In this document: positions 1-27,414 of the stretch, piece by piece
Layout of the letters: each line of letters opens with the position of its first letter
Position numbering within the stretch: position 1 is the first letter of the stretch
Source of the DNA: Candidatus Thorarchaeota archaeon
GTDB taxonomy: Archaea > Asgardarchaeota > Thorarchaeia > Thorarchaeales > Thorarchaeaceae
NCBI GenBank assembly: GCA_030642465.1
Contig: DAOWNS010000001.1
Coordinates: 1 to 27,414 of the forward strand
DNA length: 27,414 nt
Reading direction: 5' to 3'
Notes under the pieces: model-generated
Databases searched by the model: none
Told to the model about the DNA's origin: nothing
The model's input: only the letters and a program-made list of their open reading frames with translations
Position numbers and translations under genes: made by a program

Positions 1-68
1 GAGCTTCTTTACAGAGAACAAGGTCGTCATTACTCGATGGTTTTAGTGCGTGACTCTGGGTGATTTGC

Positions 69-500
69 ATGGATCTCACAACCTTTGGTGCAGTAGTGAA
101 GTTTGCATTGGACATTGAGGCCCAAGTGAGTAGCTTCTATGAATCCGCCATTGGTATAGCAAAGGACCCAGATTTTGGGAAACTGCTTGAAAGCCTGTTT
201 CATCGCGGCCAGAAGCGAATCAAGACGCTGCTACGCGTACGCAGAGAAAACGTCACTGAGATGATTCTTGAGCCCATTGCAGGGTTGAACTCCGATGTCC
301 ATAAGCCAGTGACGGCTATTCCAGAGGGCGCTGACGATGGGGCTGTTCGCGAAACTGCTGCTGCGCTGGAAACAAAGCTTCACGAGTTCTACATGCATGC
401 TGCGGCTAAGATTGAGTTCTTGAGCGAGGCTGCTTACGCCCTCGAACTACTGGCTGATGCGAATAATGAAGCCGCTCAGAGTCTGCGGGCAGCAATCTGA
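69..500 (+). CDS. Ferritin/rubrerythrin-like four-helix protein
   Basis: Two repeats of the rubrerythrin-like pattern (FALDIEAQVSSFY; AAALETKLHEFY). ATG at 69 preferred over GTG at 60. Confidence 0.6.
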   Translation: MDLTTFGAVVKFALDIEAQVSSFYESAIGIAKDPDFGKLLESLFHRGQKRIKTLLRVRRENVTEMILEPIAGLNSDVHKPVTAIPEGADDGAVRETAAALETKLHEFYMHAAAKIEFLSEAAYALELLADANNEAAQSLRAAI

Positions 501-533
501 TGATGGATTCAGAGCATTAGACCTATAACGTCA

Positions 534-2129
534 TTGACTGAAGAACCAGCTGTGGGCACCCCAATGACCTTGCCAAACTACGACACAATCGTGGTCCTAG
601 ATTTTGGTAGCCAATACACGCAACTAATCGCAAGGCGTATGCGAGAACTGGGTGTATACACTGAGATACTTCCACATTCAATCCCGCTCTCAGAACTCCA
701 GCTTCGGAAGCCTAAGGGCGTGGTTCTCTCAGGTGGACCCATGAGCGTCTATGAGTCAGATTCCCTCAATCTTCCAGCAGATTTCTTGGAATGGCAGGAA
801 AGCAGATCCATCCCCACTCTTGGAATTTGCTATGGAATGCAGCTGCTTGCTCACGTGCTCGGGGGTAAGGTACTAGCAGTCACTAATCGCGAATATGGGT
901 TGCAGACAATATCAGTCCTTGAAGGAAGCCAGTTACTCGAGGCGGTGCGAAAGAAATCGCAAGTCTGGATGAGTCATGGTGATCAGGTGCAGGCGCTTCC
1001 ACCGGGCTCTCGTGTCATTGCCAAGACCAGTACTTGTCCAGTTGCAGCACTCGAGAGTAAGGGCCGAGGTATCTGTGGTGTTCAGTTTCATCCCGAGGTT
1101 CATCATACAGAGGGCGGCACTGACATAATTCGTGCCTTTCTCTTTGACATATGTGGGTGTAGTCCTACTTGGCAGGTATCCAACTTCATTGACCAGACAG
1201 TTGCCGAATTGAAGAGCACGTTGGGCAGCGAGCGCGTGCTAATGGGGGTCAGCGGAGGAGTTGACTCAACCGTAGCCGCTCTACTTCTCCAGAATGCCAT
1301 AGGGGGACAGCTTCACTGCGTCTTTGTGGATAACGGGCTCTTGCGTACTGGAGAGGTCGAAGAGGTTCGTGCGAATCTCGCTCCGCTATTCACAAACTTT
1401 CATTTCGTTGATGCCACCGAAATCTTCCTGCAACGCCTGCAAGACATCGTAGATCCAGAGGAAAAGCGTAGAATCATTGCAACCGCCTTTATCGAGGTCT
1501 TCCAGCAGAAGGCATCCGAACTCTCCAGAAGCGTGGGGGATTTCACCTACTTGGGACAGGGAACAATCGCACCTGACCGTATTGAGAGTGGAGTCACCAG
1601 CTCCGCTTCAAGCCACATCAAGAGCCATCACAACGTAGCGCTTCCTGAAACGCTTCACCTGAAGGTAATTGAGCCCCTCCAATTGCTCTACAAGGATGAG
1701 GTGCGTCGAGTCGGTGAAGAACTAGGACTTCCAAGTAGTTTTGTAAATAGGCAGCCTTTTCCTGGTCCTGCCATGGCTGTGCGTATCGTAGCTCCAGTGA
1801 CGACAGACAGGCTCCGCATTGTTCGAGAGGCTGATGTTATTCTCACAGATGAGTTGAAGCGCGCTGGTGTATTTGGGGACTTCTGGCAGGCATTTGCAGT
1901 GTTCCTTCCCGTGCAATCAGTAGGAGTCATGGGTGACTCACGGACTTTCGAATATGCTGTTGCATTGCGTATCGTAGAGAGTGAAGATGCCATGACTGCT
2001 CGCATAGCTCATTTAGACTGGGACCTACTGGAGCGAACTGCTACCCGCATAATCAATGAAGTCCACGGAGTCAACCGCGTTCTCTATGACCTGTCGAACA
2101 AACCTCCGGCCACAATAGAGTTCCTCTGA
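534..2129 (+). CDS. guaA: GMP synthase (glutamine-hydrolysing), fused GATase + ATPPase
   Basis: LDFGSQYTQLIARR, catalytic GICYGMQ, QFHPEV, PP-loop SGGVDS, IKSHHNV, PFPGP, C-terminal KPPATIEF. Start may be ATG 564 rather than TTG 534. Confidence 0.97.
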   Translation: MTEEPAVGTPMTLPNYDTIVVLDFGSQYTQLIARRMRELGVYTEILPHSIPLSELQLRKPKGVVLSGGPMSVYESDSLNLPADFLEWQESRSIPTLGICYGMQLLAHVLGGKVLAVTNREYGLQTISVLEGSQLLEAVRKKSQVWMSHGDQVQALPPGSRVIAKTSTCPVAALESKGRGICGVQFHPEVHHTEGGTDIIRAFLFDICGCSPTWQVSNFIDQTVAELKSTLGSERVLMGVSGGVDSTVAALLLQNAIGGQLHCVFVDNGLLRTGEVEEVRANLAPLFTNFHFVDATEIFLQRLQDIVDPEEKRRIIATAFIEVFQQKASELSRSVGDFTYLGQGTIAPDRIESGVTSSASSHIKSHHNVALPETLHLKVIEPLQLLYKDEVRRVGEELGLPSSFVNRQPFPGPAMAVRIVAPVTTDRLRIVREADVILTDELKRAGVFGDFWQAFAVFLPVQSVGVMGDSRTFEYAVALRIVESEDAMTARIAHLDWDLLERTATRIINEVHGVNRVLYDLSNKPPATIEFL

Positions 2130-2138
2130 ACCTGCAGT

Positions 2139-3254
2139 TCAGTCGCTGGGCAGTATTGTATGCGGTCGAAGTTCCTGTGTTCCCGTTGCAGATATGCGTC
2201 CGAAGCGGGCACGTGTCCACATCTCGGGGATATTTCTGGCACCAATATAGCCACATGTGGCCTTCAAGGCACCTGAGAACTCCTCAATAATCTCTGATGT
2301 AGGTCCGCGAACTGGAACTAGGCCTTCCACACCTTCAGCGACATTCTTTGCAGGCTTTGAGTAACGATCCATTGCAAAGCGCTTCATTCGAGCCTTGTGA
2401 CTGCCCATGCCCCAGTGACGTTTGAATGGTTGACCATTGTGGGTTTCAATTGGCCTTGGACTTTCCTCAGCCGCGGCAAGAATACTGCCCAACATGACAG
2501 TCCAAGCACCAGCCGCTAGCGCTATTGACGCATCGCCAGGATTACGTATTCCACCATCGGCAATGATTGGTATGTCGGCTCCCATTTCCCGTGTTGCATC
2601 TGCTGCAGATGCCACTGCATACAATGTCGGAGCGCTAACACGAGTCTGAACGGATGTACTGCACGTGGATCCACTCCCAATTCCACAGCGGAGACCTGCC
2701 ACACCATCGAGCTTGCTCAGAACATCCTCGGCCGCTCCAACGGTCCCGATATTTCCCACCACAAGATCTACCGGGCATACATCGAGAATGCGACGGGTTC
2801 CGCTGAAACAGCTCTTTGTATGAAAGTGCGCCACATCTACGAGGACCAAATCAACCGTCTTTGCAAGAGCCTTCACACGGTCCAGGTCTTGGGGGCCTAT
2901 TGCTGCGCCCACCCTTAGCTGCCCCTCCTCATCCACAGTTGCCTTTGACCATTTCTCAGCATCCACTACTGAAGATTTCACTTCTTTTGCTAGTTTCACC
3001 TGTTCTTCAACGGAACAGTTGCGATGCAGGATACCTAGTCCTCCGTTCCGTGCCAAGGCTTTTGCAAGAGCGCTACCAGTAACACTCTCCATTGGACTAC
3101 TCACATAGGGCACTGCCAGCTCTATTCCACAACTGACTCTGGTTGTGGTTTGCACGGTTTCCGGTTCAACCTCAGAATAATTTGGAAGCAGTGCCAAATC
3201 GTGGAATGTGAAGAGTTCCTCAGAGTTCTCTATCTTCTTTCGAAATGATGCCAC
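2139..3254 (-). CDS. guaB: IMP dehydrogenase lacking the CBS subdomain
   Basis: SSPMESVT, GGLGILHRN, DVAH, catalytic loop GIGSGSTCST, IADGGIR, GMGS, flap DRY dyad, EGVEG. GTG start overlaps the upstream stop (TAGTG). Confidence 0.88.
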   Translation of the reverse strand: MASFRKKIENSEELFTFHDLALLPNYSEVEPETVQTTTRVSCGIELAVPYVSSPMESVTGSALAKALARNGGLGILHRNCSVEEQVKLAKEVKSSVVDAEKWSKATVDEEGQLRVGAAIGPQDLDRVKALAKTVDLVLVDVAHFHTKSCFSGTRRILDVCPVDLVVGNIGTVGAAEDVLSKLDGVAGLRCGIGSGSTCSTSVQTRVSAPTLYAVASAADATREMGADIPIIADGGIRNPGDASIALAAGAWTVMLGSILAAAEESPRPIETHNGQPFKRHWGMGSHKARMKRFAMDRYSKPAKNVAEGVEGLVPVRGPTSEIIEEFSGALKATCGYIGARNIPEMWTRARFGRISATGTQELRPHTILPSD

Positions 3255-3883
3255 TATTCATCTCTCCGTGGTTCTTTTCCACGATTCTTATGTCCTTCAA
3301 CTGTTTGCCATTGCTTGAGGAAGTAGCCAGCGTAGTGCATTGGCAAGCCCAGCTGGAGCAATCGATTCTTGATCTCAATTGGCGCGACCTTCTGTTCTGC
3401 AAGCTGGTTGGCGAAGTCGAACGTGAACTCTTTCATTTCCCAGGGGTAAATGACCCACGCCTTAGTATGGACAACGTAAAAATCCGGAACTAAGCTCGTC
3501 CATGGCTTCATGTGCACGCACGCGGTTCGAATGTTCTTGAGACCTCGACCATCGAGATGCTCCAGAGCAGCCTTGAGACTATCACCTGAGTCAGAGATAT
3601 CATCTACAACTAAAGGGCGCTCCCATTGCATATCATCAGGAATCGATTGACTAACGCGAGGACGTTCATTCCGAGCATAGATGCCTCGATAGAGGTCCAC
3701 CTTCACGTTTGCCGTGTCCGGCATGAAAAAGAGATCTGAGAGCACACGTGCCGGAACCCACCCGCCTCGAGCCACGCCGATGATTACATCTGGATTGTAG
3801 CCTGACTCCATAATCTTCTCGTACAACAAGAAGCAGAGTTCGTAGAGCCGTTCCCACCAAACAAACTCATACAGGTCTGCCAT
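3254..3883 (-). CDS. Purine phosphoribosyltransferase (archaeal hypoxanthine/guanine/xanthine PRTase type)
   Basis: ARGGWVPAR loop, PRPP-binding LVVDDISDSGDSL, WVIYPWE. Translationally coupled to guaB. Confidence 0.85.
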   Translation of the reverse strand: MADLYEFVWWERLYELCFLLYEKIMESGYNPDVIIGVARGGWVPARVLSDLFFMPDTANVKVDLYRGIYARNERPRVSQSIPDDMQWERPLVVDDISDSGDSLKAALEHLDGRGLKNIRTACVHMKPWTSLVPDFYVVHTKAWVIYPWEMKEFTFDFANQLAEQKVAPIEIKNRLLQLGLPMHYAGYFLKQWQTVEGHKNRGKEPRRDE

Positions 3884-3946
3884 ATCGGAGGATGGGCGAA
3901 CTGACTATAAACCTTGCTGGCCCGCCGCTCGTGTGAGAGTACAGTT

Positions 3947-4186
3947 TTAGCTCGGAGTTTCTAGTTGCTTCATCATCACATTAATCTTGCCCGCTAAGGA
4001 CAGTACAAAGACCATTGCCGAAATTATGGATACAATGAGCAGTGAATACAACATGAACTCTGATGAACTCATTTCACCACTACTCACAAGGCTTCCTGCT
4101 GTAACAACAGTCACTATGACAACGACTGCAAAGAATGCCAGTACTCCTTTCAGCTTCAGTTCTAGACTGCTCCACCATTCAGACAT
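3947..4186 (-). CDS. Small membrane protein, 2 TM, unknown function
   Basis: Two long hydrophobic segments. GGTGA Shine-Dalgarno 5 nt before ATG 4186. Confidence 0.65.
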   Translation of the reverse strand: MSEWWSSLELKLKGVLAFFAVVVIVTVVTAGSLVSSGEMSSSEFMLYSLLIVSIISAMVFVLSLAGKINVMMKQLETPS

Positions 4187-4376
4187 ATTGGTCACCTACT
4201 TGCGCAAGAGAGAATATGCGCAGTTCCTTTTAACCTTCTAGGATTTCACGACCTTTTCTTCTATCCCCTTCCGATTGAACCCAAACCGCGTTTCCACTAT
4301 CTGGTTTTCTATCATTCATACCAGATTTGGCCCTAGCTGCCCCCCGATTCCCGAGGGGCCGCCACGGGTTTATCTA

Positions 4377-5303
4377 CTATTTTACCTTTTTAGCGACTTG
4401 TGTGGCTCCTGCAAGACCAGCTAGGCCCATTATCTCCCCTTTCACCATGTTAATAGGCATGGCAAACACTATTGTGTTACTCTGGTCGAAGCTGATGTCC
4501 TCTAGGCTTGAGAGAGTTCTCAAATAGAGCGCCTGCGCGCTCATTTCTTTAACGGCCGCCTGGAGGTTCTTCGCAGCTATAAGCTCTCCCTCGCTTTTGA
4601 TAATCACTGCTCGTCGCTCACGCTCTGCCTCAGCTTGCCTGGCGATCACTCTCTTCATGTCGTTCGGAAGCTCGATGTTTTGGAGATTGACGCTTCGAAT
4701 GTCCACTCCCCAAGTTTCTGTTTCTTTGTCGACGATAGATTTGATCCGTTCAGCAATCTCATCACGACGGGCTAACAAGTCATCCAACTCGACACTGCCA
4801 ATGACATCGCGCATCGTAGTTTGTGAGTATTGCATTACACTTAGCTTAACATTGACGATGTTCATGAGGCTCTTTGGTGTGCTTGTTATTTTCATGAATA
4901 CGACCGCGTCTGCCATCAAGCTGATGTTATCCTTTGTCATAACTTCCTGCTTCATGACATCCAGAGTCTGAATCCGTATGTCCTGTCTAAGGAACCTCTC
5001 CATTACTGGCCACTTGAAGAACATTCCAGGACCGACAAGCCTCTTGAATTTCCCAAAGCGCAGGATGATGGCTTCTTGCCACTGTTGATTGATTGCTATA
5101 GTTCCTGGCAGTAGCATTACAAATATGACTCCCAAGAACACGAACGCCGGCCACCAGAACGCTGGTATTCCAAAGTACGCTCCGTAAAACACCAAGAAGA
5201 AGCACACAATAGCCAGCGCCAAGAACGTCACAAATGGTGCCGGTGATCCTGAATATTCATATGTTTCTGTCTTCTGATTAGTAGATTTTGCATTTTCTCC
5301 CAT
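4377..5303 (-). CDS. SPFH/band 7 (stomatin/slipin-like) membrane protein
   Basis: AIILRFGKF, GPG, QEVMTKDNI, QTTMRDVIG, ARQAEAERERRA, QALYLRTL. Two N-terminal TM segments. Confidence 0.93.
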   Translation of the reverse strand: MGENAKSTNQKTETYEYSGSPAPFVTFLALAIVCFFLVFYGAYFGIPAFWWPAFVFLGVIFVMLLPGTIAINQQWQEAIILRFGKFKRLVGPGMFFKWPVMERFLRQDIRIQTLDVMKQEVMTKDNISLMADAVVFMKITSTPKSLMNIVNVKLSVMQYSQTTMRDVIGSVELDDLLARRDEIAERIKSIVDKETETWGVDIRSVNLQNIELPNDMKRVIARQAEAERERRAVIIKSEGELIAAKNLQAAVKEMSAQALYLRTLSSLEDISFDQSNTIVFAMPINMVKGEIMGLAGLAGATQVAKKVK

Positions 5304-5506
5304 TTTGAGTCCCTACCACTCATGTAATTCTTCAAAATAAGTGCTTATCTCCTTTTGCATTTCGAGGCGCGAGCAATGGAACGGGCGAATGATTTTACTA
5401 GAAGTGCATATTCAAAACTGATACATTTATTGTTCATAATGAAGTGACTTAAGGTGATAACCCCTGTAAACAGATGAGCGCATGAAATCACCGGGGAGAT
5501 CTCAAC

Positions 5507-6028
5507 ATGTCTAAAGAACCAGCAACTCCCGCTATCAAAGACAAACAAGCAAATCCCATAACTATTGGCATAGTGATGACCCTTGTAGCTCTCCTTGCAC
5601 CATTTACAGTTAGTTTCTCCAGCTACGACGGGCCGCATCTCGACGGGCTGTATCTTTCTATAATCGGAATCCTCTGGAATTTCAGTTCATCACCCTACCA
5701 CACATCCTTGGAAATGACAAACATCAACATCCTCCCTGTAGTAATCCCTTTTGTTTTCCTGCGATTAACCTACGCCTATCAGATGGTCCGATTCTACAAG
5801 GGGCGGACAACTAAGAAGCGTACATTAGCACTTGGCATCGTTAGTGAGCTTCCCTTTGCGATTCTCCTCATACCATTCTTCATCCTGTCGCTTTTGGATT
5901 CATCTATTTCAATAATGTTGGCGGGGCCCACACTCATTCTCCTGATAGTTGGCCTCCTCATTATCAGATTGAAATCCCCTCCTGAATATCTTGAAACATG
6001 GGCGGAGCTGTACGAGGAAACACCATGA
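5507..6028 (+). CDS. Multi-pass membrane protein, copy 1 of tandem pair
   Basis: About 4 hydrophobic segments. Clearly paralogous to 6141..6674 (shared YQMVR.YKGRTTKKRTL, LAGPTLILLIVGLLIIR). Confidence 0.8.
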   Translation: MSKEPATPAIKDKQANPITIGIVMTLVALLAPFTVSFSSYDGPHLDGLYLSIIGILWNFSSSPYHTSLEMTNINILPVVIPFVFLRLTYAYQMVRFYKGRTTKKRTLALGIVSELPFAILLIPFFILSLLDSSISIMLAGPTLILLIVGLLIIRLKSPPEYLETWAELYEETP

Positions 6029-6140
6029 TGGGTCCAGGCGCCAACATACTCGTGATATTCACATTGCTTGGAGCAAAGGAACTTAAGGCAATGACTACAT
6101 TGAGGAATTGAGAGAGTGAAATAGCCGGGGAGATTTGTAC

Positions 6141-6674
6141 ATGTCTGAGGAACCAGCAACTCCTGCTATCAAGGATAAACCGGTCAATCCAACAATTGTT
6201 GGGACCGTGATGGCTCTCGTAGCTCTCCTTGCACCAATTGCATTTGGTTTCTCCGGTTATGATGGGCTGCATCTTTCTGTGATTGCAGTTCTCTGGGCTT
6301 TCACTTCATCGCCCTACTTCACGCATTTGGAAATAATGAATATCTTCACTCTCATTACAATGATGCCCTTTGGTTTCCTCCGATTAGCCTACGCTTATCA
6401 GATGGTCCGACTCTACAAGGGGCGGACAACCAAGAAGCGCACGTTGACACTTGGCATCGTGAGTGAGCTTCCCTTCGTAATGCTCTTCATACTATACCTC
6501 ATTTTGTGGTTCTTGAATCCGTATGGTCCAATGGGGTTGGCGGGACCCACGCTCATTCTCCTGATAGTTGGCCTCCTCATTATCAGATTTAGACCTCCTC
6601 CTGAATCTCCCGAAATATGGGAGGAGATGTCCGTTGAGAAATCATGGTGGATGGAAGAATCAACGAATGCATGA
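6141..6674 (+). CDS. Multi-pass membrane protein, copy 2 of tandem pair
   Basis: Paralog of 5507..6028. ATG 6141 (MSEEPATPAIKDK) chosen by alignment with copy 1 (MSKEPATPAIKDK). Confidence 0.8.
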   Translation: MSEEPATPAIKDKPVNPTIVGTVMALVALLAPIAFGFSGYDGLHLSVIAVLWAFTSSPYFTHLEIMNIFTLITMMPFGFLRLAYAYQMVRLYKGRTTKKRTLTLGIVSELPFVMLFILYLILWFLNPYGPMGLAGPTLILLIVGLLIIRFRPPPESPEIWEEMSVEKSWWMEESTNA

Positions 6675-6694
6675 AGTTACGCTCATAGGATAGA

Positions 6695-7555
6695 GTGGTG
6701 CAAGTGAAAGATATGCATCTCCCCACTCGTCGAGCCTATCATGTCATTTATGACTCATCACTGGTAGAAGCTCTTCAATATGCTTCAAGCAACAACTGGA
6801 CTGGAGTCGCACCAGATCTCGGTGTACCACAATTTTCCCCTGAGAGGTTTCCACCGAAGATGCGGGAGGAGCTCAGGGAGATGTCCAGTACTCTCTCCTT
6901 AGAGTGGGGGTTCCACGCTCCAGGCGATGATCTCAGTCTAACCGCAACTTATCCGCCCGTGCGGTTAGCGATCATTGAGTACATGAAACAGATAATTGAT
7001 TTTTCTCGCGATGTTAGCGATTCTGCAACGAATCTGGTTGTGCATGCAGGATTGCCACCTAGCTTCGGGAAAGCAGGTGGGGAGAAAGAGGCCTTCCTGA
7101 AGATCAATCATGAACTATATCTTCGAACACTACATGAGAATCTCTCAGAGCTGATTGAATATGGGGAACCAGACGTTCACATAGCTCTTGAGAACCATGC
7201 TTGGAATCATATGGTTCGTGAGGCAATTGGAGCTCTGCTTTCGGAAGGTCTCAGACTCTGTCTTGACATTCCAAAGCACTATGGACCCGACCTTGGGATC
7301 AAGTCTGAAGACTGGGCTATCTTTCAAGAAAATAGGAATGCCATTGAAGTAGTGCATGTCCACGATTGGTCCAAGAAGCACGGGTCCCATCAAGTCGTCG
7401 GAACCGGTTCAATAGACTTCAAGCCAAGTCTGCAACTGCTAACTGGATTAGGTCATCCTGCGCAATATGTGTTCGAAGTTCGACCCAGAGAGTCCGCTCA
7501 AGAAAGTCTTAGCAATTTCAGTCAAATCTTGAAGAGAACTGGCATCTCGCTCTGA
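6695..7555 (+). CDS. Sugar-phosphate isomerase/epimerase-like TIM barrel (AP_endonuc_2 family)
   Basis: GFHAP, VVHAG, ALENH, LDIPK, HVHD, VGTGSIDF, FEV metal-site pattern. Start may be ATG 6713. Confidence 0.8.
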   Translation: MVQVKDMHLPTRRAYHVIYDSSLVEALQYASSNNWTGVAPDLGVPQFSPERFPPKMREELREMSSTLSLEWGFHAPGDDLSLTATYPPVRLAIIEYMKQIIDFSRDVSDSATNLVVHAGLPPSFGKAGGEKEAFLKINHELYLRTLHENLSELIEYGEPDVHIALENHAWNHMVREAIGALLSEGLRLCLDIPKHYGPDLGIKSEDWAIFQENRNAIEVVHVHDWSKKHGSHQVVGTGSIDFKPSLQLLTGLGHPAQYVFEVRPRESAQESLSNFSQILKRTGISL

Positions 7556-7568
7556 CCTAGAGCAATCC

Positions 7569-8099
7569 CTAACCTACCAAATCCTCAATCTTCATCCACA
7601 TCATGACCTCGTTAGCATACTGGTTTCCGTGTCTTAGGCCACGCTCTAGGACTCCGAATTCCTTGAAGCCTATTCTCTTATACGATGCAGTGGCCTTTTC
7701 GTTGCTCCCTTCTGCACTAACCTGGACCATCTCAACTCCTATCTCAGCAAAATGCACTGCAATCACCTTCATCATGAGTCGTGCGATGCCAAGGCGTTGG
7801 AAGTCCTCTGCCACCACCACTTGCACCATCTCTATCCTATGCCTCTCACCTATCCATTTCTTTCTGACTCCTGTACACACTCCAACAACCTTGAATCCGC
7901 TAAGTGCACAGACACTGAGAACCTCGTCTGGGCCCGGGGCGATAAGACCATCTCTTCCTAGCTTCACTTCCTCTGCTGACATCCCACCGAAGAGATCATT
8001 GGCAATCGACTCCGCATGACGGTTTTCATATGGTTCGATGTGGATTCTGCTGCCGTCCTTTAACTCGTACTCCGCCACTATCTGTCGTTCTCCTGACAT
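7569..8099 (-). CDS. GNAT family N-acetyltransferase
   Basis: Motif A VVVAEDFQRLGIARLM and motif B NEKATASYKRIGF. Confidence 0.9.
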   Translation of the reverse strand: MSGERQIVAEYELKDGSRIHIEPYENRHAESIANDLFGGMSAEEVKLGRDGLIAPGPDEVLSVCALSGFKVVGVCTGVRKKWIGERHRIEMVQVVVAEDFQRLGIARLMMKVIAVHFAEIGVEMVQVSAEGSNEKATASYKRIGFKEFGVLERGLRHGNQYANEVMMWMKIEDLVG

Positions 8100-8154
8100 T
8101 GTATCAGTAACAAATCCACCTCATTTGGTGTGAATGCAGAGCCAGTTTCAGGTC

Positions 8155-8931
8155 TTATTGTTTATGGGTCCTCTTTGCAGCTAATACGTCCCTTATCTCC
8201 CGAACAGCCACCAGAGTGCTCTCTCGGAAGAACGTACTCTTCTTTCGAAGCCTCCTCTCAGGCATTGTAGCTAAGGGTGAAACCTTGAACATCCGCAACT
8301 CCTTGAGAATGAAATCCCTGGCCTCCTCGTAGAATGCAATTCCCTCGATGCGTTGATCTCCTGAACCCCTGAAGAGCAGTTGGATGAATGTCGTGATCAA
8401 ATCAGGGTGCTGCGCTCCATCTGATTGTCCTGCCGTTTCAATACGTACAACACCTATGCCAAACAATCTATCCAATGGTCCAACTCTAGTCGAGATATTC
8501 GTAATTGAACGAAATGGGACGTGTTTGCGAACGATTGTGATGATGCCTTTTTTCTCAAATACTTCAGGCATAGTTTCTCCCGAGTATGCAACTAGCGAGT
8601 ACTCAATGCTTCTGACATAGAGATGGGTCCATATCATTGCGGGAACCAACCAGATCATGGTGAGTATCCAATACCATTGGCTGCCCGTGACCCACGTGTC
8701 CTCTAGGAACCATATTTCAAGGCCAAACTCCGTGCGTATTGCCTCACGCAGGAACCATGATATCCAAGGATAGCCAAAGAACATCAGATAGAACACAACC
8801 CATAATGCGAGAGCAATGAGAACGAACTTGAGCCATTTCTTGTAACGAAAGGCAGAGGCAGGCTTGAAAATCCTGCCACTCACCACGCTCTCGACAGGAG
8901 GTTTGATAACTCTTCCATCAGACGAGTCCAA
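8155..8931 (-). CDS. Membrane protein with bacterial PH (bPH_2/DUF304, YdbS-like) domain, paralog 3 of array
   Basis: 2 TM, then KHVPFRSITNIS...GPLDRLFGIGVVRIETAG. TTG start at 8931 or 8937 after GGGGAG; the ORF-track start at 8979 overlaps the upstream gene. Confidence 0.85.
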   Translation of the reverse strand: MDSSDGRVIKPPVESVVSGRIFKPASAFRYKKWLKFVLIALALWVVFYLMFFGYPWISWFLREAIRTEFGLEIWFLEDTWVTGSQWYWILTMIWLVPAMIWTHLYVRSIEYSLVAYSGETMPEVFEKKGIITIVRKHVPFRSITNISTRVGPLDRLFGIGVVRIETAGQSDGAQHPDLITTFIQLLFRGSGDQRIEGIAFYEEARDFILKELRMFKVSPLATMPERRLRKKSTFFRESTLVAVREIRDVLAAKRTHKQ

Positions 8932-8950
8932 CTTCAACTCCCCCTTGCTT

Positions 8951-9664
8951 TTACTTTCCCTGGTTCCTGAGTAGATCACGTATCTCCCTTAGGACCAATA
9001 GTATCTCATCCTCAAGAGTACCCTCCGTCCTCGGAGCTGTTTCATCCACTGGGAAAACAACCTCTGTGCCGGTCACATAGGGGGTTGTGAACTTACGCAA
9101 CTCCATCAAAACGAAATCCCTGAGTTCCTCGTAGAATGTGATTCCTTCAAGCTTTTCTTCTGGACCTGACATCGTCTGCCCGGAGTGTCCTGCAGTTTCT
9201 ATCTCAACACTGCCAATTCCAAACCACCTGTCAAAAAGCCCGGCCCTGCTGGAGATATTGGTGATAGTTCTGAAGGGGACGTGTTTCCTTGTTTTGTTGA
9301 GGATTCCTTTTTGGACATATATCTCAGGGCTTGCTTCTCCTGTTTCGCCTAGGACTGAGTATTCAATCGAGTTGATGTAAATATGATAGTAGATCATTCC
9401 GGGGATGAGGATGGCTAATGCTATTGCCCAATACCATAGATTGAGCGGAATCCACCATAGGTCCATGAATGCTTGGTGTCCGGGAGGACCAGAAACCATG
9501 CCCGCAAATCCTATTATCCCTACAATTAGCGTGAGCCAAATCACCACAACTATGATTATTCCCTGCAACCACATCTTGTTACGGAATCGTACACTTGGGC
9601 GAAACCTGCGTCCGCCCATCATAGACTCAATTGGCGGTTTGATTACCTTGCCTTCTGTTCCCAT
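8951..9664 (-). CDS. Membrane protein with bPH_2 domain, paralog 2 of array
   Basis: 2 TM, then KHVPFRTITNIS...GLFDRWFGIGSVEIETAG. GGAGGT SD before ATG 9664. Confidence 0.88.
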   Translation of the reverse strand: MGTEGKVIKPPIESMMGGRRFRPSVRFRNKMWLQGIIIVVVIWLTLIVGIIGFAGMVSGPPGHQAFMDLWWIPLNLWYWAIALAILIPGMIYYHIYINSIEYSVLGETGEASPEIYVQKGILNKTRKHVPFRTITNISSRAGLFDRWFGIGSVEIETAGHSGQTMSGPEEKLEGITFYEELRDFVLMELRKFTTPYVTGTEVVFPVDETAPRTEGTLEDEILLVLREIRDLLRNQGK

Positions 9665-9665
9665 T

Positions 9666-10421
9666 TTACTGACCTCCATCGCCTAGTTTGCTCTCAAGTT
9701 TTCTCATTACATCTCTTATCTCCCGGAGAGTTATCAGCATCTCATCATCAAGACTGTCATCCATCCTTGGTACGGGCTCCTCTCGCGGGAGTACTACCTC
9801 GGTAGTAGTGACATAGGGGTCTCTGAACTTGCGTAGCTCGTTGAGGATGAAGTCCCTGACCTCCTCATAGAACCTGACGCCCTCAATCTTCTCTTCAGGC
9901 CCCATCATACTACCTGAATATCCTGCAGTTTCGATTAGGACATTGCCAATCCCAAAAAAGCGATCGAATGGTCCTGATGTACTAGAGATGTTAGTGATGG
10001 TCCTGAAGGGAACGTGCTTCTTTGTGATGTTGACAATGCCTTTCTTCACATAGATTTCTGGCATGGTTTCTCCTGATTCAGCAATCACAGAGTATTCATA
10101 CGACCGTATGTACAGGGGTATCAGCACCAATCCCGGTAACAACCAGATTGCGTTGAATATCCAGACTCCAAGATTGACCGGGATCCACCAACTGTTAATT
10201 ACTGTCCAATATTCCGCTACTGTCCATCCATGGTCATGGACTTCAAACAGGTACAACATTCCCATCCAAGATAGAACGATTACAGCCCAGAGCAAGATGG
10301 CAACGATGATCATCTGGACTATGTTCTTATTTCGCAATGCCTTGGAAGGTCTGAAGATCTTCCCGCTAACTACACTTTCGATTGGTGGCTTGATCACTTT
10401 TCCCTCATCTTTCATTCTCAT
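9666..10421 (-). CDS. Membrane protein with bPH_2 domain, paralog 1 of array
   Basis: 2 TM, then KHVPFRTITNIS...GPFDRFFGIGNVLIETAG. ATG overlaps the upstream stop (TGATG). Confidence 0.88.
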   Translation of the reverse strand: MRMKDEGKVIKPPIESVVSGKIFRPSKALRNKNIVQMIIVAILLWAVIVLSWMGMLYLFEVHDHGWTVAEYWTVINSWWIPVNLGVWIFNAIWLLPGLVLIPLYIRSYEYSVIAESGETMPEIYVKKGIVNITKKHVPFRTITNISSTSGPFDRFFGIGNVLIETAGYSGSMMGPEEKIEGVRFYEEVRDFILNELRKFRDPYVTTTEVVLPREEPVPRMDDSLDDEMLITLREIRDVMRKLESKLGDGGQ

Positions 10422-10978
10422 CACATTTCCTTTCTCTTGTAACGAGGAACTTCTTTGGCCGCGAGCTTGTTGAAGATTGCAATGGATTGCTTGGTCATGT
10501 ATAGCTGTTCTTCGTCTGGTCTCAGCTTGATGTCATACTCTTCCATGATTGTATCCAAAGATTCTCTGCATTCTGCTTCCTTAGGACACTCTGGACAAAG
10601 CTTACCTGCGTAAGAGTCGTGAGCGTACCAGACTATGACTCCGAGATCCATGGTGAAGACAATGTACACCTGAGCATTGGCTTGATAGTCAAAACCAATG
10701 AGCAATCCTTTGTAGTCCAAGAGGCTCTCAATGTCCAAGCGATGACTCGTAGCATGTTCTGTCAATGCCTTCGCAATCTTCTTTCGTGCACGGTTGAGCA
10801 CTCTCGATACATATCCTGCATCCTTGAAGGCAACCTTTGGATCGGGCTCTCCGAGAAGATTCAATACATACTGCGGGACGCTGCTTCTTCTCTCATATTC
10901 GCTCGCAATGCCACGTGTAGACTTCGCGTGCTGAAATTCCCACCAGACAATTGCTTCATGAGGTGACAGCAGTTCCAT
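10421..10978 (-). CDS. Putative transcriptional regulator: N-terminal HTH-like region + C-terminal CxxCx5C metal-binding motif
   Basis: YVSRVLNRARKKI resembles a sigma70-region-4/LuxR-type recognition helix; CPECPKEAEC. First gene of the bPH_2 operon. Confidence 0.6.
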   Translation of the reverse strand: MELLSPHEAIVWWEFQHAKSTRGIASEYERRSSVPQYVLNLLGEPDPKVAFKDAGYVSRVLNRARKKIAKALTEHATSHRLDIESLLDYKGLLIGFDYQANAQVYIVFTMDLGVIVWYAHDSYAGKLCPECPKEAECRESLDTIMEEYDIKLRPDEEQLYMTKQSIAIFNKLAAKEVPRYKRKEM

Positions 10979-11009
10979 TTTCTTTCCTCAGGTTTAGTAG
11001 GTAGAGAAT

Positions 11010-11018
11010 ATATATAAA
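11010..11018 (-). promoter_or_regulatory. Archaeal TATA box of the regulator-bPH_2 operon
   Basis: Minus strand reads TTTATATAT, about 32 nt upstream of ATG 10978, preceded by purine-rich GGTAAAAG (BRE-like). Confidence 0.7.
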
Positions 11019-11043
11019 CTTTTACCATAATCTGGTAAAAGTT
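11017..11043. promoter_or_regulatory. Perfect inverted repeat, candidate operator (AACTTTTACCA-TAATC-TGGTAAAAGTT)
   Basis: 11-bp arms are exact reverse complements with a 5-bp spacer; overlaps the BRE and TATA edge. Confidence 0.7.
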
Positions 11044-11298
11044 CTATGTCTCTCCTAGCGTAACCACAGGTCGGGATTGGCAATTGCTGGTCCTGGCCGC
11101 CATTTCACCTCAAAAAGCATTGATTTGGGAATGGATCGCTTTTAGGGGAAGCTTTCAGATGCGTCGAACAAATGATAGGCTAATGTCGTTACGTTCAACA
11201 AAAAGCATATCTTATGGGAAAACCATTCCCAATGTGAGGTTAACGCCTTTCAGACTAGTGTGCGCAGGCACAAACGCCAAGCAAGGATGGTGAAATGA

Positions 11299-11592
11299 AT
11301 GATGTCGTCTAATCTTCCAAAAAGTGCGCTTATAGTGCTGAAGGGTTTGACTGTTAGTGGCCCAATGAGCCCCAAGGACATCAGCGAGAAGACAAACCTC
11401 GCACCTCGAACAGTTAGCTTTGCCCTGCGTAGGCTTCTGGGTTGGAGGCTTTGCCGCAAGGTTCCCAACCTCAGCGACATGCGACAGCCCCTATACTTAG
11501 CTAATCGAGAGATGGCCAGAGACCTCCTCCGAAAATACGGCACGGATGGTAGTATGAGAACAGCTCCTGCAGGATTCGCGTATCGCCATTAA
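11299..11592 (+). CDS. Small winged-HTH (MarR/ArsR-like) transcriptional regulator
   Basis: GPMSPKDISEKTNLAPRTVSFALRRL helix-turn-helix followed by wing VPNLSDMRQPLY. Confidence 0.82.
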   Translation: MMSSNLPKSALIVLKGLTVSGPMSPKDISEKTNLAPRTVSFALRRLLGWRLCRKVPNLSDMRQPLYLANREMARDLLRKYGTDGSMRTAPAGFAYRH

Positions 11593-11648
11593 TGTCGACG
11601 GGTTCGGCTTCTTTTTTCAAAGAGAAGCGATGCCGTTTTCGCGAGCTT

Positions 11649-12410
11649 CTATTTTCGTGCCTTGATAATGAGGTTTCTGTGTTCTGTGCTTCCGAACGGA
11701 TTCCCCCCGTAGTCAGAGTACACCTCAAACTGACCAAAGCCTGCTGCACGTACGGCCTGAGTAAGGGAATCTTGATCGAGTTGAAGGACGCTCTGCGTGG
11801 ATATCGTGGTTGACCACCCCTCAGAACTCTTGACAAATGAGGTCAACACGAGAGTGGTTGATTCCTCGGGCTCAAGGTGACTAAAGAACCGGGCAAAGAT
11901 AACTTGGTCCCCCTCACTAGTGACCCCTCCTTTTGGCGGGAAAAACCTAGATTTGGTCTTCTTGATTTGCTCGAAATTCAGAACTTGAGCTACAAAGACA
12001 CCTTTAGAATTCAACCTAGAGTGCACTGCCGAGAGAAGTTTCTTCACCTCTAGTAGTGAGGGCACGAGGGCCAGAGAGTTTCCGAGGCAGACGATGAGGT
12101 CAAACTTCTCCTTCAGGACAGTTTTCAGATTCGTCATGTCTGCAACCATGAATCTTACTGCCACTCCGTTTTCAACTGCGAGTTCCTTGGCGGTCTGGAT
12201 CATGCTCGTACTACTATCGAATCCAACGACATCTGCACCCTTGAGAGCCAGTGCGACAGAGTGTCTTCCGCTCCCGCAAGCCATATCCAGAACTCTGTTA
12301 CCGCCTGATTCTGAGAGCGCGTCCTGAATGAACGGTAATTCACGTCTGAGTCTTGCATCCCAGTTGATGGCCCGGTCGTATACAAGACTAAGGTTGTCAA
12401 ACGAACTCAT
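11649..12410 (-). CDS. Class I SAM-dependent methyltransferase
   Basis: VLDMACGSGRH motif I, VGFDSS, ADM, FDLIVCLGNSL. Confidence 0.9.
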   Translation of the reverse strand: MSSFDNLSLVYDRAINWDARLRRELPFIQDALSESGGNRVLDMACGSGRHSVALALKGADVVGFDSSTSMIQTAKELAVENGVAVRFMVADMTNLKTVLKEKFDLIVCLGNSLALVPSLLEVKKLLSAVHSRLNSKGVFVAQVLNFEQIKKTKSRFFPPKGGVTSEGDQVIFARFFSHLEPEESTTLVLTSFVKSSEGWSTTISTQSVLQLDQDSLTQAVRAAGFGQFEVYSDYGGNPFGSTEHRNLIIKARK

Positions 12411-13231
12411 TGTTGTGTCATCTCATCAACATCTGATTCTAGGTCGTTGCGCGAATAGAGCATACGTCCTTCCATTCCTCCCGCAACGGTAAGTGTCTGT
12501 CCACTAATGTGCCCCGATAGCTTGTCCGAAGCAAGATAAAGAATAGCACCTGCAATGTCCTTAGGCACTGCAGTCTTTCGTAATGGTATCGTCTGCAAGA
12601 TTCGGGTCGCTCTATCGCTGTCAGCGAGAACCTCTTTAGACATGGGTGTCAGAGTCCAGCCGGGATTCACCAGATTGACCCTTCCGTATTTTGCGACATG
12701 CACTATCTCATTCTTGACGCTCATCATGAGTCCATGTAGGGCCGCTTTTGATGAGGCGTAGTCTGCAAACCAAGCTTCTCCGAATAATCCTGCTGTCGAG
12801 CCAATCAGAATGAGAGACGCGTGATCCCCTTGATTATTGACTAGGTTCTCAATGAAGTATTTTGAACAAAGAAACACGCCTGTGAGATTTACAGCCATTG
12901 TGCTTTGCCACTGTTTCAGGCTCATCTCGTGGATGGGAGCTGCCGCATGGTTGGCTACGCCTGCATTCGCTACCATTATGTCGATTCGTCCGAATGTATT
13001 TTGAGATTGTTCGAAAAGTGACCTCACCTCTGATTCTTCTCGCACATCGACCTTGATAACTGCAAGCTGCTTCTGCCAGTCCTCCCGAATCCCGTCAAGA
13101 TCATCTCGTGAATGGTTGTAAGTGGCAGTGACTTTCGCATCTTCTATCAAAAAAGCCCGCATCAATTCAAGACCGATGCCGCCAGAAGCTCCAGTTATCA
13201 AAACATGTTTGTTCTTCAGGCCGAGATCCAT
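12407..13231 (-). CDS. SDR family NAD(P)-dependent oxidoreductase
   Basis: TGASGGIG, NAG, catalytic YASSK, NPGWTLT. Stop overlaps the methyltransferase start (ATGA). Confidence 0.92.
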   Translation of the reverse strand: MDLGLKNKHVLITGASGGIGLELMRAFLIEDAKVTATYNHSRDDLDGIREDWQKQLAVIKVDVREESEVRSLFEQSQNTFGRIDIMVANAGVANHAAAPIHEMSLKQWQSTMAVNLTGVFLCSKYFIENLVNNQGDHASLILIGSTAGLFGEAWFADYASSKAALHGLMMSVKNEIVHVAKYGRVNLVNPGWTLTPMSKEVLADSDRATRILQTIPLRKTAVPKDIAGAILYLASDKLSGHISGQTLTVAGGMEGRMLYSRNDLESDVDEMTQQ

Positions 13232-13246
13232 GTCATTTCACGTCCA

Positions 13247-13687
13247 TCAGGGCGATTTACCATTGAGCGGCTCCATGAGAGCAAGCAGCGGGTTCAAAAT
13301 ACGATTTATCCTGAACCGCATTTGATGAGCAAGCTGTAGCAGCTCCCTTTCTCCTGCTTGCGTTATTTCGTAGCCTCGACGCTTTCTTCCCACTTCTTCT
13401 TGTGTTGACTTGACGAAACCCTGTTTCTCCAGGCGACGCAATTCCGTATAGACCGTGCCTGACTTCAGCTCCACTCTGCCATCAGTGAAATCCGATATGA
13501 CCTTCATCAGACTGTACCCAGTTGATTTTGGGTGCGCCTGAATGAAGGTGAGAAAGAGGGCTCTGACAATAGGCAGAGGCTCCAGTGCGCGGTGAGAGTT
13601 ATCGCTGGGCAATGCGTCATCCTCCTCTTCAATGGGGCTCCTCAAAGCACCATATGATTCTGTCACTCTTGCGTCTGGAGCATCCAC
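13247..13687 (-). CDS. PadR family transcriptional regulator with N-terminal extension
   Basis: TGYSLMK...SGTVYTELRRLEKQGFV...RKRRGYEITQAG. Confidence 0.88.
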   Translation of the reverse strand: MDAPDARVTESYGALRSPIEEEDDALPSDNSHRALEPLPIVRALFLTFIQAHPKSTGYSLMKVISDFTDGRVELKSGTVYTELRRLEKQGFVKSTQEEVGRKRRGYEITQAGERELLQLAHQMRFRINRILNPLLALMEPLNGKSP

Positions 13688-13702
13688 TCATCGTAGTTTC
13701 CT

Positions 13703-14194
13703 TCAAGGCGTACTCAAGAACACCACATTAGCAGCGGCGATGAATCCGCTCAGCAATAGAACTCCAATCCCAAGAACGATGTTTAGCATCAGCAGTGCTG
13801 CGTTTAGTTTCATTTTCTTGGGTTCAGGCATAGCCCTCTTAGGAACTACTATGCTTCTAACGAGCGAAATAATTACCATCAGGGCAATCATGAGGTGCTT
13901 GATGGTCAGCCAAGTTGAGAACTCGTTGCCCAAGCTGAGGGGACCCAAGTACAGGGGCGAGATTCTGCTGAGCATTATACCTGTTACTAACAGACCAATC
14001 ATTGATAGGTATGCTAGCATGCTTAGCCGCTTTCTGATAGCCTCAATCAGCTTCTTTGTTTCAGGACCTAGTCCTAGTGTCTTCTTTATGGTCGGTAATA
14101 TAACAAGCCCGAGGACAAGCATTCCGCCAATCCACGTCACGGTGAAAAGGTCGTGCAGGAAGCTTACCAATCCAAGTATTATCAGTTCTGCCAT
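13703..14194 (-). CDS. CopD/DUF4149-like 4-TM membrane protein
   Basis: FLHDLFTVTWIGG N-terminal signature, KH motif in TM3, four TM segments. ATG 14194 preferred. Confidence 0.7.
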   Translation of the reverse strand: MAELIILGLVSFLHDLFTVTWIGGMLVLGLVILPTIKKTLGLGPETKKLIEAIRKRLSMLAYLSMIGLLVTGIMLSRISPLYLGPLSLGNEFSTWLTIKHLMIALMVIISLVRSIVVPKRAMPEPKKMKLNAALLMLNIVLGIGVLLLSGFIAAANVVFLSTP

Positions 14195-14322
14195 TTGTAA
14201 GTAACCTCCAGTATGTAGATTCTGGATGTATAGCAAAGCGACATATAACTATAATACCTATAAGTCTTGCCAAAGATACACTAAGTGGAACACAGAACAC
14301 TTCTGTGATGGACTGTTGTGTT

Positions 14323-14811
14323 CTAGGATGCATCATCGACCTGCCAATTGATTCTATGGAATTTGTCCAGCAGTACCTTCGGCCAGGTTCCATTGGACCT
14401 GAGTTGCATGTCTGCGATGAGCACAACTGAGGTTTCTAGCTCCAAAACCTTGAGCCTTGGACAGAAGAACAATGGCGAGAGGTCAATCTGTTTGAACAGA
14501 TTACGGGTGAGGTAAATTTCCTCGAGATCGATGCAATGATTCAGAGGGGACAGGTCCAATTCATAAATGAGGTTCCGATCCAGTCGGAGTGCTTGAAGAC
14601 CGAGGCATTTCCTGAGAGGGCTTAGATCGACACTTTGGATCTTGTTGTTTCGGAGATTAAGCTCCTCCAGCTTCAAACACCAGATGAGTGGCGTGAGGTC
14701 TATCACAGCAATGTCGCGCAAATCAAGAAAGATGTCCTTAGAGTTGATGTCAAAGCTCTCATACTTGTGCAGACCTGTTGTGGTCATATAGTGGATGATA
14801 ACCTCGTCCAT
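14323..14811 (-). CDS. Leucine-rich repeat protein (~4 x 22-aa repeats)
   Basis: Repeats of LxxLxLxxNxIxxxDLSPLxxC. GGAGG upstream of ATG 14811. Confidence 0.88.
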   Translation of the reverse strand: MDEVIIHYMTTTGLHKYESFDINSKDIFLDLRDIAVIDLTPLIWCLKLEELNLRNNKIQSVDLSPLRKCLGLQALRLDRNLIYELDLSPLNHCIDLEEIYLTRNLFKQIDLSPLFFCPRLKVLELETSVVLIADMQLRSNGTWPKVLLDKFHRINWQVDDAS

Positions 14812-14999
14812 TTCCGGACGCCTCCAATATGCATGCAGTGCGGCAAATTTGAATTCACTCTCACTGGACAGTCTTTCAAGTGTAGCAAATCCTACCACTT
14901 AAGGCTTAGCAACAGTTGCGGGGAACTTGGACAAAGTTCCTGATAGTCTACTTCAAGAGTCTGGCTTTGACATGTAGTATCCCTGTTTGATTGCTTCTA

Positions 15000-15572
15000 C
15001 TAATCGTTGGTGTGACGCTCTTCCATCCAAGGGTCTGCCTTGTTATGATACCCTCTGACCTCCCAGAAACCCGGTTCATCTTTCTCTAAGAACGTCAAAC
15101 CGATGAGCCATTTCACGCTTTTGTACGCATAAATAGAGCTTACGACTGATCTGAGGGGGCCTCCATGTTGCTGTTCCAATTTTTCACCATTCCATTTGTA
15201 GGCGAGAATGCTATCATCCGCCAAGAACGCCTCAATTGCCGTGTTGCTCGTATAACCAGAGTGCGCAATCATGACAACGTGCTTTGCAGACTCTCTGACT
15301 TCTGCAATCTCATAGATGGTTTTGCCAGGCACGCCCTCCCATTCGTTATCCAGTCGGCTCCATCCGGTGACACAATGGAAATCGCTTGTGATCTTGTGCG
15401 ACGGAAATGCTAGGAACTCTTCCCATGTTAATTCCAGCGGGTTGTCTACCTCCCCTGTAACCTTGAACCGCCAAGTTTCGGGATTGAACTCCATTGGTCG
15501 CTCGACGTGGAGAATCGGGAATTTCTCCGTAACACGCTGACCTGGCGGGACTCTTTCCTTCTTCATTGCCAT
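15000..15572 (-). CDS. Sulfite oxidase-like molybdopterin-dependent oxidoreductase (cytoplasmic, single domain)
   Basis: PPGQ, DFHCVTGWS (Mo-ligand Cys), HGGPLR, YAYKSVKWL, GFWEVRGYH. Start ATG 15572 or 15566; no Tat motif seen. Confidence 0.88.
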   Translation of the reverse strand: MAMKKERVPPGQRVTEKFPILHVERPMEFNPETWRFKVTGEVDNPLELTWEEFLAFPSHKITSDFHCVTGWSRLDNEWEGVPGKTIYEIAEVRESAKHVVMIAHSGYTSNTAIEAFLADDSILAYKWNGEKLEQQHGGPLRSVVSSIYAYKSVKWLIGLTFLEKDEPGFWEVRGYHNKADPWMEERHTND

Positions 15573-15757
15573 CACCACTTTCAAATAATCTTGCGGGCGC
15601 ACTTATCGTGGGATTGACCGTGGTTGTTATCACCATTCCTATACTCCGAAAACGCTAGACTATATGGTGCCAAGTGGAAAGCCTTAAGGCCGGGAGTGAC
15701 CGCCCTCGCACTCGTTGCCAAGGCAATTCGCCTTGCATATAATGAAAAACGGAGTTT

Positions 15758-16195
15758 ATGTTAGAAATGGCAATTGAACCTCTCATGAATGCATTGAAGG
15801 CTATGTCCCCCGAGGTCCTAGCGGTAATGCTTGACACGCTACCGATTGAGTTCTCAGTAGTCGACGCAGATGACAATGTTCTCTTCTGGAATCAGCATGG
15901 CACTCGCATATTCAAGCGAGGACCTGGTGTCATAGGCAGAAACGTACGCATTTGTCATCCAAAAGGAAGCCTTGACAAGGTAGAGAAAGTTGTCAAGTAC
16001 TTGAAGAGTGGCAAGGGTGACCACGTCGCTTTCTGGATTGATCTGCCAGATGGAGAAACTACACGAAAGATACTCATAAGATACTTCGCCATGCGTGACA
16101 GCGAGGGAAAGTACCTAGGCACGCTAGAAGCCTCATTGAACCTAACCCCACTTCAGAAGATTGAAGGCGAGAGTCGACTAGCCGATTTCGAGTGA
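15758..16195 (+). CDS. Stand-alone PAS domain protein (PAS_10-like)
   Basis: LDTLPIEFSVVDADDNVLFWN, IGRNVRICHP, FWI, IRYFAMRDSEGKYLGTLE. Confidence 0.85.
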   Translation: MLEMAIEPLMNALKAMSPEVLAVMLDTLPIEFSVVDADDNVLFWNQHGTRIFKRGPGVIGRNVRICHPKGSLDKVEKVVKYLKSGKGDHVAFWIDLPDGETTRKILIRYFAMRDSEGKYLGTLEASLNLTPLQKIEGESRLADFE

Positions 16196-16239
16196 GTTGA
16201 ATCGAGCGACTTATTCGAGGTGTCGGATTCTCTATAAGG

Positions 16240-16599
16240 ATGCGCTTCATCCCAGCTCTTGTGCCTATAGAGAAGGACTACCGTGACTCTTGGAAAGTCA
16301 CCGAAGCGCACAATGGACACGCTGTATGGACCACACACCGTCGGGAAGATGGAGTGATTCATGGCACAACAGTTGGAGTACACATAGAGTTGTGCGTCGG
16401 ATGCATGAAGTGTATCACAGCATGTCCAACAGATGTATTCGCTGCTTGGGTTGACAGCACTGGTCGCAATGTGGTAGATCCCGTGCGCGAAAGCGAGTGT
16501 ATACTTTGTCTGGTCTGTGAGATGGTTTGTCCGACAGATGCCATCAGCATCACAAAAGCGGGAGGATCCGAAGACACTCTGAAGTCGTTGCTTGAGTGA
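16240..16599 (+). CDS. 2[4Fe-4S] ferredoxin with N-terminal extension
   Basis: CVGCMKCITACP and CILCLVCEMVCP. Confidence 0.9.
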   Translation: MRFIPALVPIEKDYRDSWKVTEAHNGHAVWTTHRREDGVIHGTTVGVHIELCVGCMKCITACPTDVFAAWVDSTGRNVVDPVRESECILCLVCEMVCPTDAISITKAGGSEDTLKSLLE

Positions 16600-16676
16600 T
16601 GTTGTCAACTCCCCGATTCTTGTTAGCAGCATACTCTTATGGTACGGCGCATAAGGTTACTCCCTGAGAGGTATGA

Positions 16677-17945
16677 TTGTTGTTTGATGTTTTGCTCAGC
16701 GAAGAAGAGAAGAAGATTCGTGATGAAGTGCGAGCCTTTGTCCGCGATAAGGTCGACCGCACACTCATTCTAAGAATGGACAGCAAGGAGAAGGAGTACC
16801 CCTCTGAATTCGTAACGGCAGCTGGAAAGGAGAATCTTCTTGGACTCAGATTTCCCAAAAAGTATGGCGGCCGAGGTCTGGGTTGGGTTTCCGAAATGTT
16901 GGCTGTTGAAGAGGTAGGCGTGCTTGGTATTGCACTCGGTTGTGCATATTCTCTACCAAGCATAGTCGGAGAGGGGATACACAAATTCGGCACAGAGGAA
17001 CAGAAGGTCAATTACCTTCTTCCAACTCTTCAAGGGACGAAAATCGGGGGCGAAGGACTCACAGAGCCCAGAAGTGGTTCGGACTTCTTTGGAACGATAA
17101 CTACCGCAGTCAAAGAAAAAGACTCATTCATACTAAATGGTGAGAAGCGCTTTGTAGCAGGGGGCGTAGGTGCAGACTACTTCCTGATTTATGCTAAGAC
17201 CAGCTTTGAAGCCAAACCGCATGAATCCCTCAGTGCATTTTTGGTCGATCGTGATGATGGGGTCAGAGTCGAGGAAGAGTATGAGCTCATGGGTTGTCGA
17301 GGCATGGGTGCAGCAAGAATAGTCATGGAAAACATTGAGATTCCAGAAGCGAACCTTCTTGGAAAACTGAACGGTGGGAATGATGTATTTAATGCCATGA
17401 TGGTGCCAGAACGTCTAACCTCTGCAAGTGGTGCTGTCGGAATGGGGATAGCGGCGCTGGAGATAGCTGTTAGGTACGCTCACAAGAGGGAGGCTTTTGG
17501 CAGAGCGATCCGGCGATTCGAGGGAATAAGCTTCAAGGTGGCCGATTGTGCAACTGAACTTGATGCAGCGCGTGGTTTAATCTATCGTGCCGCGAAGGTT
17601 GCTGACACGGGTAAGTGGTGCCGCAAGGAGGTTTCTCAGGCAAAGACATTCTGTACCGAGGCAGGATTTCAAGCAGTGAGTGAAGCAATGCAGATTCTTG
17701 GAGGAATCGGTTACACAGATGTCTACCCCATCGAGCGTTTATTCCGTGACGCTCGCCTTGCGACGATCTGGACTGGCAGCAATGAGGTTCAGAGGCTTAT
17801 TGTTCAGAACGAGGTTTTCAAGGAGATTCTCTCAGAAGACCGCTCACTGAAGCGCGATGTTGAGTTGGATACTCCGGGGGCACACAAGACGGCTGAGAAA
17901 GTGTACACTGAAGACCCAAAGAAGTACTATCCGGACAAGAGCTGA
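16677..17945 (+). CDS. Acyl-CoA dehydrogenase
   Basis: PKKYGGRG, GLTEPRSGSD, LNGEKRF, REAFG, AMQILGGIGY, ERLFRDAR, TIWTGSNEVQR. TTG start after GAGGT. Confidence 0.93.
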   Translation: MLFDVLLSEEEKKIRDEVRAFVRDKVDRTLILRMDSKEKEYPSEFVTAAGKENLLGLRFPKKYGGRGLGWVSEMLAVEEVGVLGIALGCAYSLPSIVGEGIHKFGTEEQKVNYLLPTLQGTKIGGEGLTEPRSGSDFFGTITTAVKEKDSFILNGEKRFVAGGVGADYFLIYAKTSFEAKPHESLSAFLVDRDDGVRVEEEYELMGCRGMGAARIVMENIEIPEANLLGKLNGGNDVFNAMMVPERLTSASGAVGMGIAALEIAVRYAHKREAFGRAIRRFEGISFKVADCATELDAARGLIYRAAKVADTGKWCRKEVSQAKTFCTEAGFQAVSEAMQILGGIGYTDVYPIERLFRDARLATIWTGSNEVQRLIVQNEVFKEILSEDRSLKRDVELDTPGAHKTAEKVYTEDPKKYYPDKS

Positions 17946-18028
17946 AACCTCGACTTATGTGCTAGACGCACAGATTCTTAAGCGCGCTTCACCATAGTTA
18001 AGATAGAATTTCTATTGAGGTATTCAAT

Positions 18029-18196
18029 ATGGCAAAGCTAGTTTGTAAGAAATGTGGGTTCGAATCCACAGTCCCTATGCATTGCGGACAGGAGATGCAC
18101 CAAGAAGGCAAGGATTTAGTATGCTGGATGGGGCCGGGATGTGGCAGTGAAGCAATCCCGCAGCACTGTGACGAAATCATGGACGTAGTTGTGTAA
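18029..18196 (+). CDS. 55-aa Cys/His-rich microprotein with tandem desulforedoxin-like/zinc-ribbon units (not in ORF track)
   Basis: Manual translation MAKLVCKKCGFESTVPMHCGQEMHQEGKDLVCWMGPGCGSEAIPQHCDEIMDVVV. GAGGT SD upstream; ends 18 nt before the nitroreductase start. Confidence 0.8.
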   Translation: MAKLVCKKCGFESTVPMHCGQEMHQEGKDLVCWMGPGCGSEAIPQHCDEIMDVVV

Positions 18197-18214
18197 TCTT
18201 CCGGAGGCAATCGT

Positions 18215-18757
18215 ATGCTTCTAGACTTGATTGAAAAAAGGAAGAGTGGCAGAGCGTTCTCTGAAAAACCAGTGTCCGCTGAGGCGCTTGAATCAATCCT
18301 CGAGGCGGGTCGCAAGGCTCCATCTTGCGGAAACACTCAGGCATGGAACTTTATCGTGATTAAAGACCCTAAAGTAAGAGCGCAGGCAAATACTGCGATG
18401 TCAAGGGGAAACTACTGGGCTGAAAGGGCTCCTGTAATGATACTCGTTGCGTCTCGTCCTGAGGGAGGTTGTCCCGCACATGGCCAACCATACTACATGA
18501 TGGACGTCGGTCTTGCAGTAGAGAATATGTTGCTTCAAACCGTTCATCTTGGATTAATGGGGCACCCTACTGCCGGTTGGAAAGAGGACAATCTCAAAGA
18601 ACTCACGGGCATTCCGGACGACTACAGGATAGCTGCTGTTGTCTTCATCGGATATGAGGGTAGTCCGGATCATCTTGACGAGAAGAACAAAGAACGAGAA
18701 AAGACACGAACGCCACGAAAGGCGTTGGACGAGATTGTTCACTACGATAAGTGGTAG
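18215..18757 (+). CDS. Nitroreductase family protein
   Basis: RKSGRAFS, APSCGNTQAWNF, DVGLAVENMLL, GLMGH, RKALDEIV. Confidence 0.93.
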   Translation: MLLDLIEKRKSGRAFSEKPVSAEALESILEAGRKAPSCGNTQAWNFIVIKDPKVRAQANTAMSRGNYWAERAPVMILVASRPEGGCPAHGQPYYMMDVGLAVENMLLQTVHLGLMGHPTAGWKEDNLKELTGIPDDYRIAAVVFIGYEGSPDHLDEKNKEREKTRTPRKALDEIVHYDKW

Positions 18758-18844
18758 TGACGCCAGAGGACCACTTCAGTCCATTTCGATGGCAAGGATT
18801 ATCAGCCTTTGAAGTCGAACCCTCGTCACTAGGTGTGCGCCTTG

Positions 18845-19210
18845 ATGCAACTCGAATCATACACGGATGCGCTCTACGGCATCCCATCCCTCTTCGTGGG
18901 TTTTGGACTTGGATACATGGTGGGGGGTATGAAGAGCCTCAAATCATCGGATAGGTTACTGCTAGGCCTTGCATCAAGTACCATCGGAGGATTAGCCATA
19001 GTTCTTGCACTTACGGCATTTCTCCCATTTTCATCTCCAGGGGTTATCCTGAGCATCTTAGCTTTTGGAGGAGGCTTCATTTTCGGGGCGGGAACGCATT
19101 GGGATGCTCCTGCAAAACCGAAACCCAAATCTCACATCATCTATGAACCCGAGGATGATGACGAGTTTGACAGAGAAGTTGAGAAAGTGTTTGAACCGGA
19201 CAATCAATGA
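18845..19210 (+). CDS. Small multi-pass membrane protein with acidic C-terminal tail
   Basis: Three hydrophobic Gly-rich segments, then YEPEDDDEFDREVEKVFE. ATG 18845 preferred. Confidence 0.7.
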   Translation: MQLESYTDALYGIPSLFVGFGLGYMVGGMKSLKSSDRLLLGLASSTIGGLAIVLALTAFLPFSSPGVILSILAFGGGFIFGAGTHWDAPAKPKPKSHIIYEPEDDDEFDREVEKVFEPDNQ

Positions 19211-19286
19211 GGGTGCTGGACTCTTTATGTCACCACTAAAGAGAAATAACTGGGGTTGCGATAGATAGATAGGCTATTCCACAGGA

Positions 19287-20525
19287 GTGTTTCTCGAATT
19301 GAAGAAGACGCTACCACATCTACTGATGACGATATTTGTCACTTGTGTGCTCTGGTCTGTCGTAGTAATTCCATCTCAGGCTCAGCCAGCGGGTTGGAGC
19401 GGAAATGATGAGCTGGCTTTTCTACTTGAGATCAATGGAGTATCCGCAGCTGACTCCGACGTGGAGAATCCCATTCCGGTTGATCTAGCAGATGACGTGA
19501 CCATGGGACTGTCAATTGCCGTGGGCTCAGACATTCACATTTACGGTGCTGTTTTCAAGTTCGAGTATCTCAGCATTCCTGTCTTCAGCCAAGACATTCC
19601 AATTGACACGCCTGTATTTGCTCCATATGTGGGTAGTCTACTCAATGAAACATATCCTCTTGCTGATATGATCCCCAGCAACGTCAGTCTCATCTCAGGG
19701 ACCATTTCGGGGAGTTTCTCCTTTACTTATGCACTCCTCTCTGACATGAGCACCAACAAGACCAGCTATGACGATTTCGTACTGAGGATTGGTCCGACAG
19801 GGTTGGCTGCGGTCTTTTCAATTAGCGGCATGATTACGCTGGGTTTCACACTCATGTCAATTATCAGTATACTCTTCTCCCTTGACGAATTCCAGGGTGA
19901 CATCCTAGCTGCGAGAAAGATGAGAAGAGCAAACAGCGCGGCTGATGTTGGTATCTTCCCACGGGCGGTAGTACTCAGACGCAGGCGGCAGAAGGAAAGT
20001 CGAGAAACCTTGAGTGAGAACGAGATTGTCCAACTTGTCAGCCAGGCTGCCAGCAAGGTCTGGGATGGCAAGAGATGCCCTCAGTGTGGAAAGAAGTGGA
20101 AGTCGCAACTGCCCTTCTGCAAGAAGTGCGGCATTAGTCGCGAGGCTGGAAGGCTTCATTTCTCACAGGATATCGCAGAATGCGCACCCAAAGCGTTGAA
20201 GGCGGTTCCATATGGAGGAAAGGTCACAGTTGGCAAGTTCTGCAAGCGCGTGAAGCTCAAGCCGGCAAAGGGTGGTGCACTTGCCGCGGCCCTTACAGAG
20301 ATGAAAGTATTCCAAACAAAGGATGTCAAGGTGCCGATGAGGAAGTTGATGTTCGCAGGGATGACAGTTGCCGGGATTTACATGAGCTGGTTGCAGATGC
20401 TAGGCGGTGCGATTCCCACACTCATCGATATTGCGATTATGATGGCCGGTGGCCTCGCCGTATCAGTGCTTCTCGCATTACTCATGAAGTGGCTTGCACG
20501 TATTCCTCCATTTGGCTATGATTAG
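19287..20525 (+). CDS. Membrane protein: signal peptide, extracellular domain, TM, cytoplasmic Zn ribbon, two C-terminal TMs
   Basis: SQA-QP cleavage-like site, CPQCG...CKKCG, hydrophobic segments. Start could be TTG 19299. Confidence 0.75.
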   Translation: MFLELKKTLPHLLMTIFVTCVLWSVVVIPSQAQPAGWSGNDELAFLLEINGVSAADSDVENPIPVDLADDVTMGLSIAVGSDIHIYGAVFKFEYLSIPVFSQDIPIDTPVFAPYVGSLLNETYPLADMIPSNVSLISGTISGSFSFTYALLSDMSTNKTSYDDFVLRIGPTGLAAVFSISGMITLGFTLMSIISILFSLDEFQGDILAARKMRRANSAADVGIFPRAVVLRRRRQKESRETLSENEIVQLVSQAASKVWDGKRCPQCGKKWKSQLPFCKKCGISREAGRLHFSQDIAECAPKALKAVPYGGKVTVGKFCKRVKLKPAKGGALAAALTEMKVFQTKDVKVPMRKLMFAGMTVAGIYMSWLQMLGGAIPTLIDIAIMMAGGLAVSVLLALLMKWLARIPPFGYD

Positions 20526-20577
20526 ATTGCAATCGAGTGCGCAATCGTTCGTCTTAAGAAAGGATTCGTGAAAATCG

Positions 20578-21321
20578 ATGAATGACCTGACTGAAACGCA
20601 TTCAGCAGCATGGGAGAATGATGAGGTTAGAGTCGATGTACTCTTCAGTGCAGCAGGTGTGGCGACAAATATCGTCATAGTATCGAAGTTCAGTGGCAAG
20701 ATTCTGCTTGCTGACGTTGGTGATGGTACACTTCGAGACCTGCTTTCTCAGGGCAGTCTGGATTTTGTAAATGAGCTGAACCTGATTGTGATAACTCACG
20801 GGCACTTCGACCATATGGGTGGCCTGTACTCACTTCTCGGATTCTTGCGGATGTTGAAACGATCCACCCCTCTCGATATACTAATCCCGAAGGGATGCAA
20901 AGAAGTGTCAAGTACAATAAGAGTATTCAAGGACAGCTATTGTGATACGCTTCCGTTCCAAATTAGAGTCCAGGAGATGGGGCATGATTCAGAGTTCCAC
21001 ACTGACTTCTTTCACGTTCGTTCGCTGGAAGTGGAACACTTTGGATCGGAGAATGCCACTGGGCACGATGTTTTGATGCCCGCTCTTGGATATAGAATGA
21101 GTGTCGGTGAAACAGTTGTCGCATTCACAGGTGATAGTAGAATGTGTCCCGTTCTGGAGGAAGTCGTAAAGGACGCTGACTTGGCCTTGATCGAAGCAAC
21201 AGGAGGTACTAGCGCTGAAGCTGGTCTAAAGGTTCATCTCACAGAAGACGAAGCGAAACAGCTTGGATCCTTGGCTAGAAACCACCTGCTAATTCATAGA
21301 ATACCGAAAATCGAGAGTTGA
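20578..21321 (+). CDS. Metallo-beta-lactamase fold hydrolase (RNase Z/BN-like)
   Basis: DVGDG, THGHFDHMGG, EVEH, FTGDS, IEAT, HLT. Confidence 0.85.
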   Translation: MNDLTETHSAAWENDEVRVDVLFSAAGVATNIVIVSKFSGKILLADVGDGTLRDLLSQGSLDFVNELNLIVITHGHFDHMGGLYSLLGFLRMLKRSTPLDILIPKGCKEVSSTIRVFKDSYCDTLPFQIRVQEMGHDSEFHTDFFHVRSLEVEHFGSENATGHDVLMPALGYRMSVGETVVAFTGDSRMCPVLEEVVKDADLALIEATGGTSAEAGLKVHLTEDEAKQLGSLARNHLLIHRIPKIES

Positions 21322-21338
21322 AACCAGACAAAGGGATG

Positions 21339-22376
21339 CTAAGGCGTCGGGAAGAACGGATTAAGAATGACAAATGCAATCACACCGAAGATTGCAGAGA
21401 TGGGCACGGTGACCACCCAAGAAATCAGAATATCCTTGACCTGTTTCATCTGGATGGGCCCTCGGGACACCCAACCAACCGCTATCAGTGCGGATACCAA
21501 GACATGAGTACCACTAAGTGGCAATCCTAAGTATGTCCCCACAAACATAACAAGGGCAACTGAAATGCTGGCGGACAAGGCTGATGTAGGTGAAAGAGTT
21601 ACGACCTCAGTAGCAAGGGTCTTGATGACCTTGCGGCCCACGACAATCAGACCAAGCCCCATCCCAATCCCTCCGATGAGAAGTGGGACCATGACGCCTG
21701 GAATTACAAATGGTCCGAGATAGAATGGTACTTGGAAGTCAGGCAGTGCTACAAGAGGAGCTACTGCATTGGCCACGTCGTTGCCGCCTCTGCTCAGAGC
21801 TGTAATAACAAGGAACAGCGCTAGTCCATAGGATGCTACATGTTCCTGCCTTTCGCGATCTGCATAGCCTTTCGCACGCCTTTGAAATTTCCTGACCACG
21901 TGAAATATAGCGGCGCTAATTACAAAACCCACTATAGGGGACACCACCCAGCCTCCGAGGATTTGCAGTATGACTAACCAATCAATTGCTTCAATGCCCC
22001 ACCCCTCTTCTCCAAGAAAAGGTGCTACTGCTGCCACGCCGATGACGGCTCCTACTATGCACTGAGTCGTGCTTATTGGAAGTCCTTTTGACACAGAAGC
22101 CACCAATAGCCATATCGCCATTGAAATCATTATGGCGAAGACCATCGCAATGCTCATCTCATTTCCACTAACAAGGTCGGAGCCAACCTTCTCTGACACT
22201 CCTCCCCCCAGAAGAGTAGCGCCAATAACATTGATTACCGCTCCAAGCAAAACAGCCGTCGTGACAGAGAAGACCCTCGCACCCACTGCTGGAGCCATGG
22301 TTTCATCATTAGCTCCTATTGCAAATGCAACGATGAAACCGACGACCAAGAGGGCTATGAGTAAGAGCAAATCCAA
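21339..22376 (-). CDS. Inorganic phosphate transporter, PiT family
   Basis: GAND and GGNDVANAV signature repeats, PISTTQ, PLSGTH. TTG start. Confidence 0.92.
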   Translation of the reverse strand: MDLLLLIALLVVGFIVAFAIGANDETMAPAVGARVFSVTTAVLLGAVINVIGATLLGGGVSEKVGSDLVSGNEMSIAMVFAIMISMAIWLLVASVSKGLPISTTQCIVGAVIGVAAVAPFLGEEGWGIEAIDWLVILQILGGWVVSPIVGFVISAAIFHVVRKFQRRAKGYADRERQEHVASYGLALFLVITALSRGGNDVANAVAPLVALPDFQVPFYLGPFVIPGVMVPLLIGGIGMGLGLIVVGRKVIKTLATEVVTLSPTSALSASISVALVMFVGTYLGLPLSGTHVLVSALIAVGWVSRGPIQMKQVKDILISWVVTVPISAIFGVIAFVILNPFFPTP

Positions 22377-22393
22377 GTGAAACGGTCCTCCGT

Positions 22394-23080
22394 TTAGGAG
22401 TATTTGATCACGATGGTACGAATGAAGTCGGCTGTTAGCTCAGCTTGTATAGCCACCTCTGTGATTCGCCTTGAAATAACGTGGTAGAACAAGCCTTCCG
22501 ATGGATCGAACTCCTTACCACGAAACACCTTCTTGTGGAGCTGAAACTTCAGGTCTCGTGCATCCTCTCTAACGATACTCACTTTTCGTGCGTACTTCAG
22601 AGCTTTTTCAAAATCAGTAAATATGTACTTGATTGCGTCTTGAAGGAGGTCAGTGCACATCCAAGACTTTTCAGCCATCTCAACAATAACTTCCAGTGGC
22701 TTATTCTTGTATCCAAGTGCCAGCACACGGACCGCTTCTTCTGCGGCATCAATGATACTGTCCATGTGAATGACAAGCTGGTATCGTTCCTGCGACTGTT
22801 GAGGCATATATGCGTGCTTCGAGAAGATGCTCTCTACGAATTCATCCTTGATAGAGTCGGATTCCCTCTCTAATTTGACAACCTCATCTCTGATTTCCTT
22901 GAGAGTTTCGATATCATCTTTCAACCATGCCTTTGCGCCGACATGCAACTTGGCACTAGCTGATTGAAGTGCCTTACCCAGCTGCAACAGGAGATCAGCA
23001 GCCTTCTTTTGGAGGTCCTTATCTCCGCCGCCAAATAGCCTAGAGTACGTACCTTTTCCCATAGTCTTCACAAATCCCAT
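22394..23080 (-). CDS. DUF47/PhoU-like phosphate transport regulator
   Basis: LERESDSIK...MDSIIDAAE helical repeats; directly upstream of PiT, the classic gene pair. Confidence 0.85.
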   Translation of the reverse strand: MGFVKTMGKGTYSRLFGGGDKDLQKKAADLLLQLGKALQSASAKLHVGAKAWLKDDIETLKEIRDEVVKLERESDSIKDEFVESIFSKHAYMPQQSQERYQLVIHMDSIIDAAEEAVRVLALGYKNKPLEVIVEMAEKSWMCTDLLQDAIKYIFTDFEKALKYARKVSIVREDARDLKFQLHKKVFRGKEFDPSEGLFYHVISRRITEVAIQAELTADFIRTIVIKYS

Positions 23081-23152
23081 TCAGATGCAGGGGCCTGTCT
23101 GTCTGCTGAGGATGTCAAAGGACAAATAGACCTTTCGAATAGACTAACAGGG

Positions 23153-24925
23153 CTAATCCAGTATTGCTCTGATTCGGATTATGCCAGCCCCAATCTTCTT
23201 CTGTTTCGCGATTTTGAAGTGACCTAGAACTCCCGTATGCTCAACATGAGGCCCTCCACAGAGTTCCACGCTGAAGTCGCCCGCTCTGTACACAGATACT
23301 GTTTTGCCGTAGGTTTCTTTGAAAAATGCCAGTGCGCCCTGACTGATAGCTTCATCGAACATCATGAATGTCTGAGTGATCTCCATGTTTCCTGCAATTA
23401 CATTGTTCACGAGATCCTCAACCTGTTGAACCTCTTCCGGTGTCAATTTCCTGTCAAACGCAAAGTCGAATCGAAGGCGTTCCTTTGTAATGTTGCTGCC
23501 CGTTTGGCTTACCCTGTCACCGAGGACCTTTCTAAGAGCAGCCTGCAGAAGATGAGTTGCTGTGTGGAGTTTTGTGATTTCCTCGCTGTGGTCTGCCAGA
23601 CCTCCCTTGAACTTGCCTTCTGTTGCAGTTCGGGATATTGCTCGGTGTTGCTCGAACTCCTTTCGGAACTCCTTCATGTCTATCTTGATGCCTTTCTCTT
23701 CAGCCAGGTCTCTGGTCATTTCAAGGGGGAGTCCGAAGCTCGTGAATAGAAGAAACGCGTCACTACCGGTAATCGTACCTGTTTCATTGAGAATCCTGTC
23801 GAATTTTCTGAGTGCTTTGCCAAGTGTCTTCCTGAACTTCGCCTCCTCTGCTTCAAGATTCTGCATGATGAAATCCCGATTTCTCTCAACTTCATCATAC
23901 ACGCTTCTGTACATTTCAATAACAATCTGAGCAAGGTCCTTCATGAATCCCTGTTGGATTCCAAGTCTATCTGCGCTGTGGATGCTTTTCCGCAAGAGTC
24001 GACGAACTATGTAACCCTGTTCCACATTGGACGGTGAAATCCTGCGGTCATCCGCCATAATCATCACCGCGGACCGCACGTGGTCGACGATAGTCCTGAT
24101 CAAACGGATATCTTCGTCTGTGAGACTCTCTTCCCCTGTGAATTCTATGACCTTCTCCACAAGGGGTGCAACTAGCTCAATCTCGTAAATAGTGGATTTC
24201 CCTTGAAGCATGGCTATAGTACGTTCGAGTCCCATCCCCGTGTCAACGTTCTTCTTCTCTAGCAGTTCGTATGTCCCGTCAGCCATCTTGTTGTACTGCA
24301 TGAAGACATCGTTCCAGACTTCGAAATAGTGGCCGCATCCACATCCCGGCCTGCAATTTGCTCCACATTTGGGAACCGTATCGACCTCGATAAACATCTC
24401 GGTGCACGGTCCACATGGACCAGTCGCTCCTGCTGGACCCCACCAGTTATCCTCCCTAGGCAGGGCAAAGATGCGTTCCTCCGGAATATTCAGTGTCATC
24501 CATATCTTGACTGATTCATCATCACGTGGCGCGTTGTCATCGCCCTCGAAGACAGTCACTGATAGCTTCTCTGGATTGAATCCCAGCCATTTCTTGGAGG
24601 TGAGGAACTCGTAACTCCACGTTATGGCCTCCTCTTTCCAGTAGTCCCCCAGACTCCAATTGCCCAGCATCTCGAAGAACGTGAGATGTGTAGGATCGCC
24701 AACCTCATCGATATCAGTAGTTCTGATGCACTTTTGACAGTTGGCTAGTCGTTTGCCTTGAGGGTGGGGTTGACCTAGAAGATATGGTACTAACGGGTGC
24801 ATGCCCGCCGTTGTGAAGAGTACTGTGGGATCATTCTCAGGCAGCAACGAAGCAGAACTCATTATGGCATGCTTTTTCTGCCTGAAGAACGCCAAGTACT
24901 TCTTTCGCAATTCGATAGCGAGCAT
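23153..24925 (-). CDS. alaS: Alanine--tRNA ligase, short form (no C-Ala domain)
   Basis: LFTTAGMHP, HLTFFEMLGNWS, GPCGPCTE, DTGMGLER, YIVRRLLR, editing-site HTATHLL and ELCGGPHV. Confidence 0.95.
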   Translation of the reverse strand: MLAIELRKKYLAFFRQKKHAIMSSASLLPENDPTVLFTTAGMHPLVPYLLGQPHPQGKRLANCQKCIRTTDIDEVGDPTHLTFFEMLGNWSLGDYWKEEAITWSYEFLTSKKWLGFNPEKLSVTVFEGDDNAPRDDESVKIWMTLNIPEERIFALPREDNWWGPAGATGPCGPCTEMFIEVDTVPKCGANCRPGCGCGHYFEVWNDVFMQYNKMADGTYELLEKKNVDTGMGLERTIAMLQGKSTIYEIELVAPLVEKVIEFTGEESLTDEDIRLIRTIVDHVRSAVMIMADDRRISPSNVEQGYIVRRLLRKSIHSADRLGIQQGFMKDLAQIVIEMYRSVYDEVERNRDFIMQNLEAEEAKFRKTLGKALRKFDRILNETGTITGSDAFLLFTSFGLPLEMTRDLAEEKGIKIDMKEFRKEFEQHRAISRTATEGKFKGGLADHSEEITKLHTATHLLQAALRKVLGDRVSQTGSNITKERLRFDFAFDRKLTPEEVQQVEDLVNNVIAGNMEITQTFMMFDEAISQGALAFFKETYGKTVSVYRAGDFSVELCGGPHVEHTGVLGHFKIAKQKKIGAGIIRIRAILD

Positions 24926-25026
24926 TCAGTTTCACCTACTTGTAGAAACAAAGGTTTCTCAATGAGCATCTCCGAATTCATTTTAATGGTTCTGCTGCAG
25001 GCCAGTAATCTATGGACATCTGATAT

Positions 25027-25524
25027 CTACCTGAGTATTAGCCCAGAGGGCGTCATTCTATACTTAATCAGTCTGGATTGCAGCCATGGGAATCTGTTGA
25101 GAAAGCCAAGGAATCTGTCATTGCTTACAATATCTGCATTGTTGCTCTGAGCGAGTTTTATCACGGTAAGATCATCGTCAGTGCCGCGCGGTGCTTCAGT
25201 CACATCTCGTTTCGCAATCATTTCTTGTAGAATTTCTGGGTTGTCTATTTTATGCTTGAGAGCAGCTGATACAACTATAATCGATCTCAGGCCGGCCTTT
25301 AGAAGGCTACTCTGGGCGAGGACAAGATTACCAACTCGTGGTACTCCGTTCGGAGAGAGATGATGGGCTACATTGTTTCCATCCACTACAACCACTTTTC
25401 TAGTCCCTCTTATCTCCCCTCGATTTGTTGTACGAGCCCTACATTTGCGAATGTGGTCGTCAAGCCTGTCACGAGTGAACAATCTGTCACAGTGGGGGCA
25501 TCGCGCTCTCTTTGGCAATAGCAT
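25027..25524 (-). CDS. NYN/PIN (Zc3h12a/Regnase-type) ribonuclease with N-terminal C2HC zinc finger
   Basis: VVVDGNNVA, DDDL, IVSNDRF acidic active-site motifs; CPHC-x11-H-x3-C. ATG 25524 after GAGG. Confidence 0.85.
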   Translation of the reverse strand: MLLPKRARCPHCDRLFTRDRLDDHIRKCRARTTNRGEIRGTRKVVVVDGNNVAHHLSPNGVPRVGNLVLAQSSLLKAGLRSIIVVSAALKHKIDNPEILQEMIAKRDVTEAPRGTDDDLTVIKLAQSNNADIVSNDRFLGFLNRFPWLQSRLIKYRMTPSGLILR

Positions 25525-25644
25525 CAGCCTCAATTACTTGTTCTGTTTGAAAGGCGCTCTGTATGCTTTTATGAATAGTCTGCTGGGTGCATAACGCCGA
25601 ATTTTGCTTTTTTGCGCAAAAAGTTCATTGCCAAGAAAAGCTGC

Positions 25645-26345
25645 TTATCCGCCCATGAGGAAATTGACTAGGAGTAACCAGCCGCTGCCAATCACCAAGT
25701 GAATTAGAGCCAGGATTGTGCCCAACTTGGCGAATCCTAAGAAGGAAATATGATCGCCCTCCTCCGCAAATGACATGGTGACTGTGTTTGCTTGCGCACC
25801 CAGAGGCGTCAGATATCCCCCGATATTCACCGCAAAGATTAGTGCGAGGGGCAGAACTGGGCTCACAGCAAGGAGCTCCGGGCTGGAAGCTATCGGTGCA
25901 AGCAATACTGACATAGGAAGATTGCCTAGGAAAGAAGAGAGCAATGCGGGAATCCAGATCATGAATACTGTGGCGAAGACGGTATCGTTTCCGACAACGG
26001 CTTGAATCCGCGCTCCAAGGTCATGGACTAATCCCGTCACTTCCAATGCCACAACAAGACCAAAGATAACAACAAGGAAAAACACTGTATCCCATCCCAC
26101 TTCAGTGAGAAACTTGTTAGCTCTCTTATGCGACAAGATGCGCATCATCATGCTAGTGACAAAAAGGATAGTATCCCACTCGATATCCAACAATAGTTCA
26201 TGATACGGGTGGCCTCCACTCCAGAGGACTACGCCTGCGAATCCCATACCTAGCAGGGCCATTCCAGTCCGGTTAATTTTCTCTGTGCTTATGATGATGT
26301 ACGTGCCGATAAAAACGGCGAGAATCGCCGCACCTAATCATCCAT
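25645..26345 (-). pseudogene. ArsB/NhaD (ion transporter superfamily) permease with 5' frameshift and large internal deletion
   Basis: Conserved N-terminus (AVFIGTYIIISTEKINRTGMALLG) is in frame but preceded by TGA, and ATG 26345 is 1 nt out of frame. The first WDTILF..MMM joins directly to the late WDTVFFL segment. C-terminal NIGGYLTPLGAQAN retained. Confidence 0.7.
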
Positions 26346-26563
26346 CTTCCTAGTGCTCACTCCAGATTGTCAATCTGCGGACGGTTGTCAATTGCAGCAA
26401 AGGCAGTAGAAACCACAATGCAACGACCTAATCAAACCCTACTCATTAATGTGTCCTCTAAGAAGCAATCTGGACTGCATGATGTCGTGTCTTGGCACTA
26501 CCAATGAGTTGATATTGCGATTACCTTCAACTCCGGCAATATCAGGTCCATGGTGAGGATTGA

Positions 26564-27414
26564 ATGACGAATCAGATCAAAGCCCAAACACCTGAGATGG
26601 CCAGTCTATCAGAGATGAAGACGATTTCAGATCAAGCGGCCATCATGGATATCTATGTTCTCTACCTAGATGACGAGAGCCACTCCTTTGATGGCCAGAC
26701 GGACAAGCTCCTTTTTCCTACCACTGAGGCAGAAGTAGCTGCTGTTCTGAAGCATGCATACGAGAACGGAACCCCCGTAACAATTCAGGGGGCCCGAACC
26801 GGAATCACCGGTGCCGCTGTTCCCATGGGTGGGATCACGATCAACCTTGAGAAGATGGATGAGCTGCTTTTCATGGAGTATTCCGCTGATGAGGGATTCT
26901 ACTCAATTGGCGGCCAAGCTGGTGTCATCCTTGAAACCCTTGCGAAGGCAGTTTCCGCAAAAACTCTTGATGAGTTGGAAGGCAAGGGCACGCCTGAGCA
27001 ACAGAAAGCTCTCAAACAGTTCCTGAATGAAACTGATTCCTATTTCTTCCCAATAGACCCGACAGAAATGACGGCCCTTCTGGGCGGTATTGTGGCGTGC
27101 AATGCGTCAGGTGCACGCACCTTCAAGCATGGTGCGGTTAGAAACTGGGTCCGTCGTCTGAGGGTTGTACTGGCAAACGGAGACATTCTTGATATTGAGC
27201 GAGGCAAGGTCTTCGCGAAAGATGGCACGTTTGAGGTTATGCTTACCAATGGATCAACGGTCGAAGTCCCGATACCCACCTATGAGATGCCAAAGACGAA
27301 GAATGCCGCTGGCCTCTTTGCGAAGCCTGGCATGGATCTGATCGACCTCTTCATCAGCTTTGAGGGAATCCTTGGTGCAATCACAATGGTAGAGCTTGAA
27401 CTGATGAAGATGCC
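26564..27414 (+). CDS. FAD-binding oxidoreductase (GlcD/D-lactate dehydrogenase family), runs off window end; not in ORF track
   Basis: Manual translation: FPTTEAEVAAVL, QGARTGITGAAVP, PIDPTE, LGGIVACNASGARTFKHG, LFISFEGILG. GGTGAGG SD before ATG 26564. Confidence 0.9.
   Translation, partial: MTNQIKAQTPEMASLSEMKTISDQAAIMDIYVLYLDDESHSFDGQTDKLLFPTTEAEVAAVLKHAYENGTPVTIQGARTGITGAAVPMGGITINLEKMDELLFMEYSADEGFYSIGGQAGVILETLAKAVSAKTLDELEGKGTPEQQKALKQFLNETDSYFFPIDPTEMTALLGGIVACNASGARTFKHGAVRNWVRRLRVVLANGDILDIERGKVFAKDGTFEVMLTNGSTVEVPIPTYEMPKTKNAAGLFAKPGMDLIDLFISFEGILGAITMVELELMKM

Follow-up and report, generated by a model that had tools for sequence, protein, structure and literature searches.

The window, the whole 27,414-nt stretch of Thorarchaeota DNA that was analysed, carries four tightly spaced genes (g1-g4), all on the minus strand and all behind a perfect 11-5-11 palindrome that abuts a TATA box. 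This arrangement, proposed in an earlier note on the same DNA, was confirmed from the open reading frames and the sequence. The features are listed by position.

10421..10978, minus strand: g1, a 185-aa regulator with an N-terminal HTH and an unmatched C-terminal domain (ORF reading)
9666..10421, minus strand: g2, the first bPH_2 membrane protein (PF03703, 37.2 bits; positional ortholog in congeners)
8951..9664, minus strand: g3, the second bPH_2 membrane protein (PF03703, 45.4 bits; AF2 and Foldseek)
8155..8931, minus strand: g4, the third and most divergent bPH_2 membrane protein (PF03703, 34.4 bits)
11009..11018, minus strand: TATA box TTTATATATA (sequence reading; aligns with congener promoters)
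11017..11043, no strand: perfect 11-5-11 palindrome, putative G1 operator, AACTTTTACCA-N5-TGGTAAAAGTT, arms 100% complementary
10990..11061, no strand: 72-bp segment replacing about 2.6 kb of the four closest relatives (blastn synteny breaks at 11062 and 10989)

The A of the g2 ATG at 10421 is common to the g1 stop codon (a TGATG overlap), with GTG 10424 and ATG 10415 as alternative g2 starts. The g3 ATG, with GGAGGT ahead of it, lies 1 nt beyond the g2 TAA, and the candidate g4 starts are in-frame TTG codons 13 and 19 nt past the g3 stop, the second of which has GGGGGAG 6 nt upstream. A search for co-transcription evidence found no RNA runs carrying the locus sequence; the runs that matched were DNA only.

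All three membrane proteins pass the PF03703 (bPH_2) gathering threshold of 22 bits, a whole-genome search gave the same result, and NCBIfam returned no match for the window bPH proteins. The AF2 model of g3 consists of a helical hairpin (residues 25-98) followed by a PH-like domain (101-191; strands 101-175, helix 178-191). It thus has the bPH_2 structure, a PH-like beta-sandwich with a C-terminal helix after a TM hairpin, and Foldseek matched it to bacterial PH domains (3dcx and 3hsa at probability 1.00, 3b77 at about 0.7-0.8). Threshold and fold together uphold the original assignment of g2-g4 as bPH_2 proteins. The architecture of g2 runs from a conserved N-terminal peptide through a TM hairpin and PH domain to a C-terminal helix. 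Among 145 bPH partners this N-terminal sequence is near-invariant (V-I-K-P-P...S-G-K-x-F-x-P), and in the g3 model the N-terminal peptide of ~20 residues has a pLDDT of about 50 (<50 for residues 7-17), as expected of a docking motif.

Pairwise identity between g2, g3 and g4 is 40-54%. The g4 protein is 40-42% identical to the other two and carries an insertion in its PH domain; by patristic distance, the proteins closest to it outside the genus are the copies that end the arrays of other Thorarchaeota genera. Every window copy has a single PH domain and is 237-258 aa long; bPH copies linked to g1 in relatives belong to the same single-PH size class (about 220-290 aa). Copy number is one in Bathyarchaeia and Hermodarchaeota and one to six in Thorarchaeota, and the core module is the regulator plus one bPH gene. 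The three genes, first described as diversified paralogs, are indeed related copies, but they represent a lineage-specific tandem expansion.

Conservation and neighbourhood of the g1-bPH pair

Orthologs of g1 (60-95% identical) are directly followed by bPH_2 genes on the same strand in 30/30 Asgard loci. Across Thorarchaeota, Hermodarchaeota and Bathyarchaeia this adjacency was found in 79 of 80 loci, the single exception stopping at a contig edge. Each locus has one to six bPH_2 genes after the g1 ortholog, and in most of them the g1 stop and the next start codon overlap. This bPH subclass is likewise absent from family genomes that have no g1 ortholog, save for a partial 138-aa match in one genome (G098). 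Far from being rarely adjacent, regulator and bPH_2 genes form the conserved unit that had been suspected. Because regulator and bPH_2 genes are found together, behind a recurring DNA control site, in about 110 archaeal genomes that span two phyla, we conclude on sequence grounds that the g1-bPH operon is a real and undescribed regulatory module; no description of it was found in the literature.

Paralogs of g1 each precede a different membrane protein. At 30 further paralog loci a same-strand gene always follows, and in 29 it has a predicted TM segment. The partner start codon lies -38 to +7 nt from the stop of the G1-family gene in 29 of these loci and +94 nt from it in one. The partners have a cytosolic N-terminus with one Cys in a Cys-Pro motif: all 28 that possess an early TM helix have exactly one Cys in the pre-TM segment, and in 26/28 it lies within a C-x(1-6)-P motif, compared with 4/93 control membrane proteins. 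This Cys is missing from the bPH partners, so one common docking chemistry cannot be taken as given. Natural fusions of the regulator to a membrane partner were also sought among longer database matches, which proved to carry unrelated N- or C-terminal extensions.

The window genome has lost a divergent DrrA-type ABC exporter that is present in its relatives. Neither this loss nor the wider set of regulator and membrane-protein pairs is part of the earlier note. The 2.6 kb of the four closest relatives encodes an ABC permease, an ABC ATPase and a longer g1 leader; independent Logan contigs cross both deletion joints with no differences, and a search of the rest of the assembly for a permease homolog found none. 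A DrrA-type ABC ATPase and a 563-aa permease are encoded divergently next to g1, with which they have a control region in common, in 38 of about 40 Thorarchaeota loci. About 16-19 loci additionally encode a Peptidase_C39_2-domain protein (a weak match, 31.5 bits), and tiny TM ORFs occur between the bPH genes of some relatives. The window contains neither ABC genes nor small TM ORFs, and the Bathyarchaeia and Hermodarchaeota loci comprise g1 and bPH only, amid unrelated neighbours.

Such neighbours would suit a peptide (archaeocin-like) export or immunity locus, in which the bPH proteins and the ABC exporter move or resist hydrophobic peptides and G1 is a local repressor only. Parallels in Bacillota are DdE/DdF, LnqC/D and YdbS/YdbT: DdE and DdF are needed for enterocin DD14 export (PMC8657885), and Bacillus ydbST protects against amylocyclicin (PMC8144471). 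The divergent ABC genes, the C39-type protein and the tiny TM ORFs of relatives all fit this reading. The window genome, however, keeps g1-g4 intact without the exporter, just as the Bathyarchaeia and Hermodarchaeota loci retain just the core pair; no peptide gene lies in the window operon, no YdbT-like triple-PH protein is present and the C39-like match is weak. We regard export or immunity as possible, though short of probable. As a reading of physiological role it is compatible with the regulatory model developed below.

The probable regulator G1 and its putative operator

Single-sequence searches with g1 gave no match in Pfam, NCBIfam or PDB. In the AF2 model (pLDDT 92.4) residues ~1-78 form an HTH of the LuxR/GerE/sigma70-r4/Tfx type with a ~25-residue insertion in the turn. 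Residues 1-75 superpose on LuxR/sigma-r4 domains and on EnfR (8hno) with an rmsd of 1.1-1.9 A over 50-57 residues (VIA-align), the Z values of 4-5 being modest because the domain is small. The G1 family profile matches 8hno (E=2e-5) and GerE (1e-4), and paralogs give weak matches to GerE, Sigma70_r4 and HTH_23. A superposable fold and profile-level similarity together place g1 in the LuxR/GerE / sigma70 region 4 superfamily. The HTH is the best-conserved part of g1, and its recognition helix (YVSRVLNRA) is invariant in the orthologs.

The C-terminal domain is alpha/beta and carries W117, H120, C128, C131 and C137. In the family alignment the three cysteines (C128-x2-C131-x5-C137) are invariant or nearly so and the Trp is invariant; His120 is invariant among orthologs and common among paralogs (spacing H-x3-C-x2-C-x5-C). 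A deeper Asgard branch of the family has H-C-x3-C-x3-C. As far as the alignment can indicate, G1 has the conserved Cys/His ligand set of a metal or Fe-S transcription factor. Within the first 17 ten-residue blocks of the model, pLDDT is lowest at the Cys loop, and only the C-terminal tail is lower (74). Foldseek of the g1 model against the PDB returned nothing at E<0.6, the C-terminal domain had no match in an exhaustive VIA search or among named ESM Atlas clusters, and a fold search of AFDB recovered one 'transcriptional regulator' and otherwise just archaeal relatives without a name. Both elements that the earlier note had read in gene 1 are therefore substantiated, the HTH by fold and profile matches and the Cys motif by conservation of Cys3(+His) across the family.

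Two properties of G1 were counted against the main model: the insertion in the HTH turn, found in Thorarchaeota, and an identity of 65-75% between phyla, unusually high for a transcription factor, which might reflect a structural role or a recent transfer. In the tree the Bathyarchaeia G1 clade nests inside Asgard. Were G1 a cytosolic component of a bPH membrane complex, as a stoichiometric subunit or an assembly factor, with another factor bound at the promoter boxes, its strong full-length conservation, basic C-terminal tail included, would be explained. The overlap of stop and start codons suggests coupled translation, and the binding sites of PHb domains, described as acidic (PMC2817789), could suit the basic tail. 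We consider this unlikely. Conservation peaks in the HTH, with its invariant recognition helix and its close superposition on DNA-binding domains; G1 is the only HTH protein, and the only DNA-binding gene product, conserved over all surveyed loci; and one G1 per one to six bPH copies argues against a fixed stoichiometry.

The site at which G1 would act as a regulator is the palindrome, the proximal arm of which covers the BRE position. In a shuffle test, a match with <=3 mismatches arose in 0/100 shuffles. The TATA box is ~30 nt upstream of the g1 ATG, and a very short leader or none is thus predicted. The palindrome is a variant of the TTTAC[C/T] operator of g1 orthologs, the boxes of which overlap or directly adjoin the TATA box in loci of two phyla. 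Of 52 non-redundant regions upstream of g1, 46 contain at least two TTTAC[CT]/[AG]GTAAA boxes, versus 4/251 other intergenic upstream regions, although the significance of this enrichment is overstated since related genomes are not independent. The operator core TTTACC-N3-9-GGTAAA occurs once in the 2.15-Mb assembly, at the g1 promoter, and a regulon search of the genome gave no further site. Retention of the half-site around the TATA box in both phyla supports the earlier view of the palindrome as a putative operator. Its position is upstream of the TATA box in the window and downstream in most relatives, so activation by G1 is also possible.

A divergent MarR-like winged-helix gene (11299-11592, plus strand; weak MarR and HTH_24 matches) lies 320 nt from the palindrome on the other strand and could in principle own it. 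This gene is kept in 13 Thorarchaeota loci beside the ABC/C39 unit. In relatives, however, it is >2.5 kb from the g1 promoter, and Bathyarchaeia and Hermodarchaeota loci, which have no such gene, conserve the TTTAC boxes just as well. We judge its ownership of the operator very improbable.

A proposed module at the archaeal membrane

Archaea have no sigma/anti-sigma systems and few two-component systems, and to our knowledge little is known of the routes by which archaea, especially Asgard archaea, pass membrane or envelope signals to transcription. Taken together, the results moderately favour a conserved, self-contained archaeal module in which an autoregulated HTH repressor, G1, is coupled to PH-domain membrane partners. 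G1 would be a small, cytosolic transcription factor of the HTH type; its family, so far unnamed, is referred to here as 'G1fam'. It most likely binds, as a dimer, the inverted TTTAC[C/T] repeats located at the BRE, the TATA box or the start site of its own operon, and binding would repress that operon. Besides G1, the operon encodes one to six membrane proteins whose PH domain is cytosolic and of bacterial type (three in the window). The activity of G1 may be set by the putative Cys3-His metal site, by docking to the conserved, intrinsically disordered peptide at the N-terminus of the membrane partner, or by both; docking would resemble the way in which membrane anti-sigma factors hold ECF sigma factors. 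The bPH proteins probably oligomerise in the membrane and act either on small hydrophobic peptides or at the envelope, as analogy and the neighbours in relatives suggest. By analogy, the module may serve in envelope stress or antimicrobial defence; the context that bears on this role (divergent ABC exporter, C39-like peptidase and tiny TM peptides) comes from relatives, and the window lacks the exporter and the tiny peptides.

That the locus is an anti-phage defence or toxin-antitoxin-like cassette, with bPH membrane effectors and an HTH controller, can be discounted almost entirely: a small HTH gene followed by membrane-protein genes resembles many such cassettes, but g1-g4 had no match to PADLOC-DB defence models, and the module, present in most genomes of the family, is single-copy and syntenic with stable flanks in Thorarchaeota, outside variable islands.

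Beyond the autoregulated module, we tentatively raise an undescribed form of archaeal signalling, in which a sigma-r4-type factor would be held at the membrane via its Cys3(His) domain, docked on a short Cys-Pro or VIKPP peptide at the N-terminus of its cognate membrane protein. The single Cys of the partner might be what completes a Zn or Fe-S site between the two proteins, and a membrane or redox signal would release the transcription factor. If true, organisms without sigma factors would have in it a functional equivalent of the ECF sigma/anti-sigma pair, with the g1-bPH operon as the most conserved branch of a G1fam signalling architecture.

G1fam is a protein family without a Pfam model. 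It joins a clear DNA-binding domain and an invariant Cys site to a conserved putative operator and an obligate neighbour that encodes a membrane protein, and G1 with its membrane partner makes a compact system open to direct testing. The bPH_2 membrane proteins, widespread yet functionally obscure, would gain their first conserved dedicated regulator. Natural variants (with or without the ABC exporter, one to six bPH copies, with or without tiny TM peptides) provide comparative handles on function.

Comparison with known systems

The archaeal membrane proteins share with YdbS/YdbT (COG3402/COG3428, PF03703, sigmaW regulon) the succession of TM hairpin and cytosolic bacterial PH domain, as well as several PH-domain genes in tandem; in Bacillus, regulation of YdbS/YdbT is stress- or antimicrobial-linked (PMC8144471). 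The archaeal locus differs in having no six-TM, triple-PH YdbT-like protein, in the conserved N-terminal VIKPP peptide and C-terminal helix that its proteins add, and in proposed control by a dedicated adjacent HTH protein, not an ECF sigma factor. The link to YdbS/YdbT drawn in the earlier note consequently holds for the shared domain and does not extend beyond it.

In leaderless-bacteriocin loci, bPH_2 proteins (DdE/DdF, LnqC/D, aureocin A53 Orf7/8; PMC8657885) sit beside an ABC exporter, as they do in Thorarchaeota relatives, some of which also have tiny hydrophobic ORFs. In contrast, no bacteriocin structural gene was identified at the archaeal loci, the exporter is absent from the window genome and from Bathyarchaeia and Hermodarchaeota loci, and these loci belong to another domain of life and have another regulator. 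The full set of peptide gene, bPH and ABC exporter was not found in the window. The soluble domain of g3 has the same fold as the PHb1/PHb2 structures (3dcx, 3hsa, 3b77; PMC2817789), which belong to other Pfam families (PF08000 and relatives) and are soluble, without a TM hairpin. PHb domains form 5- or 12-mer rings (PMC2817789), which by analogy supports the idea of bPH (hetero-)oligomers.

EnfR (TON_1525, PDB 8hno) is a dimeric repressor on a pseudo-palindrome over a promoter (PMC10570040). Like Tfx/EnfR, G1 has an archaeal sigma70-r4-like HTH, homologous at the profile level (E=2e-5; hhalign 95.7%), with a recognition helix running into a long helix and then an alpha+beta head. The C-terminal domains have no detectable similarity, alignments end at residue ~75-80, and the invariant Trp and Cys3(His) of G1fam were unmatched in the comparisons made; G1fam further differs in its obligate membrane-protein neighbour. 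Pfam gave no TFX_C (PF14601) match in g1 or the 34 family members, and in the two main families that carry g1 the domain turned up in none of the genomes (0/17 and 0/17). Membership of the Tfx family was rejected because TFX_C is absent and the hhalign match is limited to the HTH.

Compared with ECF sigma/anti-sigma systems, G1 has an r4-like domain only, without sigma region 2, and archaea use no sigma factors; the putative metal motif lies in the DNA-binding protein, not in its membrane partner, and the partner N-terminus is a low-confidence peptide, with no helical bundle. The likeness that G1 would share with these pairs is an analogy of organisation: a sigma-r4-like protein paired, often through overlapping codons, with a membrane protein of short cytosolic N-terminus, a His/Cys motif and, as proposed here for G1, autoregulation of the pair.

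Pairing of an HTH gene with bPH_2 membrane protein genes

The genes, and the elements upstream of g1, are as follows.

8155-8931, minus: g4; TTG codons 13 and 19 nt past the g3 stop
8951-9664, minus: g3; ATG 1 nt past the g2 stop, preceded by GGAGGT
9666-10421, minus: g2; ATG overlaps the g1 stop by one base (TGATG); alternative starts GTG 10424 and ATG 10415
10421-10978, minus: g1; 185 aa, read from the sequence
10990-11061: 72-bp segment replacing ~2.6 kb (627-3243 of the relative's locus L031), by comparison with the four closest relatives
11009-11018: TATA element TTTATATATA, ~30 nt before the g1 ATG, adjoining the inverted repeat
11017-11043: perfect inverted repeat AACTTTTACCA-N5-TGGTAAAAGTT upstream of g1, the putative operator
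11299-11592, plus: 97-aa MarR/ArsR-like winged-helix gene, divergent from g1

Reading the ORFs bore out the close-packed run of four minus-strand genes described in an earlier note, with the TGATG overlap and gaps of 1 and 13/19 nt; for g4 the second TTG (19 nt) is preferred because of GGGGGAG. The C-x2-C-x5-C ascribed to g1 is present, and g1 had no match in Pfam or NCBIfam. The other three proteins had been called paralogous bPH_2 proteins; g2, g3 and g4 scored 37.2, 45.4 and 34.4 bits against Pfam bPH_2 (gathering cut-off 22) and share 40-54% pairwise identity. The perfect palindrome reported at the promoter was found at its position and was reproduced in no shuffle. The original observation was confirmed in all details. 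A 176-aa GNAT acetyltransferase gene (7569-8099, minus strand) begins 55 nt past g4; its position is kept within the genus only, and it may therefore be co-transcribed.

The closest loci are from Candidatus Thorarchaeota MAGs (g1 identity 92-95%), and the window sequence was found in marine-sediment and cold-seep metagenomes. All 655 database homologs of g1 are annotated 'hypothetical', and matches occurred in 67/201 sampled genomes of the phylum. Rare adjacency would have spoken against the proposed module, and the neighbourhood survey found regulator homologs adjoining bPH_2 genes: one or more same-strand bPH_2 genes directly follow the g1 ortholog in 30/30 best loci. Scanning 185,579 species genomes gave 114 confirmed loci, and among the 80 retrieved, one to six tandem bPH genes immediately follow g1 in 79, the lone exception stopping at a contig edge. 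The g1-bPH pairing is strictly conserved. The earlier interpretation is supported in part: its regulator-bPH_2 unit recurs, as do palindrome-type boxes across two phyla, but its three paralogs are not general, the copy number being one in Bathyarchaeia and Hermodarchaeota and 1-6 in Thorarchaeota.

Thorarchaeota-family bPH_2 genes form two subclasses, g1-linked (240-290 aa) and g1-unlinked (180-230 aa, elsewhere in the genome). The unlinked subclass matches the HMM over its full length, occurs about once per Thorarchaeota genome (e.g. G046:C29:123650-123874) and is the only one in genomes without a g1 ortholog, except for a partial 138-aa match in one genome (G098). The window's own assembly (87% complete) contains one gene of the g1 family (G1fam) and three bPH_2 genes, all within the g1-g4 operon; no unlinked copy was found in it.

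Positional orthologs of g2, g3 and g4 are each present in congeners, the closest Thorarchaeota relatives. Outside the genus, g4 lies nearest to the last array copies of other genera, a hint that the array expansion is partly old. With a deeper Asgard branch as the root of the g1 tree, all 32 Bathyarchaeia sequences form one clade (support 0.93) nested within Asgard diversity, and identity between Bathyarchaeia and Thorarchaeota is 65-70% for both g1 and bPH (loci L068-L110). This suggests, tentatively since support is weak at the deeper nodes and a divergent relative serves as root, a single horizontal transfer into Bathyarchaeia, between sediment archaea. A contig labelled 'Patescibacteria group bacterium' (L084, DATLAV010000020.1) carries an archaeal g1-bPH pair with Bathyarchaeia-type boxes and is probably mis-binned. 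The g1-bPH module is both real and ancient, and no account of it turned up in literature searches.

Putative operator and exporter deletion

The TATA element lies ~30 nt before the g1 ATG, and the proximal arm of the inverted repeat therefore occupies the expected BRE position and the g1 mRNA leader would be short or absent. Aligned g1 upstream regions from several lineages share a short box (TTTAC[C/T] / [AG]GTAAA) around the TATA element. Bathyarchaeia promoters read TTTATA-AGTAAA-NN-TTTACT-N7-GGTAAA; those of Hermodarchaeota have a 10-12-nt perfect palindrome, ATGTTTACTAAT...ATTAGTAAACAT, immediately past the TATA box, and those of Thorarchaeota have AAATCTTTACC flanking it on either side. 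GGTAA/TTACC repeats also lie past the TATA box of a 35%-identical Asgard G1fam branch. TTTACCA/TGGTAAA was present in 37/52 non-redundant g1 upstream regions versus 2% of background windows, and at least two boxes in 46/52 versus 4/251 true intergenic controls, a comparison whose P value is inflated by relatedness. The pattern spans two phyla.

No HTH protein other than G1 is shared by all these loci, and the core repeat occurs once in the window's genome, at the g1 promoter. Given these observations and the conservation of the boxes, it is economical to suppose that G1 autoregulates its own operon. The boxes overlie the BRE, TATA box or transcription start, which suggests that G1 may act as a repressor.

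Divergent genes next to g1 encode an ABC ATPase of DrrA type and a permease of 563 aa in 38/~40 Thorarchaeota loci; the relatives' permease had no family match. Beyond this pair often lie a C39-like peptidase-domain protein and a small MarR-like wHTH gene. At L035 1886-3391, and in 15-18 other Thorarchaeota loci, the gene after the permease encodes the former, a protein of ~500 aa with a Peptidase_C39_2 / BtrH_N-like domain and, N-terminally, a signal or TM segment; the latter, retained in the window, is a conserved gene in 13 Thorarchaeota loci, where it lies beyond the ABC/C39 unit. The window has no ABC exporter, and searching the rest of its assembly gave no homolog of the permease. Synteny with four congeners ends at 11062 and restarts at 10989, so ~2.6 kb was exchanged for 72 bp, and the g1 leader is ~50 nt shorter than in relatives. 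Independent Logan contigs span both deletion joints with zero mismatches (two runs from one sample, probably the MAG's source sample), and a related strain from another sample departs exactly at 10989 into a congener-type leader. Because the distal arm of the palindrome is the congeners' upstream box (…TTTACCAGATT…) and the proximal arm is novel, sequence comparison indicates that the window strain rebuilt its putative operator into a perfect, compact palindrome that covers the BRE. The exporter deletion, the rebuilt palindrome and the cross-phylum putative operator are new from this analysis.

G1 and its membrane partners

In an alignment of g1 orthologs with paralogs at 25-35% identity, the N-terminal part reads L-[ST]-x-x-[EQ]...IA...V-S-R/K...A-x-x-K-I, of LuxR/sigma-70 region 4 type. 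W117, C128 and C131 of the C-terminal domain are invariant and C137 nearly so; His120 is invariant among orthologs, and most paralogs have an H-x3-C-x2-C-x5-C arrangement. This spacing matches that of the NuoG His(Cys)3 [4Fe-4S] site, and three paralogs weakly matched PF10588; the ligands could equally well form a structural Zn site. Three loci of a deeper Asgard family, from the ~35%-identical branch (L116, L118, L123), have H-C-x3-C-x3-C in place of C-x2-C-x5-C.

In the AF2 model of g1 (pLDDT 92.4), the recognition helix of the HTH runs on as a long helix (54-78); a sheet of four strands follows, and after it the Cys loop and three helices. Over residues 1-75 the model fits GerE, NarL, region 4 of ECF sigma factors and EnfR (PDB 8hno), an archaeal repressor of the Tfx family, at 1.1-1.9 Å. 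A G1fam profile search found EnfR (E=2e-5) and GerE (1e-4), and hhalign matched G1fam to an Asgard Tfx protein with 95.7% probability, over the HTH region only. Fold searches found no match for the C-terminal domain among solved or named structures, and the Tfx C-terminal model (TFX_C) was absent from the g1-bearing genomes searched. Since the HTH matches while the C-terminal domain and TFX_C do not, profile and model evidence places G1 in the LuxR/sigma-r4 HTH superfamily, and membership of the Tfx family is ruled out.

In the g3 model (pLDDT 79.8), residues 25-98 form a long helical hairpin and residues 101-191 a PH-like domain, with a helix at the C-terminal end. Foldseek matched the model to bacterial PH structures 3dcx and 3hsa (probability 1.00) and 3b77 (~0.7-0.8), domains that form 5- and 12-mer rings and are proposed to form membrane pores or transporters (PMC2817789). 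The most conserved part of 145 g1-linked bPH proteins is the first ~30 residues (V-I-[KR]-P-P-x-E…S-G-[KR]-[VI]-F-[KR]-P); because this stretch is highly conserved yet has pLDDT <50 in the g3 monomer model, it is predicted to behave like a linear docking motif.

Paralogs of g1 number up to ~8 per genome, none adjoining bPH genes. The next same-strand gene (20 fetched loci and 30 more) encodes a membrane protein, whose size and architecture vary from locus to locus, with predicted TM in 29/30 of the latter. In the 30 further loci, the partner's start codon lies -38 to +7 nt from the G1fam stop in 29, and the first TM helix falls within 70 residues in 28/30 partners. The pre-TM segment has exactly one Cys (28/28), and a C-x(1-6)-P motif (e.g. 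…RVC-x-IPP…) occurs in 26/28 versus 4/93 control membrane proteins. The deeper Asgard branch has a G1fam gene, 2-3 bPH genes and an ABC ATPase plus permease, in that order and all on the same strand. Judged by these arrangements, the g1-bPH operon is one branch of a putative family of gene pairs, each an HTH factor plus a membrane partner. This family-wide pattern motivates the hypothesis that G1 would be docked onto, and sequestered by, its membrane partner; no natural fusions between the two were found. The Cys3-His domain definition and the signature in the membrane partners are likewise new.

Possible function and known systems

PADLOC gave no defence match for g1-g4. One Thorarchaeota genus has two very hydrophobic tiny ORFs (38 and 73 aa; L057 6979-7095 and 7097-7318) that separate the first bPH gene from the second; the window has none. 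In bacteria, ydbST of the sigmaW regulon protects against amylocyclicin (PMC8144471), and DdE and DdF are required for leaderless bacteriocin export (PMC8657885). These parallels, with the exporter, C39-like peptidase and micro-TM ORFs of relatives, point to a module that may handle the envelope or small peptides. Counting against this reading, the core pair persists without those genes in Bathyarchaeia, Hermodarchaeota and the window genome. Among known regulators, EnfR (PMC10570040) resembles G1 in overall layout but, unlike G1, belongs to the Tfx family.
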